In this document: one piece after another, positions 1 to 64,000 of the stretch
How the letters are laid out: each line of letters starts with the position of its first letter
Numbering within the stretch: the stretch's first letter is position 1
Origin: Planctomycetota bacterium
Lineage (GTDB): Bacteria > Planctomycetota > B15-G4 > JADJEK01
Length of the DNA: 64,000 nucleotides
Assembly (NCBI GenBank): GCA_044225365.1
Contig: JBGAIQ010000028.1
Location: 1,703-65,702 of the forward strand
Reading direction: 5' to 3'
Notes under the pieces: generated by a model
What the model was told of the DNA's origin: nothing
The model's database searches: none
Seen by the model: only the letters and a program-made list of their open reading frames with translations
Position numbers and translations under genes: made by a program

Positions 1-258
1 GCCGGAAGGATCTCCGGAAAGGCAAGGAAAGGGAAACCGGCTCGGGGTCGGGGGTCCGAACCTTCGCCGGTCATTCTATCGGCAATTCGCGGATTCGAAC
101 CGAAAGTGCGGACACCCTCTCACACGAACTCAAGGATCGGAGGACCATGTCGTGCGTCCTCGGCGCCGAGCCTCCGCAGCCCCGGGCCGGCGCTCGGAGT
201 CGTCGAGGATGTGACAGGGAGTGCTTCCACGGTCGTCGCGGAGGGTATCCTGGCGAGG

Positions 259-1335
259 ATGCGCGAACCCGAGCTCCTCGAACGATTGCTGGATCTACAC
301 GAACGGATCCGTTCCAAGGTGATCGCCGCGCAGGAGCGCAGCGCGCTCGGTCGGCTCGGCGAGGCGACGGACCGCACCCGCGACGCGTCGGGCGGCGTCC
401 GCGCCGCGAACGCGGAGGTCGCAGCCGAGGGGGCCGCGGACATCTCGTTCGGGATCGACGTCGAAGCCGAGAGCGTCATCGAGGAGTTCGCGGAGGAATT
501 CGCGAAGGAGACTCCGATCCTCGTCGTGTCGGAAGGGCTTGGTGTGCGCGCATTCGGCACGGCGGGTCGAACGCCGGAATGGCGACTCGTCATCGATCCG
601 ATCGATGGGACGCGCAACCTCATGTTCGATCTCCGTTCGGGGTTCGTGCTGTCGGCGTTCGCGCCGGAGAAGGGCGACGCGACACGCCTGTCCGACGTTC
701 GCGTGGCCTTGCAGACCGAGTTGCCGCCCACCGATCGAAGGAGCTTCGATCAGATGAGCGCGATCCGCGGCCAGGGCGCGCGAATCGTCCGCCGAGATCT
801 CGCGACCGGTGCAATCCGCTCCGAACAGCGACTCGAACGCAGTGACGACGCTCGCCTCGACAACGGCTTCTTCGTCTTCTTCAAGTTCAACTTCCGCGAG
901 CGCGGCGTCCTTGGCGCGATCGAGCAGCGATTCTTCGAGCTCTTGGTCGAATCGAAGAAGATCGATGGCCGTCTGCTGTTCGACGATCAGTACATCTGCA
1001 GCGCCGGTCAGCTCCAGCTCATGCTCACGCGACGCTATCGCTTCCTCGCGGATCTACGGGGATTCGTCGGCGACCGGCTCGGGTTCGCCAATCAGACCTC
1101 GAAGCCATACGACGTCTGCTGCGCATTGATCGCGGAGGAAGCGGGCATCCTGCTGACGGACGGACGTGGCGAGAAGTTCGACGTTCCGCTCGATCTCGAA
1201 TCGCGCGTGACCCTCGTCGCTTACCCGAACGCCGCGGTGCGAGCCGCGCTCGAGCCCTTGCTCTTCAGAGCGATGGCGGAGATCCTGCCGCTCCATACGA
1301 ATCCTCACGGGAACCCAGTGGAAGGACGATCCTGA
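259..1335 (+). CDS. inositol monophosphatase / FBPase-family phosphatase
   Basis: Within ORF 106..1335. Carries IMPase signature segments WRLVIDPIDGTRNLMF and YDVCCALIAEEAGILLTDGRG. The first ~50 codons of the ORF are S/P/R-rich with weaker GC3, so ATG 259 is preferred, but the start could lie anywhere in 106-259. The stop overlaps the next start (TGATG). Confidence 0.8.
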   Translation: MREPELLERLLDLHERIRSKVIAAQERSALGRLGEATDRTRDASGGVRAANAEVAAEGAADISFGIDVEAESVIEEFAEEFAKETPILVVSEGLGVRAFGTAGRTPEWRLVIDPIDGTRNLMFDLRSGFVLSAFAPEKGDATRLSDVRVALQTELPPTDRRSFDQMSAIRGQGARIVRRDLATGAIRSEQRLERSDDARLDNGFFVFFKFNFRERGVLGAIEQRFFELLVESKKIDGRLLFDDQYICSAGQLQLMLTRRYRFLADLRGFVGDRLGFANQTSKPYDVCCALIAEEAGILLTDGRGEKFDVPLDLESRVTLVAYPNAAVRAALEPLLFRAMAEILPLHTNPHGNPVEGRS

Positions 1336-2081
1336 TGCGCGTGTTCGCGATCGGCGACGTCCATCTCCCGGGAGGACCGCAGAACAAACCGATGGATCGA
1401 TTCGGCGAGATTTGGACCGATCACTCGACGGTCATCGCGCGCAACTGGCAGGAGGTCGCGCGCGCCGACGACGTGCTGCTCCTCGTCGGCGACCTATCGT
1501 GGGCGATGAGGATCGAGGACGCGCGCGCGGACATCGAGTGGATGAAGTCGCTGCGAGGCCGGGTCCTCGCGATTCGCGGCAATCACGATTTCTGGTGGGG
1601 GAGCATCGGCAAGGTCCGCGCCGCGCTCACCCCGGTCCGCGCAATGCAGCACGACCACGTGGTCCTCGATCGCGTCGCGTTCGTGGGTACCCGCGGCTGG
1701 CAATGCCCGGGCTCGATCGGCAGCGCCGATGCGATGGGTGGCGGGGGCGAAGCCGGTTCGGTGCAGTACACACCCGAGGACCGTGCGATCTACGACCGTG
1801 AAGTAGGCCGCTTGAAACTCGCTCTCGAGGGCCTGAAGAAGAGCGGAGCCGAGTACGACAAGCTCGTGGTGATGCTCCACTACCCGCCGATGAATCCCGC
1901 GCACGAACCTTCGGGCTTCACCGACCTGATCGATGCCCATGCCGCGGATATCTGCGTCCACGGTCACCTGCATGGCAAGGAGTCGATCGCGACCGCGTTC
2001 GAGGGCGTCCGCGGTCGCACGACCTATCATTGCGTCAGCGCCGATGCCGTCGCGATGAGGCCGCGCCTGCTCCTGGACTGA
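1335..2081 (+). CDS. metallophosphoesterase (calcineurin-like phosphoesterase family)
   Basis: MRVFAIGDVHLPGG, IRGNHDFWW and VHGHLHG match the metallophosphoesterase metal-binding motifs. The 1-nt overlap with the upstream stop suggests an operon. Confidence 0.8.
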   Translation: MRVFAIGDVHLPGGPQNKPMDRFGEIWTDHSTVIARNWQEVARADDVLLLVGDLSWAMRIEDARADIEWMKSLRGRVLAIRGNHDFWWGSIGKVRAALTPVRAMQHDHVVLDRVAFVGTRGWQCPGSIGSADAMGGGGEAGSVQYTPEDRAIYDREVGRLKLALEGLKKSGAEYDKLVVMLHYPPMNPAHEPSGFTDLIDAHAADICVHGHLHGKESIATAFEGVRGRTTYHCVSADAVAMRPRLLLD

Positions 2082-2145
2082 CACGAGGGGTTTCCCGCGT
2101 CGACGTCGATTCGTTGCGCGCTGCCGTTCGATCCGGGTCGGAGGC

Positions 2146-5100
2146 TCACCACCCGAAGACGACACTCGCGGAATCGTTGTGAGGGTAGAGGTCGCCATTG
2201 ACTCCCACGGCGACTTGGAAGCGGAACTTGATCCGATACCCGGCGATGAGCATCGATACGACGTTCGAGGTGAGGGGGAGGGAGTCGTTGATCGTCGCGC
2301 TCGGGATCGTGAGTCCGTTCAGCGCAGCGAGTGCGGGGTGATTCTGCGGGAGCGGGAGTTCGATCTCCATCGCGCCCGCGGGGTTGAGCGGTAGAGCGAC
2401 ACCGTTGGGATCGAGGAGCGACGCGTAGAGGTGGGCGGTGTTCCCGGGAGCGGGCGTGAGTGCAGCGTTGTAGACCGTGGTGGAGAGTGCGATCGAGTAG
2501 TTCGTGGCGGCCGAGCCGGTGAGCGTGGCGGTCGTGTCGTGGTTCGAGAGGGCGAGGTCGAACCCGCTCGGTGCAGGCACGCTCTGGAACCACTCGAGTT
2601 CGAGGAGCAGCAGCGACTGCGGTGCGAGGACGACCGTGCTCTTCGTCCCGGCACGATCGTACGTGATGTCGAGCGAGCTGTAGCCGCTCGAGAAGTAGTC
2701 GGTGTTCGGGTCGGCGACTCCGAGACGTTGGTGGTACTTGCCGAAGGCGAGTCGATTCCAGAGTCGGAAGTCGACAGTGCGCGGCGTCGTTTCGAAGTTG
2801 TAGAGCAGCACGCGAAGACGCGGATTCGTCGTGCCTTCCTTCACCGCGAGGTCGTTCACGAGGACCGCGATGTCGACGGGCGTCGCCGCGCTCCCTGGCG
2901 TCTCCCACGTCATGACCGGGCGCGGCACAGCGCTGTCGAGCACGTCCCCCGTGAGCGCGCAGTGGAGCGTGCGGTGCGAGTTGCCGTGGAAGAGGAACGC
3001 GCGGTCGGTGTAGAGCGCCTCGGTCGTACCGAGGGGGAAGTGATTGCGCAGCCAGTTCGCGCCGTCGAGGAGGTCGCCGACGAGCGTCGTCTTGCCCTTC
3101 CGCGTGTATTGCAGCGCCGCGGGGTTCGGGCCGGTCTGAGGAACGGCGAGGTAGGAGAGCGCGGTGTAGCTGTTCGTCGCGAGGAGGCTGTCGATCGAAG
3201 CGAGGAACGAATCGGTGACGTACGGCGTCGTGCCGCTTTGATACGGGTCGTCGATCGCACGGAGATTGGCGTCGGTCGCGATGAACGGACGCAACGTCGC
3301 GAGATTGTCGAGGAAGGCCGACGAGAAGCGCAGCGCGTTGAGTGCCCAGTTCGCGGTACCGACCGTCGTGAGGCCACTCACACTCTGCCCGGCGTTGATC
3401 GCATCGTTGATCGCGATGACGCCCTTGGTGAGTTCGACGGTTGGAACCAGGTACTGGTACGCGGTGGGGCCACCCTGGAAGTACGCCGTGAGGAACGCGC
3501 CGGAGTAGAGGTAAGGCAGCGAGGGAAGGTTCTCGGGGTAGTTGTAACTCGATCCCGCATTGGTCGTAGCGAGCCACCAGGATGCGGGAGGAGCGCCGTT
3601 CATTCCGGTCGCGATCGCGGCGGGAACGAGACCGAGTGGCCGCGCACTCGACGAGGCGAGGGACGCACTGACCCATGAATTCGACCAGGCGCGGATCGCA
3701 TCGCCGACGACGGAGAGCTTTGCGTGAGAGAGTACTTCGTAGGCGGGAAGCATCGCCTTCCCATCGAAGGGCACGTCGACGAACGATTGCGAGAAGGCCG
3801 GGTCCGACGAAGGAGGCGGACCGTCGCTGTTGAAGTAGAAGGCTTGGAAGCGGAGGTTGCCCGTCCCGTCGGCGAGCGCCCACGATTTCGCGGCGTTGCC
3901 GGGATACTGCACGTGCTTCACGACGTCGAGCGACGCCTGCAGGAAATGCGGATCCCCGGGAGCGATACCGAGGCCGGCGCGGATCGGATACGACGTGAAC
4001 TCCGCCGAGTGCTCGACGTCGACGGGCACTCCGCCGTAGTAGCCGTCGTTCACCGTGCTCCCCGAGAGCACGAAGTCGGCGCACTGGAGTAGGGTGTTCC
4101 GAGACGCGACGTCATTCGGCTGGTGCAAGGCGATCAGCGGTCCGTCGAGCAGCGCGACGAGTTCCGGGTCGTCGCCCGAGCCGCCGCCGAACTCGCCGTT
4201 CTGGGCGCGATTCGCGATCCACCAGGCGATGCCGGCGCGATACGCCCGAGCATAATCGCGTTCCGCCGTCGCCCAGGCCGGTGCGCCCGGCGGCGCCGCG
4301 GTCGGTTGCGCGAGCAGCGGCGTCCACCAGGCCTCGGTCGGTTTCACGTAGCTCGACGGGATGTCGGCGCCGGTCCAGTCGTTCCACACGCCACCGTTCG
4401 CGGAATGGACGTGCGAAGCCCCGCTCGCGACCCAACACATGAGGTCGAGGCTGGAGCAACCATCGAATTCGTTGGTGCGAAACCCGCCCGTATCGAAGTC
4501 GGAGAAGACCTTCTCGTAGGCGAGGATGCCGGCGAGTGAGCCCGGATCCGGCGTGCTGCCGTTCAAGTACGAGTGCATCGAGTTCATCGCGTAATGCAGC
4601 TCGCCGACGCGGAACAGCGAGCGGAACGCGAGCGGGAACACCTCGAATCGAGTGTCCGGCTGGGTGTTTGCATTCCACTGGATCACCGGGGAGAGCGTCT
4701 GCATTCCCGCGACCTGGTAGTAGATGTTCTCCGCGAGGTAGAGGTGGCGCGCGGCGTTCGCCGACGTGTTCGGGGTGACCGCGAAGATCGATCCGGGGTA
4801 CGCGGGATTGAAGTACCCGAGCCCTTGCGGCGGCATTGTGTAGGCATTCTCGTAGTTTCGCAGCGAGAAATGCAGCTCCGCGATCTCGTAGTCCTGGATC
4901 CGATCGCGGAACTCGATCGCGCGAGCGTTCGAAGCGAGCGTGGGAGTCGCGAGCGCGGCCTTCGCCTCGGCGAGCGCGGTCGTGAATCCCTTCTCGGATC
5001 CGTCGAACCATCCCGCGAGCCACAGCAGAGCGTGGGCGCGAGTGAGCGGGTCGGAGAGCGCGAGGAACTTCGTATGCGCGGCCGTGAAGTTCTTCGCGTT

Positions 5101-5838
5101 GAATTCCGTGAGGCCGGAGATCGTCGACCCGGACGTGCTGGTGAGCCACGATCCCGACGCGCGTTTGTAGGTGATCGGAGCTGCGACGAACGGATAGAGC
5201 TCGATCGCGCTCACGGGGATCACGGAACCGGCGGCGCCATTGAAGCGGATGCGGATCTTGCCCTGCGCGTCCGCCTTCGCCGTGAACCAGACCTTGCGGT
5301 ACGAGCCGAGGTCGGTGATGAGCTTCGCCTTCGCATACGCGGTGCGCAGGTCGATCCCAGCGGCGACCGTCTTCAGCGCCGAGCCTTCGGACGCGAGCAC
5401 GTCGATCCCGTACAGCGCCGTCGGGAACGAGTCGTACTTGATCATCCCCGGCTTCCAATAGAACGGCACGTGCGCGAGCAGGACGCGGACGCGAACGATC
5501 GAATTGGGAACGACGAGGCAGGAGAACTCAGTGCCGGGATGGACGCGGACGCAGCCCCGGAGCAACGGGCGATCGTCGTCGTCGCGATCGACGATGTCGT
5601 GCGCGGGATTGTCGCCGACCCGGCCATCGAACGGCGTGGCCGAGAAGCCGTAGTCGCCCTGGACTCCGACGAGCGTCGTTGGGTCGACCGCGATCGCTCC
5701 CGGCGCGACTGCCGTCCCCGCCGGCTTCAGATCGAAGCGCGTCGGGGGTTGGAAGACTTGCGCGTGGGAGTCGAGGGACAGCGACGAAACTGCGAACGCG
5801 ACAGCGAAGAGCCGTCGCGCGGTAGGATTTGCAGACAT
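2146..5838 (-). CDS. large secreted protein of unknown function (~1230 aa)
   Basis: ORF 2146..5973. The internal ATG at 5838 begins MSANPTARRLFAVAFAVSSLSLDSHAQ, a signal-peptide-like N-terminus. Open frame with high GC3 throughout. I recognise no domain. Confidence 0.7.
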   Translation of the reverse strand: MSANPTARRLFAVAFAVSSLSLDSHAQVFQPPTRFDLKPAGTAVAPGAIAVDPTTLVGVQGDYGFSATPFDGRVGDNPAHDIVDRDDDDRPLLRGCVRVHPGTEFSCLVVPNSIVRVRVLLAHVPFYWKPGMIKYDSFPTALYGIDVLASEGSALKTVAAGIDLRTAYAKAKLITDLGSYRKVWFTAKADAQGKIRIRFNGAAGSVIPVSAIELYPFVAAPITYKRASGSWLTSTSGSTISGLTEFNAKNFTAAHTKFLALSDPLTRAHALLWLAGWFDGSEKGFTTALAEAKAALATPTLASNARAIEFRDRIQDYEIAELHFSLRNYENAYTMPPQGLGYFNPAYPGSIFAVTPNTSANAARHLYLAENIYYQVAGMQTLSPVIQWNANTQPDTRFEVFPLAFRSLFRVGELHYAMNSMHSYLNGSTPDPGSLAGILAYEKVFSDFDTGGFRTNEFDGCSSLDLMCWVASGASHVHSANGGVWNDWTGADIPSSYVKPTEAWWTPLLAQPTAAPPGAPAWATAERDYARAYRAGIAWWIANRAQNGEFGGGSGDDPELVALLDGPLIALHQPNDVASRNTLLQCADFVLSGSTVNDGYYGGVPVDVEHSAEFTSYPIRAGLGIAPGDPHFLQASLDVVKHVQYPGNAAKSWALADGTGNLRFQAFYFNSDGPPPSSDPAFSQSFVDVPFDGKAMLPAYEVLSHAKLSVVGDAIRAWSNSWVSASLASSSARPLGLVPAAIATGMNGAPPASWWLATTNAGSSYNYPENLPSLPYLYSGAFLTAYFQGGPTAYQYLVPTVELTKGVIAINDAINAGQSVSGLTTVGTANWALNALRFSSAFLDNLATLRPFIATDANLRAIDDPYQSGTTPYVTDSFLASIDSLLATNSYTALSYLAVPQTGPNPAALQYTRKGKTTLVGDLLDGANWLRNHFPLGTTEALYTDRAFLFHGNSHRTLHCALTGDVLDSAVPRPVMTWETPGSAATPVDIAVLVNDLAVKEGTTNPRLRVLLYNFETTPRTVDFRLWNRLAFGKYHQRLGVADPNTDYFSSGYSSLDITYDRAGTKSTVVLAPQSLLLLELEWFQSVPAPSGFDLALSNHDTTATLTGSAATNYSIALSTTVYNAALTPAPGNTAHLYASLLDPNGVALPLNPAGAMEIELPLPQNHPALAALNGLTIPSATINDSLPLTSNVVSMLIAGYRIKFRFQVAVGVNGDLYPHNDSASVVFGW

Positions 5839-5913
5839 CGTTCGATCACCGCCGAAAGTCCGAGGACCGGGGCGAAAAGGCCGAGGCTCGGGACGGCCAT
5901 GTGACGCTACGCT

Positions 5914-6435
5914 GTGGATCCAGGTTCGGTGTTTTCCGGGAGTTCCAGCTTGCGGCTGCTCATCCTGCGTCATGGTATCGCCGAAGAAACATCGCCTACC
6001 GGCAAGGACTCCGGCCGACGCCTCACGAAGGAAGGCAAGGAGAAGATCAGCGCGATCGCCAAGGCGCTGCGGCGATTCGATCTCGCGCCGACGGCAATCG
6101 TCTCGAGTCCGCTCGTTCGCGCGATCGAGACCGCGAATCGGGTCCGCGACGAACTGGGAATCGAATCTCCGATCGAGGTCTTCGAGGAGTTCTCACCCGA
6201 GGGAACCCCTCCCGAGATGGTCGCGGCGTTGCGCCGCGCCGCCTGCGGAGAAGATCTATGCATGGTCGGGCATCTGCCGTCGGCAGCGAACCTCGTTGCG
6301 GCCCTGATCGGCGCGCCGCGCGACGATGCGATCGAATTGAAGAAGGGCGGAGTCGCCGTCATCGAGTTCTTCGGACCGATCGCGATCGCGCGCGGCACAT
6401 TGCGCCTCCTCCTCGCGCCGAAGGTCATGACCTGA
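5914..6435 (+). CDS. sixA: phosphohistidine phosphatase SixA-like (histidine phosphatase superfamily)
   Basis: LRLLILRHGIAEE...RRLTKEGKEKI...IVSSPLVRAIETA contains the RHG catalytic motif in a SixA-like layout. Start is GTG 5914 or in-frame TTG 5950. Confidence 0.75.
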   Translation: MDPGSVFSGSSSLRLLILRHGIAEETSPTGKDSGRRLTKEGKEKISAIAKALRRFDLAPTAIVSSPLVRAIETANRVRDELGIESPIEVFEEFSPEGTPPEMVAALRRAACGEDLCMVGHLPSAANLVAALIGAPRDDAIELKKGGVAVIEFFGPIAIARGTLRLLLAPKVMT

Positions 6436-6512
6436 CGTCGCTCATTCGTGTGATAGAGTCCCGCACCCTTTCGTCTCGCCCTCAAAGGCGTCCACTGGAG
6501 CTTCGACCCGCC

Positions 6513-7739
6513 ATGCACCGAGCCCTCACCGGTGTCGCGATCGCGTGCGCGTTCTCCGCCGCAGCGATCGGCCAGCCCTCGAACACCGATCTGCACGTCG
6601 CGATCTTCCGCCCCGATCTCTCGATCGTCACCGAGACCGTGAAGGTCGATCTCCCCGCGGGCCGCTCCGCGCTGCGGCTCGACTTCGTGCGCGGCAACGC
6701 CGACCTGACGACGCTTCAAGTCTTCCCACTCGACCACGCGGGCGACGTCGCGATCGTCGGCCAGGTCCGGAAGAACGAACTGCCGAACACGGTGTTCCTC
6801 GACGTCGACGCCAAGTCGGCGCTCGCCGAGCGCTTCGAACTGCGGTACGCCGCGCGTGGCTACGCCGCCGCGCCCTCCTACGTCGCGACGTACGACGCGG
6901 CGACCCGCCTGCTCTCGTTCAGCGAGGATCTCGAGGTGAGCAACGACAGCGGCGAGCCCCTCGACGGCGCCCGCGTCGACGCGCTGTTCGGCGATGTCCG
7001 AACGGTCGGATCCGCGCCCGTGATGAACGGCCGAACCGCCGAGCCGCCGGGTGCAGCGCCCAATGCCGAACCCGGATTGCCGAGCCAGCCGCTCGTGAAG
7101 GACCTCGCCGAACACGTCGTCGTCTCGTTCGGCGATCGCGTCGCCCTCAAGGACGGCGTCGCCACGCGGCATCGCATCCTGGATGCGAGCGGGGTCGCGA
7201 CCGACATCGAGTATCGGTTTCGTGCCGACGAAGCGGGCGGTCGCGTCACGCGTCGCGCCAAGGTGAAGAATACGCCCGAAGCCGGACTGAAGGGCGTGTC
7301 GCTGCAGCCCGGTCGCGTGACGCTCGCGGAGCGCGACGAGAAGGGCACCGAGCGATTCCTCGGGTTCGTCGACATCGGCCCGCTCGCGCCGGGCGGAGAA
7401 CTCGAGCTCCCGCTCTCGGTCGCCGACGATCTGTTCGTCGAACGCGACCGACTCGACTTCAAGCGCTACGACCTGGTGTTCGGTGAGTACAACCGCGCGC
7501 TCGTCTCGTTCAGCGAAGACGAGCAGTGGCGCTTGAAGGTCCGCAACCATTCGTCGGAGGCGCGAACGCTCGTCGTCCACGAAGGGATCGGAGGGACGGA
7601 CACGTTCGAGATCGTCGAGTCCACTTCGCCGGCGGCGAAGAAGGATCGCAATCTCGTCGAGTTCAAGGTGGACGTTCCGGCGAAGGGTGAGGCCGTCCTC
7701 ACCTATCGCGTGAAGAAGACCAACCTAAAGGCCGGGTGA
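6513..7739 (+). CDS. secreted DUF4139/DUF4140-like protein (MuiA-like family, function unknown)
   Basis: Internal ATG 6513 of ORF 5829..7739 begins MHRALTGVAIACAFSAAAIGQ (signal-like). The layout resembles the DUF4140 N-terminus plus a DUF4139 body (LRYAARGYAAAPSYVATYD...; C-terminal ...LTYRVKK). Family assignment is from memory of family features. Confidence 0.65.
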   Translation: MHRALTGVAIACAFSAAAIGQPSNTDLHVAIFRPDLSIVTETVKVDLPAGRSALRLDFVRGNADLTTLQVFPLDHAGDVAIVGQVRKNELPNTVFLDVDAKSALAERFELRYAARGYAAAPSYVATYDAATRLLSFSEDLEVSNDSGEPLDGARVDALFGDVRTVGSAPVMNGRTAEPPGAAPNAEPGLPSQPLVKDLAEHVVVSFGDRVALKDGVATRHRILDASGVATDIEYRFRADEAGGRVTRRAKVKNTPEAGLKGVSLQPGRVTLAERDEKGTERFLGFVDIGPLAPGGELELPLSVADDLFVERDRLDFKRYDLVFGEYNRALVSFSEDEQWRLKVRNHSSEARTLVVHEGIGGTDTFEIVESTSPAAKKDRNLVEFKVDVPAKGEAVLTYRVKKTNLKAG

Positions 7740-7749
7740 GGAGGACGTC

Positions 7750-8883
7750 ATGAACACACTGGTCAACGATGTCCTCGCTCTCTGCCTCGGTTTCGTTCCC
7801 GCGCCCCAGGAACGCGTCGATTCGGCGCCCACGGCTTTCGTCGAAGTGGTGAAGGCGAGCGAGCCGCAGAGCCTGCAGCTCCGTCTCGCGAGCGATCAGC
7901 CGGCGAACGTCGTCGAGACGCGTCGCGTGAAGCTCGATCCCGGCGGCAATCGCCTGCGCTTCGACTGGACTCGCGAACGGCTCGACGAAGGGACGCTCCG
8001 CTTCGACGTGAAGGCTCCCGCTCGCTTCGTCGCGCGGGAGAAGGTGAAGCGCCTCCCGAACATGGTGTACCTCGACGTCGCGACGGATCAGGCGCAGGAT
8101 GCCACCATCGAGGTGCGGTACCTGCTCTCCGGCATCGGCTGGCGGGTCGACTACGACGCCGAAGTGATCGCGGAGTCGGATGGAACCGAATCGCTGTCGC
8201 TCCTGCAGACGATCGAGATCGAGAACAACAGTGGTCGCGAGCTGCGCGGCGCGAAGATCGCGTTCGATGGCGGAGTGTTGAACGACGTCACCTTGAAGGA
8301 AGGTGAGAAGCGACGGCTCGAGCTCGCGAGGTTCGCGAAGGTTCCGCTCGTCCGGCGCTACGTCTTCGATCCTTCGCGATTCGGCGGAACTCCAGGCGTG
8401 GAGTTCGAGATCGTGAATTCATCCGAGAGCGGACTCGGCCGAGCGACGCTCCCCGCCGGCAAGGTCCGAGTGCTCCAGCGACTGCCGGGTGAGAACGCTC
8501 CGCGCTGGATCGGCGAGGACGTGCTGCCTTCGACCGCGATCGGCGAGAAGGCGAAGTTCTCGCCCGGCAACGCACGCGACATCACGGTCGAGCGCAACGT
8601 CACGTTCCAGGGCAACGAGAACGAGCGTCGCGATCGCTGGAACAAGGTCGTCGCCTACGACCAGCGCACGCACTTCCACTACAAGGTGAAGAACGGCTCG
8701 GGCAAGAAGGCGACGGTCCTCTTCGTCGAGTTGCCCGGCGCCCCGTTCGAGATCACGACGCCGCAGAGTCCGGGTGACGGACTCGAGAAGACCAAGTCCG
8801 ATCGGCTCGAGAAGACGTTGACCTTGGATCCCCTGGCGACCGTCGAGTTCGACATCGAATGGGTCCGACGCAACCTGTTCTGA
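7750..8883 (+). CDS. DUF4139-like protein, paralogue of the upstream gene
   Basis: Starts 10 nt after the upstream stop. IEVRYLLSGIGWRVDYDAEV...IEIENNSGRELRGAKIAF is typical of DUF4139. Same domain order as 6513..7739. Confidence 0.65.
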   Translation: MNTLVNDVLALCLGFVPAPQERVDSAPTAFVEVVKASEPQSLQLRLASDQPANVVETRRVKLDPGGNRLRFDWTRERLDEGTLRFDVKAPARFVAREKVKRLPNMVYLDVATDQAQDATIEVRYLLSGIGWRVDYDAEVIAESDGTESLSLLQTIEIENNSGRELRGAKIAFDGGVLNDVTLKEGEKRRLELARFAKVPLVRRYVFDPSRFGGTPGVEFEIVNSSESGLGRATLPAGKVRVLQRLPGENAPRWIGEDVLPSTAIGEKAKFSPGNARDITVERNVTFQGNENERRDRWNKVVAYDQRTHFHYKVKNGSGKKATVLFVELPGAPFEITTPQSPGDGLEKTKSDRLEKTLTLDPLATVEFDIEWVRRNLF

Positions 8884-11800
8884 GGATCGCGTTCGCCGTA
8901 CTCGGCGGCGCGCTCGTCGTGACGACCGGATCGACCTTCGCGGCGAATACCGCCGAGGCCGACCTCGAGATCTATCGCGCGCTCACGGCCGCTTTGTCGC
9001 GCGCCGAGTTCGGTGCCGTCGACCCGCTCGTCGACGCCCTCACCGGGCCCCGCCACGACGAGAGCATCGCGAAGAAGGCCGAGTACCTGCGACATGCCGC
9101 GCGATTCCTCGAAGGTAGCGAAGGGCCGCCCGCGCAGAGCGGGGTCGTGGCGAGCGCGGGTGCGCTCCAGTTGTCGCTCGCGAACGATCTCGCGTTCGCC
9201 GCGACGACGACGGCATCCCGCGGAATGCACCCGATCCTCTTCGGCCATCCTGCGCCGTTCACGAGCCGCGTGACCTTGCGCGTCGACGACGAGGACCTCG
9301 CGATCTCACCTCGCGCTGTGCTCGGATCCGGTCCCGGGGTGGTGCAGGGGCGTGCGACCGAGCGCGACGTCGAAGTCGTCCTCACCGTCGCGGGCGGTGG
9401 CGCGCCCAGCTGGCATCCCGCAGCCGATGTGCCGTTCGTGCGGATCCAATGCGTCGTGACGAATCGCGGCGCGTCGCCCCGGAAGATCGGCGCCCGACTG
9501 CTCCTCGACCTCTGCGACGGTTTCGACGACGCGCCGGCATTGCACCAAGGCGACGCGCCCACCCTATCCGTGGCGACCGACTACGTCGGTGATGCAGTTC
9601 CGCGGCGACTGTCGTTCGGCCCGCTCTCGGTCGTGATGCGCGGCATCGGCGCACCCGCTCCGGAGCGTGCGCTCGTGGTTCCTCTCCGCCTCGCCCTCGA
9701 CAAGCCGTTCGACTTCGCGCTCGACCAGGACGTGCCGCTCGGCGGCGATTCCGCGCTGCTGCTCTACGCGGACCCGCGAGTGCTCGCGCCCGGAGAATCG
9801 CGGGTCCTCGAAGCCCATATCGGCGGCGACGCGGACGACCTGGACCGTGAGCAACCCCTGCGCAGCGCGCTCTTCACCGAGCCCGTCGCCGGCGATCCGC
9901 TCGCGACACGGGTCGTGCTCGCGATGGAGGCCGGCGCGAAGGGAACCTTGGGCGAGGTCGATGGCGTGCGGGTGACTCCGCGGATCGCGGCAGGGCTACG
10001 TGTGCTTTCTTCTGCAAAGGACTTTGCCCGAATCGGAAGCGTGGCGCGCGGCATGCCGCTCCAGCGTTCGCTCGTCGTACGTCCGGACCAGACGCGCGGC
10101 GGCGCCCTCGAAGTCGCGTTCGACATCGACGGCAGGTTCGGGACGAAGACCCTCTCCCGGCGCGTCGCGACGGCGATCGGGGTTCCGAGTGCCGTTCACG
10201 TCGCGGGCCGCATCGTCGACCTACGTGGTCGCGCGGTGCCGAACTGCGAGATCGTCCTGAAGCAGGCGGGTCGCGACGTCGCGCGCGGCGTGAGCGATGG
10301 GGCGGGGAACTATCGATTCGACGGGCTCGCACCCGGTGAGTACGAGGTCGCCGCGAAGAAGCTCGTCTTCGAACAGCCGGCGGTGAAGGCCGCGCACGAG
10401 GACGTCGATGGTCTCATGTACGACGTCTTCCTGCTCTCGGAGACGATCGACGACGCCGGCCATCCCGTGCTGCCGAAGGTGACTCCCGGCGACGGGCGCG
10501 ACGTGCTCCTCGCCCGGTCGCTCACGCGGTACTGTCTCCTCGTCGGCGTCGAGTGGGACGCGCCGCGCGAATACCTCGAAGGGCTCGCGCGAGGGATGCG
10601 CCGAGCGGCCGAATTCCTGTACGCGGCGTCGGACGGTCAGTTCACGTTCGGCCGGGTCGCGATCCACGATTGCGGCCGCGACTGGATGTCGATCGATCTG
10701 TGGGATTGGGCGAACAACTCCGTGCATCCCAATGCCACGGTCGCCGGGATCCATGAGCGCTTCGATCCGGTCTACCATCCGTGGAACACCGGCATCAATT
10801 TCGGCCGGCAGTGGGCGGGGGCGTGGGATCAGCTCGGCCTCTTCTCGACCGTGTGCCACGAATTCGGGCACTACGGATTCGGACTCTACGACGAGTACCT
10901 CGGCGCGCCGCAGGGCGTCGAGCGCGGGCTGTCGTATCCCGAGATGTGTCGCTGCATCATGGGGTACCAATATTCCGATCACAAGATCTGCTTCGCCAAG
11001 AACCACCGCGCCTACACGAACCAGGGGATGTGGAACGGGCGCAGTTGCTGGGAGCAGCTGAAAGCGAATCACGAGGGCGACCGCAACGGCTTCTACGTGC
11101 CGATCACGACGCCGGCCGAACGCGGCGGAGTCACGCCGCCTCCCGTGGCGAATCACATCGGCGACGAGTTGAAGATCGTCGTTCGCGACGACTCGACCGC
11201 AGGCCATGACGCCCGTCTCGAAGTCGTCGGGCCGTTCGGGCGCGCTCCTCCCGGCATCCCGGTGTACACCGAGATGGTGCACGAGGCGCGAACGGTGTAC
11301 ATGGGCATCACACTCGGAGACGGTGCGCTGACGCTGATGGGAATCCATCCGGGCGACAAGGTGTTCGCGACCTTCAACGGTGCGCGCGCAGAGCTCGTTC
11401 TCGACGAACGGAAGATCCAACCCTTCTCGCTCGAGTTCGGCAGCGAGCCGCGCGAGGGGCGCCGTCCGCCCCTCTCGACCTTCGTGCCCGATGAGGCCCG
11501 CGGCGCGTTTGCCGGCGGCGCACTCGAGATCGAAGACCGCGATGAGAAGGGCAGGCCCCGGAGCAAGCCCGCCGTGACGCGCCTCGACGCGACCCATAAG
11601 CAGCTTCCCGTCATCGCGATCGACGAGACGGCGGGGCGGTTTGTCGCGCAGGCCGACGCAGCATCCTTCGCCGGCGGGCGCGGCGCGTTCGAGATCGTGT
11701 CGAGCGATGCGATCGGCGGCGACGTCACGACCTTGGTCGACGTGACGATCGGCCGCTCCGCCCTCGCAGCCTTCGATGGTTCGCTCGAGGTGCACTCCGA

Positions 11801-12164
11801 TCCGAGTGGTCAGAACAAGGACGCGATCCTCGCGGTGGCGAGCGCCGCCGGTCCACCCTGGGTCGAAGCCCTGGGTGAGGGCGGATCCGCCGCGCCCACG
11901 GGAACGGGTTCGACGGTCGAGTCGATCGGCCGGATCCACGCGATCGCGTCCGGCCGCGCCCTCGGAACACCCGTCGAGGTCGTCGTTCGTCCGCTCGGAA
12001 ACGAACTCGTCGCTGGGGCCATCCCCGAACTGCGCATCCTCGACCCTTCGAGCGGTCGATTCGTTCCTCCGCCGCCGACTCTCGGCGTCGTGGTGGAGCC
12101 GAACGGAGACCGCCATTTCGTTTCGAACCTGCCCCTGACGGTGGCCTGGTTCGTTCGCCGCTGA
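8859..12164 (+). CDS. large secreted zinc metalloprotease-like protein (HEFGH motif, carboxypeptidase-regulatory-like beta-sandwich)
   Basis: ATG 8859 overlaps the upstream gene by 25 nt. N-terminus is signal-like (LRIAFAVLGGALVVTTGSTFA). GRIVDLRGRAVPNCEIVLKQAG...GNYRFDGLAPGEYEV resembles CarboxypepD_reg. HEFGHYGFGLYDEY (nt 10857-10898) resembles the M6/InhA-type HExxH...DEY motif. Confidence 0.7.
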   Translation: MGPTQPVLRIAFAVLGGALVVTTGSTFAANTAEADLEIYRALTAALSRAEFGAVDPLVDALTGPRHDESIAKKAEYLRHAARFLEGSEGPPAQSGVVASAGALQLSLANDLAFAATTTASRGMHPILFGHPAPFTSRVTLRVDDEDLAISPRAVLGSGPGVVQGRATERDVEVVLTVAGGGAPSWHPAADVPFVRIQCVVTNRGASPRKIGARLLLDLCDGFDDAPALHQGDAPTLSVATDYVGDAVPRRLSFGPLSVVMRGIGAPAPERALVVPLRLALDKPFDFALDQDVPLGGDSALLLYADPRVLAPGESRVLEAHIGGDADDLDREQPLRSALFTEPVAGDPLATRVVLAMEAGAKGTLGEVDGVRVTPRIAAGLRVLSSAKDFARIGSVARGMPLQRSLVVRPDQTRGGALEVAFDIDGRFGTKTLSRRVATAIGVPSAVHVAGRIVDLRGRAVPNCEIVLKQAGRDVARGVSDGAGNYRFDGLAPGEYEVAAKKLVFEQPAVKAAHEDVDGLMYDVFLLSETIDDAGHPVLPKVTPGDGRDVLLARSLTRYCLLVGVEWDAPREYLEGLARGMRRAAEFLYAASDGQFTFGRVAIHDCGRDWMSIDLWDWANNSVHPNATVAGIHERFDPVYHPWNTGINFGRQWAGAWDQLGLFSTVCHEFGHYGFGLYDEYLGAPQGVERGLSYPEMCRCIMGYQYSDHKICFAKNHRAYTNQGMWNGRSCWEQLKANHEGDRNGFYVPITTPAERGGVTPPPVANHIGDELKIVVRDDSTAGHDARLEVVGPFGRAPPGIPVYTEMVHEARTVYMGITLGDGALTLMGIHPGDKVFATFNGARAELVLDERKIQPFSLEFGSEPREGRRPPLSTFVPDEARGAFAGGALEIEDRDEKGRPRSKPAVTRLDATHKQLPVIAIDETAGRFVAQADAASFAGGRGAFEIVSSDAIGGDVTTLVDVTIGRSALAAFDGSLEVHSDPSGQNKDAILAVASAAGPPWVEALGEGGSAAPTGTGSTVESIGRIHAIASGRALGTPVEVVVRPLGNELVAGAIPELRILDPSSGRFVPPPPTLGVVVEPNGDRHFVSNLPLTVAWFVRR

Positions 12165-12283
12165 CTTGCGACAGTCCCTTGTCCGACAGTGCTTTTTGGC
12201 ATACACTTGGCGGTCGCCTAGATCCCGACTCTCTCCCCGAGTCGCGATGCCAACGTAGTCTCTCCCAAACAGGAAACCCGAGC

Positions 12284-14155
12284 ATGAAGCGACCGATCTT
12301 CGGCGCAGCGACACTCGTCGCATTTGCGTCCGTGCCCGCTCTCGCGCAGCAGTTCGTCTACAACGCCGCCGCGCTCCCCGCCCAGACCGTCTGGACCAAT
12401 GGCATCGAACTCGCCGATGTCGACGGCGACGGCGACATCGATGCGATCTGCGCCAATGGTAGCTCCTACGGCGCGGGCGGCTCTCAACCGCAGCATCTCT
12501 TCCTGAACAACGGCACGGGCACGTTCACGGCCGCGCATGCCCAGCTCAACGTCGCGAACTTCAACGCGCAGATGGTCATCGCCGAGGACTTCGACAACGA
12601 CGGCGACAAGGACCTCATGTACGCGCCGTCCGGTCCGTACCCGTCGCCCACGGCCCTGCCGAAGATGCTCATCAACAACGGGCTCGGCGTGTTCAACGAC
12701 CAGTCGGCGACGCGCCTCCCGGCGATCCCGATGTCGGCGTTCTGCGTGTGCGCGGGTGATATCGACAACGACGGCGACCTCGACGTCGTCTTCACCGACG
12801 GCGCGAGCAGCCTGAACGGCACCGCGGCGCAGTCGCACCTCTACCTGAACAACGGTAGCGGCTTCTTCACCGACGCCACGGCGACGAACCTCCCCTCGGT
12901 CATCTACAACTGCCAGGACGTCACGCTCGGCGACTGGGACGCGGACTTCGACATCGACATCATCCTCACGGGCAAGGGCGGCGGAAGCCGACTCCTCGTC
13001 AATGACGGCACGGGTCATTTCACGCTGAACACCGTGCTGAACAGCTCGGGTACCAGCCTGACGTACGAAGGCGATCCGGCCGACCTCGATGGCGACGGCG
13101 ACCTCGATATCGCCATGCAGTCGATCTCCGGCTTGAACGAGGGCTGGGTACGCAACAACGGCGCGACCGTGACGAACGTCACGTTCAGCGGCACGAACGG
13201 CGCCGATGACAACGAGATGGCGGCGTTCGACTACGACAACGATGGCGACCTCGACGTGATGGTCGCGTCGCTCGCGTTCTCGAGCGAGAAGGCCTACAAC
13301 AACAATGGCAACGTGTTCACGTTCGCCAACATCTTCCAGGCCCAGACCGACTCCTCGCTCGACTTCGGTTTCGCCGACCTGAACGGCGACAAGAAGTACG
13401 ACATGTACACCGCGCAGGGCGAGTCGGGCAACTTCACCGACAAGGTGTACTTCAACAATGGCCCGGCCGACACGATCAAGCCGACGATCCAGGCGACCAA
13501 TTCGCCGGTCTCGATCGGCGCCGGCGGCACGGTGTTCAAGGCGCGCGTTCGCGACGCGATCGTCGACGACGGACACATCAACGCGACCGCGCGACTCGTC
13601 TACGCGACGAACGACGGAGCGGGCGGCGTGTCCGGAGTGGCGACGGCGATCAATCAGGGCTGCGGTCTGTTCCGCGCCGCGGCTCCTTCGAGCGGCGCGA
13701 CGACGGCCGTTTCCTCGGCCTGGGTCGTCACCGATTCGGCCAAGAACACGTCGGTGACCGCCACCTCGCAGATCGGCGGCGCGAATGGTTGGGCGACGCA
13801 GACGGCGGGCAAGACGGGCGCGAACGGCGTTCCGGCGCTCGTCGGTGCGGGCGACAACTCGGCGAACTCCGCTGGCGTCATCGGCTTGTTCTCGGCGCGC
13901 GGCAATACGACGGCGATCCTGATGATCGGCACGTCGCCCGGTAACGTCGCCCTCTTCGGAGGCACGTTGCTGCCGTTCCCGATCGTCGCCCAGGTCGCGC
14001 TCACGACGAACGCGAACGGGGACGTCGTCCTTCCGTACGTGTTCCCGGCGGGCGTGCCGGCCGGCGTCAACATCTACCTCCAGTACGTGATCCAGGACGC
14101 GGCGGCGACCCAGTCGGTGTCGTTCAGCAACGGCCTCGTGCTCACCACGAAGTGA
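12284..14155 (+). CDS. secreted FG-GAP/VCBS repeat protein
   Basis: Internal ATG 12284 begins MKRPIFGAATLVAFASVPALAQQ. Repeated Ca-binding-like DxDxDGDxD loops are present (DVDGDGDIDAI, DFDNDGDKDLM, DIDNDGDLDVV, DLDGDGDLDIA, DYDNDGDLDVM). Confidence 0.8.
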   Translation: MKRPIFGAATLVAFASVPALAQQFVYNAAALPAQTVWTNGIELADVDGDGDIDAICANGSSYGAGGSQPQHLFLNNGTGTFTAAHAQLNVANFNAQMVIAEDFDNDGDKDLMYAPSGPYPSPTALPKMLINNGLGVFNDQSATRLPAIPMSAFCVCAGDIDNDGDLDVVFTDGASSLNGTAAQSHLYLNNGSGFFTDATATNLPSVIYNCQDVTLGDWDADFDIDIILTGKGGGSRLLVNDGTGHFTLNTVLNSSGTSLTYEGDPADLDGDGDLDIAMQSISGLNEGWVRNNGATVTNVTFSGTNGADDNEMAAFDYDNDGDLDVMVASLAFSSEKAYNNNGNVFTFANIFQAQTDSSLDFGFADLNGDKKYDMYTAQGESGNFTDKVYFNNGPADTIKPTIQATNSPVSIGAGGTVFKARVRDAIVDDGHINATARLVYATNDGAGGVSGVATAINQGCGLFRAAAPSSGATTAVSSAWVVTDSAKNTSVTATSQIGGANGWATQTAGKTGANGVPALVGAGDNSANSAGVIGLFSARGNTTAILMIGTSPGNVALFGGTLLPFPIVAQVALTTNANGDVVLPYVFPAGVPAGVNIYLQYVIQDAAATQSVSFSNGLVLTTK

Positions 14156-14227
14156 GACCGGCTCGGGGCTCGCCCCGAGGAGAACGGTCCCGCGGCCCCC
14201 GTCGATCGTCCGGATGTGAATCCGGGC

Positions 14228-14249
14228 GCGACGGGGGTCGCTCGTTTTT
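14228..14249 (+). terminator. candidate intrinsic terminator downstream of the FG-GAP gene
   Basis: GCGAC-GGGG-GTCGC stem-loop followed by TCG-TTTTT. A second perfect 8-bp hairpin (CTCGGGGC-TC-GCCCCGAG) lies at 14162-14179. Confidence 0.4.
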
Positions 14250-14328
14250 CGAGGCTCCGTTTCGCGACGAGACGCGCTTGCCGGCTGCGGCCTCCGAGCG
14301 GATGCGAGGGTGGGATCCGAGCGCGGCC

Positions 14329-14356
14329 TTGACGCCACGCCACGCCGAGCGATAAT
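14329..14356 (+). promoter_or_regulatory. sigma70-like promoter candidate for the first CHRD gene
   Basis: TTGACG (14329-14334), 16-nt spacer, GATAAT (14351-14356), about 165 nt upstream of ATG 14522. Pattern match only. Confidence 0.3.
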
Positions 14357-14521
14357 TCCCAGGGTCAGGATCTCGTCCGCGCGAATCCGGCCAAGTGCGC
14401 GGACATGTTCGAACCTCCCTACTCGACCTCGGGCGGCCTTGGCGCGGCAAAGCGCGAGGTTCGCGTTCGCCCGACCCTGACCGTGACCCGAATCCACTTG
14501 GAACCCCGACAGGAAGTACCC

Positions 14522-15652
14522 ATGAAGAAGTTCTTGTTCTGTTCTGCGCTGTTCGCCGCGATCGTGGCGACGGCGTCCGCTCAGACCCAATTCGTTGCGG
14601 TCATCGAGGCTGGTCAAGAAGTGCCGCCGACGCCGTCGACGCAAACCGGTCTCGGCTCGTTCACGCTCGATCCGTTCACCAAGGTGCTGAGCTACAACAT
14701 CACGATCACGGGCCTCACGGGCTCGTTCGCCGGCGCGCACATCCACCAGGGTGCGGTCGGCGCCAACGGCGGGATCCTGTTCAATCTGTCCGGCGGACCG
14801 ACGACCTACGTGGGCTCGACGGTGGCCCTCAATCCGGCGCAGGAGAACCTGCTCAAGACCAACGGACTCTACGTCAACTTCCACAGCTCGAGTTTCGGCG
14901 GCGGTGAGATCCGCGGCCAGATCAACGCGGCGCAGGACCAGTTCATGGTCGCGATGACGGCGGCGAAGGAAGTGCCGCCCTCGGGCACCGGCGCAACGGG
15001 CTCGGGCACGCTGACGCTCAACGCGTCCAATCAGATCGTGTACGACATCAATTTCAGCGGAATCTCGGGTGCGTTCTCGGCCGCGCACATCCACGACGGC
15101 GCGACGGGCGTGAACGGCGGCGTCGTCTTCCCGCTGACGCTCGCCGGCCCCGGTCATCTCCAGGGCACCACGGCGGCGCTCTCGGCGACGCAGCGCGCGA
15201 AGTTCCGCGCCGGACTGCTCTACGTCAACGTCCACAGCGCCGGTTTCCCGAATGGCGAGATCCGCGGGCAGACCACGTCGGCGTTCCTCAACTACGGCAC
15301 GGGCTGTCCGCACGCCGGCGGTGTGGCGACGCTCGCCGGTGGAGGTGTCCCGACGCAGGGCGGCACGGTGACGATCGCGATCAACAACGCGCCCTCGGCC
15401 GGGAGCTTCGGCATCCTGTTCGTCAGCATCGCGTCGTTCAACGGATCGATCGGATTCGGTTGCCCGCTCTACGTGAATCCGGCGGTGCTGATCCCGATCA
15501 CGCTCCCGCTGCCCGGTTCGAGCATCTCGTTCCCCTCGGTTCTCCCGACGCCGATCACCTCGGGCACGGCGGTGAACATCCAGTACGTCGGCGACAAGGG
15601 CGGCGGAGTTCCCTACGACACGAACGGTCTCCAGATGCTGATCACGAACTGA
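14522..15652 (+). CDS. secreted protein with two CHRD domains plus a C-terminal module
   Basis: Internal ATG 14522 begins MKKFLFCSALFAAIVATASAQ. There are two CHRD-like units (EVPP...G.G...L.Y.I...G....AHIH.G..G.NGG......LYVN.HS..F..GEIRGQ). Confidence 0.85.
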   Translation: MKKFLFCSALFAAIVATASAQTQFVAVIEAGQEVPPTPSTQTGLGSFTLDPFTKVLSYNITITGLTGSFAGAHIHQGAVGANGGILFNLSGGPTTYVGSTVALNPAQENLLKTNGLYVNFHSSSFGGGEIRGQINAAQDQFMVAMTAAKEVPPSGTGATGSGTLTLNASNQIVYDINFSGISGAFSAAHIHDGATGVNGGVVFPLTLAGPGHLQGTTAALSATQRAKFRAGLLYVNVHSAGFPNGEIRGQTTSAFLNYGTGCPHAGGVATLAGGGVPTQGGTVTIAINNAPSAGSFGILFVSIASFNGSIGFGCPLYVNPAVLIPITLPLPGSSISFPSVLPTPITSGTAVNIQYVGDKGGGVPYDTNGLQMLITN

Positions 15653-15695
15653 GCGACGACTTCCCATCGTGAACGTCGCGAGGCGATCATGATTG

Positions 15696-15745
15696 CGCGC
15701 GCCGCGGTTTCCCGATCCTTCGGAGGCCGCGGCGCGCGTCGTTTC
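15696..15745 (+). terminator. candidate terminator hairpin after the first CHRD gene
   Basis: Perfect 12-bp GC stem: CGCGCGCCGCGG (15696-15707) pairs with CCGCGGCGCGCG (15727-15738) across a 19-nt loop, followed by TCGTTTC. The T tract is short. Confidence 0.4.
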
Positions 15746-15777
15746 GAGTCCGACTGCCGTTTCGGAAGGTGACGCTG

Positions 15778-16923
15778 ATGCTTCGATCGACTCTGCTCCT
15801 CGCCGCTTGCCTTGCCCTTCTCGGCCTGCAGCCGGCTTCCGCGCAGACCGCCTTCGCGGTGGTGCTCGATGGATCGCAGGAACAGCCGCCGAGCGCCACG
15901 TCGCAGAACGGCTCGGGATCGTTGCTCTTCGATCCGTTCACCAAGATGCTGAGCTACCAGTTCGCGATCAGCGGCGTCACTGGCACCTTCGTTTCCGCGA
16001 CCCTGGAGGACGCTCCCCTCGCCACGGTCGGCCCGATCGTGGCCACGCTCAGCGGCAACGGAAACAGTTTCTCCGGAGTCGTCGGCCCGCTCTCGGCAAC
16101 GCTCGAGAGCGAACTGCTCGCGAGCTCGCTCTACATCAACGTCCGCAGTTCTGCGTTCGCGAACGGTGAGATCCGCGGACAGATCGCGCCGGCGCGCGAC
16201 CGGTACGCCGTGATCTGCTCCGCCGCGAACGAGTCGCCGCCCACGCCGAGCACCGGCATCGCGAGTGGCACGCTCACGCTGACCGCGACGAATCAGTTGA
16301 TCTACGACATCACGTATTCGGGACTCATCAGTCCCTACACGATCTCGCACATCCACAACGCGCCTCCCGGCACGAACGGCGGCATCGTCTTCTTCCTGCA
16401 ACAGACATCGCCCGGCCACATCCAAGGCATCACGACGCCCGTCGCCACGAAAGGCCTGCCGTTCCTGCGCTGCGGCCGCTTCTACATCAACATCCACAGC
16501 GCGCTGTTCCAGTCGGGCGAGATTCGCGGACAGATCCTGCCCACGTTCCTCGGATACGGAGCCGGATGCGCGGCTTCCGGAAGCAGCGGCATCGCACCCA
16601 CGCTGAGCGGCGACGGAATCGCCACGCCGGGCGGCACGATCACGATCGCGATCGGCGGCGGCGTCGCGAATTCGTTCGGGCTGCTGTTCGTCGGGATCGC
16701 GGGATACGCGGGCAGCATCGGCTACGGTTGCCCATGGCTCGTTCATCCGGCCGTGCTGTTCCCGGTGCCGCTCGCGCTGCCCGCGGGCGGCGCGCTCTCG
16801 CTACCCGCCGACCTGCCCACGACGACGCCCCTCGGGGTGGCCGTGAACCTGCAGTACATCGGTGATCAGGGCGGGGGAGTGCCGTACGGGACGAACGGGT
16901 TGCAGATGATCGTCGTCGGGTAG
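15778..16923 (+). CDS. secreted protein with two CHRD domains plus a C-terminal module (tandem paralogue)
   Basis: ATG 15778 lies 8 nt after GGAAGG (GTG 15769 is also possible) and begins MLRSTLLLAACLALLGLQPASAQ. Same architecture as 14522..15652. Confidence 0.85.
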   Translation: MLRSTLLLAACLALLGLQPASAQTAFAVVLDGSQEQPPSATSQNGSGSLLFDPFTKMLSYQFAISGVTGTFVSATLEDAPLATVGPIVATLSGNGNSFSGVVGPLSATLESELLASSLYINVRSSAFANGEIRGQIAPARDRYAVICSAANESPPTPSTGIASGTLTLTATNQLIYDITYSGLISPYTISHIHNAPPGTNGGIVFFLQQTSPGHIQGITTPVATKGLPFLRCGRFYINIHSALFQSGEIRGQILPTFLGYGAGCAASGSSGIAPTLSGDGIATPGGTITIAIGGGVANSFGLLFVGIAGYAGSIGYGCPWLVHPAVLFPVPLALPAGGALSLPADLPTTTPLGVAVNLQYIGDQGGGVPYGTNGLQMIVVG

Positions 16924-16934
16924 GGAGAGGGAAT

Positions 16935-17047
16935 TCGTACGTCGGTCTCGGTCTCGGTCTCGTACGTCGTAAGTCGGTCTCGGTCTCGGTCTCGTCCGTC
17001 GTACGTCGTACGTCGGGCTCGGACTCGGACGCCGGGCTCGGACGCGG
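16935..17047. repeat. intergenic low-complexity tandem repeats (TCGGTC, GTACGTC, GGGCTCGGAC units)
   Basis: GTCGGTCTCGGTCTCGGTCTCGT occurs at 16941-16963 and again at 16973-16995. It is flanked by GTACGTC repeats and GGGCTCGGAC repeats. Located between convergent genes. Confidence 0.85.
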
Positions 17048-17075
17048 GCGAGGGATTTGGGCGCGCCGAGGCGCG

Positions 17076-18722
17076 TCAAGGCCTCGTGCGAAAGGGTGCG
17101 AGCGGAAGGTCGAGTGCGTTGACGAGGTTCACTTTCGGATTGGGGGCCCAGGCGTAGCGGGCGCGCGTGGGATGCGAGACGGCGTCGCTCGTGAGGGACA
17201 GGCGTGCGAGAGGATCCTTGGGTTCGTCGTCGAGCCCGGGCGGTTCCATGGGTGAGTACTCGATCTTTGCGACGGCGGGATGGAAGACGCCGTCGTCGCC
17301 CGCGACTTCGAAGCCCGTGAGCGACCGGCCTTCGACGGACGGGTGGAGGCTCTTCGCGTTCGCGAGGCGGATCTCGATCGCGGCACCGAGCGTCTTCGAA
17401 GCGACGAACGTCGGCCCCGTCGCGTCCTGGAACGCCACCTTGGCACTCACGATCGGGCGGCCGTCGATTACCACAACCTTCCGCTTCACCGGCACATCCC
17501 CATACACCCTCTCGATCGCGAGCAACGCGAGACGCCTTCCGACCTCGCCCTTGTGCGCGGGGTGGATGTCGTTTTCATCGCCGATGTCGATCGCGACGGC
17601 CATTCCAGTCCGCGGGATCGTCTTCGCGATCGTCGCCTGCGCTTCGCGAAGTTCCATCCAGTTCTCGCCCTTGCCATAACCGGCGAGCTGGACGAAGAGG
17701 AACGGCAGCTCGGCATCGAGGAGCGTGGCGCGGAAGCGGGCGATCAACTTCGGCATCATCGTCGCGTAGAGGTCGGGACGATGGGCGTTCGATTCGCCCT
17801 GGTACCACAGGACTCCCTTGAAGCGAAAAGGCGCGAGCGGGGCGATGCCGCCGTCGAACAGGGCCGTCGGCTCGAAGCGATGGCGTTGACGCTTCGGCCT
17901 CGGCCGTCCCGCCGCGTCGGCTTCGGCGCACGTTTTCTCAAAGCTCGCGGCGGCGGCCCTTCCCTCGTCCCGGCACCACGGGAACACGAGATCGCACTCG
18001 AGCCAATTCGAGAGCAGGGGCGCTGTCGAAGGATCGCTCTTCAGATCCTCACGCTGCATCCACGCCTCGGCAGGCGAGCCGCCGATGGCGTTCTGCACCA
18101 GGCCGATCGGTACGTCGTCGATCGCAGGCAGGAGTTCCTTCAATCGTAGCGCGAAGGAGAACGCGACCGCGGAGAAGCTCTTCGCACTCGCCGCCGACGC
18201 AACCTCCCACGAGCCGGTGAAGAGACCGCGTTCGACGTTCGCTTCGATGCCATCGGGACGATCGGCGTCGAAGGTGCGGTCTCCTTCGCCCGCGATCCGC
18301 ATGCGCAGGAGTCGCACGTTCGCGCGATCCGCTCGGGCGATCGATTCCTGCATGTCGGAAAAGGCCGCCATCGGCCATTCCATGTTCGACTGTCCCGCGC
18401 AGAGCCACACGTCGCCGACCAGGACGCGATGGATCGTCATCGAACCCGACGGTGCGCTGACGACGAGGTCGTCTTCCTTCGCATCGGCAAGCAACGCGGG
18501 CAACATCGCGATGAAGCCGCCTTTCGAATCTGCCGTCGCGCGAGCGCTCTCGCCGTGGAAGCGCACCTCGACCGCCTCGTTCGGCGCGGCGGTTCCCGCG
18601 ATCGCGCACGGCACGTCGCGCTGCAGGACCATCCCGTCGGAGAAGATCGGTGCGAGTCGAACTTCCGCGTGCGCTTGCGACGCGACGAACCATGCGACGA
18701 GGGAGACGACGGTGCGGTTCAT
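17076..18722 (-). CDS. sialate O-acetylesterase-like SGNH/DUF303 esterase
   Basis: Internal ATG 18722 of ORF 17076..19283 begins MNRTVVSLVAWFVASQAHA (signal). APIFSDGMVLQRD and LCAGQSNMEWPM are typical of the sialate O-acetylesterase family. Confidence 0.8.
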   Translation of the reverse strand: MNRTVVSLVAWFVASQAHAEVRLAPIFSDGMVLQRDVPCAIAGTAAPNEAVEVRFHGESARATADSKGGFIAMLPALLADAKEDDLVVSAPSGSMTIHRVLVGDVWLCAGQSNMEWPMAAFSDMQESIARADRANVRLLRMRIAGEGDRTFDADRPDGIEANVERGLFTGSWEVASAASAKSFSAVAFSFALRLKELLPAIDDVPIGLVQNAIGGSPAEAWMQREDLKSDPSTAPLLSNWLECDLVFPWCRDEGRAAAASFEKTCAEADAAGRPRPKRQRHRFEPTALFDGGIAPLAPFRFKGVLWYQGESNAHRPDLYATMMPKLIARFRATLLDAELPFLFVQLAGYGKGENWMELREAQATIAKTIPRTGMAVAIDIGDENDIHPAHKGEVGRRLALLAIERVYGDVPVKRKVVVIDGRPIVSAKVAFQDATGPTFVASKTLGAAIEIRLANAKSLHPSVEGRSLTGFEVAGDDGVFHPAVAKIEYSPMEPPGLDDEPKDPLARLSLTSDAVSHPTRARYAWAPNPKVNLVNALDLPLAPFRTRP

Positions 18723-18760
18723 GGTGCACTTCCTTGCGAGTCGACTCCGAGGGGACGCGT

Positions 18761-19990
18761 TCAGGCGATCGACTTCGCGATCGTCTGCACGAGTCGCGGG
18801 ATCGCGTGTTCCGGCGTCCCGCACAACGCGACTCGCAACGATCCCCGCTGCGGGACGACGTAGACGCCGAGTTCGCGCGCGCGATCGGCCGCGAGCGTCG
18901 CATCGTCGCAGAACACCGACACGAAGAACCCGCCCTCGTACCGCGGGTACTTCAGGCCGTGCTCCTGCGCGAACGTGTTGAACGTCGAAACGCGTTTGCC
19001 GAGCAGTTCGACGAGCGCACTGCGTTCCTTGCGCACGCGCTGCTGCAGCGTCTCGTCGGAGAGCAGGATCCCGATCGCGAGCTGACCGAGATGGTTGCAA
19101 TTCGACCACGTGCCCCGACATCCGAATCCGAACGCGTTCGACACTCGTTCGCGCAGCGCCGGGTCGGGATGGACCGCGACGAGCGAGCCGACGCGCGCGC
19201 CGTACTGCGCGAACGATTTCGAAGCCGTCCACGCTACGAGCAGGAGCGCATCGGGCAGGATGTTCCACATCGGGATCACCCATTCATCACCGCCGCCCTC
19301 GGCGAATCGCGCATAGGCGTGATCGATCAGGATCGTCACCGCACCGTGCTTGCTTGCGCCACGCACGATCTCGGAGAGCGAGCGCCACTCGGCCGACGTC
19401 GGCGAGTATCCCGTGGGGTTGTTGCAAGGGAAGTTCAGGAAGACCAGCGCGCGGCCGTCGGCGCGAACCTTCGAATCGAGCGCTTTCTCGAACGCGAAGA
19501 GATCGAGACCGCCCTTCTCCGTGAACAACGGCCACGACTCGAGCCGTCGCCCGTTCTGCTCGGTCATCGTCTTGTACGGGCCCCAGTACAGGTCCGGTAC
19601 GAGTACGGCCTCTCCGGGATGGGTGAACGTCTGCACCGCGAGGCACAGTGCGCCCGAGCCGCCCGGCGTCGCTGCCGCGACCGACCAGTTCGCGAGCTCG
19701 GATTCGACGAAGAGGTCGCGAACCACGCCGCGAAGGTATTGGGGTTCGCCGAGGATTGGCGCGTAACCGGCCGAGCGTTGCGGATCGATCGCGGCGAAGG
19801 CCTCCGCCACCACCGGAAGGGTCATCAGCGCGCCGGAATCGTCGAGCAGCGCGCCGAGCGTCGCGTTGACCACGTTCTTGTCGGTCTTCGCGCGCGCTCT
19901 CGCCTCCGCGTTCAGCTTGAAGATGAGATCGTCACCGCTGCGGTTGCGCGCACTCGGCGTCAGGAAGTCGAACGGTTCGCGTGTCGTCAT
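18761..19990 (-). CDS. class I aminotransferase (AspC/TyrB-like aspartate/aromatic aminotransferase)
   Basis: GYAPILGEPQYL, FPCNNPTGYSPT and SKSFAQYGARVG (PLP-lysine region) match the AspC-type family. Confidence 0.85.
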   Translation of the reverse strand: MTTREPFDFLTPSARNRSGDDLIFKLNAEARARAKTDKNVVNATLGALLDDSGALMTLPVVAEAFAAIDPQRSAGYAPILGEPQYLRGVVRDLFVESELANWSVAAATPGGSGALCLAVQTFTHPGEAVLVPDLYWGPYKTMTEQNGRRLESWPLFTEKGGLDLFAFEKALDSKVRADGRALVFLNFPCNNPTGYSPTSAEWRSLSEIVRGASKHGAVTILIDHAYARFAEGGGDEWVIPMWNILPDALLLVAWTASKSFAQYGARVGSLVAVHPDPALRERVSNAFGFGCRGTWSNCNHLGQLAIGILLSDETLQQRVRKERSALVELLGKRVSTFNTFAQEHGLKYPRYEGGFFVSVFCDDATLAADRARELGVYVVPQRGSLRVALCGTPEHAIPRLVQTIAKSIA

Positions 19991-20008
19991 GAATAACCGG
20001 GATGACCT

Positions 20009-20839
20009 TCATCGGCCTTTGAATTGTGGTTTGCGTTTCTCGTTGAACGCGGCGATGCCTTCGCGCGCATCCTCGGAGACGAAGAGTTGCTGCTGCAGCT
20101 CGCGCTCGAGCGCGAGACCGGCTTCGAGCGAGACCTCGCCGCCCGTCTGACAGGCTCGCTTGATGAGACCGACCGCCCTGCTGGCCTTGCGCGGCGGGCA
20201 GAACTGCATCGCGTAGTCGAGCGCCTTCGCCTTGAAGTCGTCGGCGTTCTCCGCGCCGATGAGATCGTGGAGGAGTCCGGCGTCGCGGGCTTCCTCGAAC
20301 CCGCGTGTGTCGCCGCGCGCCATCCACTCGATGGCCTTGGCCTTGCCGACCGCGCGGACCATGCGCTGGGTCCCGCCGGTACCAGGAAGGACACCCAGAT
20401 GGACTTCGGGGAGGCCGATCTTCGGCGGCTTCAATCCGCCTGCTCCGTTGCCGCTGGGAGCGATCCCGATGCGCAGATCGGCCGCGAGCGCAATCTCGAG
20501 ACCGCCGCCGACACAGTGGCCATTGAGTGCGGCGATGACGAGCTTCGGAGTCTGCTCGAGCCGACACAGGGTCTCGTTCGCGTGGAGGCAGAAGAAGTAC
20601 TTGAAGCGCGGCGTGACGGCTCCGAGCATCGAAGTGTCCGCGCCGGCGCAGAAGACATCTCGGGCGCCGGTGATCAGGAGGACGTGGACCCCTTCGTCCA
20701 TGCGCGCCGCGAGCACGGCGTCGTCGATCTCCTGCATCATCTCGTAGCTGTAACCGTTGACCTTGCCGTTGTCGAGCGTGAGTACGCCGACGCCGTCGCG
20801 AACGACGTACTTGACGAGTTGACCGAAAGGACGCGCCAT
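20009..20839 (-). CDS. enoyl-CoA hydratase/isomerase (crotonase) family protein
   Basis: Internal ATG 20839 of ORF 20009..20971. GVLTLDNGKVNGYS, FCAGADTS, ALNGHCVGGGLEIALAADLRI and EGIAAFNEKRKPQFKG are crotonase hallmarks. Confidence 0.85.
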   Translation of the reverse strand: MARPFGQLVKYVVRDGVGVLTLDNGKVNGYSYEMMQEIDDAVLAARMDEGVHVLLITGARDVFCAGADTSMLGAVTPRFKYFFCLHANETLCRLEQTPKLVIAALNGHCVGGGLEIALAADLRIGIAPSGNGAGGLKPPKIGLPEVHLGVLPGTGGTQRMVRAVGKAKAIEWMARGDTRGFEEARDAGLLHDLIGAENADDFKAKALDYAMQFCPPRKASRAVGLIKRACQTGGEVSLEAGLALERELQQQLFVSEDAREGIAAFNEKRKPQFKGR

Positions 20840-20927
20840 GAACCGAGGACTCCTGTGCCGAATGCCGATCGATTGTAGGAGCAGCCCCGCGCCGGCATGC
20901 ACTTGGCTTGGCGTGGTTTTTCGCGCC

Positions 20928-22871
20928 TCAAATCGGCTCGAGCCGGACGCGCTCGTCGTAGTACGCCGCACCTCCGCCGTGATCGGTGAGGCGCGCCGAG
21001 ATCAACTCGTTGACGCAGAGTCGACGAGCCACGCTGCGAGCGCGCGGCGCATAGATCGTGTCCTCGCGGTAGTTCTCGTCGTGGTTGACGACGACCTTCA
21101 GGCGTCCGAGGCGCGAGCAGAGATACGCCGGTCCGCCGTCTGCGATCTTCGGACACGCGTTGGGATGCGCGACGACGACGAGCGGTCCTTCCCGCTCCTC
21201 GTCCGCCTCCGTGAGCTGCGAGCCCTGCCACCGATTCGTCGACAGCGCCTGGAAGTGGAGAGGGAACTCGGCGTCGATGGGCGGCGGTCCGACGTACGCG
21301 TCGAGGAAACGGAACATCCGACTCTCGGTCTTGAACCTTCGACCGGCGAATGCGACCGACGGCGACGTCGGGTTCATGCGGGCCTCTGCGAGCAATCCGT
21401 CGCGGGTCACCCCATGCGGCGAGAGCTTGCGAAGGAAACGGTCGCACCATTCCCGAGGTGCTCCCATGAGCGCGTCGCCGAAACCGAGGCGAGTCGCCAA
21501 GGCCTGGTAGATCTCGAGGTCGGTCCTCGCCCCCGGGAGGCGCATTGCGACGGCACGCGTCGCCGAGACGTAGTGATGTCCGTAGGAGCCGATGAGATCG
21601 TCCTCCTCGAGCATCGTCGTCACCGGCAAGACGAGGTGAGCGCAGCGCGCCGAGTCGGTCATGAACTGATCGAGCACGAGCGTGAAGTCGCGAGTGCGCA
21701 GCGCGTGAGCCGTGACGCGCGAATCGGGATTGGTCGCGACAGGGTTGTGGTTGTCGAGGATCACGGCGCGGACGGGGGGATCGTTCGCATTCAGGATCTC
21801 GGGGCCTAGCCTCGCGACGTGCAACCGGCGCGGCGCCGGTTTTGCGCGTGGGTCGGAGAGCGCCCCCTCGAGGTCGAACGAACTGCGACGCTTCACGGTG
21901 AACGAGGCCCCCCCGCCCGCGATGCCGATGTTCCCCGTGAGCGCGTGGAGCGCGTCGATCGCGCGGATCTGGGTCGCGCCGTTCAGCCTCCGCTGCAGCC
22001 CCCAGCCGACGAGCGTGGTCACCGGCGAGCGTTCGCAGAAGAAACGGGCGAGTTCGCGGATCGACGCCGCGCTCACGTCGGATTCCTTGGCCCAGCCCTC
22101 GATGCTGCGGCTCCGGACGAGGTCGAAATACTCCTCGCTGTTCTGCGAGTACTCGGTGAGTTCGCCGTGCGCTCCTCCGGTGTCGAGGACCGCGTGCGCG
22201 ACGCCGAGCGCGAGCGCCGCGTCGCCGCCCGGGCGTGGCGCGAGGTGGAGATCGGCGAACGATCGCACCTTCGTCGCGAGAGGATCGATCACCACGATCT
22301 TCGCGCCGGATTTCTTCGCATCGAGGATGCGCGGCGTCAGATGCGGGCTCGAGTTCGCCGGGTTCTTGCCCCAGAGCACGATGCCCCGCGCGTTCTTCAG
22401 ATCGTCGATGGAATTCGATTCGCAGGCGCCGAAGTCGAGTTCGTTCGCGGCCGATCCGGCGCCGTCGCACACGTCGCCCATCGTTCCGCTCGCGCCGAGG
22501 AGCCGCGCGAAGTAGCCGTTCAGGTTCTTCAGGATCCCGAGCGAGCCGCCGCCCTGGGAATGCAGGATCGAGGCTGCGCCCGATTCGCGCGCGATCGCTG
22601 CGAGCTTCTCGGCCGCGAGGTCGAGCGCTGCGTCCCAGGTGAGCGGCTCGAAGCGGTCGCCATGCCGGAGGAGCGGCGTCGTCAGGCGTTCACTCGAGTA
22701 CTGCCGATCGAGGAAATGCGTACCGACTCGATAACACAAGAAACCCCGCGTCACGGGATGATCGGGATCGCCTTGCAGCCTCGTCACGCGGCCGTCTTCG
22801 ACCGTGGCGATGAGTCCGCACGCATCGGGACAATCGCGCGTGCAGGCGGTCCGTACGGAGGCAGTCGTCAT
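20928..22871 (-). CDS. molybdopterin-dependent oxidoreductase (DMSO reductase superfamily)
   Basis: Internal ATG 22871 begins MTTASVRTACTRDCPDACGLIATVEDGRVTRLQGDPDHPVTRGFLC, an N-terminal 4Fe-4S Mo/W bis-MGD-type Cys motif. Typical downstream MopB segments follow. Confidence 0.8.
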   Translation of the reverse strand: MTTASVRTACTRDCPDACGLIATVEDGRVTRLQGDPDHPVTRGFLCYRVGTHFLDRQYSSERLTTPLLRHGDRFEPLTWDAALDLAAEKLAAIARESGAASILHSQGGGSLGILKNLNGYFARLLGASGTMGDVCDGAGSAANELDFGACESNSIDDLKNARGIVLWGKNPANSSPHLTPRILDAKKSGAKIVVIDPLATKVRSFADLHLAPRPGGDAALALGVAHAVLDTGGAHGELTEYSQNSEEYFDLVRSRSIEGWAKESDVSAASIRELARFFCERSPVTTLVGWGLQRRLNGATQIRAIDALHALTGNIGIAGGGASFTVKRRSSFDLEGALSDPRAKPAPRRLHVARLGPEILNANDPPVRAVILDNHNPVATNPDSRVTAHALRTRDFTLVLDQFMTDSARCAHLVLPVTTMLEEDDLIGSYGHHYVSATRAVAMRLPGARTDLEIYQALATRLGFGDALMGAPREWCDRFLRKLSPHGVTRDGLLAEARMNPTSPSVAFAGRRFKTESRMFRFLDAYVGPPPIDAEFPLHFQALSTNRWQGSQLTEADEEREGPLVVVAHPNACPKIADGGPAYLCSRLGRLKVVVNHDENYREDTIYAPRARSVARRLCVNELISARLTDHGGGAAYYDERVRLEPI

Positions 22872-22992
22872 GGGTCGTGTCACCTCGAGCACCCGTCGCG
22901 TCGTTGCACTTCGCGCTCGCCGGGAGTCGATCGGGCGGAAGCGTTCGGCGATTGTACGTGAAGGCGGCGGTCGAGCGTGATTGCATAGCGCC

Positions 22993-23952
22993 ATGAGATC
23001 CATCCATCGTCTCGTCGCCGTTCTCGTGACGCTCTGCATCGTTCCCCTTGCGCTCGTCGCCTGCGATCGCGGCGGCAAGGGATCCGAGTTCAAGGTCGCA
23101 TTGATCACCCCCGGTCCGGTCACCGACGACGGTTGGAATTCGTATGCTTTCGAGGGCCTGAAGCGCATCGAGACCGAGCTGTCGGCGAAGGTCCGTCACT
23201 TCCAGACGAAGTCGCCGTCGGAGTTCGAATCGACGCTGCAGAACTTCGCGAACGACGGTTACTCGCTCGTGATCGCGCACGGCCACGAGTACAGCGACGC
23301 GGTGAAGAAGGTGGCTGCCCAATTCCCCACGACGGCATTCGTGGTGACGTCGGGCTCGGTCGTCGGGAAGAACGTGAGCTCGATCGACTTCGCGATCGAG
23401 GATCCTTCCTATCTCGCGGGCATGCTCGCGGGCTCGGTGTCGAAGAGCGGCCGCATCGGCTGTGTCGGTGGGATGGAGATCGATCCGGTGAAGGATGCGT
23501 TCGAATCCTTCAAGCGGGGCGCCCTCGAAGTGCGCAGCGACGCGACCGTCGTCGTGTCGTGGGTGGGTTCGTGGGACGACGTCGCCGCGGCGAACCAGGC
23601 GACGCGATCGCTGATCGGGAAGGGCGCGGACTTTTTCTTCCACGACGCCGACGCCGCCGGCCTCGGCGTGTTCAACGCGGCAGAGGAAGCGGGTCTCCTC
23701 GCGATCGGATGCAACAAGAATCAGAATTCCGTGAAGCCAAAGACCGTCGTCGCGAGCGTCGTCCTGGAGATCCCGGCGGCGTTCGTCGGCGTCGCGCGCG
23801 AAGTGAAGGAAGCGCGATTCGAAGGAACGATGCGCAAGCTCACGATGAAGGACGGATTCGTCCATCTGGTCCAGAATCCCTCGCTCGCGAGCGCCGTGCC
23901 CGAAGTCGCACGCCGGCGCATCGAATCGAAGACGGCGGAGCTCGTGCGCTGA
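22993..23952 (+). CDS. BMP-family ABC transporter substrate-binding lipoprotein
   Basis: MRSIHRLVAVLVTLCIVPLALVAC contains a lipobox. FKVALITPGPVTDDGWNSYAFEGL is typical of the Bmp/Med (nucleoside/sugar binding) family. TTG 22981 is an alternative start. Confidence 0.85.
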   Translation: MRSIHRLVAVLVTLCIVPLALVACDRGGKGSEFKVALITPGPVTDDGWNSYAFEGLKRIETELSAKVRHFQTKSPSEFESTLQNFANDGYSLVIAHGHEYSDAVKKVAAQFPTTAFVVTSGSVVGKNVSSIDFAIEDPSYLAGMLAGSVSKSGRIGCVGGMEIDPVKDAFESFKRGALEVRSDATVVVSWVGSWDDVAAANQATRSLIGKGADFFFHDADAAGLGVFNAAEEAGLLAIGCNKNQNSVKPKTVVASVVLEIPAAFVGVAREVKEARFEGTMRKLTMKDGFVHLVQNPSLASAVPEVARRRIESKTAELVR

Positions 23953-23954
23953 GG

Positions 23955-25481
23955 ATGGAGCTGCTGCGGCTTCGATCGATCGTCAAATCCTTCGGCCCGG
24001 TCGTCGCGCTGAAGGGAGTCGCCTTCAATGTCGCCGCGGGAGAAGTGCACGCCCTGCTCGGTGAGAACGGCGCGGGGAAGAGCACGCTCGTGAAGATCCT
24101 CGCCGGCATCGTGCGTCCCGACGCGGGCGAGATGTCGCTCCACAGCGAGTCCTTCGCGCCCCGCTCGCCGCAGGAGGCTCGCGCACTCGGCATCGGCGTG
24201 GTGCATCAGCATGACGCCTTGATCGACGCGCTCACCGTGGCCGAGAATCTCGCGCTCGGCGATTCGAAGTGTCCCCGCATCTTGTCGCGCAGAGCGTTGG
24301 AATCGCTCGGGCGCGACGCGGCGCGGCGCGCGGGCGTCGACCTCCCGCCGCTCGATGCGCTCGCTCGCGACCTCTCGGTCGGCGAGCGGCAACGGGTCGA
24401 GATCGTGCGCGCGCTCGCGAGCGAACCTCGCGTGCTGCTGCTCGACGAACCGACCGCCGCCCTCGCTCCGTCGGAGGCCCATGCGCTGCTCATCTCCCTC
24501 CGCGAGATCGCTTCGCGCGGCGTCGGAGTCGTCTTCATCAGTCACTATCTGAGAGAAGTGATGGACGTCGCCGATCGCGTGACGGTCCTGCGCGGGGGCG
24601 CGACCGTGCTCGTGGCGCGGCGATCCGAGGTCGACGAGAACGTGCTCGCGACGGCGATGGTGGGGGAAGCGGTGGCGCCGATCCCGCACGCGCAGGCGTC
24701 GGTGGGCGCGGCCCGACTCGTCGTGACGGATGTCCACACCGATCGACGCCACGACCCCGCCGCGCTCCAGGGCGTGGAGTTCGCAGTGCACCGTGGCGAG
24801 TGCGTGGCGATCGCCGGCGTGGCGGGCAACGGCCAACGCGCCCTCGTCGCGGCCCTCGAGGGCGTCCTTCCCCTCCTTCGCGGGACGATCGCGGTCGATG
24901 GCGTCGAACTCGCGAGGGGGGCCGAGGCGAGGCGCCGTCGCGGGCTCGCGATCGTGCCGGAGGAGCGTCGAAGCGAAGGTCTCGCACCGGATCTCTCGAT
25001 CGCGGAGAACCTCGTGCTGTCCGTGCGGGCGCTGGCCGCAGTGGGTCGAAGCGATGGGCGTGACAGGTTGCTGCTGCGTCGGAGCGATCTGCTCGCGCAC
25101 TCGCGATCTTTGATCGAACGCTACGGGATTCGGCCGAACGATCCCCTGGCACCGGCGGGAGCCTTGTCGGGCGGCAATCAGCAGCGCGTCATCCTCGCCC
25201 GCGAGTTGTTCGACGCGACGAGCGTCGCCGTGCTGGCCCAACCCACGCGCGGACTCGACGTCAAGGCGACGCAGTTCGTCCATGCCGAGATCGAACGCGT
25301 CCGCGAGGCCGGAGCCGCCGTTCTACTCGTGTCGACCGACCTCGACGAGACGCAGCGCCTCGCGGACCGGATTCTCGTGATGCTGCGCGGACGGATCGTC
25401 GCGCAGTTCGCGCGCGGAGCGGATCCTTCGGCGATCGGGGCAGCGATGACGGGAGCGGCCACAGCGGGAGGAAGTGCGTGA
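23955..25481 (+). CDS. ABC transporter ATP-binding protein (duplicated ATPase, BMP/sugar type)
   Basis: Internal ATG 23955 lies 2 nt after the upstream stop. Walker A is GENGAGKST; signature-like LSVGERQRVEI and LSGGNQQRV mark two NBDs. Confidence 0.9.
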   Translation: MELLRLRSIVKSFGPVVALKGVAFNVAAGEVHALLGENGAGKSTLVKILAGIVRPDAGEMSLHSESFAPRSPQEARALGIGVVHQHDALIDALTVAENLALGDSKCPRILSRRALESLGRDAARRAGVDLPPLDALARDLSVGERQRVEIVRALASEPRVLLLDEPTAALAPSEAHALLISLREIASRGVGVVFISHYLREVMDVADRVTVLRGGATVLVARRSEVDENVLATAMVGEAVAPIPHAQASVGAARLVVTDVHTDRRHDPAALQGVEFAVHRGECVAIAGVAGNGQRALVAALEGVLPLLRGTIAVDGVELARGAEARRRRGLAIVPEERRSEGLAPDLSIAENLVLSVRALAAVGRSDGRDRLLLRRSDLLAHSRSLIERYGIRPNDPLAPAGALSGGNQQRVILARELFDATSVAVLAQPTRGLDVKATQFVHAEIERVREAGAAVLLVSTDLDETQRLADRILVMLRGRIVAQFARGADPSAIGAAMTGAATAGGSA

Positions 25482-26557
25482 CGATCGGGAAAGCCGCCCC
25501 GGTCCTCCCGATGCGATTCGCGGGCCCGCTGCTCGCGAGCGCCATCGCGTTCGCGTTGCTCCTGCTCATCGTGCGACTCGAGGGCATCGAGCCCGGCGCC
25601 GCGATCGAGGTCTTCCTCCACGGCATCGCGGGAACGACCTGGAATCTCGCGGAGGTCGGAGTCGCGGCGACGCCGCTCGTGCTGTGCGGTCTCGCTGCGG
25701 CTCTGGCGTTCCAGGCCGGTCTCTTCAACATCGGCGCCGAAGGGCAACTGCTGGCCGGGATGATCGCGGCGACGGCCGTGGGCGTGCGGTCGCTGCCGGT
25801 TGCCCTCGGCCTCGTCCTCGCGGCGCTCGCCGGTGCGGTCGTCGCGGGAGTCGCCGGACTGTTGCGAGACGCGCGCCGCGTGCCCGAGGTCCTGTCGACC
25901 CTGCTCCTCAACTTCGTCCTGCTCCACGGGGTCGCGCTCGCCGTCCAAACCGTGCTTCGAGAGCCGGGAAGCGATCTTCCCCAATCGGCGCCGCTCGCGG
26001 ACGCATCACGACTCGCCACGCTCGTGCCCGCAACCCGACTGCACGTCGGTTTCCTCGTCGCCGTCTTCACCGCCGTCGCGCTCCACGTCCTGCTCCAACG
26101 GACCGCGTTCGGCCTGCGGATCCGCGCAGCGGGGGGCGCACCGCGCGCCGCGGCGATCGCCGGGTTCCCGGTGCGGCGCGATCTCTTCGTCGCGCTCTCG
26201 ATCTCGGGTGCGCTCGCGGGGCTCGCGGGCGGAATCGAGATCACGGGCGTGACGGGGCGCCTCTACGAGAACCCGTCCCCCGGTTTCGGTTACACCGCGA
26301 TCGCCGTGGCGCTCCTCGGTCGCAACGCTCCGCGGACGGTCCTCGTCGCAGCGGTGCTCTTCGGCGCGCTCGACACCGGTTGCCTGGCGTTGTCGCGCGA
26401 ACTCGGAGCGACGCGCGGACTCTCGCAGATCGTCGAATCCGCCGCGATCCTCACGTTCCTGCTCGTCGAGTCCCGTCCGGTGCGACGATTCCTCAGCGAT
26501 CGTCTCGCGGCACGACGAACTTCCTCCGCGGTACGAACGAGGAGCGAGGAAGCATGA
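25478..26557 (+). CDS. ABC transporter permease
   Basis: The GTG start overlaps the ATPase stop by 4 nt. Multi-pass hydrophobic protein with FNIGAEGQLLAG, typical of BMP-type permeases. Confidence 0.85.
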   Translation: MTIGKAAPVLPMRFAGPLLASAIAFALLLLIVRLEGIEPGAAIEVFLHGIAGTTWNLAEVGVAATPLVLCGLAAALAFQAGLFNIGAEGQLLAGMIAATAVGVRSLPVALGLVLAALAGAVVAGVAGLLRDARRVPEVLSTLLLNFVLLHGVALAVQTVLREPGSDLPQSAPLADASRLATLVPATRLHVGFLVAVFTAVALHVLLQRTAFGLRIRAAGGAPRAAAIAGFPVRRDLFVALSISGALAGLAGGIEITGVTGRLYENPSPGFGYTAIAVALLGRNAPRTVLVAAVLFGALDTGCLALSRELGATRGLSQIVESAAILTFLLVESRPVRRFLSDRLAARRTSSAVRTRSEEA

Positions 26558-27414
26558 GCGATCTCGCCGCGGTCTCGTCGCTCGCACTGGTCGCGACTCC
26601 GCTACTGCTCGCCGCGACGGGCGAGTGGATCGCCGAGCGATCGGGCGTGATCAACGTCGCCGTCGAGGGAACGCTCCTCGTTTCGAGCTACGCTGCGTTC
26701 GCTTGTGCCCTCGCCACGGGCAATCCCTATCTCGCCGTGTTCGCTGCGGCCGCAGTGGGGGCATGGTTCGCGCTGCTCCTCGGCGTGTGCGCGGTCGTCT
26801 TCGCCGTCGATGCCGTCGTCACCGGCACCGCACTCAATCTGCTCGCGCTCGGCATCACCGCGCTCTTGTTCCGACGGCATTCCGATCTCCACTCCGGGCC
26901 GGCGCAGGTGCCGGGACTTCCGCCGTTCCTTCTGCCTGCGATCGCGCTCCTCGTCATCGCCGTCGCGGCGTGGGTGGTCGCGCGTACCCGCGCCGGGCTC
27001 GTCCTGCGCGCGTGCGGCGAAGGTGCGAATGCTGCCGCGACCCAGGGTGCTCGAGTCGCTCGCGTGCGTCTCGTCGCAGTCGCGCTCGGCGGAGCGCTGG
27101 CGGGACTCGGCGCCGCGCAGCTCGCGCTCGTCGAAGCGCGGACCTTCGTCGAGGGAATGACCGGAGGCCGCGGGTTCCTCGCCCTCGCGATCGTGGTCTG
27201 CGGCCGATGGCGGGCGGGAGGAGTCCTCCTCGCTGCCTTGTTCTTCGGAGGCGCGATCGTCCTGCAGTTCCAGTTCCAGGCGGGAGGGAGTGCGATTCCC
27301 TACCCGGTATTCCTCATGCTGCCGTACGTGCTGACCCTCGTCGTCCTCGCGTCGCTCGCGATGCGATCGAAGGCTCCCGCGGATCTGAATCGTTCCCCGG
27401 AGGATGCCGGCTGA
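26554..27414 (+). CDS. ABC transporter permease (second subunit)
   Basis: ATG 26554 overlaps the upstream stop (ATGA). MSDLAAVSSLALVATPLLLAATGEWIAERSGVINVAVEGTLL is typical of this family. Confidence 0.85.
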   Translation: MSDLAAVSSLALVATPLLLAATGEWIAERSGVINVAVEGTLLVSSYAAFACALATGNPYLAVFAAAAVGAWFALLLGVCAVVFAVDAVVTGTALNLLALGITALLFRRHSDLHSGPAQVPGLPPFLLPAIALLVIAVAAWVVARTRAGLVLRACGEGANAAATQGARVARVRLVAVALGGALAGLGAAQLALVEARTFVEGMTGGRGFLALAIVVCGRWRAGGVLLAALFFGGAIVLQFQFQAGGSAIPYPVFLMLPYVLTLVVLASLAMRSKAPADLNRSPEDAG

Positions 27415-27708
27415 GCGTTCGTGCGCGGGCTGTGCGGGGTCGCACGGAGGGGGCGGCGACCTTTCGAAGTCCGGTGGCGGCGGCGGCAAATGGGGAAAGT
27501 CCGCGAGTTGCGTTTTTCAGCGTCCGTTTCGCTCGTGCAGCCCGTTCCTTGGGCTCGTCGCGATCTGGGATCCTCCCGGGTCCGGCTCGGGACGGTCGTT
27601 CCACGGCTGGCCGCGGAATTGCTGAATGACTTCCGAAGTTCGTCTGTCCCATCCGCCGGCGCCCGTTCCGACCAGGGTTCCGGCGGAGACGACAGAGGGG
27701 ATCCACAC

Positions 27709-29574
27709 ATGAATCGTCTGTTCGCACTCGTACTCCCGCTGCTCCTCGCCCTCGTCGCCAGCCCGGCGGCGAGCGCTCACGGCGGTGCGTACCGGGGTCC
27801 GGGCGGAGGGTATCCTGGGACCGGGCCCGGCACCGGTGGTGGTGGGCCGGGCGGCCCGACGACCGGAGGGAATCCGGGCGGTCCTACGACGGGTGGCGGC
27901 GGCGGCGCGGCGACCTTGCTCGCGAAGAAGACCGTCACGCCCTCGCATACCGACTGGAACACGTGGTGGGAGTTCAACAAGCACCGCTTCCTCAACCTTC
28001 GAGCGCGACTGCGTTCGCGAACCTCGGTGACCGGCAACCATGGTCACTCGAAGGATCTCTCGGGGCGGCCGTCGTTCGACGAGTTGAAAGGGGCCACGCT
28101 CCCACTGATCCTCGAACTCGCGGGGGACAAGGATCCGGACATCGCCGACTCCGCGGTCCTCGCCCTCGCCCGCTTCACGCCGGGGGATCAGGGCAAGAGC
28201 GTTTCCGACGCGATCAAGAAGGCGCTCTCGCGCCCGGAAGCGTCGGTTCGCCAATCCGCGGTGCTCTCGCTCGGCGTCCTCGGTGACTCGGGCTCGGTGG
28301 ACCTGCTGCTCGACATCCTCGGCGATCGCCCCAGCGGGCGGGTCGCTCTCGACGAGAAGAAGGAGATCCCGGAGCATCTGCGGGGGCTTGCGGCGGTCTC
28401 GCTCGGGCTCATCGGCGACGTCAAGGCCATCGCTCCGTTGATCGCTGCCTACAAGGCCGATCAGGGTGGCGACGAGGATCTGCGGTCGAGCATCGTCCTT
28501 TCGCTCGGCCTCTTCCGCGACCCGCCGCACGAGGTCATCCAGTTCCTCCTCTCGGTGCTGGACGATCCGAAAGCACCCGACCGGTTGATCGCGCAAGTTC
28601 CGATCGCGCTGATGCGCGGTCGCGAGACGGCGCGGCCTGCCTTGCCGCGGCTCCACGCCCTGCTGAAGGGCAAGAAGACGGCGAACATCGTGCGGGAGTC
28701 GTGCGCGATCGCGGCGGGCGAATTGGCGGACGCCGGCGACGCCGAGATCATCCAGGAACTCCTCGATACGGCGGAGACCGCGACCGATGACGGCGCGAGC
28801 AACTTCGCGTTCATCGCGCTCGGTTCGATCGGCGCGCGCGCGGCCGCCGACGTGGAGAAGAACGACGCCGTCCTGAAGCAACTCGAGCGCGCACTCGTGA
28901 AGGACCTGAAGCGTCCGCGCGAGAAGAGTCAGTTGCCGTGGATCGCGACGGCGATCGCGTTGCTCGGCAAGGAGCTGAAACGCGATTCGCGCGATCGGAT
29001 CGAACTCGAACTCAGCCTCGGCGAGGCACTCGACGCCGCGCACTCCAACGAGGCGCGTGCGGCGATCGCGATCGGTCTCGGATTGCTCGAATCGACGCGA
29101 AACGGCAAGTCGCTGCTCAAGATGTTCAACGACACCCGCGACAACGAACTCGCTTCGGCGCTCGCGGAGTCGCTCGGACTCATGAAGTTCGACGACTGCG
29201 CGACGTCGCTGAAGGCGCGACTCGACGACGAGCGCGACGCGCGGCTGCGATCGCGCCTGGCGATCGGCCTCGGCCTGCTCGGCGATCTCGATGTCGCGGA
29301 CAAGCTGACGAAGCAACTCGCCGACGTCGAGACGCTCTACGGCACCGCTGCGGTCGCGCGCAGCATCGGCATCGTCGGCGACCGGGCGTCGCTCGAGCCG
29401 CTCATGAAGCTCGCGAGCAAGAAGGGCAAGCCTTCTCTCGTCCGCGCGTTCTCGATCGTTGCGATCGGTCTCCTCGGCGAGAAGACTCCGCTGCCGTGGA
29501 ACGCGCGCATTGCCGAGAACGCGAACTACCTCGCGAACTTCCCGGTGATGCAGGAGGTGCTCGACATCCTATGA
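27709..29574 (+). CDS. secreted HEAT-repeat protein with Gly/Pro-rich N-terminal segment
   Basis: Internal ATG 27709 begins MNRLFALVLPLLLALVASPAASA. A GGAYRGPGGGYPGTGPGTGGGGPGGPTTGG... segment follows, then repeated HEAT/PBS-lyase-like units (DPDIADSAVLALARF, EASVRQSAVLSLGVLGD, RLRSRLAIGLGLLGD). Confidence 0.75.
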   Translation: MNRLFALVLPLLLALVASPAASAHGGAYRGPGGGYPGTGPGTGGGGPGGPTTGGNPGGPTTGGGGGAATLLAKKTVTPSHTDWNTWWEFNKHRFLNLRARLRSRTSVTGNHGHSKDLSGRPSFDELKGATLPLILELAGDKDPDIADSAVLALARFTPGDQGKSVSDAIKKALSRPEASVRQSAVLSLGVLGDSGSVDLLLDILGDRPSGRVALDEKKEIPEHLRGLAAVSLGLIGDVKAIAPLIAAYKADQGGDEDLRSSIVLSLGLFRDPPHEVIQFLLSVLDDPKAPDRLIAQVPIALMRGRETARPALPRLHALLKGKKTANIVRESCAIAAGELADAGDAEIIQELLDTAETATDDGASNFAFIALGSIGARAAADVEKNDAVLKQLERALVKDLKRPREKSQLPWIATAIALLGKELKRDSRDRIELELSLGEALDAAHSNEARAAIAIGLGLLESTRNGKSLLKMFNDTRDNELASALAESLGLMKFDDCATSLKARLDDERDARLRSRLAIGLGLLGDLDVADKLTKQLADVETLYGTAAVARSIGIVGDRASLEPLMKLASKKGKPSLVRAFSIVAIGLLGEKTPLPWNARIAENANYLANFPVMQEVLDIL

Positions 29575-29649
29575 GCACGCATCCGAGCAACGGGACCGAG
29601 GTGTCCCTCCCGGCGCTTGCCGGGCCCACGAATTCAGAAAACGACTCCG

Positions 29650-29708
29650 GGGTCGGTTCGACCCGTCGATCCCTGTGTAGTTCGTCCGCACCGGGTGGGG
29701 CTGCGGAC
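29650..29708. terminator. hairpins in a convergent intergenic region (possible bidirectional terminators)
   Basis: GGGTCG-GTT-CGACCC at 29650-29664 is followed by TTTT on the minus strand 7 nt away. GTCCGCA-11 nt-TGCGGAC at 29684-29708 is followed by TTT on the plus strand. Confidence 0.3.
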
Positions 29709-29768
29709 TTTGGAGCGGCGGACCATCTGCCGACCCCGGAGCTTCGTTTCGTCTGATTCGTCGTCAGG

Positions 29769-31493
29769 TCAGTTGCGCTTGGCTTCCGCCTCGAAGATCG
29801 CGGTGAGCATCACCTTCTCGCTGCCGCGCACGACCTCGATGGAGAACTTCGCGCCATCGGCGGGCGCCGCGATCGCGGTGCGCAACGACTCCATGTCCTT
29901 CACGGGCTTGTCGCCGATCTTCACGATGCGGTCGCCCTTCTGCATACCGGCATTGCTCGCCACGGACTTCGCGAACACGGAGCTGATCGTGACGCCTTCG
30001 CCCTTCGCGGTATCGTCGGGATAGATGCCGAGCCGGCGCCGGCTCTCCGCCTGCGGCTTCGTCATGGTGGGTCGCTTCGAGTCGTTCGCGACGCTGACGA
30101 GGACGTCGAACGCCGTCTGCGCGACGCGCGCGATCTTGCCGTAATCGACCGTTCCGGGATCGTCGGCCGGCGTGTGGTACTGATCGTGCAGGCCGCAGAA
30201 GAAGAAGAGGGTCGGGACTTCGGCCTGGATGAACGGACCGCTGTCGCTCGCGGTCAGGAACATCTCGGCGCCCTTCGCGACTTCCATTCCATGCGGTTTG
30301 CCCATTCGAATCGCGAGATCGAACAGATCCTGGCTGACGTTGAGGCCGAAGATCGAGTTCGGATCGTTACGGCTCACCATGTCGAGATTGATGTAGGCCG
30401 CGATCTTCTCGGGATCGAGTCGCTTCGTCGCCATGAACGCGATCGACCCGAGGAGTCCGCGCTCCTCGGCGCCCCAGAAGCAGACGACGACGCTGCGCTT
30501 CGGCTTCTCGGTCATGTGCGCGAGCGCCTGCGCGACCTCGAGCACGGAGACCGTACCGGAGCCGTTGTCGTCGGTGCCGTTCCAGATGTTGCCCTGATCG
30601 TCGTAGCCGACGTGGTCGTAGTGGCCGCCGATCACGGCGTACTCCTCGCGGAGCTTCGGGTCGCTGCCTTCGATCCAGCCGATGACGTTCGCCGTGCGAT
30701 CGACGCCGTCGCGGGTGATCGAGAGATCGACTTCAGTATCGTGATCGAGCGCGCTCATGATCTCGTCGCCGAGATCACGCGAGACGCGGATCACCGGACC
30801 GGAGAGCGTCGCTTCCGCGGGCGCGACGGTATGGGAGGCGAAGAACGCTTCTTCGGCGCTCGGCGCGGGTTCGAGGTAACCGCCGGCGGGCTTCGCCGGC
30901 GCGTCCTTGGGTGGAGTGGGGGGCGCGGTGGGCTTGGGAGTCGCGCGGCGCCGGCCGTCGCGGCGGGCGCGGGACTCGAACTTCTCCTGCGTGGTGACGA
31001 ACACGACGCCCTTCGCGCCCTTGGCGAACAGCTCCGCGGCGATCTCGTTCGCCTTCGCGACGTCGTCGCCACCGGTCGCGACGACGAGTTTGTCCTTCGG
31101 GTCGCCGTTCATCGTGACGAGCTTGCCGTGGAAGTTGCCGGTCGCGGTCTGCGCGAGCGCGTCGACGAGCGTGGGATCGCTGTGCTCGTTCGCCCCGTTC
31201 TTGAGGCGCACCTTCGGGCGTCCCGCCGCGTTCTGGATGTCGAAGGGCATCTGGAACTTGTCGAACAGCGGCTTGAAGCCGAGCGCGGTCAGTTGCGACT
31301 CGAGGTAGGCCGCCGCGAGTTCGCCGCCGCGATATCCCGAATCCCGCCCCTCGAGGAGATCGCTCGCGAGGAAATCGAGGTGGGCTCGTACTTGCGGTTC
31401 GGTGATGGTCTCCGCCTGAGGCGTGGCGAGCGCGAGCCCTCCATGGAGGGTTTGAACGAAGGCGATGGCGCAGACGGCGAAAGAAGTTCGCAT
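29769..31493 (-). CDS. M28-family peptidase with C-terminal PDZ domain
   Basis: Signal-like N-terminus. GTDDNGSGTVSVLEVAQALA is the M28 zinc-ligand region. The C-terminal GVTISSVFAKSVASNAGMQKGDRIVKIGDKPV is PDZ-like. Confidence 0.8.
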   Translation of the reverse strand: MRTSFAVCAIAFVQTLHGGLALATPQAETITEPQVRAHLDFLASDLLEGRDSGYRGGELAAAYLESQLTALGFKPLFDKFQMPFDIQNAAGRPKVRLKNGANEHSDPTLVDALAQTATGNFHGKLVTMNGDPKDKLVVATGGDDVAKANEIAAELFAKGAKGVVFVTTQEKFESRARRDGRRRATPKPTAPPTPPKDAPAKPAGGYLEPAPSAEEAFFASHTVAPAEATLSGPVIRVSRDLGDEIMSALDHDTEVDLSITRDGVDRTANVIGWIEGSDPKLREEYAVIGGHYDHVGYDDQGNIWNGTDDNGSGTVSVLEVAQALAHMTEKPKRSVVVCFWGAEERGLLGSIAFMATKRLDPEKIAAYINLDMVSRNDPNSIFGLNVSQDLFDLAIRMGKPHGMEVAKGAEMFLTASDSGPFIQAEVPTLFFFCGLHDQYHTPADDPGTVDYGKIARVAQTAFDVLVSVANDSKRPTMTKPQAESRRRLGIYPDDTAKGEGVTISSVFAKSVASNAGMQKGDRIVKIGDKPVKDMESLRTAIAAPADGAKFSIEVVRGSEKVMLTAIFEAEAKRN

Positions 31494-31777
31494 CCAGTAA
31501 CTCCGAGTTCCTTGAGGCGGCCGGACCGGTATCGTATCGGAATCGAGGGGACGGCGCGCGGGGACACGCGCCCAAAACCGTCCTCGAGCGTCGCGCCCGA
31601 TCCAACGGCCCGTGCGAATTCGTGCGGATCGGTACGGATCAGGGTGAATCGGGGCGGATCGGGCGCTTCAGTACCGCCAGCGCCGCGGTCGAAGAGTTCG
31701 CTGCGTCTTCGCGCGGGAGTTGCGCGAGGGGTTTGGATGTGCCACTTCTCCGGCCCTGAATCCAAGGAGATGCGCCG

Positions 31778-32203
31778 TTGTCCGAGCCGATTCCGACTCA
31801 TCGCGTCGTGGTCTGTGTGTTTCGCGGCACCCGGCAAGGGCCCCGTTATCTGGTCGTTCGCCAGAACACCGAATACGAAGGGCTGTGGCGACCGGTCCTC
31901 GGGACCGTTCGACCCGAAGAGGTGATCGAGGCCGCCGCGGTGCGCGAGGTTCGCGATGAGACCGGAATCGTCGGCCCACACCAGTTGATCGACTTCGGCT
32001 ACCGCAATCGGGAGCAGATCGGCGACTTCGACCTGGTCGAGTGGGGCGTGGGGTACGACGTCGGTCCGGACGAGCCGCCGATCCGCCTCGGTCCGAGCTA
32101 CCGCGAATTCCGCTGGCTCGATTTCGAGGAAGCCTACCGGGTGGTGGAAGTTCCGCCGCTCCGCGAGGCCGTGCTGAAGCTCCACCTCGAGATCTTCGGA
32201 TGA
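31778..32203 (+). CDS. NUDIX hydrolase
   Basis: TTG start 8 nt after AAGGAGA. The Nudix box is GTVRPEEVIEAAAVREVRDETGI. Confidence 0.8.
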   Translation: MSEPIPTHRVVVCVFRGTRQGPRYLVVRQNTEYEGLWRPVLGTVRPEEVIEAAAVREVRDETGIVGPHQLIDFGYRNREQIGDFDLVEWGVGYDVGPDEPPIRLGPSYREFRWLDFEEAYRVVEVPPLREAVLKLHLEIFG

Positions 32204-32323
32204 CGAACCGTCGGGCGGATGCGCTCCTCGAATCCCCGGCGCTGGTCAACGAATTGGGATCCGGATTCGGCTAGAATCTTTCGTTGGGAGCGTCGTCGAA
32301 CGGCGCCTTCCCGGAGGTCCCCG

Positions 32324-34249
32324 ATGTCGAGCCAACAGCATTCCGGCGCGCCCCTCGTCCTGGAGCCGCAGCGCACTTCGCGACGCCTTCGCTGCGACGG
32401 ATCGCACGGCCGAGAGCGCGGCGCCGCGCTCCTCCTCGCCTTCCTCGCAATCCTGGTGCTCACGGTCGTCATCACGCAGATGTCCCTCTCGGCGACGGTC
32501 GATCGCCAGATCGCCTCGAACACGATCAAGGAATTGCGGGCGGATTACGCCGCAAGGGGGGCATTCGAACAGGCGAAGGCTTCTTTGATCACCGACCTGC
32601 GCGACGAACAACTCGACGCCGCAGCGGGCCAGGGCGGAGCCGGCGGGGATTCGGGGGGATCTCCGGGAGGCGCGGGAGGCGCGGGAGGGGCCTCGGGCGC
32701 AGCGGGGGGAAGTTCGAACTTCGGCGGCGCCGGCGCAGGAGCGGGGGGCCAGGGTCAGGGTCAGGATCCCCCGAACGACTCGATCAAGGATGCCTGGGCC
32801 GATCCGAGTCAGGGCAATCAGCAGTTCGGCGACTGCGAAGTCAAGATCCGCATCATCGACGAGGATCGCAAGTTCAACGTCCTCGCGATCGTCGCGCGCG
32901 ACCCCGACTTCGCCAAGCTGTCGCAGGAGCGGCTCATCCGCCTGATCGATACCTTCCGCCAGGACTCGAAGAACTACGACCTCACGAGCAGCGACGCCAA
33001 ACGCATCGTCGAGAGCATGGTCGATTGGTTGAAGGGCAATCGCCTCCGCGGGTTCCCGACGCCACCACCGCTCCTCGTGAAGGCGGATCCGAACGCCCGC
33101 TTCGACGACAAGGACAAGCGATTCAAGGAGGGCGAAGAGGAGCCGATCGACTTCCCGCTCAGCTTCGACGAGTTCCTCGGCCTCGATGGAATGACGCCCG
33201 ACGTGATGCACGCCGTGTGGGACAAGGGCGAGTACGTCCCTGGCCTCGAGGACGTCTGCACCGTCTACTCGAATCTCGCGTTCGATTCCGCGGCCTACCA
33301 ACAGACCCACGTTCCGACTGCGGACGAACAGGCAGCGGGCGGTGCCGGCAACGGCGCGCCTTCCGCCCAGGGTGCGGGCGGTGGCTCCGGCACCGGCGGC
33401 GGGAAGAACAATCCAGGTGCATCCGGCGGCAAGGGTGGCGCCGGCGGTTTCAGCAATCCGTTCGCCGGTGCGAGCGGGAGTGGCGGCGGCGGCGGCAACA
33501 AGAACGGTACCAGCGGCAACGGCAACGAAGGCGGTGGCAAGAGTTCGAAGGGCAACGACGAAGAGGCCGACGCGCCGCCGACCGACGAGGCCGGACAGCT
33601 CACGGCGACCGAGACCAATCAGGGCCGCGTGAACGTGAATACCGCGTCGCTGCGCGTTCTGCGCGTGCTCGCTCCGGAAGGTCAGATCCCCGACTCGATC
33701 TTCGAGAAGATCGACGAATTCCGCAGGACCGCGATCGACGAGGAACTGCTCGAGACCGCGAAGCGCCGCGGTTACGGCAAGGATGGCACGGGCAAGAGTC
33801 AGGACAACAAGAACGGCAGCCAGAACAAGAACAAGGGTGGCTCGAACGCCGCGGGCAAGGACGACAAGGAAGACGATGAGGACGCCTTGAAGAACGACTT
33901 CTCGTTCCACGACTCGAACGAGGTCTTCGACAAGGTCGCCGACTTCTACGACACGACCTTCGAGATTCCCGACGACGCCAAGACCGAGTTCGGCAACGCA
34001 GTGGCGACGAAGAGCAGTGTCTTCACGATCTATGTCGAGGTCCGTGGCAAGGACAGCAAGAAGAGCGGCCGCAGTTCGTTCGACGCGCGGCAGGCCAACC
34101 CGCCCGATTCGATCTACCGCGCTGTGGTCTGGCGGCGCAAGGAAGGGGATTCGTTCCAGGTCATCCCGATCCTCCCCCTGCACGCCTGGGCCGGGATCCT
34201 CCCGCCCGACGACGAGGACTATCGGAAGAAGTTCCCGTTCGGGTTCTAA
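32324..34249 (+). CDS. GspK-like type II secretion minor pseudopilin with long low-complexity inserts
   Basis: ATG 32324 follows GGAGG. RGAALLLAFLAILVLTVVITQMSL is a pseudopilin-like N-terminal helix. GRVNVNTASLRVLRVL is the GspK/ComEA-type helix-hairpin-helix motif. Three Gly/Asn/Lys-rich tracts lie at about nt 32620-32770, 33325-33590 and 33770-33900. Confidence 0.6.
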   Translation: MSSQQHSGAPLVLEPQRTSRRLRCDGSHGRERGAALLLAFLAILVLTVVITQMSLSATVDRQIASNTIKELRADYAARGAFEQAKASLITDLRDEQLDAAAGQGGAGGDSGGSPGGAGGAGGASGAAGGSSNFGGAGAGAGGQGQGQDPPNDSIKDAWADPSQGNQQFGDCEVKIRIIDEDRKFNVLAIVARDPDFAKLSQERLIRLIDTFRQDSKNYDLTSSDAKRIVESMVDWLKGNRLRGFPTPPPLLVKADPNARFDDKDKRFKEGEEEPIDFPLSFDEFLGLDGMTPDVMHAVWDKGEYVPGLEDVCTVYSNLAFDSAAYQQTHVPTADEQAAGGAGNGAPSAQGAGGGSGTGGGKNNPGASGGKGGAGGFSNPFAGASGSGGGGGNKNGTSGNGNEGGGKSSKGNDEEADAPPTDEAGQLTATETNQGRVNVNTASLRVLRVLAPEGQIPDSIFEKIDEFRRTAIDEELLETAKRRGYGKDGTGKSQDNKNGSQNKNKGGSNAAGKDDKEDDEDALKNDFSFHDSNEVFDKVADFYDTTFEIPDDAKTEFGNAVATKSSVFTIYVEVRGKDSKKSGRSSFDARQANPPDSIYRAVVWRRKEGDSFQVIPILPLHAWAGILPPDDEDYRKKFPFGF

Positions 34250-34328
34250 TGGCGATTGGGGGCCGCTCGCCGGATTGAACTTTGCACGCGGATCGGTAGA
34301 CTGGCGCGTTTCCACTCGCGCGGCAGCA

Positions 34329-35093
34329 ATGCGGACCTCACTGATCGCAGGCAACTGGAAGATGAACCTCGACGCCGAGGCCGCCTCGGCGCTCGTCGAA
34401 GGTCTCGTTGCCGCCCTGCCGGCGTTGCCGAAGTGTGCGATCGCGGTGTATCCGCCCTTCGTCTACCTCGCCGAAGTGACGCGCGCGGCGAGTTGGAGCG
34501 GCGGCCGTGTCGCAGTCGGGGCGCAGAATTGCCATCACGAGGATGCGGGCGCATTCACCGGCGAGGTCTCGCCGAAGATGGTCCGCGACGTCGGCGCCAC
34601 CAGTGTCCTGCTCGGCCACTCCGAACGTCGACGCGACTTTCGTGAGGACGACGCGACCATCGCGCGCAAGTTGCGCGCTGCGCTGCGCAACGGCTTGAAG
34701 GCCGTCGTCTGCGTCGGGGAGACGCTCGATCAACGCGACGCCGGATCGACCCTGTCGGTCGTGAGCGGTCAGATCGCGGGCGCGCTCACCGGGCTCGATC
34801 CGAGTTCGATGCAATCCGTGACGATCGCGTACGAACCCGTATGGGCGATCGGCACCGGCCGGAATGCGACTCCCGCGCAGGCGGTCGAGGTGCATGCGGC
34901 CATCCGGTCCCGGCTCGCCGAGCTGTTTGGCACGGCGATCGCAAACAAGACACGCATTCTCTACGGCGGCTCCGTCACTGCGGACAACGCGGCGGCCTTG
35001 CTCTCCGAACCCGAGATCGACGGTGCACTCGTCGGGGGTGCGTCGCTCAAGTTGGATACGTTCACTCGAATCGTGCGCGCGGCTCGCGCCTGA
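34329..35093 (+). CDS. tpiA: triosephosphate isomerase
   Basis: Internal ATG 34329. LIAGNWKMN, GAQNCHHEDAGAFTGEVS, LLGHSERR, AYEPVWAIGTG and LYGGSV are canonical TIM motifs. Confidence 0.95.
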   Translation: MRTSLIAGNWKMNLDAEAASALVEGLVAALPALPKCAIAVYPPFVYLAEVTRAASWSGGRVAVGAQNCHHEDAGAFTGEVSPKMVRDVGATSVLLGHSERRRDFREDDATIARKLRAALRNGLKAVVCVGETLDQRDAGSTLSVVSGQIAGALTGLDPSSMQSVTIAYEPVWAIGTGRNATPAQAVEVHAAIRSRLAELFGTAIANKTRILYGGSVTADNAAALLSEPEIDGALVGGASLKLDTFTRIVRAARA

Positions 35094-35165
35094 ACGAAGG
35101 CGGAGTCGAGTCCGGTTCGCGCGCTTCGCCAGACGGGCGGAGCGCTGGCAAGCGAGGAAGGATCG

Positions 35166-35531
35166 ATGATCTTCATCAGTCTGCTCTGGATCCTGTTCGT
35201 GCTCTCGGCGCTGCTGCTCAGCCTGCTCATCCTCATCCAGGAGGGCAAGGGCGGTGGCCTCGCCGAGGCCTTCGGCGGCCAGGGCGCCGAGACGTTCGGC
35301 GTGAAGGCGACGGGCGTCAACTACTTCACCGGCGGCGTCGCGGCGTTGATGTTCCTCTGCGCGATCCTGATCAACAAGTGCGCCTACCAGACCGGCGGCG
35401 TGCATTTCGCGCCCGCCAGCTCGCAGAGCACTCCCGCGAATCCGAACCCCACGGGCACCAATCCCGGCGACGGCGGTTCGGGCGGAACTTCGGGCAGTCA
35501 GGCCCCGGCCGGTGGTACCGAGAAGAAGTGA
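35166..35531 (+). CDS. secG: preprotein translocase subunit SecG
   Basis: LLILIQEGKGGGLAEAFGG is the SecG signature. Two TM segments. Conserved tpiA-secG synteny. RBS AGGAAGGA lies upstream. Confidence 0.9.
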   Translation: MIFISLLWILFVLSALLLSLLILIQEGKGGGLAEAFGGQGAETFGVKATGVNYFTGGVAALMFLCAILINKCAYQTGGVHFAPASSQSTPANPNPTGTNPGDGGSGGTSGSQAPAGGTEKK

Positions 35532-35552
35532 CCGTTCGAACGCGAGGCGCGC

Positions 35553-36182
35553 ATGGAATCACATGACGTCCTGAATCTGCTGCGCGAGAGCGAAGCGCTC
35601 CTCGAAGGGCACTTCCTGCTCTCGTCGGGACTCCGCTCCGATCGCTATGTCCAATGCGCGCTCGTGCTCCAGCACCCCGCGCGTGCGGGCTTGCTCGGGG
35701 TGGCTCTCGGCGAGAAGTTCGCCGACGATCGGGTCGACGTCGTCGTCGGCCCCGCGATGGGCGGCATCATCATCGCGCACGAAGTCGCGCGATTCCTCGG
35801 TGCGCGCTGCCTCTTCACGGAGCGGGTCGAGGGACGGATGCAGTTGCGGCGCAACTTCAAGATCGCGCGCGATGAGCGCGTCCTCGTCGTCGAGGACGTG
35901 ATCACGACGGGAGGATCCGCGCGCGAAGTCGTCGATCTGATCTCGGCGATGGGTGCGACGGTCGTGGGCGTCGGCAGCATGATCGATCGGACTTCGGGAC
36001 AGAGCGGTTTCGGGGTGCCCTTCCGCAGCCTCGCGCGAGTCGACGCGCAGACCTGGACGGCCGAAGAGGATCCGCTCGCGAAGCAGGGTTCGGTGCCCGT
36101 GAAGCCGGGCAGTCGCAGCGGTGGCGTGGCAAATGCCTCGCGCTCCGACGAAGGCGGCCTGACGCATCAGGCCGGGGCTTGA
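35553..36182 (+). CDS. pyrE: orotate phosphoribosyltransferase
   Basis: GHFLLSSGLRSDRYVQC plus the PRPP-binding loop VLVVEDVITTGGS. Confidence 0.9.
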   Translation: MESHDVLNLLRESEALLEGHFLLSSGLRSDRYVQCALVLQHPARAGLLGVALGEKFADDRVDVVVGPAMGGIIIAHEVARFLGARCLFTERVEGRMQLRRNFKIARDERVLVVEDVITTGGSAREVVDLISAMGATVVGVGSMIDRTSGQSGFGVPFRSLARVDAQTWTAEEDPLAKQGSVPVKPGSRSGGVANASRSDEGGLTHQAGA

Positions 36183-36192
36183 ACCGAAGGCG

Positions 36193-37104
36193 ATGATGCC
36201 AGTTTCGATGACCGGTTTCGGCCGCGCCGAACGCGCGCAAGGTGGACGCAGCGCCGTCGTCGAGGTGCGCTCCGTCAACCATCGCCATCTCGTCGTCAAA
36301 TGGCGCTTGCCGTCGCGGCTCGCTGGTTCCGAGGCCAAACTCGAAGAAGCCGTTCGTGAGGCCGCGACGCGCGGCACGGTCGAAGTATCGATTCGCCTGA
36401 AGAGTGAATCGACGACGGCCGCGCGCGTCGATCTCGAACTCGCGAAGCGCTACGCCGAATCGATCCGCGAGCTGGAACGCGGCGCGCAGGGCAAACGCAA
36501 GGTCGCTTCGAAATCGAAGGAATCGACTCCGATCGACTGGGCGCGAGTCCTGCAGCTTCCCGGCGTGATCGCGACCAGCGACGACTCGGTCGCCGACGAA
36601 GCGGAAGTCGCGTTCGTCGCGGCCGTCCTCGAGAAAGCGCTCGACGAACTCGTGCGGCTGCGCCGCAAAGAAGGCGCGCGGCTCGCCGCCGAACTCGAAT
36701 CGATCATCGATGGGGCGCGCGACCACGTGAACGCGATCGAACAGCGCTCGTCGCGACTCCCCGCGGTCTACAAGCAGCGGCTCGAAACGCGCATCAAGGA
36801 ATTGCTCGGCAACGGTCCTCTGGCACTCGATCCTGGCACGCTCGAACGCGAGGTCGCGATGCTGGCCGATCGCAGCGACGTCCGCGAAGAGATCGCGCGA
36901 CTGCTCTCGCATTTCGAGGGGTTCAAGGAAACGCTGGCGCGCAAGGGTTCGGTCGGCCGCACGCTCGAGTTCCAGGTGCAGGAGATGGGACGCGAGGCGA
37001 ACACGATCGGATCGAAGATGCAGGACGCCGAGGCCAGCCGCAGCGTCGTCGAGTTGAAGACCGCGATCGAGAGGCTCAAGGAGCAGGTACAAAACCTCGA
37101 ATGA
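36193..37104 (+). CDS. yicC: YicC-family stress-induced protein
   Basis: SMTGFGRAE...VEVRSVNHRHL and the C-terminal EFQVQEMGREANTIGSK are typical of YicC (TIGR00255). Confidence 0.85.
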   Translation: MMPVSMTGFGRAERAQGGRSAVVEVRSVNHRHLVVKWRLPSRLAGSEAKLEEAVREAATRGTVEVSIRLKSESTTAARVDLELAKRYAESIRELERGAQGKRKVASKSKESTPIDWARVLQLPGVIATSDDSVADEAEVAFVAAVLEKALDELVRLRRKEGARLAAELESIIDGARDHVNAIEQRSSRLPAVYKQRLETRIKELLGNGPLALDPGTLEREVAMLADRSDVREEIARLLSHFEGFKETLARKGSVGRTLEFQVQEMGREANTIGSKMQDAEASRSVVELKTAIERLKEQVQNLE

Positions 37105-37709
37105 TCGGCGGCGAAGACAAATCGACCGAGCGCGGCGTCTTTCGAGGCGGCCTCGTCGTGATCTCCGGGCCATCGGGTTCGGGGAAGACGACCATCGTCG
37201 AACGATTGGAACGCGATCCGCTCGTGACGGTCGCCGTCACGGCGACGACCCGGGCGATGCGCCCGCACGAGCGCGACGGCGTCGATTATTACTTCCTCAC
37301 CCGTGAGCAGTTCGAGGCCAAGATCGCCGCGAACGAATTCATCGAATACAACGAAGTCTTCAAGAACGGACAGTTCTACGGTTCCTTGAAGGCCCCTCTC
37401 GAGGTGGCGCTGAAGGACAAGAGCCGGTATTACGTGTTGGAGATCGACGTCGAAGGCGGCCTCGAAGTGCGCCGTCTCGGTTACCATGGTCTCTGGATCT
37501 TCATCGCACCGCCGTCGCAGGACGAGCTGCGACGGAGGATCGAACGACGCGGCACCGAATCCGGAGCGGCCATCGAACAGCGGATGCTGAAGGTGGCGCT
37601 CGAGATGGAGATGAAGAGCAAGTACGACGTCGTCGTGATCAACGACGACTTGGAACGAGCGATCGCCGAGGTTCGAACGATCCTCGGCCTGCCCGCGAAA
37701 GAACACTGA
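37101..37709 (+). CDS. gmk: guanylate kinase
   Basis: ATGA overlap with yicC. P-loop is GPSGSGKTT. DYYFLTREQFE...FIEYNEVF.NGQFYGS is typical of Gmk. Confidence 0.95.
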   Translation: MIGGEDKSTERGVFRGGLVVISGPSGSGKTTIVERLERDPLVTVAVTATTRAMRPHERDGVDYYFLTREQFEAKIAANEFIEYNEVFKNGQFYGSLKAPLEVALKDKSRYYVLEIDVEGGLEVRRLGYHGLWIFIAPPSQDELRRRIERRGTESGAAIEQRMLKVALEMEMKSKYDVVVINDDLERAIAEVRTILGLPAKEH

Positions 37710-37765
37710 ACCCGGACCCCGAACGGGTTCGTACGTAGAACACAAGCAGCAACGGAGGTCGTAGC

Positions 37766-38095
37766 ATGGATCGAAATCTGGTCTGGGAGCTGTCGAAGAA
37801 GTCCGGCGGCATCTTCAAGTTCACGGTGCTGATGCACAAGCGCATCCGCGAACTCGTGAGCGGTGCGCCGAAACTCTGTGACATCCCGTCTTCGAATCCG
37901 ATCGAAGTCGCGCTGAAGGAGATCGAGCTCGGGCTCATCGAACTCGCGCCGATGACTCCCGCGGAGATCGAAGAGATGCAGCGCAGTCTCGAGGAGCAAG
38001 CGGCCGCTCAGGCCCTGCTCGCGCAGGAGCCCGCGATGGGCGCTCTCGGCAGCCCGACCGAACACGCGGTCAACGAGTTCCTCAAGTCCGGCTGA
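37766..38095 (+). CDS. rpoZ: DNA-directed RNA polymerase subunit omega (probable)
   Basis: GGAGG lies 7 nt upstream. FKFTVLMHKRIRELVSG...EVALKEIELGLIE aligns by eye with the E. coli RpoZ segments RFDLVLVAARRARQM...IALREIEEGLI. Conserved gmk-rpoZ synteny. Confidence 0.7.
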   Translation: MDRNLVWELSKKSGGIFKFTVLMHKRIRELVSGAPKLCDIPSSNPIEVALKEIELGLIELAPMTPAEIEEMQRSLEEQAAAQALLAQEPAMGALGSPTEHAVNEFLKSG

Positions 38096-38174
38096 TCGCC
38101 CCCTGTTCGCGCATTCGATTCGTCGCCTCGGCCGCGCGATCGCGGGGCCGGGGCGCGTTGGTTTGGGGGGAAGA

Positions 38175-38247
38175 GATGCCGCGCTGGAGCGCGACGGTCC
38201 GCCGGACCGGATGGCCGCGCTGGAGCGCGGCGGTCCGGCGGCGGTCC
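38175..38247 (+). repeat. two direct copies of a REP-like hairpin element (variant stem)
   Basis: GATGCCGCGCTGGAGCGCGACGGTCCG (38175-38201) and GATGGCCGCGCTGGAGCGCGGCGGTCCG (38210-38237). Each has the hairpin CGCGCT-GG-AGCGCG. The flanks match the elements at 41.8 and 60.5 kb. Confidence 0.85.
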
Positions 38248-38262
38248 AGAAAAGGTGCGCGC

Positions 38263-39858
38263 CTACTTGCCGAGTTCGGCTCGCAGCTTCGCCGAGTTGT
38301 TCGTCGCATCGCGGACCGCGGTCTGCGCGGCCTCGGTCGAAAAACCGTCCGCCTTCTTGTCGGCGAGCACCTTGTTGCCCTCCTCGATCGCGCGCATGTA
38401 GAGGTCGAGCGCGTGTTCGAGATCGCGATGGAGGTGATACTGCAGGATGAGGGCGGTGTCGTTCAGGATCGAAGGATCGGTCGGGCGTAGTTCGACGGCC
38501 TTCTCGTAGGCGGCGTAGCTTTCCTCGTACTTCCCAGTCTCGCGGCAGAAGAACGCGTAGTTGTTCCAGTCGTCCGCGTTGTTCTGTTGGGCATTCGCGA
38601 CGAGTCGGAAGATCTCCCGTGCGGCTTCGTTCTTGTTCGCCTTCACGAGTTGGTCGGCGAGACCGCGGAGCGACATCAGGTTTCCGGCGGGATCGACGCC
38701 GGCGAGCACGGCCGCGACGAGCGCGTCGAGATTCGATTCGGTGAGAGGCGTGAGGCGCGCGGCAGCCAAGTCGTACGCGGCGGTCGCATAGAGTGCGAGC
38801 GAGACCTCGAGTGCTGCCGCGAACTTGAGGTCCGGCATCGCCTCGCTCGCGTCCTTCATGTCGGCGTCGAGTCCCTTGGTGTCCCGCAGCGCGCCTTTCA
38901 CGCGGCCGCGATAGAAGTACGCCAGCCCCTGGGCGAGCTTGCGTTCGTCGCCCGAAGCGAAGGTCTTCGACTTGATGACGGCCTTGTCGAGGATGCCGAG
39001 GAGTTGCGTGCGCTTCTCCTTGCTGTCGCCGAGGAGCGCGGCGAGTTGGCGGTAACTGTCGTTCTGAGTCGGAGTCAGTTCGACCGACTTCGCGAACGCT
39101 TCGACTCCCTTCTCCTTCTCGTTCGTGGCGAGTGCGAGCCAGCCGAGACCGTTCCAGACCTGGCCGTTCTGCGGATCGAGAGCGAGCGCGGAGTTGTACG
39201 CCTCCTTGCACTTCTCGCGCAGCGCCTTCGCGCCGGTGCCATCCCCGCTCGACTGCTTGAACTGCGCCCCGAAGTAGCGACGTGCGCCGACCTCGAGCAG
39301 AGCTTCGACGCTCTTCGAGTCGCGACCGAGCGCTTCTTCCGCGAGGGCGAGTGCGCCCTCGGGGTCGCCGTTCTCGCCGACGCCGCGCGCTGCGAGGAGC
39401 AATGGCTCGACCGCCTTCGGATTCGCCTTGCTCGCCTCCTCGAGGAATCGCCGCGCATCGGTGAACGCGAAGCCGGCTCCTTCGAAGTCGCCATTCCTCG
39501 CGTGTTCTCGCGCCTGCTCGGTCAGGGCCTGCCCGAGCGCAAGGAGAGAGTCGTAATCGTTCGCGCGCTTGTCGGTGGCCTTCACGAGCGTCGAGACGGC
39601 GGCGTCGAATTCGCCGCAGCCGACCTGGGCCTTCCCGAGCACGAGGAGCACCTCGCCATCCGTCGTCCCTTCGCCGGCGATCTTCACGAGCAGGTCGCGA
39701 GCGGCGCTGTAGTCCTTCTTCGCAAGGAGGTCCTTCGCCTTGGCGACGTCGCCGCCGTCGGCGAATGCGTGCGATGCTGCGGGAAGCAGCGCGAGGACGA
39801 GGGCGAGAGCGGCGGTGACTTTCATGGCGGGATCTCCGGTCCTACTGCGTCCCGTCAT
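38263..39858 (-). CDS. secreted TPR-repeat protein
   Basis: ATG 39858 overlaps the upstream stop (ATGA); ATG 39825 (MKVTAALALVLALLPAASHA) is an alternative start. Multiple TPR-like A/L/Y/G-patterned helical repeats. Confidence 0.75.
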   Translation of the reverse strand: MTGRSRTGDPAMKVTAALALVLALLPAASHAFADGGDVAKAKDLLAKKDYSAARDLLVKIAGEGTTDGEVLLVLGKAQVGCGEFDAAVSTLVKATDKRANDYDSLLALGQALTEQAREHARNGDFEGAGFAFTDARRFLEEASKANPKAVEPLLLAARGVGENGDPEGALALAEEALGRDSKSVEALLEVGARRYFGAQFKQSSGDGTGAKALREKCKEAYNSALALDPQNGQVWNGLGWLALATNEKEKGVEAFAKSVELTPTQNDSYRQLAALLGDSKEKRTQLLGILDKAVIKSKTFASGDERKLAQGLAYFYRGRVKGALRDTKGLDADMKDASEAMPDLKFAAALEVSLALYATAAYDLAAARLTPLTESNLDALVAAVLAGVDPAGNLMSLRGLADQLVKANKNEAAREIFRLVANAQQNNADDWNNYAFFCRETGKYEESYAAYEKAVELRPTDPSILNDTALILQYHLHRDLEHALDLYMRAIEEGNKVLADKKADGFSTEAAQTAVRDATNNSAKLRAELGK

Positions 39859-41579
39859 TTCGCGGGAGGGGTGCGACGGGCCGACGCTGCGGCCTTCGCG
39901 AACTCGTCGCGAAGGGCAACATCGAAGGGATAGTTCTCGAGTCCGTCGATCAGGATGGCGAGCATCTGATCGGCTTCGTCATCGGGCATGGTGGACTTCG
40001 CGATCAGCGAGTTCAGGCGATCGTGGGCCGCGGCCGCGTCACGCCGCGCGATCGCTTGTTCGATGCGCGCCTCGACGAGATCGAGTCGTTCGGCATCGAG
40101 GGCCTCGAGGTTCGAGAGCGGCGATTCGGCATCGCTCGGCCGCTTCGTCCGTGAGAACAAGAGGCCGAGGTTGAGGAGTGCATCGCCGTAGGCCGAGCGA
40201 ATCTCCGGCTCCTTCGTCGCGTCGTCCTTCTGCGCCGCGTACTGCTCCGCCCCGCGCGCCACCGCACGCGTGAGCAACTGCTCGGCGTGATCGAGGTCGC
40301 GGTGTAGGTGGTAGAGCAGGATGAGTGCGGTGTCGTTCACGAAGCGGACCGAATCGGGCGCGAGTTCGATGCACCGGCTGTACGCCGCGTAGCTCTCGTC
40401 GTAACGGCCGCATTCGCGCGCGGTGAAGCCGACGTTGTTGAACCACTCCGCATCGTCCTGCTTCAGGGTCGTCGCGAACGACCAGAAATCGCAGAGCCAC
40501 GAAAAGGCGTCGCGCCGATCCGCGGCGGTGTCGTTGTCGGGGATCGTTTTCAGGCGCAGCATCGCGTCGGCGATCGTCGCGACGGCGCGCATGGCCGCTG
40601 GGTCGCTTGGATTCGCTCGCAGCGCGGATTCGATCTCGGGCTTGCTCGTCTCGACGGCACGCTTCGCTGCGGAGAGGTCGCCTTCGTCCGCGAGCACGGA
40701 CACGATGTTCGTACGCACCGTGAGATTGGAAGCGACGACGGGTGCCTTCCAGTAGGGATCCATTGCCGCCGACTCGTTCGCGACGAGGATCGCGCGCAGG
40801 TACGCCTCGCGCGCGTGCTCGAGACTCGTCAAGGTCGTTGCGCGATCGCCTGCGTCGCGGGCGGCGAGGCCCGCGCGCCACCACGCATCGCCACCGCGAG
40901 CGATGACCTGCGACTCGTAATTGCGACAGCGCGCGCGCTCGAGCGCCGGGCGATCTTCGAGGGAAAGAGCGTGGTAGTAACCGGCGAGCGTGTCGACTGG
41001 GAGTTCGGCCCCGAGATAGGTCCACAGCTCGTTGTGTGCGGCGTCCTCGGCAGTATCGCGCGCGATCGCAGCGAGGGCGTACCCGACGGCCTGGCGGCGC
41101 TCGCCCGCCTGGCGCAGCAGTGCGGCGAGATGGGTGAATGGGAGGGCGGATTTCGGCGCGAGTTGGAGCCACTGCGCATACAACGCCTCCGCTCGCAGCC
41201 GTACCGCGGGCGCGAGGTACGCCGTATCGGAATCGAGATACTCGGCGAAGCGCGCGGCGAAGAGATCGGCGACGGTGGAGACGATGAGCACGTCGTCCTT
41301 GCCGAGTTCGAGTGCTCGATCGAGGGCGTCGTTGCTCTCCGTTTCACCCGCGGCCTCGAGCGCCTCCGCGAGGGCGAGCTGCGCTCGTGCGTCCGATGGA
41401 GTCTTCGCGACGTATCCCCGCGCCTTCTCGACGGCGGCATCGAAGTTGCCCGCCGCGATCTCGGAGCGAATGGTCTCGAGGGCCATCGTCCCCTGGGCGG
41501 CGAGCGGTGCCGTACCGCAGAGGGCGAACGCACCGCAAAGGAGCCAGGGGACCGGAATGGCTCGAGCGCTCATGGGCAT
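39855..41579 (-). CDS. secreted TPR-repeat protein (paralogue-like neighbour)
   Basis: Internal ATG 41579 begins MPMSARAIPVPWLLCGAFALCGTAPLAAQG. The C-terminal region (WNNYAFFCRE.G.YEESYAAY...LILQYHLHRDL) is shared with 38263..39858. Start is uncertain (41573-41648). Confidence 0.7.
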   Translation of the reverse strand: MPMSARAIPVPWLLCGAFALCGTAPLAAQGTMALETIRSEIAAGNFDAAVEKARGYVAKTPSDARAQLALAEALEAAGETESNDALDRALELGKDDVLIVSTVADLFAARFAEYLDSDTAYLAPAVRLRAEALYAQWLQLAPKSALPFTHLAALLRQAGERRQAVGYALAAIARDTAEDAAHNELWTYLGAELPVDTLAGYYHALSLEDRPALERARCRNYESQVIARGGDAWWRAGLAARDAGDRATTLTSLEHAREAYLRAILVANESAAMDPYWKAPVVASNLTVRTNIVSVLADEGDLSAAKRAVETSKPEIESALRANPSDPAAMRAVATIADAMLRLKTIPDNDTAADRRDAFSWLCDFWSFATTLKQDDAEWFNNVGFTARECGRYDESYAAYSRCIELAPDSVRFVNDTALILLYHLHRDLDHAEQLLTRAVARGAEQYAAQKDDATKEPEIRSAYGDALLNLGLLFSRTKRPSDAESPLSNLEALDAERLDLVEARIEQAIARRDAAAAHDRLNSLIAKSTMPDDEADQMLAILIDGLENYPFDVALRDEFAKAAASARRTPPAK

Positions 41580-41770
41580 GGCTTGGAACTCGACGGGTCC
41601 GAATCGGGGGCGAACAGTAACGGGCGCGGCGAGGCGGAAACGCCGCACCGCGGCCCACGGGGTCTCGAGCGCGTCTCACGCAAACTGCGCACCACGAACT
41701 GGTCAGATTAACTCACCGGGCGCTCGCGGGTAAGGGGGGAGTGACGGGGGCGTGGAGGATCGCGGATCGT

Positions 41771-42010
41771 CGGGCTCTGCCCGGTTCCGGAGGGAAGATG
41801 CCGGGCGGAGCCCGGCGGTCCGTGAGCGCATCCACTCAATTTCCGGAAGGAAGATGCCGGGCGGAGCCCGGCGGTCCGTGAGCGCATCCACTCAATTTCC
41901 GGAAGGAAGATGCTGGGCGGAGCCCGGCGGTCCGTGAGCGCATCCACTCAATTTCCGGAAGGAAGATGCTGGGCGGAGCCCGGCGGTCCGTGAGCGCATC
42001 CACTCAATTC
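41771..42010 (+). repeat. tandem array of 4 x 56-bp units, each carrying a REP-like hairpin, preceded by one inverted partial copy
   Basis: The anchor GATGC recurs at 41797, 41853, 41909 and 41965 (exact 56-bp period). Unit: GGAAGGAAGATGCCGGGCGGAGCCCGGCGGTCCGTGAGCGCATCCACTCAATTTCC. Hairpin: GCCGGGC-GGA-GCCCGGC. An inverted-type copy CGGGCTCTGCCCG lies at 41771-41783. Confidence 0.9.
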
Positions 42011-42122
42011 ACCGGCATCCTTTTCCTGCCCGCGCGATACGATTTGCGGGGAAGTCCGCGCCGATCGCCCGCGTTTGCGCTGCGTTTTTCGCGCGGGCGA
42101 ACCGGTGGTCGTTGGAGTCGCA

Positions 42123-45100
42123 ATGAACTTTGCTCGTCGTTTCCTTCGCGACCCGGCGCTGCGGATCGCCGCCGTTCTCCTCGTCGGGGCTTCCGTCGCC
42201 TGCTCCAAGCACTCGAACGGCACGAAATCGGGGACCACGACGGATCCCTTCAACTCGGCTCCGGCGCTGAAGACTTTGTTCAGCGGAATGCAGATCAACG
42301 AAGGCGCGCCCGAGGTCGGGTTCATCGCACCCGATGGCGATCAGAGCGTAGGCCTGCAGTCGCCCGTGATCGTGGTCTTCTCGGAGTCGATGGATGCCGC
42401 ATCGCTGACGGCGACGACTTTCACGCTCACGCAATCCTCGAGCAGCTCCTCCGGGGGCGGCGGTTTTCCGGGAGGGATCCCCGGTCTCGGACAAAGCCAG
42501 TCGGGCAACGGTGGAGGCGTGACCGGCGGCAGCGCACTCAACAACCCGTTCGATTCGCTGCACCACACGGTGGCCGGACAGTCGCCAAATTCCGCGAATG
42601 CGTCTTCGGGCACTGGCACGGGTTCGGGCACGGGTTCGGCGGGCGGAGGGACCGGCGCGGGGGGTGGGACGGGCGGCGGCGGGACGGGCAGCGGTGGCGG
42701 CACCGGCGGAACGGGTGGGACGCCCGTCATCGGCGCCATCGTCCCGGATCCCGACACGCATCAACGCGCATTCCTCTTCATCCCCACCGGGGGTCTCAAG
42801 GAGAAGTCGGACTACACGGTTCGCCTGCTCAACACGATCACCGATGCCGAAGGGGTCGCGATCAAGTCGGAGAGTTCGGACACGGGCGGCGACGTCGCAG
42901 GCGGGCTCACCGGCGTCGCGGTGCAGCGCACGTTCTCCACGGTCCAGGCCGCGGCGGATGCCAAGTTCCGGCTCGTTGCGATGTTCCCTCGGCCGAACGA
43001 CACCAACGTGCCGGTCGATACCTGTGTGAAGCTCTACTTCAACATGCCGATCGACACGAAGATCCTGTCCGGCACTCCGAAGCCATTGCAGATCTACGTG
43101 AACGGCACGCCGGTGACGGATTCCGATTTCAAGGTCGATCGTTCCGCGATTCCCGGGGTCGGCACCATCATCGCGAAGTTCAAGGGCAAGACGCCGTTCC
43201 CGCCCAACGCGCTGATCAAGGTCGTCGTCCGCCACAGCGCGAAGTCGGCGACCGGGTTGGCCCTGAACGACGGAGCCGAGGACTTCACTGCGACCTTCCA
43301 TACCGCGACGGTGGCGGTCCCGACCGCCATCGCGTTTCCTGGCACGCTGCCGACGACCGTGGATGCCGTCTCCTACACCGGCTCGGTCAACTCCACGAAC
43401 GCATCGAAATTCACGTCCGACGTGACGCTCGACACCACGGGCACCGCGGACTCCGTGACGATCATCTACTTCCAAGGCGGATCGTCGACACTCGCCCGCA
43501 GCTTCACGGCCGCGGCGGGAACCGGACTCGCGCACTTCGTGTCGAATCTCTCGGCCGCGGGATCGGGTTCGGTCTTCAAGCAGACGAATTCGACGACGCC
43601 GGCATCTCCGGTGATCGTCGGCGCATTCGCGACGCGCGCCGGTCTGCGGTCGCCGATCGGTCCCCTCGTCCTTCCCAACCTATTCGTCGAGACCACGAAG
43701 CCGACCGTCGAGTTCGGGCCGCCGACGCCCACGACGAAGCTCTCGCTCGCCACCACGTTGTCGCGGCCCGCGTTCTACGGGACGGCCTCGGAGCCATTGC
43801 GTTCAATGCGCGTCGTGCTCGGAGCGAAGTCGACGCCGATCACCTACGACGCGATCAAACTCGGCGACGAGAGCGACGTGACCGGAACCGCGGACTTCTT
43901 CATCACGAACGTGGGCACGAGCGTGCTGCCGAACGCGCCACTGGTCTCCGGGCCGCACTACCTGCCGGTGCCGATCGACGAGGTCGATGCCGAGGATCGA
44001 TACGGCAATCGCACTGAGAGCAAGGCGCCGGATACCGGTGAGTTGCGCCAGGAAGGTTCGATCGGTGGGGCGCTCGAGAACGGCGCCGATGTCCAGTTGC
44101 GTGTCCGGGCCGTCAACTCCGACACCCTCGCGGTGCTCGACGGCATCGTCGTGCAGGTCGCGCCGTATCCCTTCGACCCGCTCGGGACGCAACCGCTCGT
44201 GAAGAAGGCCAACGCGACGACCGAGCTGCGATTCAACGCGGGCGAACTCGCGCCCTTCGGCACCAAACTCATCGTGACCGTGTCCGCGACCGGCTACGAC
44301 GTGTTCACCGTCGCCGGCGTCGAGTCGCCGCTGACGCACGGCGCGTATGGCATCTCGATTCCGCTCGTGAAGACCGGAACGAATGGCGTCGCAATCACGG
44401 TGAGCGGAACCGAGAACATTCCCGCGCAACCGAGCGGCGTCTCGTTCTTCGCCACCTCGGCGAACACCGCTTCGCCGCTCGGTACGAACTCCGCCGCGGA
44501 TGCACGTTTCGCGATTGCGCCGCTCGCCGCGCCCGTCGGCCCGCTCGCGGTCGCGCCGCAGCGACCCGTGTTCCTTACGGCTGAGGAGTTCGACGGCGTC
44601 GGGACCTACGTTCCGCAGGTCGGTCCGCTCACCGTCTTCTCCGCGAACGCGAACGTGCCCATCAGCTTCACGGGTTCCGGGGGACCCAAGCTCCCGATCT
44701 CGCATACCTTCGCGAACACGGTGGTCTCGATCCCGGAGATCGAGTCGACGGGGATCACGCCCGGTCTCGGACCGGACGGCTACCTCCCGATCACGCACGG
44801 ACGCCTCGTCGCACGCCTGCCCGGCATTCCCGGAGTCCTTCCCGTCTCGCTCTCGCCGCAGAGCTTCCATCCGCCGGGCCCGAACCAGCCGCCCTCGGAT
44901 CCCAGCCTGCGCGTCGTCTTCGCGCCGATCCCCGAGACGTTGTGGTCGAACGAGTCGACGGGTGATCCGCAATACGAGCGGCTGGTCCAGCCCGACGCAG
45001 CGGTGGTGGGCGCGGATCCGCCCGACGATCTCCTCGAATCACTGTTCCGCTTCGAGGTGGAGGTCGCGGAGCCGGTTCCGAGTGCGGGCAGTCACTGGAC

Positions 45101-45530
45101 GCGCCAGACGGCGCACCTCGATTTCCAGCATCTCGTGACCGCGTCGACGGACGAACCGCTCGACCTCCCGCACATCCCGAGCTTCCAGATCGTGCCGGCG
45201 CAGCATCCGCCGAAGCTCCAGACCGTGCAGCACGATTGCGCACCCGCCGATTCGCTCCTGCGACTCACCGTCCGCGTCGGCGCGAATGCGCGGCGCTGGA
45301 CGATCCTCGTCGACGCCGCTTCGGTGGTCGCCGCAGGCGATGTCTTCCAATTGCCGACCGGGATCGCCAAACCGTTCGTCGATCCCGGTACGTTCTCGAT
45401 GGAACTCGAAGTGGTGGAGTTCGAAGCCGGCAAGTTCGTGATCGACTCCCTCGTCCTGTCCGACATCGAGCGCGAGCAACACCGCGCCGCGCGGTCGGCG
45501 ACCGCGACGCAGGACACGACTCCTCCCTGA
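42123..45530 (+). CDS. large lipoprotein with bacterial Ig-like (SbsA/Big_5-type) domains
   Basis: Internal ATG 42123 begins MNFARRFLRDPALRIAAVLLVGASVAC (lipobox). PVIVVFSESMDAASLTATTFTLTQ and LYFNMPIDTKIL are typical Ig-like domain starts. A Gly-rich linker is present. Confidence 0.7.
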   Translation: MNFARRFLRDPALRIAAVLLVGASVACSKHSNGTKSGTTTDPFNSAPALKTLFSGMQINEGAPEVGFIAPDGDQSVGLQSPVIVVFSESMDAASLTATTFTLTQSSSSSSGGGGFPGGIPGLGQSQSGNGGGVTGGSALNNPFDSLHHTVAGQSPNSANASSGTGTGSGTGSAGGGTGAGGGTGGGGTGSGGGTGGTGGTPVIGAIVPDPDTHQRAFLFIPTGGLKEKSDYTVRLLNTITDAEGVAIKSESSDTGGDVAGGLTGVAVQRTFSTVQAAADAKFRLVAMFPRPNDTNVPVDTCVKLYFNMPIDTKILSGTPKPLQIYVNGTPVTDSDFKVDRSAIPGVGTIIAKFKGKTPFPPNALIKVVVRHSAKSATGLALNDGAEDFTATFHTATVAVPTAIAFPGTLPTTVDAVSYTGSVNSTNASKFTSDVTLDTTGTADSVTIIYFQGGSSTLARSFTAAAGTGLAHFVSNLSAAGSGSVFKQTNSTTPASPVIVGAFATRAGLRSPIGPLVLPNLFVETTKPTVEFGPPTPTTKLSLATTLSRPAFYGTASEPLRSMRVVLGAKSTPITYDAIKLGDESDVTGTADFFITNVGTSVLPNAPLVSGPHYLPVPIDEVDAEDRYGNRTESKAPDTGELRQEGSIGGALENGADVQLRVRAVNSDTLAVLDGIVVQVAPYPFDPLGTQPLVKKANATTELRFNAGELAPFGTKLIVTVSATGYDVFTVAGVESPLTHGAYGISIPLVKTGTNGVAITVSGTENIPAQPSGVSFFATSANTASPLGTNSAADARFAIAPLAAPVGPLAVAPQRPVFLTAEEFDGVGTYVPQVGPLTVFSANANVPISFTGSGGPKLPISHTFANTVVSIPEIESTGITPGLGPDGYLPITHGRLVARLPGIPGVLPVSLSPQSFHPPGPNQPPSDPSLRVVFAPIPETLWSNESTGDPQYERLVQPDAAVVGADPPDDLLESLFRFEVEVAEPVPSAGSHWTRQTAHLDFQHLVTASTDEPLDLPHIPSFQIVPAQHPPKLQTVQHDCAPADSLLRLTVRVGANARRWTILVDAASVVAAGDVFQLPTGIAKPFVDPGTFSMELEVVEFEAGKFVIDSLVLSDIEREQHRAARSATATQDTTPP

Positions 45531-45534
45531 TTCG

Positions 45535-46296
45535 ATGACCTCGAGCCCTTCCTCCATGCCTCGACACGCAGGCGCTCCCTCGAACGACCGCGCGGCGGTC
45601 GCACTTCTCTCGGGCGGCCTCGATTCGACCGTTGCGGCGGCGCTCGCGCGGAAGGAACGAAGGCTCGTCGCCTGCGTCACGTTCGACTACGGCCAGCGCG
45701 CGGCGCCGCGTGAGATCGCCGCGGCGGCCGCGATCGCGCGCGAATTCGACGCGGAGCACCACGTCATCGCCTTGCCCTTCCTCGGTGCCGTGACGCACAC
45801 GGCGCTCGTCGATCGCAGCGTCGATCTCCCGCAGTTGACGGCGATGCAGCTCGACGACGTCGCGCCCGGCGGCGCGGCGCAACTCTCGATGCGCGCGGTC
45901 TGGGTCCCGAATCGGAACGGGATCCTCGTGAACTGCGCAGCGGCCTTCGCGGAGAGTCTGGGCGCCGACGCGGTCGTCGTCGGATTCAATCGCGAAGAAG
46001 CGGCGACGTTCCCCGACAACAGCGTGGAGTTCCTCGAGCGTTCGAGCGCGGCGCTCGCCCTCTCGACGCGCAACGGCGTGCGCGTCGTCTGCTCCACCGC
46101 CAACCAGGACAAGAACGAGATCGTTGCCGAGGGCTATCGCATCGGCGCTCCGCTTCACTATCTTTGGTCGTGCTATCGCGGTGGTGAGCGGCACTGCATG
46201 CAGTGCGAATCGTGTCTCCGGCTCTTGCGTGCGCTCGATGCCAACGGCAAGCGCGAGCAGTTCCTGCGCGAGTGGCGAGGTTCGACGAGAAAGTGA
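45535..46296 (+). CDS. queC: 7-cyano-7-deazaguanine synthase
   Basis: LLSGGLDSTVAAA (PP-loop), FDYGQRAAPEI-like segment, and the C-terminal Zn-Cys cluster CYRGGERHCMQCESC. Confidence 0.9.
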   Translation: MTSSPSSMPRHAGAPSNDRAAVALLSGGLDSTVAAALARKERRLVACVTFDYGQRAAPREIAAAAAIAREFDAEHHVIALPFLGAVTHTALVDRSVDLPQLTAMQLDDVAPGGAAQLSMRAVWVPNRNGILVNCAAAFAESLGADAVVVGFNREEAATFPDNSVEFLERSSAALALSTRNGVRVVCSTANQDKNEIVAEGYRIGAPLHYLWSCYRGGERHCMQCESCLRLLRALDANGKREQFLREWRGSTRK

Positions 46297-46366
46297 AGAG
46301 GCGACCGCAATGGCGCGATTCCGTGATTCGAACACGTGCGAGGACTGGCGATTCTCCCCAAGGTGC

Positions 46367-46978
46367 ATGGGATTCGTGCGCAGGCTGATGCGAGGTGCCA
46401 TCGTTCCCGTGGCGGCCCTGTTCGTCCTCGCGTGCGACGCGATCGAGAACACGATGACGACGCCGCCGCCCGAGTCGAAGCTCGAGGTGGCCGCCGACAT
46501 CGAGCAGCGCGGTCCGATCGAGATCGCCGTCCTGCCGATCCGCAGGCCGCTCAACTTCGGCGAAGCCGAGGGCACCGAGCTCCTGAACGAGGTGTACGCC
46601 GAGTTGCTGCGGAAGAACTACACCCCGCTCGACCCCGATTACGTGCAGAAGAAGCTGCCGAAGTCGTACTCTGCGGACGGACTCCCCGACGTCAGCACAC
46701 TGAAGAGCACGATCGCGGCCGACGCCTATCTGCTGGTCGACCTCCACAAAGCGGACATCGAGAACGAGGAAGGGATGCGCCCGCGCTATCGCCTCGATGC
46801 GACGTGTTGGTTGTTCCACGGCGAGGACGGATCCACCCTCTACAAGCACGATTTGACCCAGACCTACGACGTCCAACTCGACGGCTCGAAGCTCCTCCCC
46901 GGGAATCAGCGCCGGGAGAAGCTGAAGTTCTATGCTGGACGGCTCCTCACCCGTCTCCCCATCCGCCGCACCCGGTAG
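46367..46978 (+). CDS. hypothetical lipoprotein
   Basis: MGFVRRLMRGAIVPVAALFVLAC has a lipobox. High-GC3 frame. ATG 46310 is an alternative start. No family recognised. Confidence 0.55.
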   Translation: MGFVRRLMRGAIVPVAALFVLACDAIENTMTTPPPESKLEVAADIEQRGPIEIAVLPIRRPLNFGEAEGTELLNEVYAELLRKNYTPLDPDYVQKKLPKSYSADGLPDVSTLKSTIAADAYLLVDLHKADIENEEGMRPRYRLDATCWLFHGEDGSTLYKHDLTQTYDVQLDGSKLLPGNQRREKLKFYAGRLLTRLPIRRTR

Positions 46979-47126
46979 ATTTCGCTTTCGAGATCGGTCA
47001 GGCACCGGTAGGATCTGCCGAATTCGACAGAGCCGATTGAAAGCGTAGTCCTAGAGAATCCCTGATACCCCGATTCGAAAGACAGTTTCGCGGGGAGCGC
47101 GCTCGCCCCGGCTGCAGTTAGTGAAC

Positions 47127-47393
47127 ATGACGTCGACGGTGGCAAAGTCCGAGATCATTCGTAGTTTCCAGAAGCACGGCCAGGACACGGGCTCCTCCGA
47201 GGTGCAAGTCGCACTTCTCTCGACCCGCATCCGTCAGTTGACCGAGCATCTGAAGTCCCACATGAAGGACCACGCCTCCCGGCGCGGCCTCCTGATGCTC
47301 GTGGGCAAGCGCTCGACCCTCCTGCGTTACCTTCGTGATCATGACGAAGCGAAGTATCGCGAGATCGTCGAGAAGCTCGAACTCCGGCATTGA
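47127..47393 (+). CDS. rpsO: 30S ribosomal protein S15
   Basis: [50 protein letters not shown] is canonical S15. GTG 47121 is an alternative start. Confidence 0.95.
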
Positions 47394-47716
47394 TCCACAT
47401 CTTCGGATCGAGCAAGACGACCGGATCGACCTACGCGGTCCAACGTCCGAATCGGGCGGGCATTTGAAATCCGTCGGTTACCGCGCGCGAATGCGGTGCC
47501 GAACGATGGCGGCGAGCCCGAGCCAATACGTCGCCGAGGCAGAGGGTCCGTTCGAAAACGCTCCCCTAGTTGGTTGTTCCCCTTTTTTGATCGCGAGCGC
47601 ATGACTGCGCATCGCGCGGGCCACGGTCCGTCCCGGCCGCACTGCGAGCGACGCCACGCTTTCGTCGCCAGTGTCCGAGCCGATGGGCGCACCGTCTTGG
47701 CTCTTTGGAGGTAGTC

Positions 47717-50700
47717 GTGGTGTACGCACGTGTCGAGAAGATGATCGGCGAGCAGATGCTCGTCCTGGAAACGGGCAAGGTCGCGAAGCAGTCGGACGGC
47801 GCCGTCGTGGTTCGTTATGGCGAGACGATGGTGCTCGTCACCGCCTGTTCCGCGAAGGCACGCGAGGGCATCGATTTCTTCCCCCTCACGGTCGAGTACC
47901 GTGAACGCATGTCCGCGGGCGGCAAGTTCCCGGGCGGTTTCATCAAGCGCGAGGGCCGGCCGAGCAATCGCGAGATCCTGACGATGCGGCAGATCGACCG
48001 CCCGATTCGGCCGCTGTTCCCGGAAGGGTATTTCAACGAAGTCCAGGTCATCGGCACCTTGCTCTCGGCGGACCGCATCAACGACCCCGACATCCTGACC
48101 TTGACCGGCGCATCCGCGGCTCTCGCGCTGTCGTCGATCCCGTTCATGGGACCGATCGCGGGCGTCCGCATCGCGCAACTCGATGGACAGTTCGTCGCGA
48201 ATCCGACGACCGAACAGCGAGCGAAGAGCAAGCTCGACCTGGTCGTCGCGGGCACCAAGGAAGCGATCGTGATGGTCGAGGCCGGTGCGCTCGAGGTCGA
48301 CGAAGAGACGATGATCAGCGCGCTCGAATACGCGCACGGCGTGATCCGCGAGATCGTGCCGATGATCGAGGAGCTGCAGCGCGTCGCGGGCAAGGAGAAG
48401 CAGGCCTGGACCGCTCCGCCCGCCGACGAAGCCGCGAAGGCTCGCGTCAAGAAGCAGTACGAAGCGCGCCTCCTGAAGGCACTGAAGACCGACGGCAAGC
48501 ACGCGCGACACGATGCCGTCGAAGCGCTCGTCGACGAGTGGGTCGCCGCGGAGACCGCGGGGATCACCGACGAGAAGCAACTCCTGCTGAAGAAGAAGGC
48601 CGCGAAGGCGATCTTCGAAGAGCTGTCCTGGAAGACCGAACGCTCGATGATCATCAAGGAGAATCGTCGCAACGACGGGCGGCGTCCCGACGAGGTCCGC
48701 GCGATCTCGATCGAACTCGGTCTCCTGCCGCGCACTCACGGTTCCGCGCTCTTCACCCGTGGCGAGACCCAGGCGCTTGTCACGGCCGTGCTCGGCACGG
48801 GCGACGACGAGCAGCGGATCGAGAACGTCCAGGAGGACTACAAGAAGCGGTTCTACCTCGACTACAACTTCCCGCCGTTCTCGGTCGGTGAAGTGCGTCC
48901 GATCCGCGGTACGGGTCGGCGCGAGATCGGTCACGGTGCGCTCGCCGAACGCGCGGTCGCGGCCGTGATGCCGGAGCCCGAGAAGTTCTCGTACACGGTT
49001 CGCATCGTCTCCGAGATCCTCGAGTCGAACGGCTCGTCCTCCATGGCCACGGTGTGCGGCGCCGTGCTCTCGATGATGGACGGCGGCGTCCCGATCAAAG
49101 CGCCGGTCGCCGGCGTCGCGATGGGTCTCGTGATGGATGACACCGGCTACAAGGTGCTCACCGACATCGCCGGATCCGAGGATCACAACGGCGACATGGA
49201 CTTCAAGGTCGCGGGCACGGCGGCCGGCATCACCGCGCTCCAGATGGACATCAAGGTTGGCGGTCTCACGATGGAGATCCTGCGCGAAGCGCTGGAACAG
49301 GCGCGCAAGGGCCGACTCCACATCCTCGAGAAGATGGTCGAGGCGATTCCGGAGCCGCGAGCCGACGTGTCGAAGTACGCGCCGCGGCTCTATCGGCTCC
49401 AGATCCCGGTCGACAAGATCGGCGCGCTCATCGGGCCGGGCGGCAAGCAGATCAAGGCGATCCAGGAGACCACGGGCGTCGAGATCGAGGTCAACGACGA
49501 CGGCGTCGTCCTCATCTCCGGCCCCGACGTCACCTGCGTCGAGAAGGCTGCGTCGATGGTCAAGGCCGTCACCCAAGAGATCGAAGTCGGCCAGGTCTTC
49601 GAAGGAAAGGTCGTCTCCATCAAGGAATTCGGCGCCTTCATCGAGATCTGTCCCGGCCAGGAAGGCTTGCTCCACGTCTCCGAGATGTCCGATCAGTTCG
49701 TCGACAACGTCCACGACGTCGTGAAGCTCGGCGACATCCTCCAGGTCAAGGTGATCCTCGTCGATCCGACGGGTCGCATCAAGTTGTCCCGCAAGGCGCT
49801 CCTGCTCGAAGCGAGCGGCGCGGCGGGCGCAGCGGGCGCCGCGCCGGGTGCCGACGGAGGCGCACCGCCGCGTTCGTTCGATCGCGGCCCGCGACGCGAT
49901 CGCGATGACCGCGGTCCACGCGGTTTCGGCGGCCCGCCCCGAGGTGATCGGGGCGACCGGGGGGATCGCGGTGGAGACCGCGGCGGTCGGCGCTTCGATC
50001 GTCCCGAGGGCGGTGACCGCGGTCCGCGCGGCGACCGCCCCGAACGGACCGACCGGCCCGAACGAATCGAGCGCGACGACCGCCCCGAACGGACCGACCG
50101 TCCCGAGCGATTCGATCGCCCGGAGCGAGTGGACCGCCCAGAGCGAGCGGAGCGAGTGGACCGCCCAGAGCGAGCGGAGCGAGTGGACCGCCCAGAGCGA
50201 GCGGAGCGAGTGGACCGCCCAGAGCGAGCGGAGCGAGTGGACCGCCCGGAGCGAGCGGACCGCCCGGAGCGAGCGGACCGCCCGGAGCGAGCGGACCGCC
50301 CGGAGCGAGTGGATCGCCCCGAACGCGCGGACCGTCCCGAGCGTATCGACCGCCCCGAACGCAGCGACCGTCCCGAGCGGTTCGATCGTCCCGAGCGAGC
50401 AGACCGTCCGGAGCGGCTCGACCGCCCCGAACGCAGCGACCGCCCCGAGAGATTCGATCGTCCGGAGCGTACGGACCGCCCCGAGCGCGGCGATCGATTC
50501 GACCGCGGGCCGCGACCGGAACGTGCCGATCGGGACAGCCGCCCGCCACGGCGCGACGATGCGCCGCCACGGCGCGACGATGCGCCGCGACGCGAACGCA
50601 GCAATCCGGATCGCTTCGATCCCGATGAACCGCGCTCGAACGTCGAGCGCCCCGAGCGCACCGACCGCCCCGAGCGTACCAGTGGAGATCGTGGATTCTC

Positions 50701-50827
50701 CGGCCCCCCCCGAACGGATCGCGGCGATCGCTTCGAGCGGGGTGACCGCGGAGGCGATCGCGGCGGAGACCGTGGACAGCGTGGCCATCGCGGCCGTTCG
50801 GACCGCTCACCGCGCGACGACGATTGA
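47717..50827 (+). CDS. pnp: polynucleotide phosphorylase with a ~340-aa C-terminal repeat extension
   Basis: GGAGG at 47707-47711 then GTG 47717 (the ORF opens at 47705). LVLETGKVAKQSDGAVVV, two RNase PH-like halves, a KH domain (IGPGGKQIKAIQE) and an S1 domain (VFEGKVVSIKEFGAFIE) are present. An R/D/E/P-rich tail follows, from about nt 49800. Confidence 0.9.
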   Translation: MVYARVEKMIGEQMLVLETGKVAKQSDGAVVVRYGETMVLVTACSAKAREGIDFFPLTVEYRERMSAGGKFPGGFIKREGRPSNREILTMRQIDRPIRPLFPEGYFNEVQVIGTLLSADRINDPDILTLTGASAALALSSIPFMGPIAGVRIAQLDGQFVANPTTEQRAKSKLDLVVAGTKEAIVMVEAGALEVDEETMISALEYAHGVIREIVPMIEELQRVAGKEKQAWTAPPADEAAKARVKKQYEARLLKALKTDGKHARHDAVEALVDEWVAAETAGITDEKQLLLKKKAAKAIFEELSWKTERSMIIKENRRNDGRRPDEVRAISIELGLLPRTHGSALFTRGETQALVTAVLGTGDDEQRIENVQEDYKKRFYLDYNFPPFSVGEVRPIRGTGRREIGHGALAERAVAAVMPEPEKFSYTVRIVSEILESNGSSSMATVCGAVLSMMDGGVPIKAPVAGVAMGLVMDDTGYKVLTDIAGSEDHNGDMDFKVAGTAAGITALQMDIKVGGLTMEILREALEQARKGRLHILEKMVEAIPEPRADVSKYAPRLYRLQIPVDKIGALIGPGGKQIKAIQETTGVEIEVNDDGVVLISGPDVTCVEKAASMVKAVTQEIEVGQVFEGKVVSIKEFGAFIEICPGQEGLLHVSEMSDQFVDNVHDVVKLGDILQVKVILVDPTGRIKLSRKALLLEASGAAGAAGAAPGADGGAPPRSFDRGPRRDRDDRGPRGFGGPPRGDRGDRGDRGGDRGGRRFDRPEGGDRGPRGDRPERTDRPERIERDDRPERTDRPERFDRPERVDRPERAERVDRPERAERVDRPERAERVDRPERAERVDRPERADRPERADRPERADRPERVDRPERADRPERIDRPERSDRPERFDRPERADRPERLDRPERSDRPERFDRPERTDRPERGDRFDRGPRPERADRDSRPPRRDDAPPRRDDAPRRERSNPDRFDPDEPRSNVERPERTDRPERTSGDRGFSGPPRTDRGDRFERGDRGGDRGGDRGQRGHRGRSDRSPRDDD
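50040..50480 (+). repeat. in-frame coding tandem repeats within the pnp tail
   Basis: A near-perfect 27-bp unit GAGCGAGTGGACCGCCCAGAGCGAGCG (ERVDRPERA) runs about 50124-50240. An 18-bp unit GACCGCCCGGAGCGAGCG (DRPERA) follows to about 50305. Degenerate copies flank both. Confidence 0.85.
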
Positions 50828-50851
50828 TTCGACTTCGAAGAACGTGACGGC

Positions 50852-51664
50852 GTGATTCGCGACGCGACGTTCCTTTCACTGCTCGTCACCGTCGCGGCCT
50901 GCGGAACAGGCCGCGCGGTGCCGAGGCTCGTCGCCGCACCGCCGCTCCCCGAGCGCGCCGTCGTCGTCGAGTTGGGGTCACCCCTCGCGAGGAGTCTCGC
51001 GATTCCTCCGCTCGCAGCGGAAGGGACCTATCGTCTTCTCGAGGATCCGGCGGACGCCCCGGCCCTGAGTGGCGTCGCGATCTTCCGAGGCGGCGTCGAG
51101 GTCGTCGCGGACGTAGCGGCCTATGGCGGATCGACCCGCAGCGATGCACCCGTGCACACGACGGACGCGGTAGCCCCACGCCAGTGGATCGGGCGCGCCG
51201 TGGTGCTCGATCTACGCGAGAAGACCGCGCAGGATCTCGACGCGCAGCTCGACGTCGACGCGCTGACGAAGTTCGAAGCCGCGCACGGGGCGATCGGCGC
51301 AGAGGATTTCGTCGTCCTGCGAACGGGCTACGCCGAACATCTGAGTGAACTGCGCGACACGATCGCGCCTCGGACGCAGCCCACGCACAGTCCTGGTTTC
51401 ACAATGGAAGCGATGCGGTTCCTGGTCGACGACCGCGGAGTGAGGCGCATCGCGACGGACGCTCCCCGCGTCGGCTCGGCCGCGGATCCGTTACTTGCAT
51501 GCGATGAATACCTCTTCCGGCACGGTGGATTCGCCGTGATCAACCTCTCCGGACTGGAGCGCTTGCCGGAGACCGGAGCAACGCTCGTCGTTTCACCCCT
51601 CGCGTTCAAGAATGCAACATCCGCACCCGCGCGGGTGATGGCCCTCGTTCCGCGCGATCGATGA
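50852..51664 (+). CDS. putative cyclase-family (kynurenine formamidase-like fold) lipoprotein
   Basis: GTG start. LLVTVAAC is a lipobox. AVVLDLRE...DFVVLRTGY...GVRRIATDAPRVGS...LFRHGGFAVINLSGLERLPETGATLVVSPLAFKNATSAPARVMALV follows the PF04199 pattern. I did not find the canonical HxGTHxDxPxH metal motif. Confidence 0.5.
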   Translation: MIRDATFLSLLVTVAACGTGRAVPRLVAAPPLPERAVVVELGSPLARSLAIPPLAAEGTYRLLEDPADAPALSGVAIFRGGVEVVADVAAYGGSTRSDAPVHTTDAVAPRQWIGRAVVLDLREKTAQDLDAQLDVDALTKFEAAHGAIGAEDFVVLRTGYAEHLSELRDTIAPRTQPTHSPGFTMEAMRFLVDDRGVRRIATDAPRVGSAADPLLACDEYLFRHGGFAVINLSGLERLPETGATLVVSPLAFKNATSAPARVMALVPRDR

Positions 51665-51841
51665 GGAATTCCGCCCTTGTCGGCGCCGAACGGGCTCGGG
51701 AATTCCATACCAGCTCGTCGTATTTTCCCTCAAGGTATCGAACCCGCAAGTCCGATCGATGAGAGGACGTGATCCCGCGGCAACGAGGAAAGGCAGACCC
51801 TCGCAAGGCCGCGGCGTACTCAACATCGGAGCCCATCGCCC

Positions 51842-52402
51842 ATGCGTTCTGGACCAAAAGGTTTCTCGCTGATCGAACTCGTGGTCGTCGTCAGCATCCT
51901 CGTGCTGCTCGCCGGAGTCCTGATTCCCCTCGTCGGGAATGAGATGGGGAAGGCGATGGTCGGGCGCGCGATGGCCGACATGCGTACCGCCAGCGATGCC
52001 TTCAATCGCTACTACATCCACACGGGGTATTGGCCGACTCAGGACAAGGCCTACGCCGGCGCGACGAGCGCCCACGTTCAATTCACCTCGATGCCTTGCC
52101 TGTATACGAACGCGCACGATCGCCTCAATTGGACGGGACCGTACTTCAATGGCGGGTCGCTGGTCGGCGGATCGTGGAGCGTCGCGACTCAGTCCAACGA
52201 GAAGTGGTCCGGCTTCATCGATCCCTGGGGCAGTCCCTACTCGATCTACTACTTCGCCAAGAATGACGGGATGGGCCCTTCGGGCGGCATCGCGATCGTC
52301 TCCAACGGGAAGGATGGAATCCTCCAATCGTCCGACGCGAGTATCGGGGCGAACACTCCCGAAGGCGACGACCTGGTGACGGTGATCACGCGAACGCTCT
52401 GA
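51842..52402 (+). CDS. GspG-like type II secretion pseudopilin (prepilin-type N-terminal methylation domain)
   Basis: GFSLIELVVVVSILVLLAGVLIP is a prepilin cleavage/methylation motif. WTGPYFNGG and DPWGSPYSIYYF are typical of GspG-type proteins. Confidence 0.8.
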   Translation: MRSGPKGFSLIELVVVVSILVLLAGVLIPLVGNEMGKAMVGRAMADMRTASDAFNRYYIHTGYWPTQDKAYAGATSAHVQFTSMPCLYTNAHDRLNWTGPYFNGGSLVGGSWSVATQSNEKWSGFIDPWGSPYSIYYFAKNDGMGPSGGIAIVSNGKDGILQSSDASIGANTPEGDDLVTVITRTL

Positions 52403-52445
52403 ATCCGCGTCTCCGGCGCTTTCTCCCTTCGCATCCGATCTCGTG

Positions 52446-52486
52446 AGCGCGCTTCTCCCACCGGGAGCGGCGCGCTTTCGCGTTTC
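52446..52486 (+). terminator. candidate intrinsic terminator after the pseudopilin gene
   Basis: Two-tier hairpin AGCGCGC-tt-CTCCC-acc-GGGAG-cg-GCGCGCT (52446-52476), followed by TTCGCGTTTC. Confidence 0.45.
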
Positions 52487-52707
52487 ATGGCTCGTCGTCT
52501 CGGGGAAATCCGAGCACCGATGACATGGCCCGCTGCATGCGTTTTCGGCGGTGTTTTTGCCGGTGACGAGTTTCGGAGTTATACTCCGAGGAACGGCGGC
52601 AGGAGCGATCGGCGCGAACCCAAGGCGAGAGCGCCAACGCGCAGATCGTTTCACGGAAGACGAAGCAGGAATCGCAGAGGCTATCCCCAACATCCCAATT
52701 CCCACGA

Positions 52708-53082
52708 GTGAGGCGACCTATGTATCGCGTTTCCCGCGACCAGGTTCATCAGATCCTCCACGACTACAAGAAGGAATGCTACTTCCTCGAGCACAAGTCC
52801 GGGATGCACGAACAGGTCGAGCACGAGACACAGCGAGTCGTCAAGGAACTCCTCGCGATCCCGCATCACTACGAGTTCCATCGCCAGCCGACCCCGGAAC
52901 ACGCTGAAGTCTTCAATATGATCGAGGGCTACGTGCGGGAAGCGATCCTTCCGCCGATCCTCCATCGACTCGTCGAGCGATTGCTCGTCCTCGAGAGACG
53001 GCATCATGCCGGCGTCCGCGCCCTCGAGCGCCTGACCTCGATGTTCGAGCAGGCTTCGGAGCGCGAGACCGCCGAACGCTGA
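52708..53082 (+). CDS. hypothetical His-rich cytoplasmic protein
   Basis: 124-aa ORF (ATG 52720 possible) with high GC3. 12 His residues (HQILHDY, HKSGMHEQVEHETQ, IPHHYEFH, RRHHAG). No family recognised. Confidence 0.5.
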   Translation: MRRPMYRVSRDQVHQILHDYKKECYFLEHKSGMHEQVEHETQRVVKELLAIPHHYEFHRQPTPEHAEVFNMIEGYVREAILPPILHRLVERLLVLERRHHAGVRALERLTSMFEQASERETAER

Positions 53083-53093
53083 GCGCGGACCCG

Positions 53094-53915
53094 TTACGAC
53101 GGTTTCTTGAGCAACACGCCGAGATTCTCGATCGCGCGAACCGGATGGCTCGCGCCGTCGAGCATCGGCAGTGACTTGTTTCCAACCACCGCTGCTGGAC
53201 TCGAACCCGCGCTCGCGGGGCTCGGCACGATCGTGTCGACCTGCGCCACCGGCAGGGGCGCGTTCGGATAGGCGAGCTTCAGCGCTCCGAGCGTCTGCGC
53301 CCGCGAAGCATCGGTCATGTCGCCCTTTTCGATGTCGGCGATGAGTTGGCGCAGCGGCATCGCCTTCGCCAGGCCGAGGATGGTCGGTTTGCGGGCCGCA
53401 AGGGCGGCATCGCGGTCCTTCAGATCGCGCGACTCGAGGAACCGTTTGTTCCCGCGCCACCAGGTCTCGAGATCACCGAGCACGTAGCCTTCGGTGACGA
53501 GGTGTTCGCGTGCGAACTCGATGAGCAGGCGGTCGACGGGCTGGAGAACGTTCTTGGGTCGCGAGACGTCCTCCGCTTCGGTTCTCGCCGCCTTCAACTG
53601 GGCGGTGAGGATGAGCCGGTCGCCGACGATGCGTTCCTGGCGAGACTTGCCGTCGGGGGTTTCCTTCGCGAGTTCGCCTTCGAGCGTGAGCGCTTTCGAT
53701 TCGAGTTCGAACGCCTCGAGCAGCAGGTCTTGCTGGTGCCAGGCGATCGGTCGTTCGTCGCCGACCTTGACGTGCTCCGCGGGCAGGAGCCGCGGGACGG
53801 CGGGTGGGTCGATCGCGACCTCGAGGGAGGCCGGGGCCTCTTCCGGGCTGCTCGAGCACGAGGCGAGCAGGACGAAGGGCGCGAGGTCCAGGATTCGTCG
53901 ATGCAGGCTCATCAC
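53094..53915 (-). CDS. hypothetical lipoprotein
   Basis: MMSLHRRILDLAPFVLLASC has a lipobox. The start (GTG 53915 or ATG 53912) overlaps the upstream stop. No family recognised. Confidence 0.6.
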   Translation of the reverse strand: MMSLHRRILDLAPFVLLASCSSSPEEAPASLEVAIDPPAVPRLLPAEHVKVGDERPIAWHQQDLLLEAFELESKALTLEGELAKETPDGKSRQERIVGDRLILTAQLKAARTEAEDVSRPKNVLQPVDRLLIEFAREHLVTEGYVLGDLETWWRGNKRFLESRDLKDRDAALAARKPTILGLAKAMPLRQLIADIEKGDMTDASRAQTLGALKLAYPNAPLPVAQVDTIVPSPASAGSSPAAVVGNKSLPMLDGASHPVRAIENLGVLLKKPS

Positions 53916-55144
53916 GCGAGCTCCGTCAATGCAGCCGCCTCGGCCTGACCGAGCGTGAAGCCCAAGGTCGCCGCGATGGTCGGCGCGATCGTGGTTTGCT
54001 CGCGTCGTTCGTCGACGACGACACCCGGCCTCGCGCCGCGCCCGAGAGCGACGAGGAAGAGCTTGCGATGAGCGGGATCGTCGAAGGGTCGGTCATGATC
54101 GGTGAAATCGATCGTGCCGCGCCCGACATCGGGAGCGATCAAGATGAGCGTCCGCCCAGCGTAGTAGTCGTCGTGAGCGACGAAGTCGACCACGCGACGC
54201 ACCTGCAGGTCGACGTTGCGCACCGCGGCGGCGTAGTCGCGCCATGCGCCAAGATGAGCGAGGTCGGGCGTCACGAAACCCACGGTCACCAGGTCGGGTC
54301 GCGTCGTGCGCATCGCTTCGAGGGTGAGATCGGTCATCCAAGAATCGGCGTCGATCTGGCGCAGGTAGGGGCCTCCCTCCATGAAGCGATCGGCGAGCGC
54401 TTGCTTCCACGCGGGAAGGAGTGCCGCGCAAGGCAAGTTCGATTTCTCGAGGAGTGCGTCGACCTTGTCTTCGAGGAACTTCCGGCGCGGGCCGGTCTGG
54501 ACGGGCGTATCGGGAGCGGAGAGATCGAGCGCGAGGCGGCCGAGCTTCTCGTTGCCCGCGGCGAGTTCGGGCGGCGCGACGAGGCTCGGATCCCCGGCGA
54601 ACGGCGCGGGCGGTCCCTTGTCCTTGCCGCCACTCTGGGCGCAGAAGGTCGCGGCTCGCACCGGTGCTCCATGGAGCGGATGTTCGGAGACGCTCGGCAT
54701 CCCGACCGAGAGAGCCTTGTAGGGCGGCACCGATGTGGCGCGGCGATAGGCTTCGTGGACGAGCGGCGATTTGCGCAGATCGGCCAGGTTGGCGGCGGCC
54801 TTCTCGTTCCCGTCCTGTCGCGCGCCGTAGCGCCCGGTCAGCATGTAGAGGGTCGCGCAGTCGTGGTGCGTGAGGTGATCGTTCCACAGTTCGGTGTAGA
54901 GCGTGCCTTCCGTCGCGAGGGCCCGGAGGGTCGGTGCGAGGCACTGTTCGCTCGGGCCGAAGACGTCGGCATGGCGCACGCCGCCCCCGAAGCGGAGCAG
55001 CACGACACGGGCGGGCCCGCGGGCGGGCGTACTCAGGGTGGGCTTTGCTCGGCGCGTGCTCGTGCAGCCTGCGAGCGCACCGGCCGCGGCTGCGCCCAGA
55101 GCGCCCTTCAGCAGGGTGCGCCTCGTCGATCGTTCGTCGAACAT
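53912..55144 (-). CDS. Tat-signal lipoprotein, possibly alkaline-phosphatase-superfamily
   Basis: MFDERSTRRTLLKGALGAAAAGALAGC combines a twin-arginine motif with a lipobox. The body loosely resembles the AlkP/nucleotide pyrophosphatase core; the functional call is tentative. Confidence 0.55.
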   Translation of the reverse strand: MFDERSTRRTLLKGALGAAAAGALAGCTSTRRAKPTLSTPARGPARVVLLRFGGGVRHADVFGPSEQCLAPTLRALATEGTLYTELWNDHLTHHDCATLYMLTGRYGARQDGNEKAAANLADLRKSPLVHEAYRRATSVPPYKALSVGMPSVSEHPLHGAPVRAATFCAQSGGKDKGPPAPFAGDPSLVAPPELAAGNEKLGRLALDLSAPDTPVQTGPRRKFLEDKVDALLEKSNLPCAALLPAWKQALADRFMEGGPYLRQIDADSWMTDLTLEAMRTTRPDLVTVGFVTPDLAHLGAWRDYAAAVRNVDLQVRRVVDFVAHDDYYAGRTLILIAPDVGRGTIDFTDHDRPFDDPAHRKLFLVALGRGARPGVVVDERREQTTIAPTIAATLGFTLGQAEAAALTELA

Positions 55145-55318
55145 TCACGTCCTCAGGGGTCACCCGGGAGCCATCGGGATCAGTCTCTATCGGCGCATCG
55201 TAGCGCGGTTCTTGTGGGTCCGGACCGCCGCAGTCGAGCGTTTACACCCGGTTACGTTCGATCGGCAGGGCGCATCGAGAGAGAGTGATCTCCTCGAATC
55301 GATGGACATCGGGGCATT

Positions 55319-55346
55319 GGCGATGTCCTAAGATTAGGACATCGCC
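55319..55346. promoter_or_regulatory. perfect 28-bp palindrome (13-bp arms) in a divergent intergenic region
   Basis: GGCGATGTCCTAA-GA-TTAGGACATCGCC. An extra copy of the arm core GGACATCG at 55304-55311 could pair alternatively with 55321-55328. Candidate operator or RNA switch. Confidence 0.5.
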
Positions 55347-55436
55347 TGGGTATTCGTCCCGTTGCGTCGAGCCGAACCTTCCGGTAGTCTCTCACGCTTT
55401 TCCACCGCATCGAATCCGGATCGACAGGAGCTCGCC

Positions 55437-55535
55437 ATGGCCCGCAACTACCGCCGCATCAAGAAGGCGAATCACGGTAAGCGCCCGTGCTGCGGCAATC
55501 TGCGCCGCAAGCTCGCGAATCGTTTCCGCAGCTGA
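55437..55535 (+). CDS. small basic protein (32 aa), not in the ORF track
   Basis: AGGAG lies 6 nt upstream of the ATG. Product is MARNYRRIKKANHGKRPCCGNLRRKLANRFRS. High GC3. Below the 60-aa track cutoff. Confidence 0.4.
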   Translation: MARNYRRIKKANHGKRPCCGNLRRKLANRFRS

Positions 55536-55569
55536 GATCCGTTTCGCGCGCCGCGCATCGACCGCGGCG

Positions 55570-57427
<1,858 letters not shown>

Positions 57428-57505
57428 ATCTCGGCCACTCCATCGACGATGAGCCCGGTTCGCAAGGGGTCTCCGCCGCCCAGCTGCAAAGGACGAAGGC
57501 GAAGG

Positions 57506-60175
57506 ATGAAATCCATGTTCCGCATATCGGCCATTTGGGTCGCAGTACCTGTTCTCGCCGTTTGCGCCGCGTTCTCGGCGGTCGCTCGTGCGGGCGACGT
57601 GTTCACGTTCACGCCGGCGGCGAAGTACAAGCCCGAGGTGCCGACGGTACCGTCGCTCACCGGCTTCCAGGTCGGCGAGAAGTACGTCGACAGCGGCATC
57701 GTGAACCGGGTGGTGACGACGCTCGCCGGCGCATCGGACCGCGTGCGATACGTGCGCTACGGCGAGACCTTCGGCGGACGCACTCTGCAGCTCCTCGTCG
57801 TGAGTTCACCCGAGAATCTCGCGCGGTGGAACGACATCCAGGCGGGGCTCGGGAAGTTGACGGATCCGCGACGACTGAAGGACGACGCCGAGCGCGATCG
57901 CCTCGTCCAGTCGTTGCCCGTCGTGGTTTGGATCTCGTTCAATGTGCACGGGAACGAGGCGTCGCCGACGGAGGCTGCGCTCGCGATGCTCTATCACCTC
58001 GCCGCGGCCGACGATCCTTCGGTCGACAAGCTGCTCGCGAATGCAGTCGTCGTGATGGATCCCTGCGTCAATCCCGACGGCCGCGATCGCTACGTCAACT
58101 GGTTCCGCAGTCGCGTCGGTGCGACGCCGAATCCCGATCCGCAGGCCGACGAGCACGACGAACCCTGGCCCGGCGGACGCGTCAATCACTACTACTTCGA
58201 CCTCAATCGCGACTGGGCGTTCCTCACGCAGATCGAGACCCGATCGCGCATCGCGAAGTATCGCGAGATGATGCCGCAGGTCCACGCCGACCTGCACGAG
58301 ATGGGGCAGAACCAGTCGTACTTCTTCTTCCCCGCGGCGACACCGGTGCACGACGAGTTCCCGCGCGCGACCGTCGAACTCGCGAAGGCCTTCGGTCGCG
58401 GCAACGCTTCGGCATTCGATCGCTTCGGCTGGACGTACTACACCGCCGAGGAATTCGATCTCTTCTACCCGGGCTACGGTGACTCGTGGCCGTCGCTCAA
58501 CGGCGCGATCGGAATGACGTACGAGCAGGCGGGCCACAGCCGCTCGGGCGTCGCGGTCGAACGCGACGACGGGTCGATCCTCACCTTGAAGGATCGCGCG
58601 GCACATCATTTCACGGCCGTACTCGCGACGATCGAGACCTCGGTCGCGCACAAACAGGAACTCCTCGAGTCCTACGCGCGCTTCTACGCCGATGCGATGT
58701 GGGAGGGCGAACGCGGACCGGTGAAGGACTACGTCCTCGTGCCCGGCGTCGACCGGGTTCGGATGACGGACCTCGTCCGGCTCCTGCTCGATCAGGGAAT
58801 CGAGGTGAAGAGTGCGAGCGCGGGATTCCGTGCCGAGCGATGTCACGACTTCGACAGCGACAAGGTCGAGAGCCGCGCATTCCCACCGGGGAGCTACGTG
58901 ATCGAACTCGCTCAGCCTCGCAAGCATCTTGCGAAGGCACTGCTCGAGCCGGCCGCGGCGGTGCGCGAGAACACGTTCTACGACGTCTCCGCATGGAGTC
59001 TGCCGCTCGCGTACGGAGTCGAAGCGTGGTGGACCGAGACCAAGGTCGAAGGCGCGCTCAGCGACGTGACGAGCAAGGATCTCGCGATTCCAACTCCCAC
59101 GAAGGCGATCGCGAGCGCGCCGCGCGTCGGCTACCTCGCGCGTTGGGATTCGTTCGCTGCGCCGCGATTCCTCGCACGAGTGCAGCAGGAGGGCAAGGGC
59201 GGAGTCGAAGTGCGCATCGGCTCGGAGCCCTTCGCCCTCGACGGGGTCTCATTCGCCCGCGGAACGCTCTTCCTGCCCGCCGCGGCGCTCGACGAGTCCG
59301 AGCATGCGCTCGTGCGCAAGATCGCCGCGGAAACGGGCGTCGATCTCATCGCGACGGATACCGGCCTCACCGAACGCGGGCCGAATCTCGGAAGCGGCAG
59401 CTTCAATTTGCTCGCTGCGCCGTCGATCGCGATCGTGACCGGGGAGGGAACGGATCCTGGTGCCGTCGGGTCGTTGCGATTCCTCCTCGAGCAACGCTAC
59501 GGCTTCCCATTCACGCAGATTCCGCTCACGCAACTCTCGCGCGTCGACTTGCGCCGTTACAACGTCCTCGTGATGCCCGAAGGGTTCGGGTACTTCCGCG
59601 AGATCCCGCGCGCCAAGGATGCACTCACGCGATTCGTCTCCGACGGCGGCGTTCTGATCGGGATGGGAAGTGCGGCATTCGCGCTCGGTGACGACGGCGC
59701 GAAGATCGTCGGCGTGAAATCGGGCGAGGCCGACGGGAAGGCGCAGGAGCCGCCCAAACCGGCGGGCTGGAAGAAGCTCGCGGAGCGGCGTCTCACTTCG
59801 CTCGAGGATGCCGTCCCCGGAACGATGTTCCGACTCGAACTCGATCCCGCACATCCTCTCGCCTACGGCTACGACCGGCCGCTCGCGGTCCTCATGGATT
59901 CGCCGCGCGCGTTTGCGTTGGAAGGGCCGGGAACGCGGGTTGGCGTGTTCCCGAAGCAGTCACTCCTCGCCGGATTCGCATCGACCGAGAACGCGGCGAA
60001 GCTGGACGGGAAGGCGTTCCTCGCCGACGTTTCCTTGGGTTCAGGTCATGTCGTGCTCTTCGCAGGCGATCCGACGTTCCGCGGCTTCGTTCGCGGTCAG
60101 GTCGGCATCCTGATGAACGCGATGCTGCTCCTCACGCAGCCGATCCCGACGCCAGCGCCTCACGCGCTCCGCTGA
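57506..60175 (+). CDS. secreted M14-family metallocarboxypeptidase-like protein (~889 aa)
   Basis: Internal ATG 57506 begins MKSMFRISAIWVAVPVLAVCAAFSAVARA. WISFNVHGNEASPTEAAL (HxxE zinc site) and the DLNRDW segment are typical of M14. Confidence 0.8.
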   Translation: MKSMFRISAIWVAVPVLAVCAAFSAVARAGDVFTFTPAAKYKPEVPTVPSLTGFQVGEKYVDSGIVNRVVTTLAGASDRVRYVRYGETFGGRTLQLLVVSSPENLARWNDIQAGLGKLTDPRRLKDDAERDRLVQSLPVVVWISFNVHGNEASPTEAALAMLYHLAAADDPSVDKLLANAVVVMDPCVNPDGRDRYVNWFRSRVGATPNPDPQADEHDEPWPGGRVNHYYFDLNRDWAFLTQIETRSRIAKYREMMPQVHADLHEMGQNQSYFFFPAATPVHDEFPRATVELAKAFGRGNASAFDRFGWTYYTAEEFDLFYPGYGDSWPSLNGAIGMTYEQAGHSRSGVAVERDDGSILTLKDRAAHHFTAVLATIETSVAHKQELLESYARFYADAMWEGERGPVKDYVLVPGVDRVRMTDLVRLLLDQGIEVKSASAGFRAERCHDFDSDKVESRAFPPGSYVIELAQPRKHLAKALLEPAAAVRENTFYDVSAWSLPLAYGVEAWWTETKVEGALSDVTSKDLAIPTPTKAIASAPRVGYLARWDSFAAPRFLARVQQEGKGGVEVRIGSEPFALDGVSFARGTLFLPAAALDESEHALVRKIAAETGVDLIATDTGLTERGPNLGSGSFNLLAAPSIAIVTGEGTDPGAVGSLRFLLEQRYGFPFTQIPLTQLSRVDLRRYNVLVMPEGFGYFREIPRAKDALTRFVSDGGVLIGMGSAAFALGDDGAKIVGVKSGEADGKAQEPPKPAGWKKLAERRLTSLEDAVPGTMFRLELDPAHPLAYGYDRPLAVLMDSPRAFALEGPGTRVGVFPKQSLLAGFASTENAAKLDGKAFLADVSLGSGHVVLFAGDPTFRGFVRGQVGILMNAMLLLTQPIPTPAPHALR

Positions 60176-60205
60176 GGCCGAGCGACTCGAACCCGTTCTC
60201 GTCGT

Positions 60206-60240
60206 GTGCGCGCATGAAACATGGCGCGCACGAATTTCTC
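60206..60240 (+). terminator. candidate terminator after the M14 gene
   Basis: GTGCGCGC (60206-60213) pairs with GCGCGCAC (60224-60231). The stem can extend through ATG/CAT to an AAA loop. Followed by GAATTTCTC. Lies 31 nt after the stop. Confidence 0.4.
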
Positions 60241-60520
60241 CCGCGTTCCCGCCTCCGATCAGGTCCGGCACGCGAGCTGGTCGATGAACCTTGCGCCGAG
60301 GGAACATGCCAGCAGAGAGGTGTTCCTCCGGGCGCGGAAGTTGGGAGAACGAGGGCTGTGTACGACTGCGTCGCCGCTGAAAAAAACATTCCCTGACCAC
60401 GGCGGTGATGTGGTGATCGACTGGCACGCACCCAGGCGATCCTCAGCTCGGTCTTGAACGATGATTCGCGCCGCGCGGCCTGTTCCTTGGGCGGGACAGG
60501 TCGCGCGCTCTCTTTTCATC

Positions 60521-60646
60521 GGACCGCCGGGCTCTGCCCGGCTCCGATCCCATGCCGGGCGGAGCCCGGCGGTCCCGCATTCGGGCCGACTTCCTGCGGG
60601 CGCGGTTTCCCTACACCGTACCGATGCCGGGCGGAGCCCGGCGGTC
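60521..60646. repeat. REP-like hairpin elements: one inverted plus two direct copies
   Basis: GGACCGCCGGGCTCTGCCCGGC (60521-60542, inverted orientation). ATGCCGGGCGGAGCCCGGCGGTCC (60552-60575). ATGCCGGGCGGAGCCCGGCGGTC (60624-60646). Same core as the 41.8-kb array. Confidence 0.9.
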
Positions 60647-60651
60647 GGTTG

Positions 60652-60846
60652 CTACTTGTCGGCGATGTCCTCGCGGCCGTAGCGACGATCGCCTTCGAAC
60701 TCGCCGAGTTCGAGGTCGAGCTCCTCCGCGGGCTTCTTCGGGTCTTTCGCGCGCACGATCTTCAACAGGGGATCCTTGTTCGGATTCCCGTGCGTCTTCT
60801 TCTCGGCGTCGGATTTGTTCTCGCGTGCCTTGTCCGCCATCGTCAT
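60652..60846 (-). CDS. acidic/charged 64-aa peptide (candidate precursor peptide B)
   Basis: The ATG overlaps the stop of the upstream mini-ORF (ATGA). High GC3. Product is MTMADKARENKSDAEKKTHGNPNKDPLLKIVRAKDPKKPAEELDLELGEFEGDRRYGREDIADK. Confidence 0.6.
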   Translation of the reverse strand: MTMADKARENKSDAEKKTHGNPNKDPLLKIVRAKDPKKPAEELDLELGEFEGDRRYGREDIADK

Positions 60847-61007
60847 CGCTCCTGTCCGGTGAAGCCTTCCTTCAATCGATCGCCGTCGCCGATCTCTTCG
60901 AGATCCAGATCGAGTTCGTCGGTGTCGTTCTCGATCTTCTCGGGTCTCGCCGGTGCGGTGTTCTCCTGCGAGTCCTCCGCGGGCTCCTCGTCCTTCTTGC
61001 GGATCAC
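60843..61007 (-). CDS. acidic 54-aa peptide (candidate precursor peptide A), hidden in the tail of a shadow ORF
   Basis: GTG 61007 overlaps the rSAM stop (GTGA) and lies 6 nt after AGGAGG. Product is (M)IRKKDEEPAEDSQENTAPARPEKIENDTDELDLDLEEIGDGDRLKEGFTGQER. Shares an ELDL-x-L-x-E motif with peptide B. Confidence 0.55.
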   Translation of the reverse strand: MIRKKDEEPAEDSQENTAPARPEKIENDTDELDLDLEEIGDGDRLKEGFTGQER

Positions 61008-63232
61008 TTGCCCACCTCCTGCGCGATCTCCGCGGGGAGGCGAGTTGCCTCCGCGAGGCCGCGCTCGAACAACGAGAGGATGAACTCGCGCACCGCGCGG
61101 CGCTTCGTCTCGGGGTACCGCGCGAGGATCTCGCCGACCGTCCGATGGCCGTCGAGCGACGCGAGGATCGCGGCGGCGTCCTTTCCGATGCGCAGCAGGT
61201 CCGACGACTCGCCGCGAAAGACGACCGGGGTGCGCGACGGCGGAGCAGGCTCGATCACGTCGCCGAGTTGCTCCAGCATCTCCGTCTTGAACGATCCCGA
61301 TTGATAGCGGGGGCGAAGCGTGCGGTCCTCGGCGTCGAGCAATGTCTTGCTCACCGCCATCAGGTCGTACGGCAGATCCCGGACGACGACTCCCTCCGCG
61401 ATTCGCGGTTTGGCGAGGTCGAGCGGAACCGGCGGGAGCTTCGCGATGGCCGGCGAGCTGCGGCCTTCGAAGACGTCGAGCGTGCCTTCGCGACAGAGCC
61501 ACAGGAAGTGATGGCTCTTCAGCTCGAAGAGCCAGAGGTTGTCGCCCTGGAACAACGGGAAGTCGCGGCGCACGACCTCCATGAAGTCGAAGAAAACGGC
61601 GCGAGCCTGCGCGCGGTTCATCCCCACCGAGCCGTCGTGGTCGTAGTAGACCTGATAGTCCTTCGTCGCGTCGTGATGGACCTTCGTGATCTGGAAGCGC
61701 TCGGGATGCGCGTACACGGTGGAGAGCAGATCGATGTAGAAGATGCGCAGCGAGACTTCCTGGATCAGATGACGGTGGGTCCGGATCCACTCGAGAGTGA
61801 GTCGGGCCTCTTCCTCCGTCTCGGTCGGGAAGCCGATCATCGTGTAGAGCACGACCGCGATGCCCGCGTTCGTAATGTTCTCCAGGATGCCTTCGGCCTC
61901 CTCGATCGCAGTTCCCTTCTCCATCAGGTCGAGAACGCGCTGGCTCGCCGATTCGAAGCCGAGTGCGATTCGCCGGCATCCCGCCGCGTAAAGCCGCTCG
62001 CACAGTTCCTTCGTGTAGAGATTGCGTTCGAGTCGAGCGTCGGTCCACCACAGGATGTTCAGATTGCGGCGAGCGAGCGCGTCCGGGAGATTGCGGAAGA
62101 GGACCGGCGGCATGTCCTCGACGACGAAGTACACGTAGTTGCTGTTCCAGCGGGTCGTGATCTTCTCGATGTCGTCGAGGATCTTCTCGAGGTTGCGCTG
62201 GCGGTAGCCCGGGCCGATCACCTTGTAGAGCGTGCAGAACACGCACTTCTCGTAGTAGCAGCCGCGCGTGATTGCGAGCGGCAGTGCGATGTGCGGCGAG
62301 AAGTAGCGGTCGAAGGGCATGCCTTCGAAGTCCGGCGTCGGCAACGAATCGATCTCGAGCGGCGCGACGGACTTGTTCGTCACGACGACGCCGTCGGCGT
62401 TCCGCCACACCAGGTTGCCGATGTCGGATAGGCCCGCTCCGCTCTCGATCGCGCGAGCGAGTCCGAGGAGCGGGCCTTCGCCCTCGAGCATCACGACCGA
62501 ATCGATGACGTCGAAGACCTTGCCGGATTTCGCGACCTTGGCGCCCGCATACGCGAGCAACCCGCCGCCGATCGTGATGTGGACCTTGGGCAGCTTCTCC
62601 TTGATCATTCGCGCGAGCGTGAATGCCGGGATGATCATCGAACCGTAGGTGATCGAGATGCCGATGAGATCGGGCTTCGCCTCGACGATGCTCGGAATGA
62701 CGACGTTCGAGTAGAACTCGGCGTAGAGGTTCTCCGAGGTGTCGAAGATCGCGGCGAGGACTTCCGATTCGCGTTCGATCGAGTAACGCATCGAGAAGCT
62801 GTTCGGCGAGAGGACCGTCGGGTACCACTCCGCCGAGATCAGCTTGAACGCGCGATCGATCCGCTTCACGGCCTTGACGTACTCGTCGTAGTCGTAGAAG
62901 CGTTCCTTGTCGCGAAGCGTCGCGATCGCGTCGTCGATCCCGGCGACCACACTGTCGGCGGCGAGATCGGCCTCGGCGAGCGTGCGGAAGCGATCCATCG
63001 CGTCGAGCGGGAGCGGCGCGTCGCCTTCGAACTTCGCGAGCGCGGCCCGCACACGATCGCGGGCGAGGCCAAGGCGCGCGGGCGAGAGGAAGTACTCGAG
63101 CGACTCGAGGTTGAGGTCCCGCTGATGCGTGTCCGGGAAGCCGTTGGCTTTCAAGTACGCGGTGAGCGACGGAAGCGCGAGGTACGGCTGGGTGAAGTGC
63201 GCCTGCGGCGGGAAGAGGAGAAGGGTGCGCAT
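61004..63232 (-). CDS. B12-binding-domain radical SAM protein with C-terminal PqqD/RRE-like domain
   Basis: N-terminal MRTLLLFPPQ...LIGISITYG...KVHITIGGG is B12-binding-like. The radical SAM cluster motif is RGCYYEKCVFC (nt 62231-62266). The C-terminal LLRIGKDAAAILASLDGHRTVGEILARYPETKRRAVREFILSLFERGLAE is PqqD-like. Confidence 0.85.
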   Translation of the reverse strand: MRTLLLFPPQAHFTQPYLALPSLTAYLKANGFPDTHQRDLNLESLEYFLSPARLGLARDRVRAALAKFEGDAPLPLDAMDRFRTLAEADLAADSVVAGIDDAIATLRDKERFYDYDEYVKAVKRIDRAFKLISAEWYPTVLSPNSFSMRYSIERESEVLAAIFDTSENLYAEFYSNVVIPSIVEAKPDLIGISITYGSMIIPAFTLARMIKEKLPKVHITIGGGLLAYAGAKVAKSGKVFDVIDSVVMLEGEGPLLGLARAIESGAGLSDIGNLVWRNADGVVVTNKSVAPLEIDSLPTPDFEGMPFDRYFSPHIALPLAITRGCYYEKCVFCTLYKVIGPGYRQRNLEKILDDIEKITTRWNSNYVYFVVEDMPPVLFRNLPDALARRNLNILWWTDARLERNLYTKELCERLYAAGCRRIALGFESASQRVLDLMEKGTAIEEAEGILENITNAGIAVVLYTMIGFPTETEEEARLTLEWIRTHRHLIQEVSLRIFYIDLLSTVYAHPERFQITKVHHDATKDYQVYYDHDGSVGMNRAQARAVFFDFMEVVRRDFPLFQGDNLWLFELKSHHFLWLCREGTLDVFEGRSSPAIAKLPPVPLDLAKPRIAEGVVVRDLPYDLMAVSKTLLDAEDRTLRPRYQSGSFKTEMLEQLGDVIEPAPPSRTPVVFRGESSDLLRIGKDAAAILASLDGHRTVGEILARYPETKRRAVREFILSLFERGLAEATRLPAEIAQEVGK

Positions 63233-63268
63233 GTGCGCATCGTAACGGCGAGGATCGCCTGGAGGCCA

Positions 63269-64000
63269 CTACTTCCCGAGCAGGCGCTTCAGCAGCTCCT
63301 CGAGTCGCCGGTTCTCCTCTTCCAGTTGCTTCAGGACGTCGGCCGGGTCGGCGCCGTTCGCCTTCTTCGCGGCCGCGGCGTCCTCGATCTCGGCCTTCAG
63401 GATCCGGTTCCGCCGCACCGCGTCGATCGCCTCGCGTAGAGGATCGCTCTTCGGCAGCGTCGCGAGAACGAGATCGCGGCTCTTCTTCACGAGCGCGACG
63501 AACTGAGTGAAATCGGGATCGTTCAAGGTCGGCGCGAGCGATTCGCTCGACTTCACGAGGTCGTCGAAGGAGTCGGTGAGCGCGTGCGTGCTGCGACGCA
63601 GGAACTCTGCGAACTGAGCGACGAGGACACTGCGGCGGAAGCCGAGCGATGTGGCATCGAAGCTCTTTGCCTCCTGGTTCCCGAAGACCGCGCAGCCCGT
63701 CTCGCCGGGCGAATCACCGCGGCCGTGCGGCGGGAGCCAGCGCACGCGGGACGTCACGGCAGGCGTCGCGCCGCCGTTGCCGAATTCCGCCGCGGGCTCG
63801 ATCTCGTAGAGCGCGCAGACCTGCGCCCCGGCGCCGAGTTCGCCGGCATCGACGGCGTCGTTGCGGAAGTCCGCCGCGGCGAGCGCGCGGTTCTCGTACC
63901 CGAGCAGACGGTAGCGGGCGATTTGACGCGGATCGAATTCGACCTGGATCTTGACGTTTCGGGCGACGGGTTGGAAGGCGCCGGAGAAGCGATCGACGAT
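63269..64000 (-). CDS. von Willebrand factor type A / DUF3520 (YfbK-like) protein, 5' end outside the window
   Basis: The frame is open to the window edge. VKIQVEFDPRQIARYRLLGYENRALAAADFRNDAVDAGELGAGAQVCALYEI is the characteristic DUF3520 segment. The track entry 63269..63757 is only an internal GTG. Confidence 0.8.
   Translation of the reverse strand: MVDRFSGAFQPVARNVKIQVEFDPRQIARYRLLGYENRALAAADFRNDAVDAGELGAGAQVCALYEIEPAAEFGNGGATPAVTSRVRWLPPHGRGDSPGETGCAVFGNQEAKSFDATSLGFRRSVLVAQFAEFLRRSTHALTDSFDDLVKSSESLAPTLNDPDFTQFVALVKKSRDLVLATLPKSDPLREAIDAVRRNRILKAEIEDAAAAKKANGADPADVLKQLEEENRRLEELLKRLLGK

Follow-up and report, generated by a model that had tools for sequence, protein, structure and literature searches.

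A gene for a predicted cobalamin-type radical SAM enzyme (rSAM) from a Planctomycetota bacterium is followed by two small genes whose products, peptides A and B, are probably the substrates of that enzyme. Both open reading frames (ORFs) are almost certainly real genes, and comparison with relatives indicates that they encode translated, strongly conserved small proteins. Together, rSAM, A, and B probably constitute a minimal operon of the RiPP type (RiPPs are peptides made on the ribosome and then modified), in which A and B would be modified by a B12 radical SAM enzyme carrying a fused RiPP recognition element (RRE). The analysis concerns one stretch of 64,000 nucleotides (hereafter the window) and follows up an earlier note made from its letters.

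Organization of the rSAM, peptide A, and peptide B genes

The three genes lie on the minus strand, separated by start/stop overlaps or short gaps. The rSAM gene (61004..63232, minus strand) is an ORF of 742 aa with the 3′ end ...GGC AAG TGA. Its stop overlaps the GTG start (GTGA) of the peptide A gene (60843..61007, minus strand), which encodes the 54-aa peptide (M)IRKKDEEPAEDSQENTAPARPEKIENDTDELDLDLEEIGDGDRLKEGFTGQER. This start at GTG 61007 and the resulting 54-aa ORF were already proposed in the earlier note, and the sequence is exactly the one quoted there. An AGGAGG Shine-Dalgarno sequence for peptide A is located within the end of the rSAM gene (61015..61020, minus strand), and its spacer to the GTG measures 7 nt, correcting the 6 nt given previously. 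The mechanical ORF list gives peptide A no entry of its own, as had been pointed out, and includes it just as the end of a shadow ORF of 808 aa (60843..63269). The GTG start of peptide A falls within the last bases of the rSAM gene, and gene callers can overlook it, as happened in the window.

The stop of peptide A (TGA, 60843-60845) overlaps in turn an ATG at 60846 (ATGA), which opens the peptide B gene (60652..60846, minus strand; C-terminal end ...ELDLELGEFEGDRRYGREDIADK). This second overlap and its 64-aa ORF are present as originally described, but the true start of peptide B may be the second ATG, at 60840, which would give 62 aa. The shorter form is suggested by a GGAG located 8 nt upstream of ATG 60840 (and only 2 nt upstream of ATG 60846), by the orthologues, which start M[STA]DKA... 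(MADK... in the window), and by the database entry, which corresponds to the 62-aa form. The GC content by codon position is 0.69/0.35/0.78 for A, 0.63/0.34/0.86 for B, and 0.64/0.41/0.88 for the rSAM gene, in a window with 66% GC. The values of A and B resemble those of the rSAM gene and are typical of coding sequence, and those at the third position agree with the high GC3 noted earlier for both mini-ORFs.

Downstream of the B stop, GC-rich hairpins containing a REP-like 21-nt element (60521..60646, minus strand) include a 22-nt inverted repeat that is 95% complementary, and their RNA fold z-score is -4.75. The 21-nt element occurs seven times in the window. These hairpins probably mark the 3′ end of the rSAM-A-B transcript or stabilise it; as they lack a minus-strand U-tract, we infer a terminator role rather than read it from the sequence. 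Only one strong hairpin resembling a terminator has a T-run, and it faces the plus strand. A scan for sigma-70 promoters returned no sites, and the search for riboswitches and other RNA families between 60000 and 64000 gave nothing credible, only sub-threshold matches of microRNA models to the hairpin.

Conservation of the peptides and their association with the enzyme

Profile searches of the protein database retrieved 76 clusters for peptide A and 87 for peptide B, all of 33-92 aa, unnamed or labelled "hypothetical", and originating from Planctomycetota metagenomes and MAGs. A HMMER scan of 1.84 billion representatives recovered peptide B in 25 representatives at 50% identity, all of 33-73 aa, and retrieved no larger protein containing the peptide B sequence. 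The agreement of the "longest contig" values among the database entries of A, B, and the rSAM suggests that they come from the same contigs.

The earlier note had made the reality of the two ORFs depend on their conservation, and that of their motif, behind orthologous rSAM genes, and on the integrity of their frames in relatives. We found A and B in frame behind rSAM orthologues of 56-83% identity. In a Phycisphaeraceae MAG (L001, rSAM 71% identical), they occur in the same order and on the same strand, with tails identical to those of the window (...RLKEGFTGQER and ...GDRRYGREDIADK). Order and strand are also kept in L003 (rSAM 77%), L004/L005 (58%), L013, and L087-L091. Judging from these loci and the database clusters, the conservation of A and B behind orthologous rSAM genes far exceeds chance.

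Among the most conserved parts of both peptides are their C-terminal tails. In peptide A, the invariant tail KEGFTGQER (aa 46-54; 60846..60872, minus strand) has its counterpart in every cluster, with 76/76 ending KEGF[TS]GQEx; in peptide B, the tail YGREDIADK (aa 56-64; 60655..60681, minus strand) is equally general, 87/87 clusters ending [YF]G[SR]EDIADK. Both tails are proposed here as the cores. Over the last 7-10 codons, synonymous differences amount to 0.43-0.63 per site and non-synonymous differences to 0.03-0.08 per site, a ratio of about 10-fold (0.63 versus 0.05 for the tail of A, 0.55 versus 0.08 for that of B). This excess shows that selection acts on the protein sequence and not on the DNA, and the tails are thus under purifying selection.

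These observations bear directly on the idea that A and B are fortuitous reading frames of a GC-rich sequence or of a 3′ untranslated region. In its favor, short ORFs are frequent in DNA with 66% GC, the ORF list includes peptide A as part of a long shadow ORF and not separately, and the peptide A of the window itself is absent from the protein database. Nevertheless, the 163 conserved clusters, the tails kept invariant despite frequent synonymous change, and the order and strand preserved in every locus rule this idea out, leaving it practically no probability.

The association with the enzyme was evaluated with a metagenome scan in which the query was an alignment of the rSAM homologues alone, and which returned 80 loci. 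Among the loci whose rSAM reached at least 38% identity and in which the downstream DNA was long enough, a small acidic ORF was present downstream on the same strand in all of them (26/26), and it was adjacent in 25; in L021, the peptide ORF is located 3.8 kb from the rSAM. Within this identity range, the linkage of peptide and enzyme is obligate. A scan of a genome collection with the single rSAM protein was far less productive and gave only one true relative, L001.

Peptide type co-varies with the enzyme clade. Peptides A plus B are found downstream of rSAMs that are 56-83% identical to the window protein, a single peptide of type C, ending ...FVFKIAPADPKNSFDFEDVADK (FEDVADK), at 42-47% identity, and a single peptide of type D, ending ...LDLSIETVEERISPSETNVFDK (SETNVFDK), at 38-40%. 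At 35% identity or less, no acidic peptide of the four types was found beside the rSAM relatives (L033, L037-L086), and the peptide-linked family therefore ends near 38% identity. These more distant enzymes are mostly 600-760 aa long, and the match to them generally ends near residue 520-590.

Architecture of the peptides

The N-terminal 30-40 residues of the peptides are variable, low-complexity, charged, and proline-rich. They are followed by an alternating hydrophobic motif, LDLDL in types A, B, and D and FVFKI in type C, which is placed at a nearly constant distance from the C-terminus. In the peptide A of the window, LDLDL (aa 32-36; 60900..60914, minus strand) stands 18 residues before the C-terminus, and 73 of 76 sequences have [LF]D[LF]x-hydrophobic at exactly this distance. 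The corresponding LDLEL of peptide B (aa 43-47; 60706..60720, minus strand) stands 17 residues before the end, as does LDLxL in 86/87 sequences, and 17 residues is also the distance in most of the type C and D sequences inspected. Within a given type, the final 7-10 residues do not vary. In all four types, the peptide ends with an acidic residue followed by a basic one (DK or ER), a Glu is conserved 6-8 residues before the end, and there is one conserved aromatic residue, although its position varies: F at -6 in A, Y at -9 in B, F/Y at -7 in C, and F at -3 in D. Peptides A and B contain no Cys, and no curated precursor model of Pfam or NCBIfam matched either of them at E-values up to 0.1.

The earlier note described A and B as paralogues with a common acidic motif and short divergent tails, which it read as possible core peptides. 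The common motif is real: BLASTP aligns 16 residues of A and B (TDELDLDLEEIGDGDR / AEELDLELGEF-EGDR) with an E-value of 0.018. Paralogy can be maintained for these 16 residues and not beyond them, because the comparison of the family profiles with hhalign also aligns 16 columns (probability 61%, P 8e-5), and full-length paralogy of A and B is consequently not supported. The acidic LDLDL motif is the sole element that both peptides have in common. Their tails do differ from each other, as was stated, but each is invariant among its orthologues; as cores, they would therefore not be divergent in the sense intended, since they are among the most invariant parts of the peptides.

The radical SAM enzyme and its C-terminal RRE

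Domain matches and structural models place the enzyme among the cobalamin-type (class B) radical SAM proteins and show a PqqD-like RRE fused to its C-terminus. It has at least 120 homologues, 41-83% identical and all about 740 aa long. The radical SAM domain is recognized by Pfam (PF04055, aa 321-483, E 5.7e-18, 66 bits). The B12-binding domain (PF02310, aa 178-257; 62462..62701, minus strand) falls just under the cut-off in the window protein (E 2.1e-7, 31.2 bits versus 32.1), and it is detected in 18/18 family members, with a best E-value of 9.9e-10. The iron-sulfur cluster motif C325-x4-C330-x2-C333 (CYYEKCVFC; 62234..62260, minus strand) is invariant in alignments of 18 and 88 sequences, and a HMMER alignment shows identical spacing in OxsB. 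The usual spacing of the radical SAM cluster is Cx3Cx2C, and the Cx4Cx2C found here counts against a RiPP reading. Outside the cluster motif, the only conserved Cys are C411 and C419, which implies that the enzyme lacks a SPASM domain, and Pfam found no match to this domain in the window protein. The absence of Cys from A and B, on which the earlier note had based its view that thioether chemistry was unlikely, is thus joined by an enzyme of class B without SPASM, and thioether, sactipeptide, or ranthipeptide chemistry is rejected on both counts.

The enzyme could not be assigned to any of the curated families tested, all scores being far under the cut-offs. The best NCBIfam match is TIGR03975 (E 8.5e-34, aa 161-531, covering the B12 and radical SAM domains), with 117 bits for a cut-off of 281.85, followed by the PhpK family (111 bits versus 600) and ApyD (NF050148, 73.8 bits versus 750). 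Therefore, the chemistry of the enzyme is not transferable by homology. The full-length AF2 model (pLDDT 89.9, pTM 0.90) has the cobalamin-dependent radical SAM enzymes OxsB, TsrM, MgmA, and CysS as its best Foldseek matches in the PDB (E 3.6e-15 to 6.6e-13), and AprD4 is also matched (E about 1e-10); identities are 12-17% in all of these matches.

The RRE, which the earlier note had only assumed, is supported by several lines of evidence. It is located at the C-terminus (about aa 665-730; 61043..61240, minus strand), where PqqD (PF05402) matches the window protein weakly (aa 675-726, E 0.023) and 13/18 family members are also matched, with a best E-value of 3.4e-6. In the full-length model, this region is formed by three strands plus three helices. 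Modelled alone, the domain reaches a pLDDT of 84, and its top 10 Foldseek matches in the PDB are all RRE proteins, among them TbiB1 with its leader peptide, PqqD, CteB, and TfuB1; the probabilities are 0.63-0.97 and the TM-scores up to 0.61 on the target, with weak E-values (0.16-1.7). The sequence profile of the domain has PbtF, TfuB1, and LynD among its weak top matches.

Genomic context

Across the clades, no conserved protease, exporter, or second tailoring enzyme was found near the cassette. In the window, L003, and L087/88, the cassette is followed by a convergent M14 peptidase gene, a LOG gene, and a TGT gene, a synteny that is absent elsewhere. As it is restricted to the clade of the window, the M14 peptidase is unsupported as a pathway protease. 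In the window, the gene upstream of the rSAM continues beyond the end of the stretch and shows a weak resemblance to YfbK_C. In the 57% clade, the gene directly upstream of the rSAM encodes a small Nitro_FeMo-Co (PF02579) protein in 5/9 A+B loci. In type C loci, the gene directly upstream encodes in 11/14 cases an FG-GAP_3+UnbV_ASPIC protein of about 590 aa, whose N-terminus looked lipoprotein-like by eye in five of the six examined and whose stop overlaps or abuts the rSAM start in the loci for which coordinates were read. In L004, an FG-GAP protein is encoded directly downstream of the peptides. The link between the cassette and exported FG-GAP/ASPIC lipoproteins is a lead and not a finding.

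Comparison with known systems

The cassette works like an RRE-dependent rSAM RiPP pathway, a kind of pathway that is already known. What is new is a precursor family with four core types, together with an uncharacterised clade of RRE-fused class B rSAMs. A full-text literature search found no paper containing the tail sequences of A or B, and topic searches on B12-rSAMs, RREs, and Planctomycetes provided only analogues such as ApyD, PbsB, and the clavusporins, the system itself not being described in the papers retrieved.

In architecture, the closest system is ApyD/ApyA, and in its pattern of conservation, the closest are PQQ and mycofactocin. ApyD, from the aminopyruvatide pathway of Burkholderia thailandensis, is an RRE-containing B12-rSAM that beta-methylates the penultimate Tyr of ApyA (PMC10635010). 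Both systems combine an RRE-containing cobalamin rSAM with a short precursor that has a conserved motif at its very C-terminus. In contrast, the window enzyme scores far below the ApyD cut-off (see above), the peptides are unrelated to ApyA, and the Apy cluster adds an MNIO (multinuclear non-heme iron oxidative enzyme), a P450, and a methyltransferase, whereas the rSAM is the sole enzyme of the window cassette. The taxa also differ, Pseudomonadota/Actinomycetota for Apy and Planctomycetota here. PqqA/PqqD/PqqE and MftA/MftB/MftC resemble the cassette in that a radical SAM enzyme and a PqqD-type RRE accompany a small precursor whose C-terminal part is invariant, and they too are conserved lineage-wide rather than varying between strains. 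However, PqqE and MftC have a SPASM domain and no B12 domain, the reverse of the window enzyme, and the window cassette lacks downstream tailoring enzymes and has its RRE fused to the C-terminus of the enzyme.

TIGR03975 (rSAM_ocin_1), the best-scoring curated family, comprises RiPP maturation rSAM C-methyltransferases and is known with long leaders of the Nif11/NHLP type; the window enzyme is not a member, its leaders are short and acidic, and it has its own C-terminal RRE. OxsB, TsrM, MgmA, and CysS, class B radical SAM enzymes of solved structure, bear the best structural likeness to the full-length model (TM 0.34-0.60, at the low identities given above), but act on a folded protein (MCR) or on small molecules, and an RRE is not mentioned in their PDB descriptions. 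PbsB, a B12-rSAM of a biphenomycin-like pathway, joins two ortho-tyrosines, which an MNIO has prepared, by a C-C cross-link (PMC12257519). Compared by description, it is likewise a RiPP-pathway B12-rSAM acting on the aromatics of a short conserved motif. The cores described here have a single conserved aromatic residue and no MNIO accompanies them; with one such residue per core, a biaryl cross-link as in PbsB is unlikely.

Proposed mechanism and alternative functions

The LDLDL motif, at its fixed 17 or 18 residues from the C-terminus, fits a leader recognition element ahead of the core. RREs bind the precursor peptide as a fourth strand (PMC10635010), and in the window enzyme, the RRE would bind the LDLDL stretch as an added beta-strand. 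The suggestion that the acidic motif is the leader element bound by the RRE, advanced before either was established, therefore gains support from the presence of the RRE and from the fixed distance of the motif, the binding as such being what we infer. The spacer would then act as a ruler placing the invariant tail in the active site, where a 5′-deoxyadenosyl radical, probably with methylcobalamin, would serve to alter a single tail residue. C-methylation at an unactivated carbon would be the likeliest chemistry, because B12-rSAMs usually have this role in RiPP pathways and ApyD provides a precedent; our confidence in this particular reaction is tentative and falls somewhat short of an even chance. 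The candidate site is the aromatic residue that all four peptide types conserve as F or Y, or alternatively the Ile/Val at -4 in the types ending in DK (B, C, and D). A cross-link or another radical reaction would also be possible, and B12-rSAMs are indeed able to make C-C cross-links (PbsB) and to catalyze other reactions. The substrate model requires one enzyme to accept two unrelated tails.

Given that the tails are invariant across the phylum and that no protease or exporter is linked to the cassette, the product is more likely a housekeeping molecule, such as a cofactor, a signal, or a metal-binding peptide, than a variable antibiotic. A further possibility is that A and B serve as sacrificial scaffolds from which a small cofactor or metabolite is derived, as in PQQ and mycofactocin: the rSAM would alter one or two tail residues, and general proteases would excise a small product serving other proteins, with the exported FG-GAP/ASPIC lipoproteins beside many cassettes as candidate users. 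Tails as invariant across the phylum as those of PqqA and MftA, the PqqD-type RRE of the enzyme, and a cassette without a dedicated protease, exporter, or immunity gene agree with this proposal, as do the FG-GAP_3+UnbV_ASPIC lipoprotein gene that is translationally coupled upstream of the rSAM in 11/14 type C loci and the FG-GAP gene directly downstream in L004. However, the nine or more invariant residues exceed what a precursor of a one- or two-residue cofactor needs, conserved tailoring enzymes equivalent to PqqB/C/F or MftD/E/F are missing, and the enzyme is of class B, unlike the SPASM enzymes PqqE and MftC. Moreover, no FG-GAP gene lies near the cassette in L003 and L087, the relatives in the clade of the window with annotated flanks. 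We thus consider sacrificial scaffolds improbable.

Still less probable, to the point of being a marginal option, is that A and B are small acidic accessory or regulatory proteins (chaperones, inhibitors, or adaptors) of an rSAM acting on a lipid, another protein, or a small molecule. Relatives of the enzyme at 35% identity or less do without such peptides, some of them adjoining an ORF that was read by eye as acyl-CoA-binding-protein-like, and an accessory role would spare a single active site from having to fit two different tails. Nevertheless, the enzyme carries a fused RRE, a domain whose known role is only in binding precursor peptides; the fixed distance from motif to C-terminus and the free invariant C-terminus fit the delivery of a substrate; and the peptide type follows the enzyme clade. 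These features favor the reading of A and B as substrates of the adjacent rSAM.

Significance

If A and B are substrates, the cassette is an unusually clean system: a single enzyme acts on one or two substrates, in which the recognition motif is obvious and the spacer fixed, and the whole is conserved across many uncultured Planctomycetota. The positioning of a C-terminal core by an RRE-fused B12 radical SAM enzyme could then be studied in a tractable test case. The cassette also provides a new precursor family for genome-mining tools, in which all these peptides are now named "hypothetical", and a lesson for annotation, since a peptide gene whose GTG start lies within the end of the rSAM gene was missed for this window.

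The cassette is moreover a lead towards a modified peptide that would be conserved in a phylum with poorly understood cell biology. It is conceivable, although we consider it unlikely, that Planctomycetota make wide use of the product as a conserved cofactor, signal, or metal-binding ligand derived from a peptide. One RRE-fused cobalamin radical SAM enzyme, gauging a constant 17-18 residues between leader strand and C-terminal tail, would make it, and it would function with the exported FG-GAP/ASPIC lipoproteins whose genes are translationally coupled to the cassette in the sister clade. If this were true, it would represent a new class of RiPP-derived housekeeping molecules, with a standing comparable to that of PQQ and mycofactocin.

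Cluster motif and peptide B

The cluster motif of the rSAM (the cobalamin-type radical SAM enzyme of the cassette), CYYEKCVFC at window positions 62234-62260, presents a Cx4Cx2C spacing instead of the usual Cx3Cx2C. This spacing is invariant in 88 homologues and is shared with OxsB. Among the small ORFs behind the enzyme, the B peptides of the window's clade contain the stretch DPLLKIVRAKDPKK (aa 22-35 of peptide B, 60742-60783), which is similar to FVFKIAPADPKN of the single-peptide type C. B looks like a type C peptide that would have received an LDLDL-containing insertion ahead of its EDIADK tail.

Surroundings of the window cassette

Just past the peptide B stop lie three copies (60522-60542, 60554-60574 and 60626-60646) of the GC-rich palindromic 21-nt element GCCGGGCGGAGCCCGGCGGTC, all forming strong hairpins. 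The other four of its seven copies in the window (0.05 expected) form a tandem array of four 56-nt units at 41785-42009. This element resembles intergenic repeats of the REP type.

In two syntenic relatives, L003 and L087/88, the cassette faces a convergent gene of the M14 carboxypeptidase-like type, beyond which lie LOG (Lysine_decarbox) and TGT genes; this synteny is not present in other clades. Window ORFs at ~57500-60175 (+), 56741-57427 (-) and 55570-56778 (-) correspond to these three genes, respectively, by position. Both peptides A and B carry a basic residue at their C-terminus. On the other side of the cassette, the genes upstream of the rSAM vary from relative to relative. In the window, this gene (63269-64000, -) continues beyond the window end, and its C-terminal part is weakly YfbK_C-like (vWA-type protein).

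Upstream neighbours in related clades

In the A+B clade at 57% rSAM identity, a gene for a ~110-aa protein, absent from the window, is located directly upstream of the rSAM in five loci (L004 7684-8004, L089 5054-5383, L090 4883-5236, L091 4692-5033 and L013 741-1070). All five proteins group in one cluster and are Nitro_FeMo-Co (PF02579)-like in the loci scanned, except that of L091, where the scan gave no match to this domain.

In 11 of the 14 loci of the FEDVADK sister clade, this position is occupied by the gene of a ~590-aa FG-GAP_3+UnbV_ASPIC protein (L006 6223-8004, L011 3205-5004, and likewise L012, L014, L016 and L024). In the loci examined, the stop codon of this gene overlaps the start of the rSAM gene or lies immediately next to it. 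Most of the proteins examined display, by eye, a lipoprotein-type signal peptide. An FG-GAP protein gene is also found in L004 (10811-12538), there behind the peptides.

Finally, the more distant rSAM relatives in loci L071 and L084, at ~31-32% identity, are without an acidic peptide. The ORF directly upstream of each (L071 112-423; L084 4733-4993) appears by eye to be acyl-CoA-binding-protein-like, which hints that neighbouring rSAM clades may act on lipid substrates.

Follow-up and report, generated by a model that had tools for sequence, protein, structure and literature searches.

Among the described systems closest to the locus reported here is the aminopyruvatide pathway of Burkholderia thailandensis. 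Its enzyme ApyD combines an RRE with a B12 radical SAM architecture and adds a beta-methyl group to the penultimate residue, a tyrosine, of its precursor, and the characterised peptide-modifying class B enzymes are mostly methylases (PMC10635010). The TIGR03975 family (rSAM_ocin_1, the PoyB/PoyC-type enzymes of the proteusins) likewise joins a B12-type Rossmann domain to a radical SAM core and acts on ribosomal peptides. CteB, a SPASM-type enzyme, has an RRE as its N-terminal domain. The Rossmann domain and radical SAM barrel are also present in OxsB, TsrM, MgmA, CysS and TokK; none of these has a fused RRE, and they act on nucleotides, tryptophan, a folded protein or small molecules bound to a carrier.

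Here we describe an operon on the minus strand of the window, the whole 64-kb stretch of planctomycete DNA that was analysed. A gene for a 742-aa radical SAM enzyme is followed by two mini-ORFs, A and B. The first-pass annotation had read the enzyme as peptide-modifying and coupled to small precursor ORFs. This inference is supported by the homologous loci and by the domain calls, which were upheld, and the locus is probably a RiPP-type maturase-precursor operon, taking the enzyme-substrate pairing and the peptide modification together. The system had also been called undescribed. That holds within Pfam, NCBIfam and the searchable literature, which contain neither a curated family for the enzyme and peptides nor a description of them, but it does not hold for the fusion of RRE and B12 enzyme itself, which is known from ApyD (PMC10635010). 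The literature otherwise contained only generic mentions of PqqD-like and B12-binding genes in surveys of biosynthetic gene clusters from marine metagenomes. The architecture is therefore already known, and the present system is a new variation on it. The features of the locus are as follows.

61004..63232, minus strand: gene for the radical SAM enzyme (742 aa) ending in a predicted RRE, counted with its stop codon (ORF listing)
63116..63232, minus strand: first two Rossmann strands, residues 1-39 (AF2: E3-7, H19-29, E35-39)
62678..63115, minus strand: helical insertion splitting the Rossmann domain, residues 40-185 (AF2 helices)
62438..62677, minus strand: second part of the Rossmann domain, residues 186-265 (PF02310 match and invariant GGG)
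61778..62290, minus strand: predicted radical SAM barrel core, residues ~315-485 (PF04055 and Foldseek)
62234..62260, minus strand: CX4CX2C [4Fe-4S] motif, C325-Y-Y-E-K-C330-V-F-C333 (invariance)
61253..61777, minus strand: family-specific C-terminal accessory domain and linker, residues ~486-660 (conserved stretches)
61037..61243, minus strand: predicted PqqD/RRE-type peptide-recognition domain, residues 664-732 (Pfam, AF2, Foldseek)
60843..61007, minus strand: mini-ORF A, 54 aa, ending ...ELDLDLEEIGDGDRLKEGFTGQER, with a GTG start overlapping the enzyme stop
60652..60846, minus strand: mini-ORF B, ending ...ELDLELGEFEGDRRYGREDIADK, of 64 aa (ATG at 60846) or 62 aa (ATG at 60840)
60524..60644, no strand: GC-rich palindromic repeat, in three copies, shortly 3' of mini-ORF B

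The enzyme frame has gene-like codon bias, with GC at codon positions 1/2/3 of 0.64/0.41/0.88. There are 328 homologues at E<=1e-10 and, among the matches listed, most are near full length. The AF2 model of the full-length enzyme has a pLDDT of 91.4 and a pTM of 0.91. Its nearest folds in the PDB by Foldseek are OxsB (E 6e-17), TsrM, MgmA, CysS and TokK, the E-values running from 6e-17 to 6e-14, and AprD4 is also a neighbour. OxsB is the best PDB sequence match as well (E 5e-7). Identity to the five is only 13-18%, with whole-chain TM values of 0.37-0.47. The make-up in three domains (B12-type, radical SAM and PqqD/RRE) that had been proposed from the ORF found support in each of its parts. 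By sequence and by model the enzyme is predicted to be a class-B-like radical SAM protein that ends in its own PqqD/RRE docking domain.

A search against Pfam PF04055 (Radical_SAM), which the first-pass annotation had suggested, matched residues 321-483 with 66.1 bits (E 5.7e-18), exceeding the gathering cut-off of 29.5, and places the enzyme in the radical SAM superfamily. The variant cluster motif that had been picked out, RGCYYEKCVFC, is indeed a CX4CX2C, and its three cysteines (C325, C330, C333) are kept without exception across 100 homologues. This spacing is common to the distant relatives; an ApyD-like paralogue found in some of the related operons has the canonical CX3CX2C instead. 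Between the barrel and the RRE (residues ~486-660) are the strongly conserved stretches EVSxRxFYxD, QVYYD and ELKSHxFL, which were used as family-specific search patterns.

The N-terminal domain is a split one. Residues 1-39 carry the motif LLxFPPQxHxTQP, which is invariant or almost so across the enzyme family. In the AF2 model the insertion that follows contains helices at residues 40-48, 51-65, 76-107, 115-135 and 169-185. An insertion had been noticed in this B12-type N-terminus from the sequence alone and it is there, but it lies after the second strand and not the first, and it measures about 145 aa (~40-185; next strand 189-193) rather than the ~130 aa first estimated. The Pfam B12-binding model PF02310 matches residues 178-257 with 31.2 bits (E 2.1e-7), just under the cut-off of 32.1, and the match spans HMM positions 43-119 only. 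Only the second half of the model is covered because the insertion splits the domain. The profile check thus fell just short, while at the level of the fold the class B Rossmann feature is present, the top Foldseek matches being the five cobalamin-type enzymes OxsB, TsrM, MgmA, CysS and TokK. Residues G222, G223 and G224 are invariant in the 100-homologue comparison. A Rossmann domain of B12 type is no guarantee of cobalamin binding; cobalamin-free enzymes with the fold exist, and AprD4, among the structural neighbours, is to our knowledge one that works without cobalamin. We infer that the enzyme is cobalamin-dependent.

The C-terminal 70 aa or so share the PqqD pattern. An RRE is a winged-helix domain of three helices and a sheet whose edge takes up the leader peptide as an extra strand. 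From the window sequence alone the RRE call is weak because its own Pfam score is sub-threshold: PqqD (PF05402) matches residues 675-726 of the full-length enzyme with 15.4 bits (E 0.023) against a cut-off of 23.4, and the isolated domain reaches 18.6 bits, still below that gathering cut-off. Of 54 homologous C-terminal domains, however, 34 match PqqD at E<=0.01, the best with an E-value of 5.4e-9, and several enzyme homologues carry a precomputed PF05402 annotation. A profile of the domain matches the thiopeptide RRE PbtF (8t19) with E 0.0078. The AF2 model of the domain (pLDDT 92.3) has the order beta-beta-alpha-alpha-alpha, and its top Foldseek structures are PqqD (3g2b), TbiB1 (5v1u/5v1v; TM 0.65-0.66, rmsd 2.7-3.6 A), CteB (5why) and the lasso B1 protein 6jx3. 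Some of these nearest structures were solved with leader peptide, TbiB1 for example. RREs make up 9 of the top 13 matches, at E-values of only 0.18-3.5, as expected because the query is only 73 aa. Given the family-wide Pfam matches, the PbtF profile match and a confident model nearest to RREs, the call is supported: the profile score fell short for the window protein itself, many of its homologues did match, and the predicted structure of the segment is in line with an RRE. Unlike in CteB, the RRE here is at the C-terminus, and of a class-B-type enzyme.

How close is the enzyme to the families whose chemistry is known? The best NCBIfam match is TIGR03975, 'RiPP maturation radical SAM C-methyltransferase' (117 bits, E 8.5e-34, residues 161-531), against a membership cut-off of 281.85 bits. 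The ApyD model NF050148 gives 73.8 bits (E 9.7e-21), where 750 bits are needed. Further matches are to profiles of C- and P-methyltransferase families, namely PhpK and HpnJ. Since the enzyme is far below every NCBIfam cut-off, its chemistry cannot be transferred by family membership. The precursors of the window, in contrast to those of TIGR03975, are short and acidic, and the enzyme carries a fused RRE. With ApyD the enzyme shares the combination of RRE and B12 radical SAM architecture, and ApyD acts at the extreme C-terminus of a ribosomal precursor, as we propose for the window enzyme. It differs from ApyD in having its Rossmann domain split by the insertion, and its locus has no partner of the MNIO, P450 or methyltransferase kind. 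The two sets of precursors show no relationship, ending in ...EDIADK and ...GFTGQER as against ...GYLYD, with an acidic penultimate residue as against tyrosine. The enzyme resembles ApyD in architecture and proposed mode of action, yet is not its orthologue.

The two mini-ORFs are coupled to the enzyme gene. Mini-ORF A starts at a GTG (61007) that shares bases with the TGA of the enzyme gene (GTGA) and has AGGAGG 7 nt upstream, and the ATG of mini-ORF B (60846) overlaps the TGA of mini-ORF A (ATGA); the alternative ATG of mini-ORF B at 60840 is the better placed of the two, with a Shine-Dalgarno spacing of 8 nt. Translational coupling, claimed at the outset, is borne out by these overlaps and Shine-Dalgarno sites. 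Both peptides contain a strand-like motif, ELDLDLEE in A and ELDLELGE in B. Nearly all peptides of the family have such a motif (LDLxL or FVFKI) 22-23 residues before the C-terminus, the distance being 22 aa in the B types (occasionally 21 or 23) and 23 aa in A. Between the window and locus L001, the last 24 codons differ by 8 synonymous and 4 non-synonymous codon changes in mini-ORF A and by 10 and 3 in mini-ORF B, and the peptide tails of loci L017 and L019 differ by 10 synonymous and 0 non-synonymous substitutions. The DNA changes in the tails are mostly synonymous, and the peptides are under purifying selection. The usual RiPP pattern is a conserved leader and a variable core; these peptides show the reverse, the tail being conserved far more than the N-terminal part. 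Five peptide variants scanned against Pfam and NCBIfam gave zero matches even at E<=10, and thus no match to an NHLP or Nif11 leader.

The arrangement recurs. The enzyme ORF could be delimited in 71 species-representative loci, and every one of them has, 3' of the enzyme gene, a small ORF with the ending (E/N)(D/N)xADK, in the same order and with short gaps. An earlier set of related loci had given a downstream ORF with the conserved tail in 21 of 22. Absence of motif-bearing small ORFs beside homologues had been named beforehand as a refutation test for the peptide-modifying reading; each of the 71 loci has one. On sequence grounds the locus thus has the feature expected of a RiPP system, a putative precursor gene kept beside the enzyme across homologues, and because the arrangement recurs in the related loci examined it is not due to chance. 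The type of peptide goes with the clade of the enzyme: B1 plus A in clade I, to which the window belongs, B2 in clade II and B3 in clade III. A counterpart of mini-ORF A is present in all 15 clade-I loci and ends KEGF(T/S/V)GQE(R/M). At least 70 species-level genomes contain the enzyme-peptide operon, and the trio or pair is found in many uncultured Planctomycetota; all loci are from uncultured MAGs. One MAG (L107) carries what looks like a real in-frame fusion, in which enzyme and RRE run on into only the last ~24 residues of the peptide. Two other candidate fusions were rejected, L015 as a spurious high-GC ORF and P0100 as a frameshift. In clade III the operon encodes another B12 radical SAM enzyme besides, the ApyD-like paralogue mentioned above (190 bits). 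In clade II, the sister clade, an exported FG-GAP/UnbV_ASPIC lipoprotein is co-operonic, often with a gap of a few nucleotides. An FG-GAP protein encoded in the window (12179-14155) was considered as its orthologue and rejected, the match being at the level of the repeats only, in short segments with 28% identity.

The core of the enzyme has a wider distribution than the peptides. Its N-terminal motif and CX4CX2C core are met again in Nitrospinota, Brocadiia, Chloroflexota and Myxococcota, where the tblastn alignments start at residue 1 of the query and extend to about residue 550-600. The relatives in Dehalococcoidia (L023-L026) have an RRE-like C-terminus. In the readable ORFs around the Brocadiia, Myxococcota and Nitrospirales loci, a mostly noisy listing, no RRE-like C-terminal pattern was seen, and a search for the tail motif around the distant relatives gave no convincing DK-tailed peptide in any. 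The core enzyme type would therefore not be tied to DK-tailed peptides.

The 3' boundary of the operon is marked by the palindromic repeats. Their hairpin, GCCGGGC-TCC-GCCCGGC, can be read in the sequence. The window has seven copies, where chance would give 0.02. The repeats may end transcription or stabilise the transcript; the terminator scan found none on the minus strand directly downstream of mini-ORF B, and the promoter scan gave no match. An Rfam scan of the whole window was also empty, and so offers no clue in the form of a cobalamin riboswitch. The neighbouring genes are a YfbK-type vWA gene upstream and, on the opposite strand downstream, genes for an M14 peptidase, LOG and TGT. The vWA gene, 36 nt away, was dropped as a part of the system, as it does not adjoin homologues. 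The M14 carboxypeptidase could have been a partner for trimming the C-terminal Lys or Arg; it was rejected as evidence because the synteny of M14, LOG and TGT is restricted to the closest relatives (>=70% identity) and is absent elsewhere in clade I. The operon itself lacks genes for a protease, a transporter or immunity. The lack of a protease and transporter is notable, although neither is obligatory for RiPPs.

What might the enzyme do to the peptides? In the proposed mechanism, the RRE would bind the alternating-hydrophobic, strand-like motif of the A and B peptides. The following 22-23 residues, whose number is constant, may then serve as a ruler that places the C-terminal tail in the active site (...REDIADK in B, ...KEGFTGQER in A). 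A 5'-deoxyadenosyl radical would abstract a hydrogen atom from a side-chain carbon and, in the likeliest version, methylcobalamin would then donate a methyl group (+14 Da). C-methylation near the peptide C-terminus is our tentative assignment, on which we would not insist. The site is more doubtful still. ApyD places its beta-methyl group on the last residue but one of its own substrate; by this analogy the best candidate, though not a probable one, is the acidic residue that is invariant at the penultimate position (Asp in B, Glu in A). Position -4 of the tail varies (V/I/M/T/A) and for that reason is a poor candidate. The conserved D-K tail could also reflect recognition rather than chemistry.

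The alternative that survives best keeps the same enzyme-peptide pair and changes the reaction, to a C-C, C-N or C-S crosslink, an epimerisation, a dehydrogenation or a rearrangement, with a Rossmann domain that perhaps does not bind cobalamin at all. We regard this as possible but unlikely. The closest solved structure, OxsB, is a non-methylating, ring-contracting enzyme, and AprD4, which is not known to use cobalamin, is a further neighbour; the Rossmann domain is interrupted and its Pfam score sub-threshold; and the non-canonical CX4CX2C defines a separate clade. In clade III the presence of the canonical, methylase-type ApyD-like paralogue beside the family enzyme suggests two enzymes doing different things. 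Against this, the best profile matches (TIGR03975, PhpK, HpnJ and ApyD) are all methyltransferase families, methylases predominate among the characterised peptide-modifying class B enzymes (PMC10635010), and the GGG of the B12-type Rossmann domain is kept in every homologue compared.

It is much less probable, indeed very unlikely, that the peptides are not substrates and that the enzyme acts on a lipid, a small molecule or a larger protein, its C-terminal domain being a generic winged helix and the peptides co-transcribed but unrelated small proteins or regulators. The Nitrospinota, Brocadiia and Myxococcota relatives that share the CX4CX2C core, and in those inspected have neither RRE-like C-terminus nor DK-tailed peptide, would fit such a picture, as would the Foldseek E-values of the isolated domain, which at 0.18-2 are not significant. 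It leaves unaccounted for the unbroken co-occurrence in one gene order with short gaps, the co-variation of enzyme clade with peptide type, the constant spacing from strand motif to C-terminus, the natural in-frame fusion of enzyme and peptide tail, and the PqqD matches of the homologues with leader-binding RREs as top structural neighbours. That the mini-ORFs are chance ORFs beside a stand-alone enzyme is effectively refuted: spurious ORFs do abound in high-GC DNA (91 ORFs in 9 kb), but the tails are conserved as amino acids through mostly synonymous DNA changes, they recur beside enzymes only ~40% identical, they have Shine-Dalgarno sites and start/stop overlaps, and public gene callers predict the peptides, a profile search finding at least 120 peptide clusters at E<1e-10, every one annotated 'hypothetical'.

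If the reading as a maturase-precursor operon is correct, this would be a new RiPP-like family of minimal composition, one enzyme with its own docking domain and one or two substrates of ~60 aa, which would make heterologous testing easy. It would be widespread, with more than 100 peptide clusters now labelled hypothetical, and would provide a substrate class for part of a large uncharacterised branch of CX4CX2C radical SAM enzymes. The fixed spacing of 22-23 residues would be a testable 'molecular ruler' for the positioning of a substrate by an RRE. Beyond this, and more doubtfully, we raise the possibility that the product is not a variable one of the antibiotic type but a modified peptide of invariant sequence, found throughout the lineage and serving a conserved physiological role, and that the chemistry of this enzyme clade is new to peptides. 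Such a product could be a peptide-derived cofactor or signal, as PQQ or mycofactocin are, or could be a ligand or partner of the exported FG-GAP/UnbV_ASPIC lipoprotein of the sister clade. The unusual conservation of the putatively modified end points to a physiological function in a little-understood and uncultured section of the Planctomycetota rather than to chemical warfare.

The candidate RiPP-type maturase is read from the minus strand of the window, ahead of two mini-ORFs that encode peptides A and B. The features discussed here are:

61004-63232, minus strand: radical SAM enzyme ORF, 742 aa
61007, minus strand: GTG start of mini-ORF A (60843-61007), overlapping the enzyme TGA as GTGA, with AGGAGG 7 nt upstream
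60846, minus strand: ATG start of mini-ORF B (60652-60846), overlapping the TGA of mini-ORF A as ATGA
60840, minus strand: alternative ATG for mini-ORF B, with better Shine-Dalgarno spacing
60524-60644: three copies of a 21-mer repeat, just downstream of mini-ORF B
57500-60175, plus strand: M14 carboxypeptidase-domain protein, ~890 aa, convergent to the operon
56741-57427 and 55570-56778, minus strand: LOG-family and tRNA-guanine transglycosylase (TGT) genes, after M14
41798-41986: four copies of the 21-mer, an array with 56-bp spacing

Upstream, a YfbK-type vWA gene ends next to the operon. The region is 65% GC and, among the overlapping ORFs, the enzyme frame has gene-like codon bias (GC of 0.64, 0.41 and 0.88 at codon positions 1, 2 and 3). 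The translational coupling of enzyme and mini-ORFs proposed in the first-pass annotation can be read in the DNA from the two start/stop overlaps.

The enzyme had been described as a radical SAM core behind a B12-binding-like N-terminus; the core was recovered outright and the N-terminus at the level of fold. Pfam Radical_SAM matches residues 321-483 at 66.1 bits, B12-binding matches residues 178-257 only, at 31.2 bits, just missing the cut-off of 32.1, and fold matches in the PDB agree. An AlphaFold2 model built from a 100-sequence alignment is confident (pLDDT 91.4, pTM 0.91). It places two Rossmann strands at 3-7 and 35-39 and the rest of that domain from 189, with a helical insertion of residues ~40-185 in between. 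The insertion noticed earlier is present, but it follows the second strand, not the first, and is ~145 aa long. In the cluster motif, RGCYYEKCVFC, the spacing is the variant CX4CX2C, as had been noted; its cysteines (C325, C330, C333) are invariant in the alignment, as is GGG 222-224. The top PDB neighbours of the model in Foldseek are the cobalamin-dependent radical SAM enzymes OxsB (6e-17), TsrM, MgmA, CysS and TokK, followed by AprD4 and MiaB/RimO; OxsB is also the best PDB match by sequence.

Searched against 5.8 billion proteins, the enzyme has 328 homologues at E<=1e-10. Among the matches listed, most are 730-840 aa long and those that are named come mostly from Planctomycetota MAGs. Annotations are generic ('radical SAM protein'), with the names BchE and YgiQ mis-transferred. 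The top NCBIfam match, TIGR03975 ('RiPP maturation radical SAM C-methyltransferase'), reaches 117 bits where the cut-off is 281.85, and the next, PhpK, BchE, HpnJ and ApyD, are all far under their own cut-offs, so the enzyme lies outside every curated family. A wider clade at ~30% identity, marked by the CX4CX2C spacing and an N-terminal LLFPP...P.L.LP.L motif, includes Nitrospinota, Brocadiia, Chloroflexota, Myxococcota and one methanogen MAG (loci L023-L085 from other genomes). One of these loci, L075, has tandem paralogues.

Does the enzyme end in a peptide-recognition domain (RRE) of PqqD type, as the first-pass annotation had it? For the family this is well supported. The pattern xLVYxxxTGExxCLSPxAAxLLxxCDGxRTxxEIxxxxPxxxRxxAxxFLxxLxxxGLL runs through the last ~80 residues, PF05402 is matched at E<=0.01 by 34 of 54 homologous domains scanned singly (best 5.4e-9), and the domain profile matches the thiopeptide RRE PbtF in the PDB (E 0.0078). 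Residues 660-732, modelled separately, have a pLDDT of 92.3 and a beta-beta-alpha-alpha-alpha order. The nearest PDB structures are PqqD, TbiB1, the RRE of the sactisynthase CteB and lasso B1, at E-values of only 0.18-2, which is unsurprising because the query is 73 residues long; TbiB1, a lasso-peptide RRE with leader bound, aligns at TM 0.65-0.66 and rmsd 2.7-3.6 A. For the window protein, whose own sequence misses the Pfam threshold (residues 675-726, 15.4 bits against a cut-off of 23.4; 18.6 bits for the isolated domain against PF05402), the assignment is reasonable. An RRE-like C-terminus (LxLCNGxRT...) is kept in Dehalococcoidia members of the wider clade (L023-L026), and no such pattern was found in those members inspected from Brocadiia, Myxococcota and Nitrospirales.

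One enzyme subclade, 55-60% identical to the window enzyme, has 30-60 extra residues after the RRE (proteins P0020-P0043; the L003 and L006 enzymes). The extension, which the window enzyme lacks, ends in a conserved ...AE(T/A)(M/I/V)H(L/V)(Y/H)C(K/Q)P.... At L003, a 106-aa NifX/NifB-C-terminal-like protein (PF02579, Nitro_FeMo-Co; 5684-6004) overlaps the radical SAM gene start; it was seen in this one relative (58% identity) and not in the window.

The small downstream peptides are the strongest line of evidence for a system. In 21 of the first 22 loci, Planctomycetota with a near-full-length enzyme match, a small ORF ending x-(I/V/T)-(A/F)-D-K lies just downstream of the enzyme. A second scan with family-specific patterns gave 74 species-representative loci; of these plus the window and two other loci, 71 have a delimitable enzyme ORF. 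The expectation that homologues would adjoin small ORFs with a shared motif was borne out in 71/71, each with a peptide ending (E/N)(D/N)xADK beside the enzyme. The peptide stop is within ~510 nt of the enzyme stop, the exceptions being one at 1480 nt and one in-frame fusion. A profile search returned 930 candidate peptides, at least 120 clusters of them at E<1e-10. The 120 clusters are 49-71 aa long, end in TNVFDK in 115 cases and carry no functional name ('hypothetical protein' where named); five peptide variants scanned match no Pfam or NCBIfam model, even at E<=10. Three types of peptide B tail track the enzyme clades:

B1, clade I (includes the window): ...LDLELxEFEGDRRYGREDIADK
B2, clade II: ...FVFKIAPADPKNSFDFEDVADK
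B3, clade III: ...LDLSVETVEERISPSETNVFDK

Peptide A (...LDLDLEEIGDGDRLKEGFTGQER) is found in clade I only, in 15/15 of its loci and always between enzyme and peptide B. The alternating-hydrophobic motif lies 22 residues from the C-terminus in B1, B2 and B3, occasionally 21 or 23, and 23 residues from it in A.

The other clades have partner genes. In clade II, the sister clade, whose peptides end in EDVADK, nearly every locus with sufficient flanking sequence (about 50 among L105-L162) has, directly before the enzyme gene and in the same orientation, a gene for an orthologous FG-GAP/UnbV_ASPIC protein of ~580-600 aa, which makes a conserved three-gene operon; that gene is absent beside the window enzyme. 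Across 76 loci examined it lies within 1.2 kb of the enzyme in 54, a few downstream cases included, and the gap to the estimated enzyme start is often only a few nucleotides. The two copies that were read both begin with a lipoprotein-type signal (LVPAC, VVAC). In clade III (...ETNVFDK peptides; L013, L014, L016-L020) the gene directly upstream encodes another B12 radical SAM enzyme; thus each operon encodes a single peptide and two radical SAM enzymes. The second enzyme has the canonical CX3CX2C motif, its B12 domain is not split, and ApyD is its top NCBIfam match (190 bits, below cut-off). Examples are:

L010, 4273-5994, and L086, 3205-5004: FG-GAP/UnbV_ASPIC protein
L018, 3965-5968: second radical SAM enzyme of clade III

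The system would work in the same way as a RiPP maturase-precursor pair. Each peptide would dock on the C-terminal RRE through its strand-like LDLxL motif, and the fixed 22-23-residue spacer would set the conserved tail into the radical SAM active site for attack on a side-chain C-H bond. By analogy, the most likely chemistry is C-methylation near the peptide C-terminus. Two things favour it: methyltransferase families give the highest-scoring profile matches, and there is a precedent in ApyD, a B12 radical SAM enzyme that contains an RRE and installs a beta-methyl group on the penultimate residue of its precursor (PMC10635010). A non-methylating reaction, perhaps one that uses no cobalamin, has to be taken seriously as an alternative, since the closest structure is OxsB, the Rossmann domain is interrupted, the cluster motif is of an unusual kind, and clade III operons contain a separate ApyD-like enzyme of methylase type as well. 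We state cobalamin use, methylation and the site below only as what we infer. All B types and A have in common only a penultimate acidic residue (Asp/Glu) and, usually, a basic C-terminal residue. Because the Asp/Glu is shared by A and the B types while position -4 varies (V/I/M/T/A), it is our best guess, at low confidence, for the modified residue.

Are the peptides the substrates? Comparison across loci gives the predicted enzyme-substrate pairing strong support, and that the peptides are something else is unlikely given the 71/71 co-occurrence, the co-variation of enzyme clade and peptide type, the ruler-like spacing and a natural enzyme-peptide fusion. In this fusion (L107, ORF ending 6810) the RRE is followed in frame by ~10 residues and then only KKYEFRILPADPKNAFEFEDAADK and a stop; the peptide's variable N-terminal part is absent. 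Known from a single MAG and possibly an assembly artefact, it hints, Rosetta-stone style, that the last ~24 residues may be the functional part. Chance ORFs are excluded by the 71/71 recurrence, the 120 or more clusters and tail DNA differences that are mostly synonymous (window vs L001, 10 synonymous to 3 non-synonymous for peptide B and 8 to 4 for A; L017 vs L019, 10 to 0). The excess of synonymous differences shows that purifying selection acts on the encoded proteins.

Window neighbours were not counted in the system because their synteny is limited to the closest relatives; the M14/LOG/TGT block is kept only where the enzyme is at least 70% identical, and is probably unrelated to the peptides. 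No obvious protease or transporter was found in the operons examined. The palindromic GC-rich 21-mer CCGCCGGGCTCCGCCCGGCAT (hairpin GCCGGGC-TCC-GCCCGGC), present in seven copies in the window against 0.02 expected, looks like a REP-type intergenic repeat.

The architecture of RRE plus B12 radical SAM has already been found in ApyD, so the fusion is not categorically new; the enzyme is not a member of ApyD or TIGR03975, since both scores are far under the cut-offs. Five features appear to be new: a clade of enzymes that combine CX4CX2C, a split Rossmann domain and a C-terminal RRE; the family of peptides; an operon with a single enzyme and no genes for processing or export; the lipoprotein partner that recurs in the sister clade; and a reversed conservation in which the tail is near-invariant and the N-terminus variable. 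No description of the family turned up in the literature searched. In a metagenomic survey of a marine basin, PqqD-like and B12-binding genes were frequent among BGCs and uncharacterised. The system is a clean, easily testable lead, and the unusual degree of conservation of its product hints at a function in physiology rather than as an antibiotic.
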